Shown: positions 1 to 64,000 of the stretch, one piece after another
How positions within the stretch are numbered: position 1 is the first letter of the stretch
How the letters are laid out: the number at the start of each line of letters is the position of its first letter
Assembly: GCA_030390025.1 (NCBI GenBank)
Contig: CM059438.1
Span: 73,284,001-73,348,000 of the forward strand
Direction of reading: 5' to 3'
Origin: Squalus acanthias
Taxonomy: Eukaryota
DNA: 64,000 nt
The notes under the pieces: model-generated
The model's database searches: none
The model's input: the letters and a program-made list of their open reading frames with translations, nothing else
Told to the model about the DNA's origin: nothing
Translations under genes and position numbers: made by a program

Positions 1-393
1 AGTTTTAAAATTCAAACACACAACAGCAATTTTTGAAGGGCTGTTCAAAAATCAAAGGAAATAAATAAATATTGTGTTGAGTAATTCACAGCACACAATA
101 AGGAATCAATTTCTAAAATGCATGCTTTTCAACAAAAATATTCAAATTTCCAGTTTTGTGTCATTTACTTGTGCCCGATACACAAATTTATCACAGTGCA
201 CGACTCATTAAATACAAACAACCAGACCCGAGCTCAATCCAACAAACAGCTGCCCTCATTAATCACAAACAAATATTGATTTCAAATTGTTTATTCCAGC
301 CAGTGACGACAAAATATAATTAAATTCAGACCTCTTTTACAAATAATACACTTCATGCATTGAATTTATGAAGAATCCAGGAGGACTGTTTAC

Positions 394-453
394 CTTTATC
401 ACCATTTCAAATGTAAAGACCCCAGTGAACACGTAATCCAGATATTTTAGAAC
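394..453 (-). CDS. CACNA1B: CACNA1B exon 23 (IIIS2): VLKYLDYVFTGVFTFEMVIK
   Basis: cctcag| acceptor, |gtaaac donor, 60 nt. Confidence 0.95.
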
Positions 454-837
454 CTGAGGCAAGAAATAATTTTAATTTAGAATTGACAGTGTTTAATTCC
501 GCTGTTTTCAAAGTCCATTTTTCCGTGTTTCTTGGTGCTTCAAATAATCAATTTCAGTATTGCATTAGTAATTGATACGATACGTCCATGCAAGTAGGCA
601 AAAATACACTGCTGATTACAGAATTGTTTGAGAGACGAATGAAAACAGATAAAATATAAACAGGTGAAAAAGGCAAAAAGATGGACAAAAGATTTGAAGA
701 GTCAGTCTCAATGTTTTGCCATTGGTTCAGGCAGTGTCTTCAGAAATGAGAAAGAAAAAACCAGAGTTGGGACATTAATTAACAGCAAAAAGCACGGCGC
801 TAAAACAGCTCTTGTTGTAACAGATTGCAAATTAACA

Positions 838-1157
838 AAAGAAAGACTTGCATTTATATAGCGCCTTTCACAACCACCGGAAGTCTCAAAGCGCTTTACA
901 GCCAATTAAGTACTTTTGGAGAGTAGTCACTGTTGTAATGTGGGAAACGCAGCAGCCAATTTGCACACAGCAAGCTCCCACAAACAGCAATACGATAATG
1001 ACCAGATAATCTGTTTTTGTTATGTTGATTGAGGGAGAAATATTGGCCAGGACACCGGGGATAACTCCCCTGCTCTTCTTCGAAATCGTGCCATGGGATC
1101 TTTTACATCCACCTGAGAGAGCAGACGGGGCCTCAGTTTAACGTCTCATCCGAAAGC
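838..1157 (-). mobile_element. Deu-domain SINE (SacSINE1-like), 5'-truncated
   Basis: Reverse complement of the 3' part of the 44295-44736 copy, including GATGAGACGTTAAAC..GGCCCCGTCTG..CAGGTGGA. Confidence 0.8.
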
Positions 1158-2093
1158 CTTCAACCGTTGCCTAGGTAACCTCAATTACAGGCAACCAGAA
1201 TTTGGCTAATTATGATAATGTATACTTTCAGTTAATAAAACTAAAGGCAAATTTTAAAAATGCCAGAGGTAATTTGGCCATCAATCCTGCTTCTTCGGAC
1301 AGACTATGGGGGTAGTCTGAACGTAACCCACCGGACTCACCGGATTGGATCGGATCAGCCGCCCATTTTACACCCTGCCCGATTTTCCTTTTATTAAGAT
1401 CAACGACAAAGTAGAATCGGGCGGGGTGCAAAACGATCGGCCGATCCCATCCCATCAGTTTCCCACCAGGCGTATTAGGCTAGAATCACCCTCATGTATA
1501 ACTTGCACTATTGTACACACTTCCCCAAGTTATTTAATTTTCTAAGGGAAGTGAACAATCACAAGTAAAATATCGAAGATGATCAAACTGAAAGTTCTCT
1601 CTGAATCCCAGTCGTAATCAAGCAAAATACCCAGCCAATTGCGGCATCTTAATAATCAACATTATTCAACTCTTTTCATTACAGTCCACAGGCTGCATTT
1701 CCATGGTCCCAACAGGATTGGTGCCACAGAGTTTCACCGAACATTTGATCCTCAAATGTCTACATTTACCCTTGGAACGTTCAGTCCCTTTTTTAAATCA
1801 GCTATCCCTCCAGCCCCTTTTTTAAGGAGTTAATTAACACAACGGTACCCTTCATAAACAGACTCGTTCCACATATCTCCTAGCCAGAGAAGAAAAATCT
1901 GCAGTCTTGCTTCAGATTGGCCACACACTAACAATATTTTTATTTTAAGAAACTGCTCATACTTTCCTATTTTGATTGGTCATCGATTTATGCAAGCGCT
2001 TAGCCATGGGACATGGTATTGTAAAAATGTTTACCATTTTCCAATGCTTATTTATAGTTATTTTTGTTGGTTATTTTAAATAAAAGCTGCTTC

Positions 2094-2598
2094 AGAGGCA
2101 GTTCAGAGAAGGTTCACGAGGTTGATTCCGGAGATGAAGGGGTTGTCTTATAAAGAAAGGTTGAGCCCATACTCATTAGAGTTTAGAAGAATAAGAGGGG
2201 ATCTTATTGAAACATATAAGATTCTGAAGGGGCTTGACAGGGTAGATGCAGAGAGGATGATTCCCCTCGTGGGGGAATCTAGAACTAGGGGGAATAATTT
2301 CAGAATAAGGGGGCACCCATTTAAATCGGAAACGAGGAGGAATTTCTTCTCTCAGAGGGTCGTGAATCTTTGGAATTCTCTTCCCCAGAGAGCTGTGGAA
2401 GCTGGGTCATTGAATATATTTAAGGTGGAGATAGACAGATTTTTGAACGGTAAGGGAGTCAAGGGTTATGGGGAACGGGCAGGGAAGTGGAGTTAAGGCC
2501 AAGATCAGATCAGCCATGATCTTATTGAATGGTGGAGCAGGCTCGAGGAGCCAAATGATCTACTCCTGCTCCTACGTCTTATGTTCTTATGTTATGTT
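2094..2598 (+). mobile_element. CR1 LINE 3' end
   Basis: ORF 2122..2496 (YSLEFRRIRGDLIETYKIL...RNFFSQRVVNLWNSLP), 3' UTR and short tandem tcttatgt tail. Confidence 0.92.
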
Positions 2599-2951
2599 CA
2601 TTATTTACTAAAGCAAGAGATCATTTTTAGAGTATTGTAGGAAACATTGGTTGGAACTGGAAAACATAACAGAAGCTTGGAAATACAGTCGGGAACAACG
2701 GGAGCCATGTTCAAAATATATCGGAGTAGAGTTTCCGCTTTGGGTGCAATCGGCAATATGGGCGCAAATTGCGCTGGTTTTCCGAAGTGAAGTTATGGTT
2801 CAAGTTTCCACCCAAAGTCATTTGCATAATAACAAACGTAAAATCATCCATGAAACAGTGCAAGCGGGCAGCGTAATTGCTTATTATTTTTCCTAGCATT
2901 AAAAAACATTCCTTGATATATTTAAGAGTGATAACCTGGTGCAGTTTTATT

Positions 2952-3460
2952 GGGCCGTATATTCCGATGCCTACGGGTGTGTACGGGCTGTGTACACACC
3001 CGTAAGGACATCGGAAATGCCGGTTTCAGGCATGCGAAGCGCACGCGTTGAAAACCGGTATTTCCGATCTGTCAAGAATGCTCTTGACAGATCGGACGCC
3101 TGCCCTGGAGAAGGACCACTGCGGCGGGAGAGTTCCACTTTCTGCAGAACCTCCGCCCGCAGAAAACCCTTAGAAATCTTACGCCTGCTAAGGCCTGCTT
3201 TTACCTGCATAAGAATTGAAAAAATTTAAAAAAAAATTAAAATGTTTACTCATATCATTTAAAAATACTTTTAAAAGAGGTAGGTTTATTTTTAGCCCCG
3301 TAAAAAACTTGAATTATTTTTTTCAAAAAATTAAATTTTTGTTTAAAATATTTAATTTATTGTAATTTGAACTCATTTTAAAAACGTGATTTAAAAATTT
3401 TTTTATTTAATGTTTTACTGTGCTTTTGGGGTGGTCTCCATTCATATATTTGACAGGTCC
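2952..3460. mobile_element. PIF/Harbinger-like MITE, truncated; same family as 34013-34787 in opposite orientation
   Basis: Clear reverse-complement similarity to about 34250-34787 (compare ORFs 2939+ and 34499-). Confidence 0.75.
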
Positions 3461-3558
3461 TTCTCGAATGGTCGCAATTGGCAGAAACTCACCAGGTTCA
3501 TCATCACTGACCCGGGGACGTGGACAGTTTTGTGGGTGGGGCCAGCTTCCAGCACTAT

Positions 3559-4377
3559 GGCCAGAATTTTCCCCTAAAAAAAAAAGGGTGGGTTTGGAGC
3601 GTGGGGGCAGTTGAAGTGTTAAAAATGGGGATTCCCGACCTGATCCCGCCCACTTCCGGTTTTACCGGAGGTGGGACGGATGGGGGGGGCGACCAACCGG
3701 CTCCCAGGGAGCATTAGCTCAATTTAAATATCATAATGAGGCTGGAAGCCCTTTTTCCCCCCCCTCTCTATTTTGTGTTTAACTGCATGGGGATGGGTTT
3801 CACATAATTCGTGAAACCCGGCAGTTAAACAGAGGCGGCAACTGCTGCATCCGGGAGGTAAGTGGCTTTATACCTACCTCTTGGATCCAGGGTCCCGACC
3901 ATACCCACCCCCCATGATCTGAGACCGCCCCCGTCCCCCACCCCCCCGGCCTCCGATTACCTTCCCAGGCCTCCCCCCAACAATGATGATGAGGCCAGCC
4001 CCGATCCTCTCTCCACCCCGCCCCCCAATCCCCAGCCGACCCTCCCCCGCGATCCACAGCCGACACCCCTCTCCCGATCCCCGAACCCTGCAGATGCTCT
4101 CTCCCCCACCCCGCTCTCCCAATCCCCGACCCCTGCAGATGCTCTCTCCCCCACCCCCCTCTCCCAATCCCCGACCCCTGCCGATTGCCGATCCTCCTCC
4201 CCCGAACCGGCCCCTCACTTCTGAGGCCTACCCGCCCGCAGCCAGCCAGCCTCTCAATCTGGCTGGCTGTGGGCGGGAATCCAAGGCCTCACATTCAAAT
4301 CAGGCCCTGGCGGTAAAGTTGGCAGGGCCTGCGGGAAACCCGGCCCTCAACCCGCCTACCTGGGGAAAATTCCAGCC
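3559..4377. mobile_element. GC-rich MITE-like element
   Basis: TIRs GGCCAGAATTTTCCCC / GGGGAAAATTCCAGCC. Confidence 0.7.
4060..4185. repeat. 45-bp tandem repeat (about 2.8 copies) inside the MITE
   Basis: Unit ctctcccaatccccgacccctgcagatgctctctcccccaccccc; 15-aa period in ORF 3862..4224. Confidence 0.85.
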
Positions 4378-4907
4378 AATGTTTTTTAAATCAACATTAA
4401 AGATTGTGAAAACTCGAGTTAGGCTTTACTTAACTTGCGCTTAAAATTGTGCAATCTTTTATGCTGGTTTGGCCGATTTCAGGCGATTTGTGCTGGTTTA
4501 AGCAGAAATTCTAGGCCATTATGTGACAATATTACCAAAGCAGGCAAAGCGAAGTTATTGTTGAGCAAATGGAGAAACTGTTCTAATGTGTTCAACTATA
4601 AGAAGAATAAATATTTCACCATCCCCACTATAAATAGATTATAGACTCGTGCCATTGGTCTCACTGAGTTAGAGTTACTGCTTCCATTAATTCAAATCCA
4701 TACTATTATCCCAGCATTTTGCACAGTCAAACCAAAGGCTATTTACAAATAAGCAGGAAAATTGATGTACCAACACCAAATTTGTGATCCTTCTGAGGAT
4801 TTGAGGACACATTATTGTGCCCTTTACTAATTAGACTTTATCCTACGGATCTTATATTACAGTTCCTTTTTATTAGGGCATGTTGTAAGAGTATTTGCAG
4901 CTAAACA

Positions 4908-5120
4908 CTGGAATTCCTTCCCTAAACCTCTCCGCCTCGCTACTTCCCTTTCCTCCTTTAAGATGCTCCTTAAAACCTACTGCTTTGACCAAGCTTTTGG
5001 TCACCTGCCCTAACATCTCCTTACATGGCTCGGTGTCAAATTTTGTCTGATAATGCCCGTGACGCGCCTTGGGACGTTTTATTACGTTAAAGGCGCTATA
5101 TAAATGTAAGTTGCTGTTGC
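4908..5120 (+). mobile_element. L2-clade LINE 3' end
   Basis: Near-identical to the 3' part of 31791-32242; (TTG)-type tail. Confidence 0.8.
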
Positions 5121-5188
5121 TTAATTGGTTCCTTGAGCTATTCCTGTGATACTTTGACAGTTGTTGATTAGTTGCTGCACCGACTTAC

Positions 5189-5318
5189 ATTATTTCTTGG
5201 TGCATCTGCTTGCACAGGATCCTCCGCTGCCAGGGCTATGCTGCTCATTGCTATCACCAGCAGGATGCACATCTCAAAATATCGTAGATTGACAATGTAA
5301 TGGCATGCCCTGCGAACA
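5189..5318 (-). CDS. CACNA1B: CACNA1B exon 22 (IIIS1): [43 protein letters not shown]
   Basis: tttttag| acceptor, |gtaagt donor, 130 nt; [10 protein letters not shown] motif. Confidence 0.95.
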
Positions 5319-5416
5319 CTAAAAAAAAAGGAGTCACGAATGCACCATCACATAAGCATGCACTGTAGCAAGAAATGGGAATATCAATGAGTAACTTCAT
5401 AAACAGGTATTGTGAT

Positions 5417-5642
5417 TGACGTAAGAAAACTACTAGGCACTTGGTCTAAGCGTTAAACAAAGCTTTAATCAATTGTTTTACAACATGGAGGTCTAGTTGT
5501 CCTTCACTAGTTCCTGTTAAAGAATGTCCTGAGTAAGCTGGACCCATGCCCGAGTAATTATACTCTCCCTGGACAGCGCCACCAGCAGGCCGCCCAGTAT
5601 TATGTCATAAGTCATTTCCCATGAATGACAAGATTCATGTCA
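5417..5642 (-). mobile_element. Solo LTR (about 226 bp), 5-bp TSD GTGAT
   Basis: TGAC...GTCA ends, GTGAT on both sides, ATTAAA on the minus strand, second copy at 49404. Confidence 0.85.
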
Positions 5643-6350
5643 GTGATATTCTTTGGGACTGCAAACTGGTAGCAAACATCTCTTTTCATACAATATAAAC
5701 TTGCATTTTCTTTTCTCTCTTTTGTTCCAATATCTCTCACAATGAAGTAAACTCATAGAAATGGCATCATGTTACATTTTAATTAGTCAACTCTTTCTTC
5801 CTTTGACAGTTCATTTGGAGAAAAAAAACTAATTCTATTCACACACTAAACACCAATGTGGTGATTATAAGCCACCCAGCCTCCAGCTAAACTACAACCA
5901 AACTCAAGGAATCACAGTGAACCACTCTTTGTACCTCTTAATCCAATTACCTTAAACTAACATGCAAGTAATTCTTGGCATAAGTAGAATATGTTTCTAG
6001 CCCCACAGGCGAGGGTTTTACATCCCTCTTGTGATGCTGACCATGAACCAATGTCACATTATCAGTTGCTTAACCTCCGAGTGGACCAGGCTTGGGCGGT
6101 GAACACTGATTCATTAAATTCCTTCAAGCGAGAGCTGCACCTGTTTCTGGCGAGGGCGGCGATCACCTCAAACATAAAGTAGCTACTGTATAACTAATCA
6201 GGGCCAGAGTGGTCCCCTGGACTAGTTTCGATCGCCTAAAGTGGTTGGAGAGGAACTTTGCAGATTTTTGTCCTTAACAGGCCTGCATTTTCATCTGTTT
6301 TTTCACCTCTCCCAGGCAATTACATGGATTTCAGGTGGGGTGGGGAGTAA

Positions 6351-6370
6351 TATATATATATATATATATA
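6351..6370. repeat. (TA)10 microsatellite
   Basis: Direct reading. Confidence 0.9.
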
Positions 6371-6456
6371 GATAGTGATGCACAAGGCATTGCAGTTGTG
6401 TGGGCCAGGCTGGATGGACCAATGGGTCTCTTTCTGTCCATCATTGTCCTATGAAT

Positions 6457-6552
6457 TAAAAACAGAAAATGCTGCAAATACTCAGCAGGTCAGGCAGCAT
6501 CTGCAGAGAGAGAAACAGAGTCAACGCTTCAGGTCGATGACCCTTTGTCAGA
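6457..6552 (-). mobile_element. Penelope-like terminal fragment, single arm, degenerate hammerhead
   Basis: Same sequence as the arms of the palindromic copies; 14-bp TSD attgtcctatgaat / attgtcctattaat. Confidence 0.75.
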
Positions 6553-9479
6553 ATTGTCCTATTAATGTTTTTTTATGTATATACAGATCATATTCCAAGG
6601 GTTTTTAAAATCTGTACAGTACAAGACAAAATACACATAGTTGAACTTGTTTTTAATAAATACTGAACTAAAAAAAATGGGTTGAAAATTGCAGTATCTT
6701 ACTGAACTGTTGAAATGTTATCTTTATTGACTTCTGGTTAATTCTATGAAAACAATCGAAGGTAGCTACACATTTAAGCATGGTGCATTTACCCACGGAA
6801 CCATCCAGGGAGCTCCCTCAGCATATCGTGTCATATTCACCTCAAAATATACTAACTGAGATATTAGATTATTGGCAGTCATCATTTTGCCGACATTGAG
6901 CAATTTTATTTTCCCCTCCCCAAATTCTGTCCCTTCTTCCCTCAAAGGCACTGACTCTTGCATGATGACAGCAACGTTTTAGCACCTCACCCATTCTTCA
7001 CGTATGAGTTTAGCAAGCAAGTGGTGGTGGGATATTCAACTGTGAAGGGCATCAGAGCCAACCTGATACTATCTTCACCTCAGGTCCGGGTGTGCATAAT
7101 TTCCAGAAAGGCTCACTGGATCGGGAACTGATGATCTTTCCCTTCTCGAATTCCAGGGGCACGGAAGCCGGTTGTACCACTCCTATCATCCACCCAACTG
7201 AGATGAACTAACTCAATGCAGATCGGGGATCAATCCTGGGACCATACTGTTCTTTAGGGTTCAACTATGTACTGCCATAACCAGATGAGCTATTGGGAGA
7301 ATCAATCCTTTTTTTTTAATTCAAGACAAAATCTACAAAAGGGCAGATTTGTTTTGGTTAAGCCAAAATTTAATCAAAAAAACAGTTTGTAACACAACTA
7401 ACCAAAAGCACACTCAATGCCATTGACACCTTTGTATAATGGGACTGAGGTCATATATAAGGACACTGGAATAACATGAGCAATTCTGCATCTCATCTAA
7501 ATAAAAAATGTCCTCCAAGTTTTATACAATTAAATCTAATGTATATCTTAGCAAACAAAACAGGTACTCAATAAAAAATATATATTTTAAACTGAGACTT
7601 GGGAAAGCTCTGCAATATTCAAAAGTCACAGTTTGCCATGTAACATATTGTAGGACCTTTTTATGTTGACCAAGCTCAGTGTCACAAAACAACTGATCAA
7701 ATGGCACAGCAGGAGGAGGATTTTTCCAGCCTTCAGCACCATAAAGAGAACTGCCCTGGCTATGCCCAAACTTTCTTTTGATAAAGAATTGGATAATATA
7801 AAATATTATTCGAGTAACAGTAATGCAGCAGCACAAAATAACTAAATGCAAACAAAATTGTGGTAAGTGGGGGGGGGGGAAACACAAATTTTCAAAATAC
7901 AATTCATTGTCAATTGTCATGAATAATGAGCTATTGACATAAATAGTAACCTTTAGGAATGTTGAAACAGATTCTAATTCAAAGTCAGATATATTCCAAA
8001 TTTAAATCTAAAGGGTCTTTAGGAAACTATGGCCATCAAATGACACCCTGGGATACTAGTGTACAACAAATGCTTAACACATTCATCTTAAATTTCGATC
8101 TCTGCTATTTTAGCAGAGACGTTAGCCCATTTAAAATAACAGGGTACCATTTCTACTGAAACAGGTAGAGGTATTTTGCTTGAATAAATTGGTTGAGTGA
8201 TGCCCAAGCTAGTACCTTGAGCCATTCCCAGCCCTCGAACCCTCGTGGTCCTGGCTTGAAGCCCAGGAAACTCCGATCTATTTGTGTTTATAATTCTTAC
8301 TCATTGGTTTGTCCTGTTTGAATTGTGGGGGCCTGGAGTTCTTAGTGTGTTTGTCTCATTGGAGGATAAGTCCTATATCAGGAAACCTAAATTGGTTAGT
8401 ATCCACAGCTTGATATATGTGCAAATTAATGGGAACACGGATTTAGGCTTCATATGTGGCCGACAAGGATCCATGATATACACAAAGACATACAGCTTGC
8501 ACACTACTGTCATAAGTATTCCACAGCATAATTTCAAGGTTACTTCCGAGCAATAAATCTCACCCGCTCTCTCACTCAGTAGGAAAAATCTCTTTCTTAG
8601 TATGATATGCAGAGTGTTGGGCAACAATTCTCTCACACTGAATATGGATAACCTGTTTGATCGCAATGTCTGAAGCCCTAATGTAAGCTTTGCAGTGGCT
8701 TCAAAGCAGAACAGAAAGATCTTCAGAAAAACTCTTTTACTGGTATCAGTTTTCAAAATTTGTATCAAATTTTTGTGTTCTGAACAGCAAATATGCATCC
8801 TGTATCTTTAAAGTACTATATGAAGTTTAGATTTGCATTTTAATGCCAGTGTCTACCTTGAACTTTTAGCTGCTTCAAGCAGATACTATCTTTACAAGGG
8901 TATTTTTGGAAAGTCACTCACTCTGAGCCCTGCCCCTGAGTGGCAGAAATGCAGCCTCCTCATGGGGCACTGTGAATTCTCAGCAGCTGGCACACCTGGT
9001 GCCAGGAGCCAGGTGTGTCTTTGGCCTCTGATTTTCCTTCTGCCCCCTACTGGGAGACTCGGCCACAACCATGGTACAAGTAGAACAAATACTGTGGCCG
9101 GACAGGTAGCAGTCTCGTATCAGGATTCAGGACATACTTGCCACTTCCGGACCTGTATCTCATTTTCTATATGCTCAGGTTTATCATTAATGTATCCAAC
9201 AGGACTCTACATGTGTCATGCACAAATGCCCGAGAGCAACATGAAGAATTCAGTTGTAATAACTTTATTTTTAGAATCCTGGCAGATAGTTTACTTTAAG
9301 GCATTACTCTGCTAATTAGATTGAGTTTACATTGTCATTTAAACATTGGCAAACACTTCTGTGTCCACCTACTGAATTTAACCAGCTTAGCAATCTGCAA
9401 ATGTCTTCAGAATCTTTTGTGATTGAAAAAAAATGCTGAACATCATTTGAGAGGGAACACTGGATGAATAATCCAGAGA

Positions 9480-9865
9480 ACACGAGTTCAAAATCCACAC
9501 CACGGCAGTTTGAGAATTTGAATTCAGTGAAAAATAAAATCTAGAAATAAAAAGCTGGGATCAGTAGAAATGACCATGAAGCTGTCTGACTGTCGTAAAT
9601 ACCCATCTGGTTCACTAATATTCTTTAGGGAAGGATAGCCACCTTCCTTACCCGGTTTAACCTATACGTGACTCCAGACCCACAGCAATGTGGTCGACTC
9701 TTAGCTGGCTTCTGAAGTGACTGAGCAAGCCATTTACTTGCATCAAAACCACTACCAGTGGTTCAAGAAGGCGGCCCAACATCACCTTCTCAGGACAACT
9801 AGGGATGGGCAATAAATGCCGGCCTTGCCAGTGACGCCCACATCCCGAGAATGAATTAAAAATAA
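9480..9865 (+). mobile_element. tRNA-derived SINE (family of 21773-22327)
   Basis: gagttcaaaatcc B-box-like motif; shared body and CACCTTCTC..GGGATGGGCAATAAATG tail. Confidence 0.75.
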
Positions 9866-10658
9866 AACTAAGAGGGAGTGGAAATGTGATAGTATCAAAC
9901 ACGTATTATCTGTGGATGTGTAATAAATGAGGAACTTTGAGAGATATGGAATACAGAACACTCTGGTTGTAGCTACCCCTCCCCCTCACCACATCAGTGT
10001 ACAGTGATGAGATTATTGTGGAAGCTTGATGTTGACATTTTGGTATGTTCCCAGTCTGATAAAGGCCATCTGAGGGCTGTATAAAACACAAGCAGGTCCC
10101 CAACACACACTCAACCCGTGCACAGGTCAGTGTAAATTCAACCATCTACAATGATGGCAATCTTTCAGAAGACATCGAATATTATGCAAGAACAACATTT
10201 GTAGAGCACTGACTAGAATAATTCACTTAATAGAGTAGAGGTCTGCCTGCATTTCCCTGACAGGACAAAATCGGACCACAAAACAGCAGCCGGTACCCCA
10301 TCACCATAACTTTCTAATTTCCCAAACTGGATTCTGGTTACCTTGTGTGACTGAACTGGTACCATTCTGCTGGATGCTGTGCACCAAAATGGATTAAAGC
10401 TGCCCAAACAAATTTCCATTGAAGGCTATGCTAATGAAGTCAAGAACTTAAAATCAACTCTGCCAGGCTGAGTGGCATGTCAAATAATAATGGAAAACAA
10501 CCTTTCAATTTTATTATTCATGCATTTATCAGAGATAGTGATACTGACAACTTGCATTAATATTAACGTTGATGTAAAAAATCATCCCAAGATGGCAAAT
10601 GGAGACAAATCAGAAACGAAGATACTAAGTCATGGAAGGAGAAATTGGAGGTGGGGGT

Positions 10659-10680
10659 GGGGGGGGGGGGGGGGGGGGGG
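10659..10680 (+). repeat. Poly-G run (22 nt) in a G-rich patch
   Basis: Direct reading. Confidence 0.85.
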
Positions 10681-10694
10681 CGGGGTGCTGTGGC

Positions 10695-10975
10695 TGTGAC
10701 AAAAAGCTTGGCTAAAAAAATGGTTCTTGAGAAGGATGTAAAACAGGAGAGAAATGGAGAGGTGAAGCGGTTTAGAGAGGGAGTTCCAGAGATATGGGCC
10801 AAAGCGGCTGAAGGCTTTGGTATCAGTGATGGAGTGAAGGAAGGGGAGTGCACCAAAGGCCAGAGTCAGAGAACAGGAGGGCGCAGGAAGGGGATCGAAG
10901 GCCGGAGGAGGTTACTGAAATCGAGGAAAGGCCAAGGAGGGATCTGAAGACGAAGATACGGAGTTCAAATTATAT
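10695..10975 (-). mobile_element. Degenerate L2-clade LINE fragment
   Basis: Minus strand encodes AFSRFGPYLWNSLSKPLHLS, similar to the L2 ORF2 C-terminus at about 32000. Confidence 0.6.
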
Positions 10976-11259
10976 ATGCTCACTTCAGGGAATGCCATAA
11001 AATAATATGAAATTCTTCTATAAAATTGTACAGTAACTCAGCCATGTACCATGTGTAATTTTGTCTGTACTGTTGAGCATATGAATTATTTGTAAATTTA
11101 GCAAATTTCCTCACAGGAAATGAGAATAAAAACTGTATTGTTTTGAGCCCTGTTCAGTTAAATATCATAAGTTAATACTGTCTTAGTATTTTTAATATGC
11201 AGTACTACAAAGCATTCTTCAAACTTTTAAAATCAAATTGATACTACAGGAGGTATCCC

Positions 11260-11640
11260 ACAGTATCTCAGTGGGGTAATGCATTCCCCTAATAGTACTG
11301 CGCCGTACAGACCAGGAGGGTCACAGATTGATTCCCTCGTCTGTGCGAGTTAACTGATCTTAGCCAGGACGCCTGGATTACGAAGGGTTAACAACAGAAA
11401 TCAGCTATCATTCCCCATTCCCCATTCCAGACCACTGTTCAGTGAGCCGTGCTGGAAAGCAAGCGCAACTGGCTGTCAGTTAAGAACAAGACCAGACTTG
11501 GCTATGATGCTCCTCACAAATTGGAAAGCCTGGAGACATTGTTGAGGCTCATGCATGAAGAATGCAGGAAGGTCAAGAGGGTTGCAGGTGCCTGTGGAAA
11601 CACACCTCAGCAAGAATCAGCACCTTCAGGGGATGGAGAG
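11260..11640 (+). mobile_element. Old tRNA-headed SINE family. Other degenerate copies at about 6990-7300(-), 19240-19400(+), 29170-29340(-), 43690-43930(-), 49870-50200(-), 51200-51530(-), 57050-57330(+)
   Basis: Recurring motifs CTGTGC.GAGTTA.CTGATCT.AGCC and GCT.TGATGC.CC across copies; family not named. Confidence 0.55.
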
Positions 11641-12394
11641 AGCGAAGAATTGTCCATTTTTTTTTAAGACAATAGTGTACTATGTTATTGTTAATCAAGT
11701 CAGCTCACTTCTATGGAGAGAAGACGGATGAACGCTGTGGTGAATTAAAATGACAAGCAGTTTTATTTAATTCTCTTCAGTGTTATCGGTCATCCATTTG
11801 CATTATATCTACTGATATTCAACTCAACTTTTTGAAGTCAAGCAGTGTTAGTGTTGGAAGCAACGGGAGCTACAGTTAAGTTTTCTTCGTAGATTGTCTT
11901 CAGCCCATCTACTAAAACTATCCATATAGTTGTGCCTTTGTACAACAGACGCTAGCTGGATATACATTTAATCTGATTAATTTGGAGTTTTACAATCGCT
12001 GTTTTTTAATGTTCCATACGCCAATCCAGTTTCCCTATTATAATAACTTGCATAGTAATCGAAGCTGCTTCAATTAAATTACTGACATGTAACGCTTTTT
12101 CCAGAATTACAGAAAGCAATGTGCTGGTATGTTTCCGATTTTCAATAAAATTCTAATTAAGAAAATGAAATATTTTAAAGTTCACTTTTTTTTGCATTGC
12201 TGAATAAATGACCAGTCCAATTGTCAAATGTCGCCTCAGAAGTCTGAGGCATTTATGACTATAGCAATTACTGCTGTTGATTAGATTAAGCTACAAAGAA
12301 AGTTTTATGCAAAATCTAGTTTCAACCTTTCAGAAGGTTATTTGTCCAAGAGGCACAACAATTAGAGCAGGATTATGTGTGGGAGGACCTTCAC

Positions 12395-12517
12395 CACACG
12401 GACTGCAGTGGTTCAAGAAGGCGGCTCACCACCACCTTCTCGAGGGTAATTAGGGATGGGCAATAAATGCTGGCCTTGCCAGCGACGCCCCCATCCCATA
12501 AAAACAAATTTTAAAAA
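12395..12517 (+). mobile_element. 3' tail of the SINE/LINE family seen at 21773
   Basis: ACCACACGGACTGCAG.GGTTCAAG..GGCGGCTCACCACCACCTTCTC matches 22203-22320. Confidence 0.75.
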
Positions 12518-13272
12518 AGTTATGCTTGCCGCCTTTTCAGAGTAACCTACTGCTCCAAACATGCAGATTTTCTGCAATCTACAGAACAATGGGGTTGCTT
12601 TTCAAGTGAGCCTGTTCACCTGGTGGGCAGAACGAGCCCACCACCCATCCGATGAACTGTGCCAGAGTCCTGAACCATTTTCATGGTCGGGTCTCATTAA
12701 AATATTATTAGCAAGCTGCCCCGCGTGGTTGGAGCCCTGAATGGCACTGTGCTCATCAGAGAGGTGGGTGGGGTGGGGGGGGGGGAAATAATCTGGCCGC
12801 TCCTCCGTGGAGCTGAGCTGCCAGTTGTTCCTTAAAGAGGAGGGCTAGGCGATCGCAGTGGGGGAGGGGGACGGACGGATGGACGGTTCGGTAGTGAATG
12901 GTAAGATTTTTGTGGGATGCAGGAGGAGCATTAATGTTGATCATGAGGAGTGGGGGTGGTTGGGAGGGGGGAGCTGTAGGAGCTTAGGAAGGGCTGAATT
13001 CTGAAGGATGAATGTATTGTGACAACTCGGTGGCAGCTTCCAAAAAAATCTGGCGTTGGCATCGGGATCCTGTGCACCGTTGCCACACAATCTGTACATT
13101 CAGCGAGTGGAAACCCTTCCTGCTGAATCTTCCTGTTGACTGCCTCCCCCTGACTTCACAAAAAAAGTTTCAAAAAACTAACTTGGAGCATTTTCTGAAT
13201 GGCCTCCAGTGTGTGAAGGAATAAGCCATATTCAGAAAAATACACCATTCTATGAAATAATTCTGGCCTTAT

Positions 13273-14228
13273 TGTAACATGACAAACTAGGTCTGGAAAT
13301 CTAGAAACCTGGCTATGAAAAGCTGTATTGTTAACAGCATTCAGGCTATTGAGATAAGATAAGTTGTTGACACTGAATCAATAACCTTATTGAAATAGGA
13401 GGTTGGAAGCTCCTGAAGTCTGAAGCTTTGGAAAGAACACAATGGTACACCCTGTTAAGGTGTTTTAAATTACACTTTGGAAAGAAACACAGAAAATTAA
13501 GAAACATATGCCTTCGTAAAAATGACATCAAATGAAACACAGGAGACACGATTCTGTGTTGCAACCAGCTGAGGTAACTAAGAAGACAATGGTGCACCCG
13601 GTTGAGGTGTTTTAATATACACGTCATAAAAAGACACAAACAGAAGACCTTGGTAAGAATGACATCAAATAGATGCATCTGCTGTCACACCGTTTTTATG
13701 ATAAGCTTCGAACACCTAAAGGTAGAGACACGATTCTTAATGCTACCAGCTGAACTGACTATAAGAATAGCAGGGGTCAGCAGAAAAATGACTAGAAATA
13801 ATTAGCTTACATCAGCAGAAAACTTCAAAGGAAATACCACTGAGAAAGGATATAAATATTGAACTTTCAAATGGGAGGACAGATTCGCTGTAAAGGGGCA
13901 AAGCGATTCTCAGGCTTCAGAGGCAAGCTCTGTAAGTCTACAACGTTTTGTACCTCGGGGATCAAAGGTATTTGATTTTGGTGGATATCCTGGAATAAAG
14001 ACTAAACTGTAAAAATGTAATGAAGTTAAGATTTGAGAATAAGGATCTCTGATAATAGAATTGTAAGATTTCTGTTTTTGGAACTGTTAATGTTGCAATT
14101 GAATCACCAACTGTAAATTACATGTCAGTTCTTTAATAATCTATTAATTTTTAGAATTGTCTCACATAATACTTCTGTATCAAACTCGCAAACTCAATCT
14201 CTGTATGCTCTTTGATGAGGAGTTGCAG
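13273..14228 (+). mobile_element. Possible long LTR (Gypsy/ERV type) followed by a degenerate tRNA-Pro PBS
   Basis: TGTAAC start, GTTGCA end, internal duplication with about 150-bp spacing, TATAAAT near 13851, AATAAA near 13994, then TGGGGGAGTTATCCGGA; no TSD found. Confidence 0.35.
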
Positions 14229-15855
14229 AATTCTGGGGGAGTTATCCGGAACGTTATAGTCTAGCTAAACTTATTAAAAGTGCTACCTGGAGGACGGTAA
14301 CATCTTCAGGTTGTTCCTTTCCTTTAGGGAGAGATGGTCTGGACCTTTAGACCCAATTAAGCATCTTTAGGATTCGGCTACCTCAAACTTTCGTTGAAAG
14401 TGAACGTCTGGGGAATACGCCTGATCCGGGGTAGCCCTAAAGGGGCTGGGACTAGTAATTATCCCTTCAAGTGGTCCCTTCAAGGACTGCTTGTTTGGAC
14501 ACTTTACATTGAGTTGCAATGGGCTGATCTTGCGCACTGTGCTGTAGCAGCATTAAAATTGCATCGGGGTCCTACATGCATCAAAAGACCTAAATTTGCA
14601 TAAATTAATTAAGGCCCCTGCCAGTTTCAGACAGACGCACTGGACGCCTATTTCCTGGCCTGCTCTAAGATCGCAATGGGACGGACTTCGAGGAGAGTAA
14701 GTACCGCACTGTGACTTTGGTCTCACTGTCACGCTGAACCCACCAAAAGTGCCTTGAATGAGTGACCTTGATGCAGTGAAAGACAGTGAAGATAGATTTG
14801 CCTGCAAGAACTTGTCAAAGCTTTGGACCTGCAGTTATGCTGCTATTTTTTGATTGTGCTATTCCTTTCATTATCAGCTACCTGCACTTTTCAAAAGACA
14901 CATACCTGATGGTTCTGGGACTTTTACAATTGGTGTTTGATGAGTTCATTATAAATACGCTTTTACAGGTAATAATGTAATTTCTAGAAACAGGAAAAGG
15001 CCATTATGCCCAACAAGACTCTCTTTTGATTGATGATACCTCTACCTGACTTCTCAATGTTTGCCTCAATCCCTTCTCTCTCCAGAAATGCACCTAATAG
15101 TCTCTTGAAAACGCTTTACACTGTCTGCTTCAATGATGCTCCCACAACTCATTTAAACTATGGATGAAAAATGTCCATCTGACGACTCTTCTTACACTTA
15201 ATTTCTTTATTTTACCTTATGTCCCTTGGCAGTCTTAGAGTTTCAATAATGAAATGCTCTTTATAGAATGCTCTATATTCAAATTCTGGTGTTTCGAGTG
15301 GGCTCCTGCTAACAGATGATCATTCAATTGGTATCAATCAATGAATGGCAAGTTTCAACCTCAATTTGGTTGCTCCCATCAATCAGCAGAAACTAATTGT
15401 TTCCTGGATACAATCAGTGCTTTTTCATATAAATTATTGCTGATGTATAATTTGTTTACACTATATTTGCAGAAGCATTTATTGATACAATATGTCTGTT
15501 GGCATGGCAGTACATACTGGTTATATTGGCCATGGGTGCATGAGGGGAACATTAGCCAGACAAAAGACTCAGCAGGGCTTAGTTATGTTGTCTCAAAGTG
15601 CCATTCAGAGAATCATTCCCTTCCTTATCGATGTATACCAACTAAAATTCAAAATATGATCTCGCAGCAAAGTATTCCTGCAGACTTGAGGTAACATAAA
15701 ACAAGCTTAATTTCCTAACCATCTTGAAGAATACAAGTGTTCAGAGAACAAGGAAACATACAGAAGAGGTTTAGAAGAACGACGTTGACGTGTTGAGGTG
15801 CTAATTCCTGTCTGATAGACTGGTCATTGGCTGGAGGTACAGCAATGGTACTTAC

Positions 15856-15994
15856 GGGTTTGTCGGGCTGAAAATAAACATGGAGCTGTACGGCGGTATC
15901 TGTCTCGGCCCATTTTTGATCAAATCATCAGCATCCATGTCTTTCTTTTCCTCCATTTTTGTCACACTTTCCAGATCGACACCTACACTATTGA
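15856..15994 (-). CDS. CACNA1B: CACNA1B exon 21: [46 protein letters not shown]
   Basis: tttcag| acceptor, |gtaagt donor, 139 nt; PPYSSMF..SPTNP motif. Confidence 0.94.
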
Positions 15995-18659
15995 CTGAAA
16001 AATACAATAAAAATTATGAGGACCATCTCACCCCAAGGGTACACTTTTCTGAAGAGTTTAACTTTTAAACCTATATAAAGGTTTACATGCATGTTCCATG
16101 AGGTATAGTTATGTCAATTAAACAGAAACATTGTTGTGTAATAATTGCTACTAAAACATTAAATTGCATCAATATTAAAATGAAATAAAGACATTTATTC
16201 TTAAATATATTTGGAAGCCCTTTCCAGATAATTTATTTTTAACCATTCTGTACGTGTCTCACAACAAATACGTGGATAAAGCAGATGTGGGAATTTGCCA
16301 ACCAGAGCAAGCTAGGAAAGCACCAGGAGGTATGGAGCCCTTCCTTAGGTCCACCAGTCACTCAAATATGCCTCTATAGCCAAAGGCATCACAGTGTTAA
16401 CTGCTGAATAGACAGTACCCAGCAAATCAGTGCCCAACAACTTCTAAGGCCACGTTGCCTCAATCCATAGCCAAGAGACCCCTCTCCCCCTTCCAAGCAT
16501 TTTCCAAATCTCTTGACAAGGGTTCCATCAGTGAGTAACTCTACATACATGTTCAGAATTGTATAACTGTGTAAGGCCCCCAATGTACTCATTTTTAAGT
16601 ACCCTGTGATCTAAAATTGATTCCGTATGTATTCCGTAACTGACACCTGATAAAGGATGAAAATTTTGCTTTACAACTCTAGATTCTGTATAGAAACATA
16701 AAAGACCCCAATACAAAGTACATTTGGGTGTCAGTAAGATTAGGTTACCTCAGAGTAATGCCTAAGCACCAACTTAATGATAATTTGTAGGGTGCAACCC
16801 ACCTTCAATTTGAGATCTATTTTGATAGAATTACAGCACAGGATGGGATCTGTGTGATGCCAGAGTGGAGGTAGTTACTCTAATACCATTTCCCTCCCTT
16901 ATATTTTTCTTTTACAAATACTGAAACAATTCTCTTTTGAATTGTGTTATTTTCTGCATTAATAGCCGCTTGTGGTACAGCATTCCATGTTCTGATAACC
17001 CTCTATGTGAAAAAAGATCTTTTACATTGTTCTTCTGGTAATAATCCTCTGTCCATTCCCTCCTTTGTTCACCAACTAGTGGGAATGATCCTTCACTGTT
17101 TGCCCTCCAAAACCTTTCATGAATTTGAAAACCTCTATTAGTTCCCCCTTAACCTTCTCTGTGCCAGTGAAAAAGCCCTAAATTTCCAAACCTTTCTTCA
17201 GAGATATAATCTCTTCTTCCTGCTATTACTCTGGTGAATCTTCACTGTACCTGTTCCTTCCTATTACTAGATGTCCATTTTACATAACGCTCTAATGTCA
17301 GCCTAACCAAGGTCCTGAACAAGTTTAACAGCAAACATCAATATCATTCTTTGTGCAATTTATGTCAAAATAATTTTTTATAAATGGAATACAAAAAAGG
17401 ACCCACCACACACCCAACCAATTTAAAAACATCCATTTACCCTTATTCTTTACTTTGTCTTCCTGAACCATATCTCTAGCCATGTGGCCACATTCCCTTT
17501 AATATCAGGTCTTCTTCATTCTTGTAACAGCTTATACATACATAGATACATAGAAGATAGGAGCAGGAGTAGGCCATCCGGCCCTTCGAGCCTGCTCCGC
17601 CATTTAATGAGATCATGGCTGATCCTCCAATTCAGTATCCCTTCTGAAAATCCAAATGTACAACACCCAATGTGGTGGACTTGCAGACCCATAACGTGAT
17701 TGCCTCAGGCATATTGCCATCCACCCCACTCAGCTTGCACTTCAAACTCCTGGTTTGTGAGGGAAGGTGTTGATTAACTTTTAGATGAGTTTTGTACACC
17801 TGATTAAGATCAGGGTTGCCAGACATGGCACTGGGCAGCTGCACCTGCCTGCACTGGCTGGAAGGTCAAGGCTGGGGCTGCTGCCTCTCTTTTCATGGCT
17901 GTACAAAGACATCAGCTTCAAGGAAGCTGGAGGCTACCTGTTGGGTTTACCAGTTTAGAGCCCCTCTTTTATTGCTGGGTCTCTTGATCTGAGGTCATTT
18001 AGAGGTAGATCAGATGGTGGTGAAAAGGAAAATCTGCACACCTTGGAGGAGGAACCAGCATGTACTTGTACGGGGGCCATATCTGGCAGGCAATGGGCCA
18101 AGGGTGCAGTTAAAGGAAGGTTCATGAGGAAACAAATGAGTGGGGTGGCAGCCCTCACTTTAAGGTGAGAATATTAAGGCTGGAACATTGAGATAAACAG
18201 CATTAGCTTGCAATTAGCTCTGGCTTGTCACCAATAGGAAAAATTGGAGGGACACTGTTTACCACCGCCATTCAGTTCTGACAGCACCTGCAGACTGCGT
18301 CTCTGGCCTGACCTCCAAAAGTTGCATGCAAGTTGGTAAACATTCCTGGTTCAAATTTTCATCGGAAAGGACAATATGGTCAACCTTTCCACCAGCCCAT
18401 ACTGGTACTTCTAGGGATCTAATCAGATGATTTCAGGTCTAGTGATCACTGTTGCCAGGCACAAGCAGTAGAATTGATTTTCTGCACTAAAATTGCAGCA
18501 GTGAGCCATCATTCTAAAGTGAACCTCTCCCTATTGCCCTTATGTGCCACATGGATTTGATTGCAGTATGTGGGAATACCATTAACCAATTCAGGTTCCC
18601 AAAGAAACAAACAATGGACCTTTCCCCCTCCCCGCTATGTGGTTTATTGCGTCACTCAC

Positions 18660-18874
18660 TCGGGAGTAATGTGGACTCTCCAGGTGGAGCAGTGACGGTG
18701 ACCGGGATGTTGACGGTGATGGTGTGCTCTACATCTCTTGTAGGTAGCGTCACAAGCTTAATATTCTTCTGGTTGTCGGCATCCTCCGGTTGCTGGGGCA
18801 CGTGTTTCAAACCACCAGTAGGTGGCAGTGATGTGGTGCCCAACATGGCGGTGTCCACTGGTGTCTGGCTCTCC
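18660..18874 (-). CDS. CACNA1B: CACNA1B exon 20: ESQTPVDTAMLG...PQQPEDADNQKNIK...VNIPVTVTAPPGESTLLP
   Basis: tcacag| acceptor, |gtgagt donor, 215 nt; QPEDADNQ and IPVTxTxPPGE motifs; ORF 18652..18858. Confidence 0.92.
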
Positions 18875-20479
18875 CTGTGAAAATTTGATAATATTTATAA
18901 AAGTAAAGTCTTTATATTCTTCAAAGAGCATTAAACGGTCACTGGTCACGTCGGTCACGACAACTACAGATTACAAGAACTTTCTCCATTTAGTACTAAT
19001 TGTATAATGGTAAGTTTTGACAGGGCAGCATCTGCTTAACAGGCAAAGACTCTGAAATTTACCTGTGACCTTTTCTTCAAAATCATAATAAATGGATTTC
19101 ACCGTATAATTAGGCCATTCCAAATTCAATGCAATTTAAAAAAACAATCCTTTTTGTAATGTTATTCAATTTCTTTAATTCCTTGTGTGTGATGACTTCT
19201 TCACCATCAATCGGCAGAATAATCATATGGCTCATCTAATGGCTGAGTAATTTTATCCAATTGGTAGCTGGGCCCTATATTAGAAAGCCCCAGGTTTGAT
19301 CCCTGGTCCAAAGTGGGTCGTAGTCGGGGGGTCTACAATTGGCCTTGGCACCCCTGGTCTAAAGAGAAAAGAAAAAAAAATCAACCCGCTCATTGGCTTT
19401 CTTTGGCCAGAATATTTGTGGGCAAATGTTAAGTAATAATGATCAACAATGATCTCAATGATTGTGGCTTAAAATGCTTTGTGATGCCATTAGAAAATAA
19501 ATCCTTCAGTTGGAATGGATTTTAATGACCCATCAATTCTAATACTATTCTTTTGGAGAATTCTGTTTCAGATCTCAGCCCAATTCATCTGGTATATTTA
19601 AACAATTACCCATTTATATATTGTGTTTAATTTCCATTAGCTTTTAATGACCAGAAGTTCAGACCCCTGCGGTCGAGTTCAGGCCCAGACATTCTCTGTT
19701 CTGCTGACATTCTGATCCATCAGCTGCAGAACATGAATCTGGTTAGTTTTGTAGCCAGACTAACATATGGGCCATCTGAGGAAGGCAGAGTCTCACATCA
19801 GAGATGAGAGTAAACCCATCTATTGATGGCTAATGGAGGAGAGCAGTTTCCGCATATTACCATGGAGATGCTCACAATGATTGGAAAAGTTGAAGGTGAT
19901 TGGACTTAATGGGGCAAAATAATAATACATGGGAATATACAAGTGAGGGGCGTTGGCTATTAAACTGATGCATAAAATGCCCATTGTACAATATCCTTCA
20001 GTTTAACACTTTCCAAGTCAGGCACCTAGTGACTGCATCAAGCACGCTCAGGTCGGGTACAGCACAGCTAGATGAAGGGGAATGCTCCCTCCACTCTGCC
20101 CCAGTAATGTGTCCCAGTCTCATCTTCCACTGCAACAAATCAACATTTTCCATTTCTCACACCAACCACTCATCGACCTTTCTGAGTGACATTGTTAAAA
20201 AAAAAAATGCTTTACACTTAGTGCAGCAAAGGACCAGAACATTCCACTCACTAATAAGTAACAAAAATGCAATAACCTTCCATCTTCAATGCTTCCTTAT
20301 TTTTTTCCCTCCAACTTATACTGGAAGTGATCATTTAAAAAGATCAGATCTATCCTGCCCTTCACCTTCTTCTCCCTTTCCCTCAAGCTAGCTCCTTGCC
20401 TTTACCAAGAGCATATTTATTGCTTTTTACAATTCACTTCCTCGGGCTAAAGTTCAATCAACAGTTTTTGGGAAATAAG

Positions 20480-21237
20480 GGCCCAGAAATTTGACTCGGA
20501 GGCTTGCCGCGGGGGTAAGGATCTTGCGCGATATCGCACTCCGCGCCGGCCGTTGTGTTTTGGGTCCACAGGAACTTCTGGTCCTGGGCCTCTCCTTGGT
20601 GCCGGCGCGCAGTGTGTGCGTGCCCCAGAGGCGCAGTTAGTTCGATGCGACCTCTGGGATCACGTGGGCCATGGAGAGCCAATGGCAGCACACCATCTTT
20701 CATTCATAGATTTGACAGGAGAACTGTCAAAACTATGAATACAAATTGCCCCCAAAAGAACAGCTAAACCTCAAATAAATTTTAAAAAACCATCACATTA
20801 ATAAAATAACTATAGTTAAATAAATTAACCACTTTAAACAAAAATTTAAATTTTTGAAAAAATTTAAATTCTTTTTAAAAGTTATAAAAATAAACTTACC
20901 TTTCTTTAAAGTCTCTAAAAAAGATAAACCTGTTGAAAAAAATTTAAAATACTTAATTAACTACTTACCTTGTTAAAAGGGGGTCTTACGCCTCCTTTCT
21001 TCATGTGTAAAATCTTCAATACTTACCTTCGCGTTGAAACTTGAAAAAAACCTAAGTGTGCTGCATGCGCACAGCCTGTAGTGCGCACGTGGTTCACTTA
21101 GGAACCGCCCCCTTCACCATACCCGAAGTGCCGGTTTCCCGCGCATGCGCAGTGCTTGCAGGAAACCGGCACTTCGGGACCGAATACGCGAGAGTACACA
21201 GTTCGTACTCTCCATTATTCGGCCGAATTTTTGGGCC
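20480..21237. mobile_element. PIF/Harbinger-like MITE, 3-bp TSD AAG
   Basis: TIRs GGCCCAGAAATTTG / CGAATTTTTGGGCC; GC-rich hairpin ends, AT-rich core. Confidence 0.8.
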
Positions 21238-21772
21238 AAGATTTTCTTTTGTTCTCGTTGAGGCAAGAGATGTTGATGCTGGGAAATGGAACAACTTTCC
21301 TATTTTAGAAAGCCACAGTCAGCATCAAGCACTCTCAAGTCAGCTCGGTGGAGCCAGTTGCTCCCTCCATTCTGCCCCAACCATGAACCTTAACCTGGTG
21401 ACCTTAGTACATCAGTGTGTTCTTTGTCCAAATCCCACACAAGCCATTCCTTATAACCTCTGTGGATTAAATTGGTGCTGAATTAAGGATACACCTGTTC
21501 TGCACCCACTGGGAACTGGACTGAATTAAAGACAGCTTTGCAAATTAACTAAACTCTTTAAACATAGGACTCACTGCAGCCAGAAAAATGAAGGAACTCA
21601 TCCTGTTAAATGGGCTAGATGCAAGCCTAGGGACCAGAGGTTAAAGGATAATTTGATAAACCTCTGTACAAGAAGTTAATTTTGGGGATTTCAATGTGCA
21701 CATTTGTGCTGTTACATTCTTAAATTCTTAAAAATTGATGGTCATGTGCAATTAGCAGCCATTCTATGAAAC

Positions 21773-22327
21773 GGTAGCATAGTGGGCTAGTAATCCAAAG
21801 GCCTGGACTAATGATTCAGAGACGTGAGTTCAAATCCCACCACGGCAGCAGGGGAATTTAAATTCAGTTAATTAAATAAATCTGGAATAATTACTAGTAT
21901 CAGTAATAGTAACCATGAAACTATCAGATTGTCGTAAAAACCCATCTGGTTCACTAATGTCCTTTAGGGAAGGAAATCTGCCGTCCTTACCTGGTCTGGC
22001 CTATATGTGACTCCAGACCCACAGCAATGTGGTTGACTCTTAAGAGCCCTCTGAAATGGCCGAGCAAGCCACTCAGTTGTACCAAACTGCTACGAAAAAC
22101 AATAAAAAGAACGAAACCGGAAGGACCACCCAGCATCGACCTCGGCACCGACTACGGACATGGCAACGGCACCCTCCCTAACAGCACTGTGGGAGTATCT
22201 TCACCACACGGACTGCAGCGGTTCAAGGCGGCGGCTCACCACCACCTTCTCAAGGGCAATTAGGGATGGGCAATAAATGCTGGCCTTGCCAGCGACGCCC
22301 ACATCCCATTAACAAATTAAAAAAAAA
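21773..22327 (+). mobile_element. tRNA-derived SINE, near full length
   Basis: GGTAGCATAGTGG A-box-like head, GAGTTCAAATCC B box, LINE-like tail ending in an A run; a head fragment also lies at about 63383-63430(-). Confidence 0.8.
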
Positions 22328-22496
22328 CTTCAGGTGGTCACTTTTCACAGGAGCAAATGTGCATATGGGTATAAAATGGAATTGATTGTATTTGGAAAAC
22401 CATTCACAGGCTAGTAACTAGATCACTCTAGTCAACACTCTAGCCGTTATGTTCCAGTTACAGCGCACACTAATTAAAAGCTGACAGTTCACTTAC

Positions 22497-23318
22497 ATTA
22501 CATGAAGGATATATTAGCCTTGGAGGGAGTGCAGCGTAGGTTTACCAGAATAGAACATAAGAACATAAGAAATAGGAGCAGGAGTAGGCCCCTCGAGCCT
22601 GCTCCGCCATTCAATAAGATCATGGCTGATCTGATCTTGGCCTCAACTCCACTTTCCTGCACTATCCCCCCATAACCCTTGACTCCCCTCTAGTTCAAAT
22701 ATCTGTCTATCTTAGCCTTGAATATATTCACCGACTCAGCCTCCAAAGCTCTCTGGGGTAGAGAATTCCAAAGGTTCACGACCCTCAGAGAAGAAATTCC
22801 TCCTCATCTCCGTTTTAAATGGCGACCCCTTATTCTGAAACTATGCCCCTAGAATGATACCTGGACTCCAAGGGTTAAATTACGAGGAGAGATTACACAA
22901 ATTAGAGTTGTATTCCCTAGAATTTAGAAGGTTAAGGGGTGATCTGATCAAAGTTTTCAAGATATTAATTGAAACAGATAGGGTAGATGGAGAGAAACTA
23001 TTTCCGCTGGTTGGGGAGTCTAGCACTCTGGGGCATAGTCTAAAAATTAGAGCCAGACCTTTCAGAAGTGAAATTAGGAAACACTTCTATGCAAAAAGGG
23101 TGGTAAAAGTTTGGAACTCTCTTCTGCAAATGGCAATTGATGCTAGATCAGTTGTTAATTTTACATTTGAGATTGATAGATTTTTGTTAACCAAAGGTAT
23201 TAAGGGATATGGGCCAAAGGCGGGTATATGGAGCTAGGTCGCAAATCAGCCATGATCTCATTGATTGGCGGAACAGGCTCGAGGGGCGCAATGGCCTACT
23301 CCTGTTCCTATGTTCCTA
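22497..23318 (+). mobile_element. CR1 LINE 3' end interrupted by a nested inverted CR1
   Basis: KDILALEGVQRRFTR before the insert continues as MIPGLQGLNYEERL (ORF 22854..23237). Confidence 0.9.
22552..22850 (-). mobile_element. CR1 3' end inserted antisense into another CR1
   Basis: (gaacataa)n tail and CR1 3' UTR on the minus strand; AGAAT on both sides. Confidence 0.88.
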
Positions 23319-23650
23319 TTTAGAACAGTACAGCTCATGAATGTCTCTGTGCTAACTCTTTCTTACCTGTGCTACAAATTGTATATATTGGGCATCCACC
23401 ATAGCAGGAATTGAGAATTGAGCAGGTCAATAAGCAAGATTTGTCCAGCTGAAACGGGTTCAACAGCTACATAAATTCTGCACAGTTTACATATAGAAAT
23501 GGTGAAACTTTCCCTCATAGGTAGCAAACAACTCCTTTGTGATGTATGCTCACTTTTACATGGTGTATACTGTATACTGTATATTACTGTATCTAGAACT
23601 CAGACTACACCTAAATAAATGCTTTAGTAAATAACCTCATGGAAACTTAC

Positions 23651-24487
23651 TTCACTTTATGGTTCCGTCGTTCTCGTAGAACAGTCTCTCCCTCCTTTTC
23701 ACCGTTCTCCCTCTTCTCCTCTGACTCGTAGGTTGTGAGTGCCTTCTGTCTATGCCTGCGTCGTCTTTCTGCTCCCTCTGCGTTTTGACTTCGACTGGAT
23801 ACGTCTCCCTCTCGATTTCCTGATCGTGACCCATCTTTGGCACGTGTACGCCTTTCACTCTTTGTGCCGTTGACTGTGCCATTTCCTTCCTTGGACTGCT
23901 GGTCTGTCACGTGCCGGTGAGACCGATGGCGCCTGTATTCCTTTTCAGTCGCCTCGTCAACAGAGCTCTGCAGGTGGTGGTGATGCCTCCTCCCTCCTTC
24001 TCGACTTCTGCTTCGCTCGCCCTTTCCCTCCTTACCCTTTTCTTCCTGGTCTCTCTCAATTTCTTTGCTCCTGCTCCTGTGGGAGCGCCGTTGTTCATCC
24101 TTGCTGTTAGCCCCAGATTCTCCATTGTCAATCGTGCCATCTCCCTTCTCGTGCTCGCTTGATTTGTCTCGATGTCGATGGTGCCGTTTTGGTGCCTCAC
24201 AGCTCTCGGGCTGAACCAGCCTTTCATGCTCGCTATCTTGGCAGTCATTTGGACGGATTTTATCAGTGCTGTTCCTTATGTCATTCCTGGGTTCCACTAC
24301 CAAAGGTCGATCCAAGTGGGTTTTCATATCTGGCCGGATCTGATGGGACGAGACATACATTCGACGCTGCTCATCATCGAGTTCATTAAACAGTGCCTCT
24401 TGACTAGTTAGTAGGTGCTGTCGCCTTAGCTGAGTAGTCCTTTGTTCCCAAATGGACATTGACTTGAATGACTTCTGTTGATCTTTG
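23651..24487 (-). CDS. CACNA1B: CACNA1B exon 19 (II-III loop, synprint region): KDQQKSFKSMSIWEQRTTQLRRQ...RPDMKTHLDRPLVVEP...RERRNHKV
   Basis: ttatag| acceptor, |gtaagt donor, 837 nt; ORF 23647..24459 with the Cav2 motif RPDMKTHLDRPLVV. Confidence 0.95.
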
Positions 24488-26963
24488 CTATAAATAACAA
24501 ATAACAGAAATGTAGCATAAAGCTGTATTTTTCAGGAAATTCATACAGAAATGTTATTCACCTTAAATCTCCACCGACTTGAAAATTTAACCACACACAA
24601 TATTTAAACAACAGGTGAAAACAACAGAATGTCATTTTAGTCAAAAGTATTCCTCAGATCAAATGGAAAATCTACCCTTTTAAACCGAGACTAGATGAAA
24701 GTCACCTAGATGTTGTTGTTGCGCTGAAGCATGCATTCTCCATAATCCTACTGCAGTCATCCTTGCCAAAAATAAAGATCAGCACCACAAGCAAATGCCA
24801 TCCATTTTCAGATGTAACAACATGTCATTTGTTGGGTGCTATCATCAAGCAGCGGCACAGCTCCTTAGTAAATGTGAACACGTGAAGGTAAGTTCTGATT
24901 CTGTGCTTGCATTAAAGGAGAACTTTCTTTTTGAACAAGAAAAAGAACTAAAATTTCAAAAGAAGAAAATAACCGAGAACAGCAAAACGTAAACGAGTAC
25001 AAAACTCCTCATGTAAACCAAAACCCAAGGTGTGCTGTTGTGCAGTATCAGTCAGGCTTGTCACTAAGATTAGCAGTCTAAAATCCTTCGACTGAATATC
25101 AGAAGCACAGAATCACACTTGCTACAAACAGTGAACGGAAACAGACGCGCACACACAAAAAAAATACTCCAAATGGTACAAACAAACATATATTTTTTTA
25201 AAAGCTGGATAGGAGCATTCAAATGAGACAGTGAAACAACCTCTGGGACATAACCACTCCACTGTACAATGCACACAGATAGTTTCAGCTGAAAAGTAAC
25301 ACTTTCACCATCTGAAACATAATGGTCATGACTGCCTACCATTTTATCGCTCCAAGTAAGTGAACAAATGAACCAATAATTTGGTATTATTATTAAAAAA
25401 GGAATAAAATCTTTGATTTATGCTTATTTTAGGCATTATTTTGCAGCATTTTACTGTCCTTTGCAGTAGAGTAATTATCATTGAAATGATCCAAGCAGAA
25501 CCTAGATTTTTTAAACAAAACAGCTCTGAATAAATAGAAAATGTGTTTCCTGTTCAGTTTTGTCACAACTGACTGCTATTTAATTAAAGACTTCAGTGCC
25601 TATATTTTAGCATCTGCAATCTGTTTTCTGAAGTAATTATAATTTCCAAAATATTAAAAGGCAGCACAATATTTTTTAAAAATCCATTGCACTGCTAGAA
25701 TTGCTCATATGCTTTGTTTTTTTATTTCAATAAAATCAACTGGTGAGGCGTCAAATGCTACACTTTCGCCTGCAAGATTCTGATCAGCGAGGCGTTACCG
25801 ATATACGACAAAATTAAATGAAACAGTGGGAATTTTTTCCAAGTGCGTACTTGTAAAACATTGGGGCTATGCAAGCAGGCCATGTAATATTGTATGTGCA
25901 CCTACAGCATTTGTTTTGAATTCCTTTGTCCACTATATTAACAGAGGCATTAACCCATTTAAAATCAACAAAGCCAGCCAAATATTCGGACAGCAACATC
26001 GCACAATATCAGTTCCAGGCCCCTATTTTCCTACTGTACAGCAAAAACTGGCAGGAATAAAATCAAACATGGGCAAAGGTCCTGAACAGTGCATTATTGT
26101 AAGATTCATTTATTTTATGTGATTCATTTCTTCCAATACATGTGTTTTACAGTTACCTTGGAGAACTGAATTTCCCCTTCATAAAATATCTTTGAATTTA
26201 ACAACACGTTAAATTAAGAACTGCAGCTAATTGAAGGGCCTAAATAATATCCGGATCCTTATTGCTGAAGTTGTATAAATGTCACAATCATAGTTTTACA
26301 GAACTATAAAATAAAAATCCACGTGTCATCGAACACGTTACACAATGGTGACTAAAATGGACTGAAGGTTTTAACCGCCAGTTGTAAATGGGTATCATTT
26401 GAGGAAGCTATGGACTGTATATCATTGGCTAACATAGGAATAATACAATTCTGTAGTATTTTAAACTTAGTTCAGAGTTTATAAATCATGAAGATTTTAA
26501 AGGCAAGCAGACATCAGATGAATTAGAAATACTTTTTGGGATCATTAACACACTTCATTTTGAAAGAAAGAGAGGGTCAATTATTTCTAATTGATTTTGA
26601 CAGACAGCTATTCTATTTGTTTGCGTGTAATTTTATTGTGGCTTTAATTAGACAATGTGATGGAATAAGGATTGCTATTATCCATGTTTGGATGACATGA
26701 AATTTAGACTTTCTTGCTCAAGTTGATATGTTATTTGATTCAGTGTAGAAAGGTCAAAGGAACATAATAAAGTGCCAACAAATTGAAATGCACAGAAGCC
26801 ACCAATGACAGTGAATGTAGTGGACAAAAAGAGTTGTCCAAACAGTAGGAAGAGCACAGCCACTGCATGTTTACAACATCCGCTCTTCACACTTGGTGTT
26901 ACAATGGTGAATGACACTTTCTGAAGGGGTTACTGTATAATATTGTAACAGAGAGCAACTCAC

Positions 26964-27026
26964 GGTGAATTTACGCTGGAGACTGACGAGCTGCGAGATA
27001 GAGCACCTCGATTTTGCTTTACAAAA
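26964..27026 (-). CDS. CACNA1B: CACNA1B alternative cassette exon 18a: FVKQNRGALSRSSSVSSVNSP
   Basis: tgcag| acceptor, |gtgagt donor, 63 nt, phase 2-2; near-identical to mammalian e18a FVKQTRGTVSRSSSVSSVNSP (recalled). Confidence 0.93.
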
Positions 27027-27031
27027 CTGCA

Positions 27032-27037
27032 CATGCA
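27032..27037 (-). promoter_or_regulatory. Rbfox-binding UGCAUG splicing element at the exon 18a acceptor
   Basis: Minus strand reads tttTGCATGtgcag|exon 18a. Confidence 0.8.
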
Positions 27038-29556
27038 AAAAAGATGAGACAAAAAATACATTGGGAAAAGATCAACAGGCTCCATCATATTCACAGGCAG
27101 GTTGCATTTGTCTGCGCCTCCACCTCCACAGACTTGATCAGAGCAGTTGTTCGGGTGAAAACTGCTACCAAATCACAATCAATGCAACTAAACAACAATC
27201 CGTCTCAATGTTTCAACCTTCGGACTCCATCCTGCTTTCCATTTAAAGTACTACCGCAGCACTACAATACAGGACCTTCAATAAGGAAATAAATTGAGCA
27301 ATTGTCACTTCTGTAAAAGTCATTCCTGAAATCACAATCTTAAACAGATTAATGACAAATCAAATCAAAAATATAGTAGCAAGGCCTAGCGGGGTTAGGC
27401 GATATCACACAATCAGAGGGAAAAAAGGGAGTGCGTCCACTTATTTACACGATAACGACTTACCACATTTGAGACAGGGGACGGAAGAAAAGAAAGGAGC
27501 TGAATCAAGCTGCTTTATCATTAGACACACAGCAAAGGCAAAAATGGAAACACTCAATAACACTCACCAAAAGAAAGCGTTAAGTACAGAATTGTACTTT
27601 TTTGGGGGTCAAGATTAACATTTGAAAAGTCCCTGTTGGTGAAGAAGTCTGCAAAGCTCGATATTTGGATATTTTTAGTCCACATAAACAACTTAGGAGG
27701 TCCGTTAACATTCATTTTCTAAATTCTGCCATTTTACTGAGCAAAAAACTTGAATTGCTATGAGCAACAGGTCATTAAACTGATCTGGCACTTAATATCC
27801 GAAGACCCCGGTTTTCCCTTGTTTCCCAATTAAATTGGCGTTGGTAAATGTTTTTCCAGAAATACATTAACCATTTTTTAATAATCTGCAGTGATTGAAT
27901 AGAAATATAGGATACATAAGGCAGGATTGCACGCGTATTGCCCCCAATGCTGTTGCCAGTGTGCTTGTCAAAGTGGAGCAAATTTCTCGGCACCAGCAGA
28001 AGTGAAGCTAATGCTAACCAGCGTTCTGGAAAGAATAAGGGCCATTATTCCTCGGAACCATGAACTAGATAGACCAGATCAATGTTACATCATATTTTGC
28101 TAAATCTCTTCAGAAAGTAGTTAAAAAAGCACAGCAATTATCGTGTTGCATCATTTGCTAAAAGTGGCTTCTCTGCCCTGCAAATCTCCACTTCTTGCTT
28201 TCACTGCTGCGTTTAGCCTCTGATCAAAATAAACCAACTTAGGAACACAGAGTACTGGACCAATACTTGGTTGTTTGAGGAAAGAGCGGGGATGGGTTCT
28301 GGGATTGATTATATCAACTCACCTCCGTACAACTCAAATTAAAGCAACGAAAAGCTGAACAGAAAGAAAACACAACCAAAATGAAATGATTTTTCATTCA
28401 AATTAAAACAAGAGAACAAACAGAAAATATATTTCAATCCATGTAAATGAATCCTATATATGTGAAGCAATAATCGATACCTTTAGTTCCAACTGTATTG
28501 TAGGCACAATGGACTGAATAGCACTCTCTGTCAGTAACCAAGGCATTGCTTTTTAATGTTATTGCAAATTTAAAAAAAAAACATGGGATAAATAGAAAAA
28601 TCAGACATTAAGCGACGGAATACGATTTTTTCTTCGTTCCCCACCTTCAGCCCCCCACCACCCCTAGTTTCTCCTCTCCCGAAGGTAGTGACTTAGCTGA
28701 AGTGCAGACAAACATATGACTAGGCTGAGGAAAGACCATTTGGTCCGTCATATCTGCCCCATCCAGACACGGTGTAACCACGCACACCATCAGCCCGCCT
28801 TCCTCCGAGTCGGACCATCTCCTGGGAGGGCGAAAACAAAACCTGAGGCCAATTTAGGAAAAGCTCTGAAATGTCCTCTCTGACCCCTTAAGGCAATCCA
28901 ACAAGTCCCAGGAGACAGCAGCTACTCATGAATCGCTCTCGTCAATCCACCCCATAATCTACCCGCTAGGACTTGAGATGTCCTTCTTGTTCAGGAACTC
29001 CCTTTGAATCATTTTGGAAGACGACAGGGAGCGATACTCACCCCAATATGGTTCCACAGTCACCAACAGCCTTCTGGTTGCTCTCCCAAGTGAACAATCT
29101 TCAGGCATGAGCAGGGAGAGTAACAGTAAGGAGGCTAATGAACCATGGGAAGACAACACTTTTCAGCATGATCTTGCCTTCACCAAATGTACACTCTTCC
29201 AGCAGGGGTTATCAAATAGCGATAAGGTGGCTGTCTATATTTTCTCTTTTTAGCCCAGGGACGCTGATACCTATTTTAGTGCCCCCACTGTAACGTGCTG
29301 AGACCAGTCCTGTGGACGTTACAGATAACTCACTGGCATTATATGTTAGATGCAGATTCCATGGCCCAACAGTCTTGGATGTCAATGACAAAATTAAAAT
29401 ATCTGAACTTAAATAATGACAAATAAAAGAGCATTCATAAAACAAAATAGACTGAAATACCAACAGCTTTGATGTCATGCAAAGAGCATGTGAAGTGCAA
29501 TGATATACAGAAATAAATTTGCACGCACAATGCTGCTGCATGATCTCTGAACTTAC

Positions 29557-29663
29557 GCTGCTATGGACAGAGTAGTTGCAGATAGTGGGCTGACATCTGC
29601 CACCTCCATTGCCTTTTGGATGGTATTTTTTTGGATGTTAGCTTCTTCCATCTCTTCTTCGTC
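29557..29663 (-). CDS. CACNA1B: CACNA1B exon 18: DEEEMEEANIQKNTIQKAMEVADVSPLSATTLSIAA
   Basis: cttcag| acceptor, |gtaagt donor, 107 nt; ORF 29553..29744. Confidence 0.95.
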
Positions 29664-29877
29664 CTGAAGAGGGAAATGGTAGAATGTGGTTCTGAGATAC
29701 ATATTGCTCCACTCAATGCCTGCACATTTTATTTCGACTGACATTATAATGTTGCTGAAATCCTTTCAAGAATGAAAATGTGCCAAGCTTTCAAAACATA
29801 AACACTGAAATGTTTCTTTTCCCCTTAACATGTCTAAGGCTAAAAGTTATTACATTAGAAAAATTTACTAAGCCAAC

Positions 29878-30220
29878 TATGAGAGGTTTCGATAGAGTAG
29901 ATGGGGAGAAATCGTTTCCTCTAGCAGGTGGGTCAGTCACCAGAGGACACAGATTTAAGATAGTAGGCAAAAGAACCAGAGGGGAGATGAGGAGACTTTT
30001 TTTTTACGCAACTAATTGCTATGATCTGGAATGCGCTGCCTGAAAATGTGGTGGAGGCAGATTCAATGGAAGCTTTCAAATGGGAATTGGATATAAACTT
30101 AAAAAGGAAAAAGTTGCAGGGCTATGGGGAAAGAGCAGTGCAGTGCGACTAATTGGATAGCTCTTTCAAAGAGCGGCACAGACACGATGGGCCTCCCTTC
30201 TGTGCTGTATGATTCTATGA
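29878..30220 (+). mobile_element. CR1-clade LINE 3' end (different subfamily)
   Basis: MRGFDRVDGEKSFPLAGGSVTRGHRFKI; gattctatga tail. Confidence 0.8.
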
Positions 30221-31790
30221 AAATAAAATAGTGCTGTCTCCAGGGTGCCAACACCTCATGCCATGTATGGGAATGTACCCTGTTCCCCCACTGGCTCCAG
30301 TAAAAGGGCCAAGGGTTCTTGCACTCTACGTTGCCAATGGCTTGCCCAGAGGAAGGAGAGTCATCACCAGAAGCACTCCCCATTTACTAGCTATGGGCAG
30401 TATGGACAAGGGACTTCCCAGGTCATTTGGAATATTCAAGCTTGTTACTTTTTTTCAACCAAAATGCTATAGTGGCTTCCAAGTAACAGCTCCTATAATG
30501 TAACCAATATAAGCAAGGTACGATATAGATATAGAGCTAACTGTTAGATTGGACCTGTGAATGTGAATACAAATATTTATGGAATATATAATACAAGTAG
30601 CCTAAACAATGTTAAACCTCCCCAAAATTTCCATTAAACACAGGTTTCCCTGAACATCACTGTTATTAATGGCTAGTAACCAACGGGATTAAGCTCTTCT
30701 TTACCATAATGCTCGAAGGAACCTGGCTGGGCCAGCCTACCGTGCAATTCATTACCTAATCACTGTAATCTACCACCTGGCAACAGTGGCTCTTTCAGTA
30801 CTGATTTTCTTAGGAAATGATGATTGTTTTGGAAAGGGGTTTGTTTCACTGTTACTACATTTCATACAAAAAAGAGGCTGATACACTGCAGGCAACCTTC
30901 CTAATATTTATGGGGAGGCACTCAAAGTTGGTAGAAGAACCTAGTTTTTGGATCAAATTCATTGAAACGGCACACAATCACCTCAGAAATGCTACATTGC
31001 TGGAAACTCTTCTTGTTGACGCAAGTTTTGACATTTCTGTACTTTCCCTGAACTCTAATTCATTTGAATTAACTTTAGAAATGTTTATTGCTATTGGTTT
31101 CTAATTGCACAATTCTGTTTTTGTTAAAAATATTCTCCCCTTCCCATTTCCTGAACTTTAAATTTTCCTTTCTTTCCCTCTCTTTGGCTCTCCCCAGATG
31201 AAGAAGGACAGGCGACTTACTGCAATTTTTGAGCAAATAGCACAGATGCGTGTTGTAAGCGAGGAATATTTTTGAACAGGCAGGGAACAGCGTGCTTGAT
31301 ATATGAACAATATGATCTTCTCAGCTCAGGGCAGGTGGCCCATTTAAGCCTGCTGCTAGATTGTGTGCAGGAGCGATTCTTGCTCTTCAATTTCTCCCTC
31401 TGTCTCCCTGGCATTTGTCTGCTGACAAGTTACCCTCTGACAACGGTTGTGCAAAGTAATTATTGTGGAGGTGAAAAGTTTCATTGCCATTGCATCCATC
31501 TTTTTATCTCTACAGTGCATACATTAGTTTGATGCACTTTAGTTGGAAATGGAAACAACTCACATTTAATGACTATAATTGTACTATTCAATTGTGTCAG
31601 ACAAGCTTCTGAACTGAATATAATCGGAATAAACTCATTATGTGTGATGTGCAATTAATTATGTTGTTTCTGTAATGTTTGGTTTGTCAACTTTGTGTCT
31701 TTGAGGACAACAAGCATTTTTTTACATTTAAAATGTTCTGTTCCTTAATAAAAGGGAAAGTGTTCTTTAATAGAACAAGATGCTGTTTTG

Positions 31791-32242
31791 TTTGGCTCCC
31801 AGTTAAGCAGCGCCTCGATTTCAAAATTCTCATCCTTGTTTTCAAATCCCTCCATGGCCTCGTCCCTTCATATCTCTGTAATCTCCTCCAGCCCCACAAC
31901 ACCCCGCGCCCCCCACCCCGCCCCCGATATCTCTGCGCTCCTCTAATTCTGCCCTCGAGCATCCCTGATTATAATCGTTCAACCATTGGTGGCCGTGCCG
32001 TCTATTGCCTCGGCCCTAAGCTCTGGAATTCCCTGCCTAAACCACTCCGCCTCGCTACCTCTCTTTCCTCCTTTAAGACGCTCCTTAAAACCTACCTCTT
32101 TGACCAAGCTTTTGGTCACCTGCCCTAATTTCTCCTTATGTGGCTCGGTGTCAATTTTTTTGTCTTACAACACTCTTGTGCAGCGCCTCGAGACGTTTTA
32201 CTACGTTAAAGGTGCTATATAAATACAATGTTGTTGTTGTTG
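31791..32242 (+). mobile_element. L2-clade LINE 3' end
   Basis: WLPVKQRLDFKILILVFKSLHGLVPSYL...LWNSLPKPLR...FKTLLKTYLF; (TTG)n tail. Confidence 0.88.
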
Positions 32243-32312
32243 TGTTCCAGTATAAGCAAAACACATGATAAGGGCCAAGAGGAATCATTTGTGTTTCACC
32301 TCAAAACATTTA

Positions 32313-32810
<498 letters not shown>

Positions 32811-32928
32811 AATTACCAAACAGTGTCAAGATAATAAAATAAACAGATGAAAACATTCCTTTTTTTACTCCTCCTTGTGATTCGATTCCAAAATACATAA
32901 CTGCATTCCAGTCTTCTCCTGTCAAGAT
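32811..32928 (-). CDS. CACNA1B: CACNA1B exon 16 (domain II selectivity filter TGEDW, IIS6): [39 protein letters not shown]
   Basis: gcacag| acceptor, U12-type donor |GTATCCTTT, 118 nt; ORF 32800..32982. Confidence 0.96.
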
Positions 32929-34012
32929 CTGTGCAATTAATAATGGAAGAATAGATTCAATTGCTTCATTAGCACTTATCATCTACATTACTGATGGAAA
33001 GCTTCAATGATTGTGAAAATTTTCAATTATCTACCAACTTAAAATGTTTAAATCAAGATTAAGTGTGGAAAAGTAACCTACATCAATTATCCATCCAAGT
33101 CTCCATGACAAAAATGTGCTTTTCATATGTTGAACTTTTAACTTGTATTTCGTATTGCTAAAAACAGCATGTAAGGATTCAAACCCAAGGTCACACAATG
33201 TATCCCTCAGCCATCAACTGAGGGACCAGACAGGTGGCTGCAAGGGGATAAGCTGGGTACGAACTGTCTGAATGGCCAGAACTTTTATATTCAATCACAG
33301 ACATCACAGCCATCGTCAAGGACTGGCTATCCATTCAGTATTGATGTATCGCTGTTGATCTAATTTAATTAGAAGACATGCAGACATCTACCGCCTTTTC
33401 TTTCATTATAACTTCAAAGGTGCTCCCCTCTCAGCTTGATACAGAGCAAAGAATTAGGACCCAACCTGGGAGAGCGGATTTCATTCACAGTTGTGTCTAA
33501 GACCTTTAAGAAGGGAACGGGGCTAATTTTAATGGCGCAACACGGGCGGTCAAGCGAGTGTGCCCGTCCCCCACCCATTGCTGTTGCCGTGAGGCCAAAG
33601 CCATTTTGAAACCCGGGCCTCATTTACATGGATCCAGTGAGCTTTGTGTCAAGCCAATACTCCCATGTAACTTGCCGGTTCGGAGAGCAGGAAATCGGTT
33701 GGCTCCTACCAGCTGACTGTCCAGCCCTGCAGGGGGTAGGGAGGTGATCCGGGGGTGGAGGGGGGAGGCTGCGTAGAGGAATGCTCCTCATGGGCCAACT
33801 AAAATAAAAGATGAAAATGGTTTTGGGCTGTTTCCATTGACTTCAATGGAAAAGAAAATGCGGCGGGGTGTAAAACAGGGTGCCGATTCGCTGTTCTGCG
33901 CTACCCCACATGACCAATTTCACCTCCTACGTGTCGACTGAAAGCGAGCGGTGCCATTATTAGTTTATGTTTCGAGCAGAGTAGAGAAATGTATATTTCA
34001 CTCCGTTGTAAT

Positions 34013-34787
34013 GGCCCAGATATTCCGATCGCAGGCCTCCCGCGGGCGGAGGCCTGCGATCTGGAAAAATCTGCGCCCTTACCCGAGGGCTCCCGGGACG
34101 CGCACAGTTCCACTCCTGGGCCTCTCCAAACTCCAAGTGTGCAGGGCCCACGTATCCCAGAGGCGCAGGTAGTTCGCAGCGTCCCTGGGATCACGTGAGC
34201 CATGGGGAGCCAATCAAAGAAGGGAATCTCCCTTCATACACTTGACAGGAAGACCTGTCAAATATATGAATGGAGATCACCCCAAAAACACTGTAAAACA
34301 TTAAATAAATGTTTTTTTAAAAAATCACATTTTTAAAATGACTTGAAATTACAATAAATTAACTATTTTAAACAAAAATTTAAATTTTGAAAAAATAATT
34401 CAAGTTTTTTATGGGGCTAAAAATAAACTTAACTTTTTAAAAAAAAAAAGTATTTTTAAATGATAAATCAGTGAAAAAACATTTTTAAAAACTTTTTTTT
34501 ACTTTTTTTCAACTCTTATCCTGGTAGAAGCAGGCCTTACGCCTGCTTTTACCAGGCGTAGGAATTGTAAGGGTTTTCTGCGGGCGGAGGGTCTCCAAAA
34601 AGCGGAACTATCCGCCCGCAGAGGCCCTTCTCCAGGGCAGCTGGAGGATCTGTCAAGAGTTTTCTTGACAGATCGGAAATGCCGGTTTCCAGCGCATGCA
34701 CTGTGCATGCCTGAAACCGGCATTTCCGATGTCCCTACGGGTGAGTACACAGCGTGTACCCACCCGTAGGGATCGAATATCCGGCCC
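34013..34787. mobile_element. PIF/Harbinger-like MITE, 3-bp TSD AAT
   Basis: TIRs GGCCCAGATATTCCGATC / GATCGAATATCCGGCCC; internal hairpins. Confidence 0.82.
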
Positions 34788-35136
34788 AATGTTTACTGTT
34801 TACGAATCCGTTCAATGTAAATGCAGCACTTGTTGGTTCAGAGCCTGAATCTCAGTCTGCTTTTCGAAGGGAAGAGAATGATGTAGCACATTCCAGTTGC
34901 TGGTGCACAGAGTAAAGTTTCGCTGTTGTGGTCCTTGGGTCTTGTGATTGTTTGCCTAGATATTGGGCAGAAAAAAAGATGTACTTGGATTGTTGGGGAT
35001 CCCAGATCCATTTACAGGAGTGGCCGGTGACACTGAACCCGAGAAAATATCTCATGTAAAAGCCCAAAAATATGACGATCTCACTGAAAGATACAGATCT
35101 GAGATCATTGTTAAAATCGTCAATAATAATTATAAT

Positions 35137-35776
35137 TCGTAGCGAGAGGGTTTGAGTACAGGAACAAGGATGTCTTGCTGCAGTTGTACAGGGCCTTGGT
35201 GAGACCACATCTTGAGTATTGTGTGCAGTTTTGGTCGCCTTATCTGAGGAAGGAGGTTCTTGCCATGGAAGGAGTTCAGCGAAGATTCACCAGGCTGATA
35301 CCTGGGATGGCAGGAATGACGTATGAGGAGAGATTGGGTCGATTGGGCTTATACTCGCTGGAGTTTAGAAGAATGAGAGGGGATCTCATTGAAACTTATA
35401 AAATTCTGACAGGACTGGACAGACTAGATGCAGGAAGGATGTTCCCGATGGTCGGGGAGTCCAGAACCAGTGGTCACAGTCTAAGGATAAGGGGTAAGCC
35501 ATTTAGGACAGAAATGAGGAGGAATTTCTTCACCCAGAGGGTGGTGAACCTGTGGAATTCTCTACCACAGAAGGCAGTAGAGGCCAATTCATTAAATATA
35601 TTCAAGAAGGAGTTGGATATATTTCTTAAGGCTAAAGGGATCAAGGGATATGGGGAGAAAGCAGGGACAGGGTTCTGAATTTGGATGATCAGCCATGATC
35701 GCATTGAATGGCGGAGCAGGCTCGAGGGGCCGAATGGCCTACTCCTGCTCCTATCTTCTATGTTTCTATGTTTCTA
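35137..35776 (+). mobile_element. CR1 LINE 3' end, young (open frame retained)
   Basis: ORF 35175..35678 LYRALVRPHLEYCVQFWSPY...; (tctatgtt)n tail. Confidence 0.94.
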
Positions 35777-36555
35777 TAAGATTGCATTGCCTCACTAATG
35801 CACTGTACATGATATAAGAGCTGACCATGACTTGGCAATTTGTATTAAACCATTGCATACAGGTGTTTAAATACCACAAAAAATTATCTTAACTCTCTCG
35901 TAACGTATGTTTGTCTATGTACAGGATTTTGTTTTTGCATGAGAGAAGCACGTGTGTGGTTTTATCAGACCCTGGCTGCAACCCTCTTCCTCTCGCAATG
36001 TACTTTTTCGATTATTTTCTTCTCGCCCCTCCTTCACGAAGTGACTTATGGTAGGGTATAGTTCAGCAAGCTCTGCGGTTTCCCACGCAAGTAGACGTTC
36101 TTTGCATGTGAGCATCGGCAGGCTTTTCAACGTCAAAATTGGCCCTGATCCTTTCTTCATTTCACAGCGTCGCTTTCTGGCAGAAATCCCTGGATAGCGA
36201 TCAGGAGCAGGAACCGCGGCTGATGTTTTCCGTTCCTAACCCGGGAGCGCTGTGGCCATTCGTAGTGTCCCTCCCCTCTCCCTCAGCACCAAGCCATCAG
36301 GGAGCTCCATGATCGAGTCTAATTAGTAGCTCGACGCTTGATGTTATGAATGCTGTATATCTAGGCTATTGCACATGTTTACTTTCATTATCCGAGTGCA
36401 CTGGTGAGCGTGCAAGACCCAGAAAATTAGTCAAGTCACAAGTGCTCTGGTGGTCATTGCAAGCAGTGGTGTCTACTGTTAATGTTCACTGCAATCTTAT
36501 TGTATGCAACAGCCAATGCACGACTTAAAAGCAGAATAACCTAAAAATAACTTAA

Positions 36556-37113
36556 ACAGAAAATGCTGGAAACACTCAGCAGGTCAGGCAGCATCCGTGG
36601 AGAGAGAAAGAGAGTTAACGTTTCAGGTCTGTGACCAATGTCAGAACTGGAAAAAGTTAGAGATTTAACAGATTTGAAAACCAGGTGCAGGGGCAGGGAA
36701 AGGGGGGGGGAGGGGAGGAAAGAACAAAAGGGACGGTCTGTGATAGGGTGGAAGGCAGGAGTGGTTAAATGTTGCAATTGGGACTGGCAGAATCATCAAC
36801 AGCTGTCGCCTGAAAAAAATAGGGGCAGAGGTTATGGTCTGAAATTGTTGAACTTGATGTTGAGTCCAAAGGGCTGTAAAGCGAGTAATCGAAAGATGTG
36901 CTGTTCCTCGAGCTTACGTTAAGCTTTGTTGGAACAGTGTAAGAGGCCGAGAACACTGTTCCAATGAAGCTCAACATCGAGTTCTGACGAAGGGTCACAG
37001 ACCTGAAACGTTAACTCTGTTTCTCTCTCCACGGATGCTGTCTGGCCTAGCTGAGTGTTTCCAGCATTTTCTGTTTTTGTTTCGGATTCCAGCGTCCGCA
37101 GTATTTTGCTATT
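36556..37113. mobile_element. Penelope-like inverted-repeat insertion with hammerhead motif
   Basis: Inverted arms; 15-bp TSD ctaaaaataacttaa / ctaaaaagaacttaa. Confidence 0.8.
36979..37017 (+). ncRNA. Minimal type I hammerhead ribozyme motif
   Basis: GAGUU-CUGACGA-A-GGGUC-ACA-GACCU-GAAAC-GUU-AACUC: intact core, stems I and II pair. Confidence 0.65.
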
Positions 37114-37161
37114 CTAAAAAGAACTTAATTCACTCAATAAAACGCATGTTTTTTTTTTTAC

Positions 37162-37234
37162 CTGGAACACAGTGAGAATTGCAGCAGGAAATGTATCAAA
37201 ATTTGTCGGAGGGGTTCCATCTTCAAAATTAAAT
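37162..37234 (-). CDS. CACNA1B: CACNA1B exon 15 (domain II P-loop): [24 protein letters not shown]
   Basis: ctctag| acceptor, |gtaaaa donor, 73 nt. Confidence 0.95.
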
Positions 37235-37896
37235 CTAGAGACAAACAAAACCACATGTAAGTTAGCTGCTGCGTCCACTGTTTAACACTGGTAGAGGTTT
37301 ACGTTATGACTGCAGACAGCAATACAAGTCCCAATAGCAGTATAGCAATACAAAATGTAATTGTGCTGAAAAACACTGATTAAAGCACGATTCTCAGACC
37401 AAACTTTTAAAAGGTGCATCTGAATGTTCTTGATGATGGAAGCGGCTGTGATGAGCAGACCATGCAGATAAACTGGGAGTGCTCCAATGGACTGAGATTC
37501 GCTCCGTGCTGTTCAACCATTTACTGTGGATTTTCAGAACATGCACACGAGCAACCGGAGCAGGATTTGAACTTGGGTGAAAGGAAGCTACCGTCTGAAG
37601 CCACTATTCCATTCAACCTTCTCAAAGTATTGTAACTGTTTTATAATTGTGTTAAAACTGCGATTATACGACATGTCCAAGATGTGGTTATGTGGCAGCA
37701 TTTTTAATCCTTTCAACTAAAGCGTATCTCTCGTCTTTCTCTACTTTGAGACTTCCATCATAGCTTCTCTACACTTTTCTTTCCGATTCCTCCTAAACTT
37801 GAAATATGCCAACTCACATAACTCGTCCTCCTCCTCCATATAAGGTCACTGCTTTGAAATTAAGACTTATTGCACTGTGTCCTATATTGTCGCATT

Positions 37897-38369
37897 GGAG
37901 GGAATTTTAAACCTCTCCCTCCTCATTGGAAACTGGGCGGGAGTAGTTAAAATGGAGGTGGGCCCAACTGCTATTTTAACCTGAGGTCTGAGCGGGGAGC
38001 AGTCGTGACAGCCCCAGCCAGACCAAACCTGCTGGCAACAGGAGCCAGGGTCAGAAGAGGCCCAATAAGATAAGTTTAAAAATAAATGTGTGTGGTTCTT
38101 TGTGGGCCAAGAGGAGCAGTACTGCTCCAATGGGCCCCACAAGGAATTCTTACGCCTCCTCTGACCCCTGCTTCCATGCCTCCGGAACGTGATCCCGCTC
38201 CACAAGTCCTCGCAGCCACTTACCTTGTGCCAGGAATTGTTCCCGTGGGTTCCTGGCGGTGGCCTCTAAACCGCACGATTTTAATGGCCAGGCTGCCGCT
38301 TTCGGCCAACCTCACGGCCCTTTTGGCTGCTCGCTAGACCGCGTTCCCACCGGGAAATAAAATCGACCC
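37897..38369. mobile_element. Degenerate MITE-like element
   Basis: GGAGGGAATTTT start and AAAATCGACCC end resemble the TIR class. Confidence 0.45.
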
Positions 38370-38625
38370 TATCCTTTTTCAGGACCTCAAAATTATGCAA
38401 TACTTTTAGCCTCTGTCAGTCTCCCCAAACTCCGACAATGTACAGGTTTTGAAATCCCAAGCGTGATATCCTCTCCCCACTATTTCTTGATCAATTTCAT
38501 TTTCTCTCCTTTCCTTTCCAATCTTGCTGGCATCTTGCACTACAGGCCTTTGCCTTTCATTTCGGTTTCTCAATAATAATAAAAAATTATAGTTTAAAAT
38601 TCGTCTTGTACTGGAGTGCGACTTA

Positions 38626-38760
<135 letters not shown>

Positions 38761-39650
38761 TTAAAAACACAGATCAATCATTTTACCAAAACAGCCACAA
38801 CAGCACCTTATCTGATAATGAGCAATTCTTAAATAAAGCTAGTCCATCCTTTTCTGTGACTTCAATCTTAAAATCACATTCTTTGTAAGACTTTACACTT
38901 TGAAGAAAATTAAAATCATTTTAATAAGATTTGAATGAGTTACTGGATGAATATTGATCAAATTAGTATGTTGAGCATTTATTGACACGTGTGACATACT
39001 TCGAACTGGTTGAAATAATGCATATTGATGTGTAAGTATTTAGTGAAATAGGATGATTGTAGTTAATAAGTGTGCGAAAATTGTATATTGAGGAACTTCT
39101 ATTAATGGAGGTTTCACACTAGCAAGGTGGACTTTTCTTCACATAAAAGTTCAATGAACTTAAAGACAGTCAAAGCATAAAATGGATAAAATGGCTTCAC
39201 AATTGGGAAGAGTTGGAAACTCAAATGAATGCTGCAAGACAATGAAGCACTTGAGGCTTAAGTTCTAATTGTAAATAAGTAAGCAGAAAAGCTCATATCT
39301 CGCATAGTCATAGAGGTACTTGAATAATAGAACAAACCAGTGATTACCAAAAACTGATGAGTTTCAATGTGTTGTAAGGTTGAATGGACAGGAATTACAA
39401 AAGGAAAAGTTTGCAGGGCTGTGGGACTAATTAGGTAGCGCATTCAAAGAGCTGACACAGGCACAATGGGCCGAATGGCTTCCATCAATGCTGTAAGATT
39501 CTATGATTCAAAGTGCTGCAAGACACTGCAGTTGTTTTAGGAGCTTAGTGAGAGGGTGTCCTGTTACCTGGTTTGAAAAATGGCCGACTACAAACATCAC
39601 ATTATAGTAAAAGACATTTTACGTAGTAGCAGCAGTTAAAATGTGGGTTA

Positions 39651-40101
39651 AGAACATAAGAAATAAGAGCAGGAGTAGGCCATACAGCCCCTCGAGCCTG
39701 CTCCGCCTTTCAATAAGATCATGGCTGATCATCGACCTCAACTCTACTGTCCCGCCCGATCTCCATATCCCTTGATTCCACTAGAGTCCAAAAATCTATC
39801 TATCTCAGCCTTGAATATGCTCAAAGACTCAGCATTCACAGCCCTCTGGGGCAGAGAATTCCAAAGATTCACAACCCTCTGAGTGAAGAAATTCCTCCTC
39901 ATCTCAGTCTTAAATGGCCTTCCCCTTATCCTAGTTCTAGACACTCCAGCCAGGGGAAACAGCCTCTCAGCATCGACCCTGTCAATCCCCTTCAAGAATC
40001 TTGTATGTTTCAATGAGATCACCTCTCATTCTTCTAAACTCCAGAGAGTATAGGCCCATTCTACACAATCTCTCATCATAGGACAGCCCTCTCATCCCAG
40101 G
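39651..40101 (-). mobile_element. CR1 LINE 3' end
   Basis: ORF 39744..40022; aagaacataagaaa tail. Confidence 0.92.
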
Positions 40102-41023
40102 GTTACTTGTGTGATTTCCATAAGCAGCAATTCATTATCAGTACCAACATAATACTTAGCAGAATACTTCTGAATCCCACAGGACAGTGGACATGTGGAA
40201 CTGAGTCCCAGAGATGATAGCCGGTTCAAGGTCAATTAATACCTTTAAAAGGGAACTGGACCAATACTTGTTGAGAAGCTCAGCTGACGGTTAGCGAGAT
40301 ATTAAAACGACTGTTGAATTTTTGTTCTCCATAGGAAATTGGGAATAGAAGTGTTTCTTAAAATAAGTGATGTTGTTGGCAATGGTGCTAGGGGAAATGT
40401 ATGATAGAATAATCACACTTTGACTGTGGATCTCGCAAACTTGATGGGCCTAATGGCCTTTTCTCATTCTGGACTTCAGGTTTTTATTCCAGCTTCACAG
40501 AGTCAGGGCAATTCTTATGGTACTTCCCTGTTCATAGTCCATCATGTGTATTTCATGCTTATACATAAGTATCTTTATATAACTGGCTATTTCTAGTAAT
40601 GTGACAATGAGGCCATCGTCCTATTTCAACAAAATGGGAAGCACCAAAATGGTAAGCACACAAACATCAGGACTGTCCAGTAACAACAATGAGATATCTT
40701 GTCACCTTCTCACTCACAGTTGTCCGTTGGAACAAAATGCCAACTGATTCAATGAATGAAAAACCAATGAAATTTTTCAAGGGGGAAAAAACTGAACAGT
40801 CCTAAATTCATACGGTAAAATGGCAGGATAAAGAACTGGAACTGGGGCAGGATGGAACTACAGGTAATTTGAATTGGATTGTGCCTTTTCGGCAGTTCGG
40901 GTTTAAAGAGCTGCAGGTTTAACCATAAAACCTGTCACAGTGCAAATAATGTTTTCTTTTATTTCAATATAATTTTTTTTTAAAGAAACTGAAAAAAGTT
41001 CACAACAATTAATATTCTCCTTA

Positions 41024-41167
<144 letters not shown>

Positions 41168-41230
41168 TTACTGAGCTCTGGACATTAATATTTCCATTGT
41201 CTGCATGCAATCACGCAACCTCAATCTTAC

Positions 41231-41343
41231 CCCAAAATCAAAACAGTTGAATGAGGAATGGAAGTAATTTCTTGGCCCCAAACCAAACATCTTCAAGGTC
41301 ATCTCAGTCAGAAAAAGTCCAAGGAAAACAAACTCAGCAAAAT
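41231..41343 (-). CDS. CACNA1B: CACNA1B exon 12 (IIS2): [38 protein letters not shown]
   Basis: tttcag| acceptor, |gtaag donor, 113 nt. Confidence 0.95.
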
Positions 41344-41997
41344 CTGAAACAAAAATAAGTTATTTAAAATGTATCATCGCACATAATAGACATCTTACAT
41401 AACTGACATGTTAACAGCTCATCAGAAAAACAGTTTGTAACCATTTGCTTAAGTATGAGGACTACTAAGTTTATGCACATCGGCTTCCAACGCCACAGAA
41501 TCAAAAAACTTTACAGCACAGAAGGTGGCCATTCAGCCTACTGTATCGGTGTCGTCTATCTGCTACAGCAATCCAAGCTAATCCTATTTCCATACTCTCT
41601 CCCTGTTGCCTGTATCCTCCTCTGCTTCAACTGTTTATCTGTTTTACCCTTGAAAGATGCAATAGTCTCTACTTCAACTATTCCATGCTCTAACAACCTT
41701 CTGCATAAAGAAGTTTGTCCTAATCTCTCTCGTTATCTTTACATTTATAAATTAGGAGTAACAAAAAGAAAGAAAATCAAGAGGAATATAGAAAGTATTG
41801 TGGGAAGGTGTAACGGGAGATCAGAAGGGCTAAAATGGAATCAGAAAAAAGGCTAGCACAAAATATAAAAAAGGCAAGTGTAAGGGCATTCATAAGGATA
41901 TATGAAGTATAAGAATAGTTAAAGAGAAGAAAGGACCACTCAGGAATGGAGGAGGGAGGAGTCTAACTGTGGCCGAGCAAGATATAGCAGAGATATT

Positions 41998-42767
41998 GGC
42001 CGGAATTTGCGGTCGGGATGACAACAAACTGGCAGCGTTCGCCGTCATTCCGCCTTTGAAACTGACCGCAAATTCGGGATTTGGCGCATGCAGAAATCCT
42101 GAAGTTGCGGTCTATCATTCACTGCTCCGATGCAGGCTGCGCTGTGCCCCCCGCCCTCCCCCAACCGAGCCGGCTATCTGTGTAATCAGCCAAATCAGGG
42201 AAACGGACGAAAGTTCAGCTCTTCCACAATAATCACACTGTTAAATTCCCCACAAAAAGTTAGACCCAAAAGGTTAAGTGTAACTGGGGTTTTGACAACA
42301 CTATTACTGCTAAACAAATGATAAGGGCCTGGAAAACTAATTTTAATTTTGTGCAGTGTGAAATTTGTCCATTTTAATAAAAATTACAATTTTTAAGAAA
42401 CCTTTCAAAAATATATATTTTTTTAAAGTTTGTCCAACTTTATTTTAGGTTTACCTTTTCCCCATGTGAGAGCCCCAATCTTTGCTTTGCGCTCTCTCTA
42501 ACATTTTTAAAAAGTTAGAATTTTAAGAGCTTACTCACTTCATTGTTCGCTGTCTGCGAGAATTCTGCGTTTTGACTGGCTGCTTAGACAGCCTGTTGAC
42601 ATCACAGCAGTTCGCACAAGGGATTCCCCATTAACTTCTGTTGATTTGAATTGAAGGTCGGAAAACCTGAAGCTTTCGACACAGGGATCGAGAGATCCTT
42701 GTGCAAAGCGTACTACGGAGCCAGCAGCGAACACCTTTGCTTCGCTGCTGATCGATAATTCTGGCCC
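41998..42767. mobile_element. PIF/Harbinger-like MITE, 3-bp TSD ATT
   Basis: TIRs GGCCGGAATT / AATTCTGGCCC; removing it restores the CR1 motif. Confidence 0.82.
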
Positions 42768-43205
42768 ATTGAATGAATATTTTGCATCAGATTTTACACA
42801 TGATTGTTAGTGGTAACTGTAGAAAATGAATTCGCTCTGAAAAAGTTGTCAGAATTCAAGGTGGATAAAGTCACTGGGCCCATTGGCTGTTGAAAGAAGT
42901 CAGAAGGGAGATAACAGAGGCTTTTGCCATAAGTTGCCATTCTCTTCAAATGGGCAAATTTGCACCACTGGACTGGAGAGTAGCCAAGAAGGTAGAGGAA
43001 GATAAGCAGGATAATCAGAGAACAATTAATCTAACTTCAGTTGTGGGAAAACTCGTGGAATCTATCATGCAGGATAAAAGTAGTGAGCATTTAGAAATGC
43101 ATAGGTATAATAGCAAAATACTGCGGATGTTGGAAATCTGACATAACAACAGAAAATGCTGGAAAAACTCAGCAGGCCAGGCAGCATCCGTGGAGAGAGA
43201 AACAG

Positions 43206-43242
43206 AGTTAACGTTTCAGGTCTGGGACCCTTCATCAGAACT
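43206..43242 (-). ncRNA. Minimal hammerhead ribozyme motif, sense to CACNA1B pre-mRNA
   Basis: AGUU-CUGAUGA-A-GGGUC-CCA-GACCU-GAAAC-GUU-AACU. Confidence 0.65.
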
Positions 43243-43465
43243 GGAAAAAGCTGGAGATGTAACAGATATTGAGCAGGTGCAGAGACAGGGAGGGGAGGAA
43301 GGAATTGAAGGAATATACTGTGCTTTTGTAAGTGCCTCTTACAAAAGCACAGTATATTCCTTCAATTCCTTCGCCTCTTACAAAAGCACAGTATGTTCCT
43401 TCAGTTCCTTCCTCCCTCCCTGTCTCTGCACCTGCTTAATATCTGTTACATCTCCAGCTTTTTCC

Positions 43466-43502
43466 AGTTCTGATGAAGGGTCCCAGACCTGAAACGTTAA
43501 CT
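43466..43502 (+). ncRNA. Minimal hammerhead ribozyme motif (mirror copy)
   Basis: Same sequence on the plus strand. Confidence 0.65.
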
Positions 43503-44294
43503 CTGTTTCTCTCTCCACGGATGCTGCCTGGCCTGCTGAGTGTGTCCAGTGTTTTCTGTTGGAAATGCATAGGTAATCAACGACAGCCAGCATGAATTTG
43601 TTAATCACTTCTTTTTTGAAGAAGTGATCAAGTGGATAGATAAAGCTGATGCAGTGGTTGCTAAATTATGTTGGGGTATCGTCCATAGCTCCAAATGCCG
43701 TGATACATCGCTCAGGTAGCCATTTTTCACATATGAGCCTAGATAGTGAGCACCAGCAACCTATTAGATCAGGGAGGACATCATAATTGAGTCTAATCCT
43801 ATCCTTACCTGATGTCCAAACACATGAACTTTCCTGCAGCAGTCAATGGATCACAATTGGGAGCAAGAGCTCCTGGTCAGTATAGCTCAGTTCTACCATG
43901 CACAGTGTTTGTAATAACTGAGAAATCAGCAGAGCCCATCACATTTGCGCTATGCTTCCTGCTCTTTTGGGAAGAATCTTGGCCTGATCATGTTCCCAGT
44001 TTAAGAAACTGTCTCAAGTGAGGCAAATTACTGTATATGGTTGCAAAACAGTGTCCTATATTGACGGGATTAAAATTTTGCAAACTAGTTCCATGGGTAA
44101 CGCATCCTATTTAGGATAAGTCTTGTTGAGAAATCAGATCGAGTCAGCAGGGACAACAAGAAGGGAGAGGAGGACAAGGAATGCGGCCGCTCCCATAGGA
44201 AGAAGCATTATGCGGCAAATTTTCTATTTGGCAGCAGCAGATGACTTGACAAGCAAATTCTTGACAAAGAATTTTATTTGTAAGTTATTCATAG

Positions 44295-44736
44295 TGTCAG
44301 CTGTGGCTCGTGTCAGCTGTGGATCAGTTGGTAGCACACTCGCCTCTGAGTCAGAAGGTTGTGGGTTCAAGTCCCACTCCAGGGACTTGAGCACATAAAG
44401 CTAGGCTGACACACCAGTGCAGTGCTGAGGGAGTGCTGCACTGTCGGAGGTGCCGCCTTTCGGATGAGACGTTAAACTGAGGCCCCGTCTGCTCTCTCAG
44501 GTGGACGTAAAAAATCCCATGACACTATTTCGAAGAAGAGCAGGGGAGTTATCCCCGGTGTCCTGGCCAATATTTATCCCTCAATCAACATAACAAAAAC
44601 AGAATATCTGGTCATTATCACATTGCTGTTTGCAAATTGGCTGCCGTGTATCCCAAAAAGCACTTCATTGGCTGTAAAGTGCTTTGAGATATCCGATGGT
44701 CATGAAAGGCATTATATAAATGCAAGTCTTTCTTTC
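44295..44736 (+). mobile_element. Deu-domain tRNA-derived SINE (SacSINE1-like), near full length
   Basis: A box TGG.TCAGTTGG, B box GGTTCAAGTCC, Deu-like core, TATATAAATGCAAG(TCTT)n tail; head 16-mer duplicated. Confidence 0.85.
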
Positions 44737-44955
44737 TAAATAGAATGAGTAAATTATTGAAGTGTATTTCCCACAAGTAAAATGGAGTTCCTCCAATTGC
44801 AAAGTTAATGCCAACATTTAGGCAGACTAAGATCTCAGTTTATCAGTTTTCACCAGGACCTATGAAAACATCTGTAGAAATGTTTTTGAACCAACTGGAA
44901 GCAACATGAAAATATACATGAGAACGGGCTAAATAGGATAGTCCTGCATACTTAC

Positions 44956-45159
44956 ACAGAGCCTCGGTGAGCCACATCGGCTGGTCATAGTGGACAATTG
45001 CAACACAGAGCGTGTTAAGTGCGACCACGCAGAGAACAATCCAATAGAAACTCTGCGATTTCACCATGCGTCTAATGAAGAAGCGAAATCTCTTCTCTTT
45101 CCTCCGAAAATAGGAGGAGCTCTCATTTTTAACACTTTTCAGGCTGGGCCGAGTAAATC
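44956..45159 (-). CDS. CACNA1B: CACNA1B exon 11 (end of I-II loop, IIS1): GFTRPSLKSVKNESSSYFRRKEKRFRFFIRRMVKSQSFYWIVLCVVALNTLCVAIVHYDQPMWLTEAL
   Basis: ttcccag| acceptor, |gtaagt donor, 204 nt; lies in ORF 44843..45187. Confidence 0.95.
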
Positions 45160-45953
45160 CTGGGAAGAGAGATATAAGTTGAAACAAGTGTAAAATTCAG
45201 TAGGATTGTAAATGCTTCAAATCAAATGAGATGATATTCTATATAAGAATTTATTCTACATCACTTCAAGCCCATAGGTTTAACTTTATTTTAAAGCTGA
45301 GTGCGTTATTCAGATTTACTGCAATATTGTGCAGCAAGTGTGTTGTAGCCAAGGACTCCCTTTTTGTATAACACCATTTAAGCTCATTTGTGATGACTTA
45401 TTTAGTTGCAGCTCCTAAGATGGTGCTATTTAAATAAGCATAATTATCCATTCACTCTCTTTCGAACAAACTACTGTCAGTTAATTATTCATGACAGCAC
45501 CAGTTTGTGCAAATGTCTCTTTAATTATCTGGTTGGCAGTGGAATTGAAGGTCATAGGAATAAGTATAGACAAACAAGAACCAATTATCGCCGCAGTACT
45601 GGTTTGGGGAGGGGTGTTGACTGTGGAGGGCAGCTGGTCAGGGCTAAATAATTGAAATGTTGGGAGGCAAGAATATTCCAGCATTCTGCTTGATTTGGGG
45701 ACCCGAGGTTGAATCTAGCCCAAGGAGTGTTAGAATAGAAGACTCCTGATAGCCCTCGGGGTCTCAAGTGAAATGAGTTTTGGGCAATCGCTGGTCAGTT
45801 CCGAGTGAGCACAAATAAACAACACAATGCAACTCATAATTTAGGATCAATTGGTACCAAGTTCCCCGTCTCAACAAGATTCCTTAAGCATAACTGGTAT
45901 GGGGAGTGGGTCTCACATTAATGTAGTACATGATGCTTTTCTGAGGTTCTGAG

Positions 45954-46143
45954 TCATAGGAACAGGAGTAGGCCATTCAGCCCCTCCAGCCTGTTCCATC
46001 GTTCAATTAGATCATGGCTGATCTGTAACTCAACTCCATCTACCCACCTTGTCTCTGTAACCTTTAATACCCTTGCCGAACAAAAATCGACCAATCTCAT
46101 TTTTGAAATTTTCAATTGACCTAACCTCAACAGCTTTTTGGGC
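45954..46143 (-). mobile_element. CR1 3' end fragment
   Basis: cataggaacaggagtaggccattcagccc 3' UTR. Confidence 0.8.
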
Positions 46144-48384
46144 ACATTGTCGAATTAGTGTTCCTGCGGAACAGTCTTGAGGGGCTGAGTGGCCTACTCC
46201 TGTTCCTATGTTTATCCTGCACCTAAACCCTAGTTACAACTAAGCCTGAAGTGCTTGATGGCAATAAAGTAAGAAAATACGCAGTATTCCAACACAATTA
46301 CTCATCACTCTGAGCCGCACAAAGTTCATAAGAAAAGATGACATCTCTTTCTCATCCTGTTTTATAGTTATTTTGTACCTTCCTTTATCTTACCCTGGTA
46401 CTATGCATCACACTTCTGGACATGTACCAAGACCTCTGACATTGGTGCCAGGAGCAGTGTGGGTGGTAGAGTGGCAGGGAACTTTCACAGTCAGTAAAAT
46501 GTATCCTTCTAATATCACCAATCTTCTTTCCCTCCCTCAGGGAGGCTTGTTCCACTCGACACCTGCCAGAAAGCCAGGCTGAGACTGAGAGCTCATTGTG
46601 GGGATGAATTCAGGTCCTCACTCTCCCAGAGTACCAGCTGTCTGATACTCCAACACATCTCTATAGTATTTAACTCTGCTGGACATTTTTCTTTTATAAA
46701 AGGTGTCAGTTTTAACATAAAGGACCTGAAACAGTCAAAACAGTAGCCATGCCTAAACTGGTCACAAGTGGCCCGCACACAACATCCACATCATTATGCA
46801 GTATATATATCTCACTATTTCATTCCCTATGTTAAGATTCAAATTTAGTTATTCTCCCAGCAAGTGTTTAATTGTTGCTACAGCAACATAATACTTCGAA
46901 TATTTAAGCTTGTTCATAATTGAACAAAGTAATTTTGTTACTTAGGTGATGATTTATTTTTCAGACAGTCATTTCCTTAAGAACCCCAGAAACAAACAGG
47001 AGGAGTTCACATATCAAGGTTGGTTAAAAACCAGAAAATGTTTATGAGTAAATGAGATGATGAGTTGGTGTTCGCACATAATTGCCTCAGTGCTGATTCT
47101 CAAAGAGAAACTATTCTGACAGGAGACCCACACCGTCAGAGTTCACAAAATATTCTGAGTTACCCTGATGCTACAGTTGGCTCCTGTGGCTGCACTGCTT
47201 GACAGACAGAGAACATCTCCAGAAAGCTGAATAGGAAACAACAGATTGAAGTAACAAATTTACGCTCTAGTGGTACCCAATTGTTGCCATTAATCCATTA
47301 GGTGTCAAATTTTAAACTACATTTTCAAAGAAAATGCATTTTTCGGTCAACTGGCTGAACAATTTTCTCCTGCAGTCTTCCAGCAGGCCTGAGAAACTGA
47401 GAGAAACTGCTGTAGAAGACAGCCAAAGAAAATTGAACATCAAAAGAAACGAGCAGTGGAAGGAGGCAGCAAAGTAAAAACAAAACAATGCCATCAAACA
47501 AAATTTCTGACATTCTCCTCCAATTAAAAATTTGATGCCCCTTTGATTTCCTCGAATCCTGCTGGAAAATGGCTGCCAGCTGACTGCAGGCTCAGTGACC
47601 TGAGCTGCCTTTCTGTTTATTAATGCAGTCAGACGAATGGACAATTCTCCATACGTCCATTTTAAATACCGTCTCTTTCTGTTAATTGGAAGTTGTTCAA
47701 TTCAAATTACGGGGTAATTCAAGTTTGAATTGTGCTCAAGAAAAAAAAAAAGGCCTCTGGTGCTATTTTGTTCCAATCGCTTTATTTGAATTGCTGGATA
47801 ATTGAAATGCTTTCGCACAAAAAAATAACGGAATTAACAGGAGTAGACTGCACTGCGGAGAACCCTCATGATTAATCCCAATTTGCTGAGATTTGTTTTA
47901 TTAAATTATTTAATATTTAAACTGTAATAAAAAGAGGGGGGGGAAGAAAACAATTGGAAGACTTAACTGCACACTTGGTGTTGCAAACTTTGTACATAAC
48001 TGGATGTCTCGTGGTGTTGCACACATGGAGTGAAGGCAGAATGTGTGTTTCAGATGAAGTGGGGTTAAGTGGGCAGGAGACAATTGGAGCAGGATGCACA
48101 GACATTGTCCTAATTTTTATACTTCCATTATAAATTCCTGTGTCTACATTGATAATGGGAAAAGAGCCTCTGTAAACATGCCATGCTCCAGTGCCTCCGC
48201 TGACAGGAGGGTATAATTACAGGATGACAAATTTATAGAGGTCGTTTCCATTATAAATGTGGACATAGTAATTTATAAATGGAGAATGCAGGTGGGAAAT
48301 TTTAACTATGTTATATAGATGGACTATTATAATTTCACGAGGTAATTGTGTGGGCCTACTTTCACACAAGCTGCCTCCAACAAG

Positions 48385-48680
48385 TTGTAACGGATCATTC
48401 TCTGACATCTTAGACAGAATCGATACCGTCTTGGACAGAATAAAGAACCTCAAAACACATTGTGCTGCCAGCCCAGATGACATTTACCCGATTATATCCT
48501 TAAAGAGATGGGAGATGTGCTTTGTGAGCCCCTTGCCTGTATAGTTAATAGCTCGCTAGAGTCAGGGACTGTTCCCTCAGCTTGGAAAGATGCTAATGCA
48601 GTTCCAAATTTAAAAAGGCTGACATGAGAACGAATGGCCATTAGTTTGACTCAGTAATAGGGAAGATGCTCGAGGTTTAA
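48385..48680 (+). mobile_element. Degenerate CR1 RT-region fragment
   Basis: SPDDIYP.ILK and SGTVPSAWKDANAVP motifs with frameshifts. Confidence 0.65.
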
Positions 48681-49403
48681 TGGTGCTCACTCTGACCTGT
48701 GCTCCTGTGCAATAGTGAAACCATTCCATTGAGGAATAGGACTAGGTTATTATAAAATTAAGCCATTGTATCGCAGGTGAGGAGTGCAGATGAGAAGGAA
48801 AGTGGATGGTACACACAGACCTCCAATTCCGGCCTAAGGTAAATGATGGGCTTTTGAACAGAAGCTGTTATTGAAAGATTGGGGGACTTGGAAAGTAAGA
48901 AAATAAAAAAACCCTTGAAAAGGAATAAAAAGAACACAAGAGTAAAATCACTGAGCTCACGCTCACAATAGGGAGCCTTGGTTGAAGAGAGCACAGGCTG
49001 GAAAAGTGGGGCTACAGTGTTGCATTCTAGTGATCTGAGTGTTGGGAGTAAGTATTGTCCATCAGATAATCTAGGACTCTGTGTGCTGTCTACTACTATC
49101 ATCACACGTGGCCAAAAAAAAAGCCAAAAATGAAATGTTGGTGATATGAGATGCAGAAATAATTAAAATAACACTAACTGCTGCTGGCGTCATCTACAGA
49201 AACTGCTACAGGCTTCGGATCCGCTCCAGCTCCTTAAAAAAAAAAGGAAAAAAGTGCAGCTTTTTTGTCTTCATTATACTAAAATGTAAACCCAGAGAGC
49301 ACGCCGCATGCAGTCCCTCTCACAATCCACTCGCCCTGCTGTTGGCACTAGATTCTCACCATTGCCCTCTCCACACTAGTGGTTAAAAAGGATGTCTAGG
49401 GGC

Positions 49404-49622
49404 TGACGTAAGAAAACTACTAGGCACTTGGTCTAAGCGTTAAACAAAGCTTTAATCAACTGTTTTACAACATGGAGGTCTAGTTGTGTCCTTCACTAGT
49501 TCCGGTTAAGAATGTCCTGCGCAAGCTGGGCCCGTGCCCGAGTATTTATACTCTCCCTGGACAGCGCCACCCGCAGGCCACTCAGTATTATTTCATAAGT
49601 CATGAATGACAGATTCATGTCA
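49404..49622 (-). mobile_element. Solo LTR, 5-bp TSD GGGGC (same family as 5417)
   Basis: TGAC...GTCA ends; TATAAAT then ATTAAA on the minus strand. Confidence 0.85.
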
Positions 49623-52062
49623 GGGGCCGTATCTATTCTTCCAATCCAGGGCAATGTTTGTTCAAAATATTGTGCCCATCTGAGGGCTCTGAATGCCATT
49701 TTTTAGTTTCAAGTTAGCAGTGCGACCCATATGGTTCAGCCTCGGCTGGTCTGGCGGCTTTTATTTCCAACTGTACTCTGCTTTTGCATCTGGGCCACTC
49801 AGAGCTAATGGGCAAATACACCCTTTACGTTCTCTTCAGTTTTCTCCCGCTTAGCTCGTGAAAGTGCTGACTCTTGCCCTGGTACAGTTCCACCAGCATG
49901 GGCAGCCGTGCTGTACAGAGATTGCACTTTATGTACGAGACTGGGTAGTCAATGTTGTCTGCTGATTTGAGCATTGTGGCCATCAAAGCTGAGCCTGCTT
50001 CAGTCCTCATTGGCCGGCAGTTAAAATGTTTGCTTAAATTCGTGTCTGTTTTCCCCCGCGCCCCCCCACCCCCCGCCCGCCACCCCACCAAACCAGGGGT
50101 GCGGAGCCCAATTGTGGCACCCCAACTGTTACCGAGGCTGAGATCTGCTAACTCAACACAGACTGGAGATTGGACCAGTGACCTTCTCGTTTGAATAGCT
50201 CAATATTATATCAGGTGTCGCTGCTGTTCTTCAAAATTCATGTCAAGTTTAATGTGAAAAATTGCTTGCATTGCAAGCAAACAAATCTAGCCCAAAGATA
50301 TGCATAGTCTCTTATAATAGCTTCTGGTACAAGTGCAGTTCCAATAGGGAGCTAAAGACAAATTCGAAACGGACAGAAATTAGATCTCAGATGGAGCTTA
50401 ATTACCTTTTTGATATCACCAATTTTCTGTTCTTCAATGAAAAGGCAACAATATTCTATCGTGTAGTTTAAGGCAACCCACTGTGCCTTCATTAACAGCT
50501 GTCAGACTCGATCCAAACTAACTATGGGAAAGCGACATGGCATCATAGAAAGTGCATCATCAGGAAAATAATTTACCAGGTTAAACCAGCACCAGTCCAT
50601 TTTTAGGAATGCCTCTCAATGTCTGATAACACTGGCAATCTTCTCTCTCTTTGTAAGTCTGCCTTTCCCTAACTCTATGCGGCTTTGATTCCATCTCTTC
50701 AATGGACACGGTTTTGATGTTTTACAAACTTTTACTCTCTAATTTACACAGAGTAAAAATCATCCAGACAGTCCAATGCCGATTAATGCAGTAGTTGCTG
50801 CAGTCACTACAGGCAGGATTTACTGCACGAGTTTTTCTGATTCCATAGACTGAAGAAGTTAGACAGGAATTTTAAGAACAAAAAAAAAATCACCTCAGGA
50901 TCAGCCCCAGAGGCTACCGACCATGATACACTACCGGCGCCTGAGGCCTGCCTCAGCCATTATCAGCCGGGCTTCCCAATAGAGATAGGAATCCCACTGT
51001 GAATGTGCTGAAAATGTATAAAATAGGCTTACCACAGCAGCAGAGCAGGTTCAAAGTTCACCCTGCTGACTACCTGCAGAAAACCTCGGCCTACAACTTT
51101 ACAGCTACTGCAGCTCTTCCAGAGCAATCTTGCACAGAACAGCATTTGAATGTTGATCTTAAATATTAGAAACGAGTCATGAACCTCTTTCCACAAAGGG
51201 TCGGCAGCGCTCACATGTCTCATCCAAGTGGCTATTTTTCACGTGCAAGACTTGAGGGGCATCATTGCAGAACTCGATCCTGTGTTTATCCAATGTCCAA
51301 ATACGCATCCTTCCAGCAGGAATCACAGGAGAGTAATCAGGAGCAGGAATCCTGACCATTTATGCCCTTCCCGAGCCATGGGATGCCAAGGCCAATTGCA
51401 CCAACCCCAACTGGCACTCTAATTGAGATCAACTCACTCGGCACAGATGGGAATCAAACCTGGGACTTGCGTAGGCTGTGTGGATAAGTACCACTCTCAG
51501 CCGTACAACTACTCACTAAACCACTGTGGGTAGCTCACCTGGGAATGAAAGAGATATCCACGACTGCCCACTGTGCATCCTCTGACCCAGCCAGTAGGAT
51601 GTGGGGACAGTAACAGAGCGATGAGCAAATTGCTACCAATCATACTTTGTGAATGATCATCATGAAGGCTACACATTTACATACCGACATCTCCAATCAA
51701 CCCAAACACACTGACTGTTCAAAAAATAAAATTACAAATTCTAATGAGAGTGATTATTAGAGTTAGGTAAAAATTATCTTTGTTTTATTACTGTAGCTTC
51801 AGGAAAACTCTAGGCTCACAAAAACTCTTAAGCTTTGCGAGAAGCTAAAGAAGAATTGTTTACTGTTGACTGAAAGCTTTTTAGTACAAAAAGCTGGTTT
51901 ATTGCCAAGAGTGAGCTTCTCTCCCAGTAGACAACCAAATTAGATCTTTCACAGGCTTTCAAAACAAGATGCTGGCCTGCACTACTGACTTATAAATAAA
52001 TATAAATCAAAAGAAAACATCCTTGCATTTAAACTGAAAAGCAAGATACTAATCCTTAAAAG

Positions 52063-52470
52063 TGTCAGCCTTGGTTCAGTGAGTCAGAAGGTGGTTGCTT
52101 CAAGTCCCTTTCCAGAGTCTTGAACACATAATCTAGGCTGACAGTTCAGTGCAGCACTGAGAGTGTACTGGGCTGTTAGAAGTGACATCTTTCACCCTAT
52201 AAGGTGGACATAAAAGATCTCACGGCACGATTCAAAAAGGAACAGAGGCATTCTCATGGTTTCCTGACCAACACTTATCCTTTATCCAACATCACTAAAA
52301 AAGAGAGATTATCTGGTCATTTATCTCATTGCTGTTTGTGGGACCTTGCTGTGCGCAAATTGTTTGCCTACAAGAGACTACACTTCAAAGGTAGTTAATG
52401 ATCTGTGAAGCACTTTGGGACATCCTGAGGTTGTGAAAGGCACTCTATAAATGCAAATTTGTTCTTTCTT
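52063..52470 (+). mobile_element. Degenerate Deu-domain SINE
   Basis: Colinear similarity to 44295-44736. Confidence 0.75.
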
Positions 52471-54268
52471 TGAAGCAATGACTTATAAATATATGGGGGA
52501 TGATGTCCACATCCTGAAATGTACCTTCATTATGATAATGATGTCCTTCTCTATCCACCTCAGATATTTTTTCATTCCTCATTGCCTGTTGCTCACAACC
52601 CTTCATCTACAAAAGGACGGGTTGGTCTGAGTCGTCAGTGCCAGTTGCTTGCAGCTGGCAATCAGCTTGAATTTAAGTATTAAGTAGAATATAGTTGTCT
52701 CTCCACATCCCCTATTGAAATGCTTTGCTTCTGTACCACATTCTATTGAGTAGCCAGGCTGAAAATGGAAAATATTCACCTGACCGAGGTATACTGATTT
52801 GAGTTACAGGCAGCCTGCGACTCAAACCCACGACTGTCAGACTATGAGAAACTGGTGTAGTCTCTGGACTACCAGGCTATCTCTATCTATTTCAGTGAGA
52901 TATGGGCTGCTATTAAAATAACACTTGCAGATCAATAGTTTTTGGCTTGCGGTATAAAGAAAGCTTACAAAGTGATTTCTTGGACGCTGTGGAGGGCACT
53001 GTGGGTTACCAACGGGATCACTGCCAAAGTCAAGGCTGGAAAATGTATTTCGGGCAGACCCACCAAGCATCTGGCAGTGTCTAAACATCCAGGTCCTCGG
53101 GTATTAACCTGAAGCCCATCCGGCCTTGCAACGGTGCTTCTCTACCACTTGCTCTGTCAGCACGCTGGTTCACACGTGCTCACAGAATCCCTTTGTGTGC
53201 CATTCTCACAGACATTACCCATTTAAATAGATTGGGTAACAACTCTGTTAAAATAACAGACATAGCAATTCTATATGAAGTTAGCCACTGTGCTACAGGA
53301 GATGAAATCCCTCTGAGTTTATTTAAAAACAACCACTCCTTCTAGTGCTCCCATGTGTTAACTGAACAAGTGATTCTTCTACAGCCTGGCTAACGGTAAG
53401 TTGGAGGATACATGGTTTTAAGATGACAGATGCATGTATTGTTCTGTTGCTGAGGTGAAGCCCTGTCACTTAAAGGCCACAAAATCGAATTGCTGTAAAT
53501 ACGATCGAGATTAATTAGATGCCATTCTCTGAAGCCCATAAAAAGCTGCAGGAAGTCACTGGCTTTCTTTCACTTTGGTTTTGTAGGGATAGATTGCATC
53601 GATCACAAACTTTGACGTATGAAGTGCGGCCTATATAGATACACACACAAATCCCACTTTCCCTGAAAATAGCAATTCCCCAAGATAAACGTTAAAGCAA
53701 TGCAACTGACTGATTTAGTAATAGCACCAGTAGAGATTGGACAATGTGCATTAATTATGGGCAACAACACAATACAAAGGCTTGTATTTCATTTCTCACA
53801 ACATGGAGTGTAGTGGCAGATAAGGGATATGGTGCTGGATCAAATGACTTATTAAATAATAATACAACGAAACGGATCTAATTTGTGGTAAATTTTACAT
53901 TTAATAATACTTAAATAAGTTTAAAAAACTGGTTCTGTTAAGATATGCGACAGTGTGTTTATGTGGTCAACAGATGGCATTTAATTTTAGAGAAAATCCA
54001 ATGAAAAAGGTTATTTTTTTTTTTGTCAGAGCAATTGAAGGCTAAAATTTTTCTCCCGCATGGCCACATCATAGCCTGCTTAGCTGTTCTGTTCTGCCAC
54101 ACCCGAATCTCGCCTTCCCTCTGAGAGCAACCCACTCAGACTTTCTTTGTTAATCCAGACTCAACGTGGCATGATCCACATTCCCCCGTCTTCTGAGTTC
54201 AGCCAGGGACCCAGTACATGGAAATTAAACACGAAGAATGAATTTAAATAAAAGAATAAAGAAAGGCT

Positions 54269-54521
54269 AATACAAAAGCAAAACACTGTGGATGCTGGAA
54301 ATCTGAAATAAAACCAGAAAATGCTGGAAATACTCAGCAGGTCAGACAGCATCCGTAGAGAGAGAAACAGAGTTAACGTTTCAGGTCAATGACCCTTTGT
54401 CAGATGACCCCCCCAACTAAAGTTCTGACGAAGAAGGGTCATCGACCTGAAACGTTAACTCGGTTTCTCTCTCTACAGCTGCTGCCTGACCTGCTGAGTA
54501 TTTCCAGCATTTTCTGTTTTT
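54269..54521. mobile_element. Penelope-like inverted-repeat insertion
   Basis: Perfect 14-bp TSD AATAAAGAAAGGCT; both hammerhead cores altered. Confidence 0.82.
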
Positions 54522-55228
54522 AATAAAGAAAGGCTGCTTTAGAAGAAAATACAGAGCGATAATCCGAAGGAGGAAACGATGAGAAAAGAGAAAGCAGCAA
54601 AGCAAATTCAGAAGGTAAAGGAAAAACACAAAATGAGAGGGTTGGAACAGTGCGTTTGACAGGCATAGAGAAAGCTATAAATACAGAAAAAAGATCAAAC
54701 AGAAACATGCTTAAACTGTATTACAAGCTTACACAGAGAGTGAAAAACATACACGAGAGTGCAGACGGAGGAAGGACAACATTATAGAAAGAGGAAGACA
54801 GGCAGACAGAGGTGACAAGAGAAAGTATCTCAGAGCCATATAAAGAAAAAGGAAATATTAGTCGAACACAGGCTGTTCTTAGCAATTCAATCAATAAAGC
54901 TACACACAACACTTCAGTAATCAATCATTTTCTGTAGTGTTTACAGATGCCTCAAGGACAGTGAGTGCAAGGCCTCTGCCACCTTCTCCCCGACCCTGCC
55001 CCTCCATCACCAATGGATTTCTTGACTAATAGGAATAAAATCTGGTCAAAATGGACAGTTCTGCTCTTAGTCTTAAAAAGAACATGGCAAAGATAGAAAA
55101 ATATTTTAAACTCCACATCTTCCTGCAACTTTCTGGCAGCAAAATGTCTTTAAATATAAGGCTCACCGAGGACATCGCAACCCCCCAACTAAACTTAAAC
55201 GAGAAGGGCTTCAAGGGATATTACTCAC

Positions 55229-55318
55229 CCACTGAGGAAATGTCTGTGAAATGATCTTCTCCCTCCTCAGCACTAATCAGGTCATTCTTACTCTTTTTCG
55301 TTGTTGCTCTCTTTAAAA
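55229..55318 (-). CDS. CACNA1B: CACNA1B exon 10: VLKRATTKKSKNDLISAEEGEDHFTDISSV
   Basis: acacag| acceptor, |gtgagt donor, 90 nt. Confidence 0.94.
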
Positions 55319-57615
55319 CTGTGTAAACAACCAAGTGTTACTGCGACGCCAATCTGCCTAGCACCATCTTAATCTTACATGACGTGCATTTATTACATGA
55401 AAAAATTAGTGGTTAGTTAAAATCAGAGTAAGCTCAAGATTTTTCCGAAGTAGGAGATTTGTGCGTCCTCTGATTTTCCAATTTAGAATTAGTTGGCGGT
55501 GCAGCAGTTTATCAAGGCAAAACCAAGTCAATCGCGTCAAATGTTGCTAATGTTAACCCTCTGTACTGCATTGCTAACTGGAGGAACAACATCTTAGAAG
55601 ACATAGCTAGAATCATCCATTCATTATTAGGAATCAAAACTAGTAGTCAATCACACAAAGCTGTCTGTAGAAATTTTCCAACAATCCACCACCATGCACA
55701 TTTATCTATTTCTACATAGAGTGCGTTCTAAGCCATTTAGCGTTTAGATCAATCTAGTGCTTTCAGTCAGTGTACACTAAGCTACAATAGCTGACCTAAG
55801 ACAGCACTTATTTATATCACATTAATATGTTCTCGGGATCATGAAAAGCTGCTTACTCTTAACAAAACATGTGATTTTTCTTACAATAAAGGCTGTAAGC
55901 AGTGATGATTCATACCACTCTTTTTCAGAATTTGTCTTTTGAGCTTGCAAGTTGCGGGAATGGCACAATTTCATCCTTCACCTCTGACAGTTTCCTACAT
56001 TCAAAACTTGAAGCGTGCTTATGAAGAGGAAGCACTCAAGTCATTACAAAGGTCTCCGCTCTTGAAAGGCAGAGCTTGGGGACCAATGTGCTGCTTCACA
56101 AAGTTGTCATATATGTCATAATTTAACAATGCCGATTCTATTGCTCTGTAACTTATGTAACTGTCTTAAATTATGGTGCAAGAATATGTTCTAATACACC
56201 GAGCAATACATTGTTTTCAACGTGCCTCGGGACGGTGAGCGCTGTGCAGCAGGAGGGATTTCAACAGGAAAACCTACCATCCAAACACAGGTCCGACATT
56301 CACAGCACTGGTCAATCTGCTGTAAACCAAATCCTGGGTTGTTGGCCTTCTCTCACAACCTGGAGCCCAAGCTTTCTGAATAACACTGCTGGATAATATC
56401 AGCACCTTCTGCGTTGTATGTCTCTTTTATTAATTGATGACATTTCTCTAGATTTTTTTTCCGAATGATAATAAAGCAAATATCATCACCTCCCCCTCAC
56501 GTCCAATTCAATCAAGCTGCTGCCCTTCAGCCACCCTTGTGATACCTGTGCCAGTGGACCAAAATGTGTGAATCCCTCATATTCTGAAATGAGTTTCAAA
56601 TCTGGAAGTAGGGATCCCGTTCCTTTGGTTACAATACATAGACGAGTTCAAATTTGCTTGACCAGAACTGCATCATTGTTAGGAATGGTAATGTTCTTGA
56701 ATAAAGTTCATTAATCTTCTCTCCTGCCTTCCCCAGAGCACTGGGTTAACAGTGGCAGGTCAGCTGAAATAAAATCATGACCTAAAGGTCATGTCAGAAG
56801 GGTTACGATTATTTTCTTTCATCAGATCGCTTCCTCAGACTGGAGTTACGGTTCCTTACCCAGTGCCGATTTTGGATACCCATACATCAATGCAGCTGAA
56901 CTCAAGCAAAGTTGCGAACCACTGTATAAGCACAAGCGATGTAATGAGTACTTTGCCTTTCAAAGCACTCTTCACGGATATCAACAGCGATTTGTCCAAT
57001 TTAAGTCTCACGGGCTTCTCGGTGGGTCTGTTAATAACGTTGCCCAATGTGGAGTAGGCTACACTGGTCCTAAATGTCTCAGGCTTGATCCCCAGTCTTG
57101 CTGAGTTAGCTGATGTTAGCCAAAGTGACATGAAGGGCACCATAATTGGCGTCAGCGCTACTGCCTAGGAAGGGTGAAAATGAATCAGACAATATTACCA
57201 ACTCTGATTGCTAGCCAATCATTGTGATGGAAAATACATGTTTAGATATTGAGAGGATCAGGCTCAGCTGTGATGCCCCCCATAGTCAATCCTGACAGTC
57301 ACCATCTCGGGTCACACTTAAAGACTTGGCACCACAGCTCATGGAATCATGCCATAGCAAGGCTAAATGCATTAGGGACAAATACAATTCCAAGTATCTG
57401 GCAGTAATATGCCTCATGTTACTGGGAAAGTCTGGTTTTGAAAGATGCACATCTCCAGGAGGTTGTATGTATCGAACAAATATATTAGAAGGGTGGCTGC
57501 ATAAGGTTGAAATAATGAACAATGGCATAAAATCCAGTAGACACAGTCTTTTGAATAGCTTTGAACCAAACGCTCTTTACCCATCACCGCTGCAATTAAC
57601 AGAAAGTGCACATAC

Positions 57616-57672
57616 CATCCAAAGCAGATTTGTCTTCTGCATTCTTGTCCTCTTCTGCCAACATGACCTCCT
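57616..57672 (-). CDS. CACNA1B: CACNA1B exon 9: EEVMLAEEDKNAEDKSALD
   Basis: ttttag| acceptor, |gtatgt donor, 57 nt, phase 1-1. Confidence 0.93.
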
Positions 57673-57931
57673 CTAAAACAAGATGCAAGAAAAGAAGGCT
57701 GAAACATGCAGTACTTCTAGCATCCATCTGACGAACATAAAACTACCTAACTGATGAAGTAAATTTGCAAGTGGCTGTATGGATTCTCGACCGTCACTAT
57801 GGTTGTGAGTCGCATGACTGAGTATAAATGCAAATCAATTGAACAACTGATGTACTTGAAAGTATAACTTTCTGTTCAACACATCAAGACGACACCTTCC
57901 ATCTGCGCCCACTAGCTTCGGCAGTTATAAT

Positions 57932-58665
57932 GGCCCTGAAATTGCAGTGTCTGTCTCGTACGCTGTCGTAATCCCTTTGAAATGCCTTGTAAGTTCCGGA
58001 TTTCCACATGCGTGAAATCTGGAACTTGCGGCCTGTCAACGTATGTGTTGACAGGCCATCCGCTGGGGGGTCCAAAAAAGCTATCGCTGGTGCAGAGTTG
58101 GGCTATTTGCCCAGCGACAGGCCAGCAATTGCCCACGTAAGTCTTATGGTTGATGCAAGCAGGTATAGGGCATGCTTGCATCAGCATAAGAGGATATCTA
58201 AGGCTTAAATGAAACAGTTACCTATCCAAAATTATGCACATACACATTATTAAATGAGTTTATGCAAATATTGGCCTGGATTACAGTTTTAATGTGTGAA
58301 ATTATCAAAAAATTATATTTTTATTGAGTTTGGTGGAATGAAAGCAATGATGATTAAAATTCAAATTCAGTTAATTGCATAATTTTTACATTTCGGGCTT
58401 CCATTGCATATCATTAGGGGATTCCCTTTGTAAATGACTGCAATGGAATTCTCCTTTGTCATTGGAGGACCGGTCGCACGTGACCCCAGGTACGCTTCCG
58501 AATGGGCTGCGTCCCTGGGATCCGTGGGCCATTACACTCTGCCCTCCGCCTCGAGGCCCGAGACTGCAACTCTTCGCAGCCCGGGCGCGAGGAGGTAATT
58601 TCCTAATTGTTTCGCGGGTCAGAGGCGTACTCCGGAGGAACGCCACCGACCACAATTTCTAGGCC
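57932..58665. mobile_element. PIF/Harbinger-like MITE, 3-bp TSD AAT
   Basis: TIRs GGCCCTGAAATTG / CAATTTCTAGGCC. Confidence 0.8.
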
Positions 58666-60560
58666 AATATTTACATAGAGTTCATTCCTATTTGAACCCT
58701 TTTCTGTCCTGTTGTGAGTCAACACATCTCTCAATGTGAATTACCAGTGAGCAGAGTCGGGCGGCAGAGCTAAAAGCCTTTCTAAAGCTTTGATTGCATT
58801 GCTGACCTGTTGGATCACAGACCCCAGAGAATTTATTAAATTCCATCAAATGCATATTATGGAAGTTGGAACTTCAACAGTACAAATCTGGAATTCAGAT
58901 AGAGTTTCCAAACTATCCATGTACATGGGGATTAGGATGAGAATATAGGCATTTTGACTGGGGCAGTGAGATAGTCATGCATTGGCTGTGGGTTGATGGG
59001 CTGAATGGCCTTTTGTTCCCAAGCTTTCTATGCTGCTATGCGATTAAATATCTATAGTAGCTGACTTATGAAAATGTCACGAGGTTTAATTTTAGAGAAA
59101 TGCTATTGAAGAATGTGTAATATTTTCCTTTGACCAACTGATGGCGAAAATATTTTCTATTTCTTTGATATAAAGATACAAGGTTAAGACTTGCTGATTT
59201 CTTTCACCGCAAGTAAAATGTGAATGATTCAACTTCCTCCAAGTGTACAAACTGTTAAGTTTACTAATTCTGCACATGGAATAAATATTTTAATTGCTGT
59301 GGTGGGGGAACAGGTTTTGTTGGTATGCCAACGTCCTGTCGCAAAAAACTAGAAAATTAGCACAAGTCCTTTACGGAAATGTTAAAACTCATTTTAAAAC
59401 CGGTATCATTCTCTGCTGGTTTTGAACGCTTGCTCTCCTGGTGAGAATGACGAGCTTAGCTTGCGTAAGTCAACATTCCAAATTGCATGGAGGGCAGTTT
59501 TTTGTGTCACAGCATAACAGGGAATTCCATGTCAGAACATGCGTCGGAGAAGGTCGGCCAGAGATTCAAGATTTAAAAAAATGTCAGTGGAAAAAGTAAC
59601 AGATGCATAAGAACAAGAGAAAGTACCAAAGGAGAAATGCCATTCACTCATTCCATTGGTAATCGTGTCAATTGGTAAATACCTTTATCTGATCATTAAA
59701 ACAAACTGTTCCCCACAGTGTACCAGAGTAAGACAGCATGTAGCACTCCCATCATTATATTATTTTTTCATCATTATAACAAGAGATAATAAGCAGTGAC
59801 TCAGCACAAGATGTGAAAACAAATTTAGTGGTGTTGTCTAATGCAAGACAAAACAATGTTTCGGAGGACACTACATGTGAGTGAAAGGAAGCAAGAGTTT
59901 AAACCTGGGTAATCCTTGTGTACAGACAACCCACAGAAAATAAAATTATCAGCAACCCCAATGAGATAAGATCATTCCACTTCAGATCAATCAATGCGAG
60001 TGCTTTCTCAAAAGGTCCAAAGTAACCACAAAAGAGCAACAGGGGAACAGAAAGTCATGAACCTCCTGAAAATTGCTTTGAAGTTGAGAACAGGTTTACT
60101 GTTAATATGTGAAGTTAAGCTAGAACCGAGAATGAAAACCCTACAACAGTATCTGCATTGTTAGACAGAGAAATGATTGACAGCCTTTGCATACTCCTGT
60201 CTTCAGTGGTGTCTCTTATGGGGTGCTTCAACTCACTGCCTTGAGTTCTCTTTTGCTTTCTGTTGGCTTTCCATTGTACCACTAGATTCACTGGGCTGTT
60301 GCAATGGTTCCTTGCTCCTGAAGTGTTAATTACTAATAAATAATCAGTGCTCCCAATCCATAATTAGATTTTTCCTGTATCCTATTGTGTATTTTCTGGA
60401 TGCTTCTTTCTGCATGTAAGTGAGAACAAACTGAGAAAAGAATGGAATCAGTTAAATTGTCCATGGGTATTCATAACTCACGGCTTCTCTTGCTTTATCT
60501 CCATCTCTCCCTTTATCTCCCCCACCCAGCTACATTACAGAATTCTGGCATCCCTCGATT

Positions 60561-61145
60561 AACATAACATAAGAAATAGGAGCAGGAATAGGCCACTTGG
60601 CCCCTCGAGCCTGCTCCGCCATTCAATAAGATCATGGCTGATCTAGGGCTCAAAGCCACTTCCCAGCCCGCTCCCCATAACCCTTCACTCCCTTATCTTG
60701 CAAAAATCTGTCTATCTCCACCTGAAATGTATTTAATGACCCAGCCTCCACAGCTCTCTGGGACAGAGAATTCCACAGATTTACGACCCTCTGAGAGAAG
60801 AAATTCCTCCTCATCTCAGTTCTAAAAGGGCGACCCTTTATTCTGAAACTGTGCCCCCGCATTCTAGATTTCCCCACGAGGGGAAACATCCTCTCTGCAT
60901 CTACCTTGTCGAGCCCCCTCAGTATCTTAGATGTTTCAATAAGATCACCTTTCATTCTTCTAAATTCCAATGAGTATAGGCCCAGCCTGCTCAACCTTTC
61001 CTCATAAGTCAACCCCCTCATCTCTGGAATTAACCTAGTGAATCGTCTCTGAACTGCCTCCAATGCAAGTATATCCTTCCTTAAATAAGGAGACCAAAAC
61101 TGTACGCAGTACTCAAGGTGCGGTCTCACCAATACCCTGTACAGC
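60561..61145 (-). mobile_element. CR1 LINE 3' end, young
   Basis: ORF 60650..61147; aacataacataagaaa tail. Confidence 0.94.
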
Positions 61146-61325
61146 ATGCTGTAAACTTAAGACCAGCATATCATCACAGGGCGATGGACAAAAAGAAACC
61201 AAAAGAATTGGCCACTAAGATTCCTATAGACAATATGTGATACTACAATAATGATTTTATAGTTGCAGAATTACACATTTTCTCAGAGAAACAAACATGC
61301 CAACTTTTGATCTTGACAAGCTTAC

Positions 61326-61441
61326 CTGCTATATGGATCCAGCGCAGGTATCTGTTGAATTCTTGCTCTATTTGCTGTTGTCGTCTTAATTTTAGAAATG
61401 CACGCCTGTTCTCCACCCTTTCTCGTTCTTTAGCAAACTCA
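61326..61441 (-). CDS. CACNA1B: CACNA1B exon 8 (end of IS6/AID): [38 protein letters not shown]
   Basis: ttgcag| acceptor, |gtaag donor, 116 nt, translation. Confidence 0.95.
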
Positions 61442-61534
61442 CTGCAAGATAAAAAGAGAACTTTCCTTGCTTTGTACTACAAAAATGAGTAAGAGTAATA
61501 CTGTACATTGTAAAACAAACTATGAGAAATAATT

Positions 61535-61779
61535 AAAAAGCAAAATACTGCGGATGCTGGAAACCTGAAATCTTATCAGAAAATGCTGGAAATACTCAGC
61601 AGGTCAGGCAGCATCTGTGGAGAGAGAAAGAGAGTTAACGTTTCAGGTCGATGACCTTTCGTCAGACCTGGATGAGTTCCGTTCTGACGAAGGGTCATCG
61701 ACCTGAAGCGTTGACTCTGTTTCTCTCTCCACAGATGCTGCCTGACCTGCTGAGTATTTCAACATTTTCTGTTTTTATG
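61535..61779. mobile_element. Penelope-like inverted-repeat insertion about 95 nt upstream of the exon 8 acceptor
   Basis: 13-bp TSD atgagaaataatt / atgagagataatt; left arm keeps CUGACGA..GAAAC on the minus strand. Confidence 0.82.
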
Positions 61780-63109
61780 ATGAGAGATAATTGTCGTGTT
61801 TCAGGATTTTTTGACCATTTGTCCACAGAAAGATTGCTTTTAATGTTCGGTTCCAGTTAAAAAAAAGGCTGAGTCAATAAGTAGTTAAGATGCTAATGTG
61901 CTAGCTTTGATGATGTTTCCCCAATAGACTGTAATTACGTAATTTGTCAGCCTTTCTTGGCAGTCGAAAAAGTACCTCACACCCCTTGCATTGGAAAGCA
62001 TTAGATCATTTTTTATCTGTGAACAGAGTGAAACAAGATTTTGACTGGGACATAGGCTGGCAGACAGGCTGTGTGAAACAGGATGCTGTGCAGGTAGTCA
62101 GGCTTTTGCAGAAACAAAGAGGTCAGAATTGTTGGAAGAATAGTTAGAAATGATCTTTTTTAAGCCAAGTAAAACAACCCACTGATGTGGGGAAGCATGC
62201 ATGTTCTTTATTTTCTATCACTACTCAAAGATAAGTTGGACTGTTTGAACGAAATGAGTTCAATCATAACTGCCATTCTGTATGTCCACTTTAATGTGAA
62301 ATAAAGTAGCATATCAATTCGTATCAGGCCTCAGCTTGTTGCACCTTCAGAAAGATTGAAAGAGCATTCTTGGGAAAGACACAACATCCTGGAAGCGGGT
62401 GCTATTGTTACGTACCAAATTTCCAACAGTAGTGCTCAAGAATACTTTCTCCAAATGATCTAATGTTATTTTAATTTTAATGAGAATATTGTACATCAAT
62501 CATGGAAATAAGAGGAAAAGATACAGAGAAGGTACGAAGCATAAGGTAACATTTTTGGGGGAGCTGGATTGCTCGTGAGATTGATTAGCTGATTTTGAGA
62601 GTTTCAGTCCCAGCACTGCCAGTCACCTCAACTGGTCTAACTTTATTAGTAAAGTATTTATCTATTGCCAGTTACGCCGTTAGATAGGGAAGTATGTGGA
62701 AAGGAGTGCGCTGTATTACTGTATATCTGACAATCAAAAAGTAGTGTTGGTCACACAACACTGGCAGTCACTACAGGGAATCATTTAACACTTCTCACTG
62801 AAGAAGGATAAATGACGGTAATTGGTGCCAGCACGGTAAATGGGGAAATAAAAAGCTTCAGGTTTTAAAAAAAGACAACATACTAATAAAAAGTAACATC
62901 TAAGTACTTTTGCATCCTGCCTTTTTGGAGAATTTTAATCACTTTTAGTGATTTTCTGCAGGTTGGTTGAGCTGGGAATTTTATTGCATTGCTTGATGGC
63001 AGAAAGTACAAAAGAATCAGATACTGAGCAAGTTAAAATGTGGTGGACTGTCCTCCTGATGGACCATAACAATGTGGACAAATCCTAATCTCAGAAGAGC
63101 ACTCCCATA

Positions 63110-63382
63110 TTCACCCATTACTAGAATATCAGGGATGCAGGACTTCAGTTATGTGGAGAGACTGGAGAAGCTGGGGTTGTTCTCCTTAGAGCAGAGAAGG
63201 TTAAGTGGAGATTAAGGTGTTCAAAATCATGCATGGTTTTGATGAAGTAAATAAGGAGAAACTGTTTCCAGTGCAGAAGGGTCAGTAAACCCAGGACACA
63301 GATTTAAAGTGATTGGCAAAAGAACCAGATGTGACACGAGACAACATTTTATTTTTTAACACAGCGAGTTGTTGTGATCTGG
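63110..63382 (+). mobile_element. Degenerate CR1-clade fragment
   Basis: SYVERLEKLGLFSLEQRRL motif. Confidence 0.75.
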
Positions 63383-64000
63383 CCTCTGGATTACTAGACC
63401 AGTAACATAACCACTATGCTACCGTACCCTGACAATTCCTGGTCCAAACTCTGCGCTGCTCACTAAACATTCATCAATCTGATTGGTTAAGGAGGTACAC
63501 AGTGACTTGTCCTGTTCACACAGGTTCCAGATGCTCTGTAGAGGGCGCTGCGCTTTTTGGCCATTTGGCCGACAGGAACTTCCAGTGCAAAAGCCCATGG
63601 AAAGGCAATGGGAAAGTGGAAGCGTAACGAACGGCACCGCTGACTGCAAAATCGGTCCCAATGTAATTATTATGTTGAATACTTGTGTTCAGAGAACTTT
63701 TTATTTAACTGCACTTCAAGTGCATCAATGTATCAGGAGGTACTTGCAATATGAAGCATTGAGTCCACACGTGCTCCGTTGCAACCCAGAATTGGTGTAC
63801 CTGGATTTTCTGCCAATGAGGGAACAGATAATGTGCAGCCTCGTACTACAGCAGTGTCATCCCTATTCTGCCATGTGTTGCTGTGTTTAAAAGGAAGTAT
63901 GAACAGTCCAGAACTTGCATGAGTGTCGGCAGTGAGCATCTGGGCACAGTTTCCTCCTTGGGTGCAACCCGGAGGTTGCATCCCAAATTGTGCCTATTTT

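Follow-up and report, generated by a model that had tools for sequence, protein, structure and literature searches.

The 64,000-nucleotide stretch of the Squalus acanthias genome analyzed here (the window) carries exons of CACNA1B, the gene for Cav2.2, and five short insertions, each bordered by a target-site duplication (TSD) (Table 1). The CACNA1B exons lie on the minus strand; thus the pre-mRNA corresponds to the minus strand, and the hammerhead motif in the minus-strand arm of the insertion at 43108 is in sense. All five insertions described in an earlier note on this DNA are present, with TSDs of 13-15 nt, and four of the five are inverted, as had been claimed, their arms standing head-to-head with the 3′ ends outward, while the insertion at 6457 is a single arm. 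The insertion at 43108 interrupts a fragment of a dispersed LINE-like repeat. A paralogous copy of this repeat is continuous across the site and holds the duplicated 14 nt only once, and the TSD is therefore real. Among the pieces listed from other species there was no contig orthologous to this insertion, the flank of which is a repeat. Truncated LINE-like copies in both orientations, with open frames for the C-terminal part of a reverse transcriptase, also lie at 2080-2593, 22558-23329, 35136-35780, 39649-40101, and 60562-61156; we take these to be CR1/L2-like. A small GC-rich hairpin, a weak match to a miRNA model (E 0.29), lies at 21124-21176, and a 45-nt tandem repeat in three copies at 4060-4194.

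Table 1. Features of the window. Element positions (signed numbers) are counted from the C of CUGA.
Feature	Position	Strand	Remarks
6457 insertion, TSD	6443-6456 / 6553-6566		14 nt, 1 mismatch
6457 insertion, solo tail-less arm	6457..6552	-	decayed hammerhead core; 5′ end between -1 and -5
Open frame with CACNA1B (Cav2.2) II-III linker exon	23647..24531	-	human Cav2.2 alpha-1B, E 3.6e-37; Cav2.1 next, 8.4e-27
36556 insertion (36556..37113), TSD	36541-36555 / 37114-37128		15 nt, 1 mismatch
36556 insertion, tail-less arm	36556-36947	-	reaches -293
36556 insertion, short sense piece of ORF end	36953-36979		upstream of tail arm
36556 insertion, tail arm	36980-37113	+	from -4
Intact hammerhead motif	36980-37016	+
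Ion_trans exons	38494-38766, 41228-41428	-	also on both sides of the window
43108 insertion, TSD	43094-43107 / 43562-43575	+	14 nt, exact
43108 insertion, tail-bearing arm	43108..43332	-	element about -105 to +132; sense in CACNA1B pre-mRNA
43108 insertion, tail of about 35 nt	43108..43142	-	this arm only; tail as defined in PMC11167929
Intact minimal type I hammerhead motif	43206-43242	-	sense in pre-mRNA
43108 insertion, tail-less arm	43333..43561	+	ends at about +91; opens with duplicated piece 43338-43372
Intact hammerhead motif	43466-43502	+	antisense to pre-mRNA
54269 insertion (54269..54521), TSD	54255-54268 / 54522-54535		14 nt, exact
54269 insertion, tail arm	54269-54404	-	from -1; then 16-nt filler
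54269 insertion, tail-less arm	54421-54521	+	from -4
Hammerhead with 3-nt insertion	54421-54460	+
61535 insertion (61535..61779), TSD	61522-61534 / 61780-61792		13 nt, 1 mismatch
61535 insertion, tail arm	61535-61666	-	from -1; then 14-nt filler
Hammerhead, intact core	61633-61669	-	3 of 4 stem I pairs
61535 insertion, tail-less arm	61681-61779	+	from -3

A genome search with one arm as query returned copies that extend much further 5′, are contiguous with the arm sequence, and translate to reverse transcriptase (RT) and GIY-YIG motifs, and these partner copies bear out the Penelope-like origin that had been proposed for the insertions. One such copy (L043) has a 607-aa open frame in which a C-x4-C-x2-C linker separates a match to RVT_1 (27.8 bits, E 2.4e-6) from one to GIY-YIG (18.6 bits, E 0.0023). 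Neither match reaches its Pfam cut-off. The frame also has a DKG motif, and a search of the PDB with the protein of the element gave no match at E<=1. A CX2-5CxxC linker is described as a mark of Neptune and Nematis (PMC8557442), and the element appears to be of Neptune type, an assignment that rests on the Cys linker motif shared with Nematis. In 18 of 30 loci taken at the 5′ part of the ORF, the hammerhead lies in direct orientation just before the ORF body, and another copy (L199) has no interruption of the frame across hammerhead and tail over the 260 residues printed. Thus, the arm is both the 3′ pseudo-LTR of the element and the start of its ORF, an arrangement also known from Anolis (PMC11167929). 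There is a gradation of arm lengths up to copies with an ORF, and the window pieces are the 5′-truncated ends of an abundant EN+ Penelope-like element (PLE). One palindrome of at least 5.2 kb (L048, G000:C9:126270800-126278300), with arms of about 2.6 kb or more that are 96% identical, covers most of the ORF. Just upstream of the hammerhead, from about -45 to -3 (for example, 43241-43285 on the minus strand of the window), the element carries a branch-point-like site, a pyrimidine tract, and CAG directly before stem I, a stretch that every subfamily retains although the remaining sequence has diverged. This stretch resembles a 3′ splice site, comparable to that of the Drosophila virilis Penelope intron, and would also fit an initiator at -4; a spliced form was not observed.

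We carried out a census of arms over 1.464 Mb, consisting of 464 kb around the window and ten arbitrary 100-kb blocks on ten other contigs, with positions counted from the C of CUGA and the predicted cut after +28. It found 123 arms, of which 105 were kept; one was dropped as a fragment, and 17 because they matched the long-copy library at less than 88% identity. In the same sequence, a strict motif scan gave 66 hammerhead matches against 0, 0, and 0 in three mononucleotide shuffles, and the motif is thus far above chance. Scan and inspection confirm a minimal type I hammerhead with a palindromic stem III, comprising the CUGANGA and GAAA cores, the extra nucleotide, stem II, an NUH site, and stem I. 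The motif is intact in 35 of the 61 census arms that reach it and, as the earlier note had stated, it is found in the window in both intact and decayed forms: apart from the motifs listed in Table 1, the four remaining arms have a mutated core. In a check against Rfam that the note had suggested, none of the 13 matches at E<=5 was to a hammerhead family; the minimal motif as published is not defined by Rfam membership.

More than a third of the scan matches (27/66) belong to a second minimal-hammerhead family, distinct in its stems and in its stem III palindrome (examples are L052:5787-5823(-), L066:9811-9847(+), L064:3938-3975(-), L054:9081-9153, and L187:1621-1734), which also makes short opposite-strand pairs and is likely another Penelope-like family. 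Relative to the first, this family swaps pairs in all three stems and keeps the core. Two-sided change is seen in 7 of 11 stem pairs of a 14-row alignment (14 of 39 distinct sequences), a count that compares two families only and uses rows picked by a scan that demands pairing; within the family, variation consists of one-sided changes and loop changes only. In folding of the monomer and the self-dimer, the lowest-energy folds mispair the core (-7.3 vs. -5.9 kcal/mol for the hammerhead fold), in models that are blind to dimer activity. In addition, two loci on one contig (L031 and L040, both C26) form a segmental duplicate in which some 3.9 kb, element plus flank, is 96% identical; they differ in the stem II and loop variants of the 3′ arm, possibly through gene conversion.

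The earlier note had proposed that the Cav2.2 pre-mRNA carries an intact sense hammerhead masked by its own antisense arm, and that the palindrome at 43108 could be a self-masking intronic ribozyme or an ADAR substrate. Strand and motif both confirm the sense hammerhead, the cut of which, by the hammerhead consensus, would presumably fall between 43210 and 43209. The masking is borne out as a folding prediction: the 454-nt minus-strand RNA of the palindrome is predicted to form one near-perfect hairpin of roughly 200 bp in which the whole motif is paired (-355 kcal/mol, z -40.8). In transcription the antisense arm comes before the sense motif, which is therefore predicted to pair as soon as it emerges, and no cleavage is expected. 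Long intronic duplexes are, moreover, typical ADAR substrates. However, in any head-to-head stump such masking is given by the layout alone and does not need selection. The census blocks outside the contig of the window, 1.0 Mb in all, contain 64 arms, and the independent palindromes there number 13. Of the 10 solo arms in the portion of CACNA1B that was sampled, 7 lie in sense, two of them with an intact, unmasked motif. Minimal hammerheads of this kind, in addition, are reported to lack cleavage as monomers and to show low cleavage as dimers (PMC4209133), or to need the protein of the element (PMC11167929). A role in Cav2.2 expression, for which these data offer no support, therefore seems to us highly improbable, and RNA editing of the hairpin, if any, would be incidental.

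What the palindromes do record is a strict asymmetry between their arms. In the census, 3′ ends cluster at +87 to +102 and at +122 to +136, the latter including the tail, with a few at +45 to +60. There are thus two fixed 3′ end points about 37 nt apart, and every independent palindrome has one end of each kind. From 31 neighboring minus/plus pairs, 27 were kept as independent, including the four window insertions that prompted the analysis; two were set aside because they lack a TSD and two as copies of one older insertion. Exactly one tail is present in all 27 independent head-to-head pairs (P = 7e-9 against 0.5); among solo arms the tail is present in 21 of 50. Before the two copies of the older insertion were dropped, the rule was obeyed in 28 of 29 pairs, the sole exception being one of those two, and of the pairs without a TSD one would obey it and the other (arms 23/24) has two tails. 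TSDs of at least 10 nt flank 24 of the 27 independent pairs, with lengths of 11-17 across the census. The longer arm is the tail-less one in 16 pairs and the tail-bearing one in 6, with 5 unresolved. A third 3′ end, at about +46, is seen in arms 30, 40, 88, 115, and 117 (e.g., G000:C14:73134208-73134265), always on the tail-less arm when paired, and is possibly a third RT start site.

The arms of a pair mostly share private variants (0/169 and 1/319 differences in two pairs). One TSD-flanked palindrome (arms 37/38; L087:8515-8750 region; G000:C14:73252515-73252748) consists instead of arms of two different subfamilies, with 6 non-CpG differences in 101 nt, while each arm has a copy elsewhere with 2; gene conversion could also account for this pair. 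Junctions carry microhomology or filler and differ among the 27 independent pairs, except for one recurrent microhomology in two of them (39/40 and 67/68), which are independent and are joined at the same 6-nt complementarity, -8 to -3 with +19 to +24.

We consider it likely that the five window pieces are 5′-truncated insertions of a Neptune-type PLE and that each palindrome was built anew by reverse transcription, with priming from both nicked strands of its target. The enzyme would nick the two target strands 13-15 nt apart. Synthesis from one nick would begin at about +95 or sometimes +46, the tail-less start, and synthesis from the other at about +133, where the tail starts; in most cases RNA of one source copy would serve for both. 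The two cDNAs would then be joined at their growing ends via microhomology or filler. Early synthesis would often stop in or just upstream of the hammerhead, giving rise to short palindromes, and the hammerhead would be a passenger in the insertion. Purified Anolis protein is reported to nick and extend both strands, with two start sites that bound the tail, and is predicted to be a dimer that does not need hammerhead cleavage (PMC11167929).

A different origin, fold-back or self-priming, was put forward in PMC3846280 on the basis of palindromes observed at inverted junctions. Here, the cDNA or antisense template would loop at a short inverted repeat and copy itself, with an endonuclease later trimming one arm, and the tail has been attributed to endonuclease resolution (PMC8557442). 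The private variants that arms usually share are in keeping with this model, as are the common internal complementarity of pairs 39/40 and 67/68 and the duplicated piece at 43338-43372, which mirrors the end of the tail-bearing arm including the variants of that arm. Against two-strand priming as the sole reading, shared private variants fit fold-back, later gene conversion, or one RNA source equally well. However, a first cDNA that lacks the tail cannot, by looping onto itself, serve as template for one, and thus the 16 of 22 resolved pairs in which the tail-less arm is the longer favor two-strand priming; fold-back fails there unless trimming follows. The pair with arms of two subfamilies, the filler rather than a loop at several junctions, and the agreement of the tail with two in vitro RT start sites (PMC11167929) argue in the same direction, and we regard fold-back as unlikely to explain the palindromes.

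The insertions might also be copies of a non-autonomous mini-element, retrozyme- or MITE-like, that propagates itself as a short palindrome, as would befit the "family" of short palindromic elements of the earlier note. Short copies are very many, arm starts cluster at -10 to 0, and hammerhead-bearing non-autonomous PLE derivatives do exist (10.64898/2026.07.22.740005). One palindrome was, moreover, found three times (arms 21/22 on C12, 73/74 on C15, and 81/82 on C2), but these three share their flanks, and this short palindrome was therefore carried along inside another dispersed repeat. Each site has its own arm lengths, junction, and TSD, so the designation as a family does not hold, and among the 27 pairs, which vary in arm length, junction, and subfamily, the same ends and junction were not found at unrelated sites as they would be for a SINE- or MITE-like element. 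The grading of arm lengths into ORF-bearing copies speaks against a discrete mini-element as well. Non-LTR retrozymes resemble the window copies in being non-coding, PLE-derived, and equipped with a type I hammerhead, and in occurring in a cartilaginous fish; in contrast to their head-to-tail tandem units, each with a hammerhead (10.64898/2026.07.22.740005), the window copies are solo or are head-to-head stumps whose junctions differ from case to case. We therefore give a self-propagating mini-element very little credence.

The 5′ ends of the arms are also nonrandom. Of 66 arms that reach position 0, 22 stop within -10 to 0, as opposed to 2 of 44 in -60 to -11 (P = 4e-11 for -10 to +2), and the same is seen for paired arms alone (14/35 at the hammerhead edge vs. 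1/21 upstream; P = 1e-7). A second, weaker cluster lies at +11 to +25 (18/90 arms), a few of which may come from older subfamilies absent from the library. The stop at the hammerhead edge occurs in several subfamilies and in solo arms with an abutting TSD, and it is therefore more than an inversion breakpoint. At the 36556 insertion, the pieces of the ORF end that precede the tail arm (36953-36979) are joined via 5-6-nt microhomologies, which suggests template jumps after a stop at -4; a similar joint (5199 to 5405 of L043) is present in one contig of the RNA joint survey.

Several sources of this pile-up were considered. Hammerhead cleavage is rejected: 0 of 90 arms start at +26 to +29, with one at +32, and thus the pile-up was not made by the ribozyme, in agreement with the cleavage-independence observed in vitro. 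Full-length copies that pass the 5′ hammerhead end within -10 to 0 in 0 of 16 cases (Fisher P = 0.004 vs. 22/66; 20 of 30 loci examined), many of these copies being from one young subfamily. This result disfavors both a plain RNA 5′ end and a plain structural stall, and it weakens the case for a transcription start at -4, a position that we take to fit the initiator-like consensus. Splicing at the pyrimidine tract and CAG before -2, an idea modeled on the D. virilis Penelope intron (PMC4209133, PMC2377424), is unsupported, as the genomic arms share no upstream exon and no GT..AG joint occurs among the joints shown (15/31). The suggestion that RNA structure sets the inversion breakpoint thus stands insofar as arm starts do pile up at the CUGA core, but not for structure as the sole cause, given the full-length copies and the stops in arms without an inversion. 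Our best guess is an abortive early stop at the edge of a protein-bound, structured RNA. More speculatively, and with doubt outweighing confidence, insertion may involve two primers and a dimeric RNP, with one RT start site per nicked strand and with the 5′ edge of the hammerhead as a template boundary in the first 100-140 nt of synthesis only; the hammerhead would then act as a structural stop and not as a cutter. Telomerase, a sister enzyme, is likewise halted by a boundary element.

Much of this architecture has precedents, and the inverted truncated copy, the one-sided tail, the TSD, and the minimal hammerhead are already published (PMC8557442, PMC3846280, PMC4209133). EN+ PLEs of the Neptune/Nematis type, as described in PMC8557442, share with the Squalus element the single ORF of RT, CX2-5CxxC linker, and GIY-YIG, the hammerhead pseudo-LTR, the heavy 5′ truncation and partial tandems, and the inverted 5′-truncated copy with a 30-40-bp tail at one end; there is no difference in kind from that account, although the strict one-tail rule and the 5′ pile-up are counted here. 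The Anolis carolinensis Poseidon element PAc likewise has a hammerhead at the ORF start, two 3′ ends that delimit a tail at roughly 95-133 nt of the ORF, targets rich in A+T, and no sign of ends at the cleavage site. PAc differs in belonging to the Penelope/Poseidon clade, without the Cys linker, and the main text of PMC11167929 is silent on inverted two-armed insertions. As in the metazoan PLE minimal hammerheads of PMC4209133, the Squalus motif has no stable stem III, a palindromic 15.2-16.2, an extra nucleotide before stem II, and a short stem I, but it is another sequence family, with a stem II of 5 bp; in Schistosoma, hammerhead pairs on opposite strands 100-700 bp apart have been described (PMC4209133). 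Pen2a/Pen2 of Adineta vaga show head-to-head inverted pLTRs, a TSD, and an optional tail on one pLTR, with a TSD of 8-10 bp as opposed to 11-17 in the Squalus census. PMC3846280 favors self-priming for these elements, whereas the Squalus counts favor priming from both strands. A literature search, largely without subscription papers and without Repbase, found no count of the one-tail rule or of the 5′ pile-up at the hammerhead.

Collectively, the locus is mostly ordinary; the insertions are real, and their assignment to Penelope-like elements is correct. For CACNA1B itself the 43108 palindrome is unimportant, since a density of 13 palindromes per Mb, roughly extrapolated, implies that such stumps number in the tens of thousands. 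Its value is instead as a record of PLE insertion and as a modest lead on how these elements insert, a process for which the steps after the first cDNA were declared unvalidated in PMC11167929. Sharp predictions for the existing in vitro system follow from the presence of exactly one tail per pair, from the unequal arm lengths, and from the hammerhead stop.

Follow-up and report, generated by a model that had tools for sequence, protein, structure and literature searches.

The CACNA1B gene of the shark Squalus acanthias encodes a variant AID; in high-voltage calcium channels, few motifs are as conserved as this one. A second cluster of changes lies in the same channel, in the cytosolic extension of S6II. 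We favor, with moderate confidence, the reading that the AID and the cytosolic S6II end co-evolved in chondrichthyan Cav2.2 and that CaVbeta still binds and is coupled differently to the gate. The variant sequence is already public in record P56698 and in many genome annotations; what is new here is that the variant is fixed across chondrichthyans and is paired with a cluster in S6II.

Gene identity and exon map

Consecutive exons were mapped by tblastn with stored orthologues across the window (i.e., the whole 64,000-nucleotide stretch that was analyzed) and 100 kb on either side of it. Compared with solved structures, a shark orthologue (P0247) had 7MIX as its best match (Cav2.2, 3608 bits; Cav2.1, 3184 bits; Cav2.3, 2741 bits). 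7MIX (human Cav2.2) was also the best match of the S6II exon, and the window exons matched proteins called N-type in their source records. On these sequence matches, the gene is assigned to shark CACNA1B, Cav2.2 being a nearer match than Cav2.1 or Cav2.3, as a previous sequence-only reading of the window had proposed. The same genome has separate loci with a Cav2.1-type S6II segment (C22) and a Cav2.3-type AID (C1604).

The exon at 61326..61441 on the minus strand covers human residues 358 to 396, comprising the IS6-AID linker and the helix of the AID. It is 116 nt long, stands between ttgcag| and |gtaag, and is present as a single copy between its flanking exons. It encodes 38 residues, through the Ala of the AID, plus one G, and the intron splits the codon of the last AID Glu. 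The rest of this codon and the start of the distal I-II loop are in the next exon (57616..57672, minus strand; joint 57672/61326 in the contigs of X1, X2, and X3), so that the spliced G+AG gives Glu at the final residue and the AID string quoted in the sequence-only reading is correct. A further I-II loop exon follows at 55229..55318 (minus strand; joint 55318/57616 in X2 and X3). The same loop has a 54-nt (18-residue) cassette exon at 49179..49232 (minus strand), which is included in some chondrichthyan (shark and ray) protein records, skipped in others, and absent from the three bony-fish proteins viewed. Ray isoform 2 (P0126) has a 20-residue I-II loop insertion after the 57616-57672 exon, for which tblastn found no matching exon in the shark region.

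Toward the low end of the window, the exon for the cytosolic extension of S6II (human 721 to 756) was placed by alignment at 29557..29663 (minus strand), with its acidic patch unchanged. A large II-III loop exon (23650..24486, minus strand) encodes the W-helix, with W768 kept, and the synprint region. The II-III loop also has a 63-nt cassette exon at 26964-27026 (minus strand), which we take to match exon 18a. About 75 kb past the low end of the window (L027), the shark gene has two tandem look-alike exons, presumably the mutually exclusive pair 37a/37b.

Six changes in the AID

The first 25 residues of the AID exon are identical to those of human Cav2.2. The variant AID (61326..61377, minus strand; delimited by sequence alignment) differs from human Cav2.2 (7MIX) and from the stored orthologues at six residues: R383Q (codon 61363-61365), L385F (61357-61359), G387R (61351-61353), E390R (61342-61344), F393H (61333-61335), and K394I (61330-61332), all read on the minus strand. 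Residue 393 is C in bony fish. The sequence-only reading had listed R>Q, L>F, G>R, and E>R, all of which are real, and had omitted F393H and K394I; its retained Y/W/I hot spot is present in the alignment as Y388, W391, and I392.

The segment is an AID in that it is an 18-residue motif following IS6 with the Y, W, and I hot spot. The full AID consensus has an L and a G before the Y, and the shark segment departs from it at both (L385F and G387R); we therefore call it a variant AID. The hot-spot residues are those named in bioRxiv 10.1101/492181. The QXXER motif is absent, the shark segment reading Q-Q-I-E-Q, unedited in the contigs described below. A frameshift or block replacement was rejected as the origin of the variant because unchanged and changed codons alternate. 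On an ideal helix, a 60-degree arc takes in four of the six AID changes, a stripe that was not significant (P, 0.08 to 0.15).

Splicing, editing, and artifacts

Transcript evidence consisted of Logan contigs from runs guessed to be RNA, none of the runs with these contigs being recorded as such. In X1, X2, and X3, which come from two studies, the contigs connect 61326 with 57672 across a canonical intron (CT..AC), and the loose contig ends of X4, X5, and X7 run on into the next exon. Over the AID exon, X1, X3, X4, and X5 had 0 other letters. The three listed differences of X6 and X7 on this exon are all synonymous, with none at 61364 or 61353 (X7 has six differences in all, three of them unlisted). 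These two bases are covered by listed pieces of X1, X3, X4, X5, and X7 and, for X2, by the joint only; X6 spans only 61365-61442. The variant exon is spliced and unedited in these likely-RNA contigs, and the canonical AID, which the sequence-only reading had named as the finding that would overturn it, did not appear in them.

An artifact or a bypass (assembly error, pseudo-exon, hidden canonical exon, or A-to-I editing that restores Arg383 and Gly387) is extremely improbable and already largely refuted. Editing has a plausible route, in that Q383 (CAA) and R387 (AGA) are each one A-to-I edit (an A-to-G step) away from the consensus Arg and Gly, and contigs drop rare variants, so that rare edits would be invisible in them. 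Against this stand the spliced exon with its synonymous differences, the lack of any listed difference at either base in the covering contigs, for which editing back to consensus was rejected, and the presence of the same residues in 21/21 chondrichthyan proteins. Moreover, a profile hidden Markov model of 29 AID-exon peptides gave a single match among 3416 frames in the interval between the flanking exons, which leaves no canonical alternative AID exon there, and blastn with the AID exon over 264 kb gave one full-length match only. Mutually exclusive AID exons of the cacophony type were rejected because only one AID exon lies between the flanking exons.

Distribution and polarity of the variant

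In a first full-length search, the variant was found in 8 of the best 120 of 2062 matches, all of them chondrichthyan, and the other 112 were canonical; in a second, it was found in 7 of the best 120 of 1263 matches. Since these counts concern the best 120 matches, variant AIDs in other lineages could be missed. R383, L385, G387, and K394 are retained in coelacanth, gar, bonefish, conger, and cyprinids; residue 390 is N in one cyprinid row. Among 31 further cluster members, 26 had the variant and 5 had no AID match. We also aligned 44 Cav2.2 proteins chosen from several hundred, comprising 21 chondrichthyan rows (two of which are second records of one species) and 23 bony vertebrates. The variant is present in all 21 chondrichthyan proteins (chimaera, sharks, and rays) and in 0/23 bony vertebrates, which bears out the earlier claim of lineage specificity. 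The guess that the ray channel doe-4 shares the variant also held: when aligned, P56698, which we take to be doe-4 from cDNA, has it, together with I381V as in other batoids.

Canonical AIDs are encoded by the paralogues of the same genome (the Cav2 loci on C22 and C1604, and Cav1 loci, of which there are four), which shows that the canonical AID is ancestral; as the chimaera has the variant too, its origin is placed on the chondrichthyan stem by these sequence comparisons. Within chondrichthyans, 1/18 AID columns and 1/25 S6II columns vary, compared with 716/2255 overall. This low variation in both segments suggests that the new state has been under purifying selection and has not decayed. 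In nine metagenomic Cav2 exons (P0009, P0012, P0015, P0024, P0032, P0047, P0057, P0067, and P0111), residue 385 is aromatic and residue 387 is not glycine; these two consensus positions are also altered in sharks.

A second cluster in the S6II extension

The channel is not "otherwise conserved," as the sequence-only reading had it: a second cluster of chondrichthyan-fixed changes lies at 29595..29639 (minus strand; human 729 to 743) and consists of A/T729N, N730I, L733N, A734T, L735I, K739M/I, and E743D. The acidic patch of S6II, R376, and W768 of the W-helix are kept in chondrichthyans. The C22 S6II segment of the same genome, from a canonical paralogue, matches human Cav2.1.

Bony vertebrates were at least 95% invariant at 1359 sites, of which 26 were replaced in every chondrichthyan. 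Five of these fixed changes are in the AID, where they affect 5/16 invariant sites, and five are at 733 to 743 (all of the above except those at 729 and 730, which are changed in addition), so that the two segments hold 10/26. The coelacanth row shares K739M, and one lizard row shares E743D. By permutation, which assumes independent sites, any 18-residue window with at least five changes had P values of 0.002 and 0.0012 (0.006 with cytosolic sites only), and two windows with at least five changes each were obtained in 0/20,000 permutations, likewise with cytosolic sites alone. The AID cluster is not due to chance. The two clusters lie on one branch and are a single event, not replicated co-evolution.

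The same count of fixed changes in either segment gave 0 for tetrapods, 0 for therian mammals, and 1 for batoids. Ray-finned fish Cav2.2 has four fixed changes in the linker and AID and two in S6II (N368K, R370Q, A371E, N386T, Q731K, and A742K), which may reflect repeated covariation or a general evolvability of these Cav2.2 segments. Elsewhere in the channel, the domain II pore loop (window positions ~37160-37240, minus strand) has the chondrichthyan-fixed changes E640G and T643P. T643 is described as a Cav2.2-specific ziconotide contact (PMC10761187), and, given T643P, the peptide-blocker pharmacology of chondrichthyans may differ.

CaVbeta subunits and a predicted complex

The predicted complex of the catshark AID segment with a teleost beta2 stand-in scored 0.82, whereas the best of three controls scored 0.00. 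The mark used for such models was reached by 51/78 solved pairs and 2/108 mismatched pairs (71/105 and 2/126 in a eukaryote test). The runs agreed in at least 97% of contacts, and the pLDDT of the partner was 83. AID-beta is a textbook pair with solved relatives, and the high score shows likeness, not binding or affinity. The predicted interface includes F385, R387, R390, and I394 and leaves out Q383 and H393. R387 and R390 are modeled against beta, so affinity could be lowered; the model folded the variant AID only.

Compensating changes in the CACNB pockets, which the sequence-only reading had suggested looking for, are essentially absent, a single Ala in beta1 being the exception. At the predicted contact positions, shark beta2 and teleost beta2 agree in 18/18. 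Beta4 has one pocket difference, a Val that the other beta3-type proteins in the comparison also have, and beta1 has one, Ala where bird and goby have Thr and others Ser. A beta3-like gene is identical at the 7 covered positions of the 18-position pocket. Pockets that are almost unchanged fit betas that must also work with six canonical AIDs. The genome has all four beta genes: Pfam searches listed three clear ones, and a protein search added the beta3-like gene, which is partial and on a small GC-rich unplaced contig (G000:C1826:93-1501). Loss of beta3 as the driver was rejected on finding this fourth gene.

These data bear on the reading that the variant lowers beta affinity, or prefers one beta subtype or another partner, and thereby cuts surface channel number, as has been proposed for Drosophila I-IIA. 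Four changed residues at the predicted interface would agree with it, as would the loss of L385 and G387, two consensus positions that no other vertebrate AID examined here has changed, and the report that flies with only I-IIA have fewer active-zone channels (PMC11828482). We nevertheless consider it unlikely: Y, W, and I are kept and the model docks confidently (a sign of likeness only), all four betas are present, and no canonical alternative exon stands as a back-up between the flanking exons. Furthermore, Cav2.2 expression is strongly cut when beta binding is lost (PMC3059031).

Coupling to the gate and G-protein inhibition

In cryo-EM structures of Cav2.2 and Cav2.3, the AID and the elongated S6II are described as sandwiching beta3 (PMC9708679 and PMC10761187), and Cav2.3 R371 and R378 (i.e., Cav2.2 R376 and R383) as contacting the acidic patch at the start of the S6II extension (PMC9889812). 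In the shark channel, R376 and the acidic patch are kept, R383 is lost, and residues 387 and 390 have become Arg. On these published structure descriptions, S6II residues 729 to 743 would touch beta or the AID. In Cav2.3, R378Q enhanced open-state inactivation (R200, 0.17 to 0.11) and R378E behaved as wild type, the authors calling the AID-side results "complicated" (PMC9889812). In Cav1.2, changes equivalent to 383, 386, 390, and 394 reduced potentiation by beta and left apparent affinity unchanged (PMC2518731); the residues equivalent to 383, 390, and 394 are exposed ones.

Such effects weigh on a reading in which the changes are near-neutral and compensated, an early substitution having been offset by others in the AID and S6II in a channel that behaves like any Cav2.2. 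In its favor, the channel retains the hot spot, the acidic patch, R376, and the W-helix, the beta pocket is likewise kept, the net charge of the AID moves only from -2 to -1, and the later conservation would be expected either way. On the other hand, ten or more changes, at sites mostly conserved also in human Cav2.1 and Cav2.3, are many for drift; two of them require at least two base changes; and single changes at equivalent paralogue sites have measurable effects. We judge this reading to be somewhat unlikely.

The AQRART segment at the N-terminus is implicated in G-protein inhibition. In sharks and rays, the residues just before it (outside the window) are G-S-K in place of K-Q, and the chimaera has the bony-vertebrate form. 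The sequence-only reading had centered on QXXER and G-protein modulation. The motif is indeed lost through R383Q, and QXXER is taken as an indicator of G-beta-gamma binding in PMC11828482; together with the altered N-terminal segment of elasmobranchs, this would suit selection on G-beta-gamma binding, with QXXER loss blunting or reshaping GPCR inhibition and the S6II cluster unrelated. We hold this to be very unlikely. G-beta-gamma acts via the N-terminus, I-II loop, and C-terminus (PMC6539076); the chimaera has both clusters despite its bony-type N-terminus; and 5/6 AID changes lie outside the last residue of the motif. The G-protein focus is the weaker part of the earlier reading also in that no AQRART arginine has been lost and that it is the interface of beta and S6II to which the second cluster points.

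Co-evolution of the AID and the S6II end remains the reading that we prefer. Under it, the Y/W/I core would still dock in a beta pocket that has not changed, and the model puts F385, R387, R390, and I394 at the rim. The AID rim and the S6II extension would have changed together, in a burst on the chondrichthyan stem followed by purifying selection, and shifted the coupling of beta and the AID to S6II and the gate. Voltage-dependent inactivation and voltage-dependent relief of G-protein inhibition would then likely be altered relative to other vertebrates; this relief is reported to be beta dependent (PMC6539076). As to direction, Cav2.3 R378Q is the one direct analogue, and it suggests that open-state inactivation would be faster. 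A bolder claim, that all cartilaginous fishes run a functionally distinct N-type channel in which a co-evolved beta clamp resets inactivation and largely uncouples voltage-dependent G-protein inhibition, is put forward tentatively, as a possibility that we would not bet on.

What the AID rim residues, QXXER, and the cryo-EM contact between beta and S6II do is still unsettled. A viable natural variant in which both helices changed and then stayed fixed in chimaeras, sharks, and rays tells which residues to swap, with the prediction that they interact; if the chondrichthyan channel is truly distinct, it is a natural swap set that would reveal the roles of the beta-S6II contact and of the QXXER arginine. 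Presynaptic data from electric rays and sharks may stem from an atypical N-type channel.

Comparison with known systems

Our literature search found no paper on the AID or S6II segments of chondrichthyan Cav2.2; the 1990s studies of doe-4 and the AID were outside its reach and may mention the deviation. Human Cav2.2 (7MIX) is identical to the shark channel in the IS6-AID linker, Y388, W391, I392, the S6II acidic patch, and W768, whereas the shark channel has the six AID changes, lacks QXXER, and has the seven changes at S6II 729 to 743. The ray channel P56698 (Diplobatis) has the same variant AID and the same S6II cluster as the shark and differs by I381V, a batoid trait.

Engineered channels provide changes at matching positions. 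Cav2.3 R378Q and Cav1.2 E462R/D469S/Q473K correspond to positions 383, 390, and 394, and R378Q is the same substitution as R383Q; however, these are single laboratory changes in paralogues, without the S6II partner changes. The nearest natural parallel is the I-IIA exon of Drosophila cacophony, a natural Cav2 AID without QXXER that is thought to be a weaker beta binder (PMC11828482). I-IIA is one of two mutually exclusive exons, stands beside a canonical one, and differs at 23/39 residues, whereas the shark exon is the sole version and has six changes.
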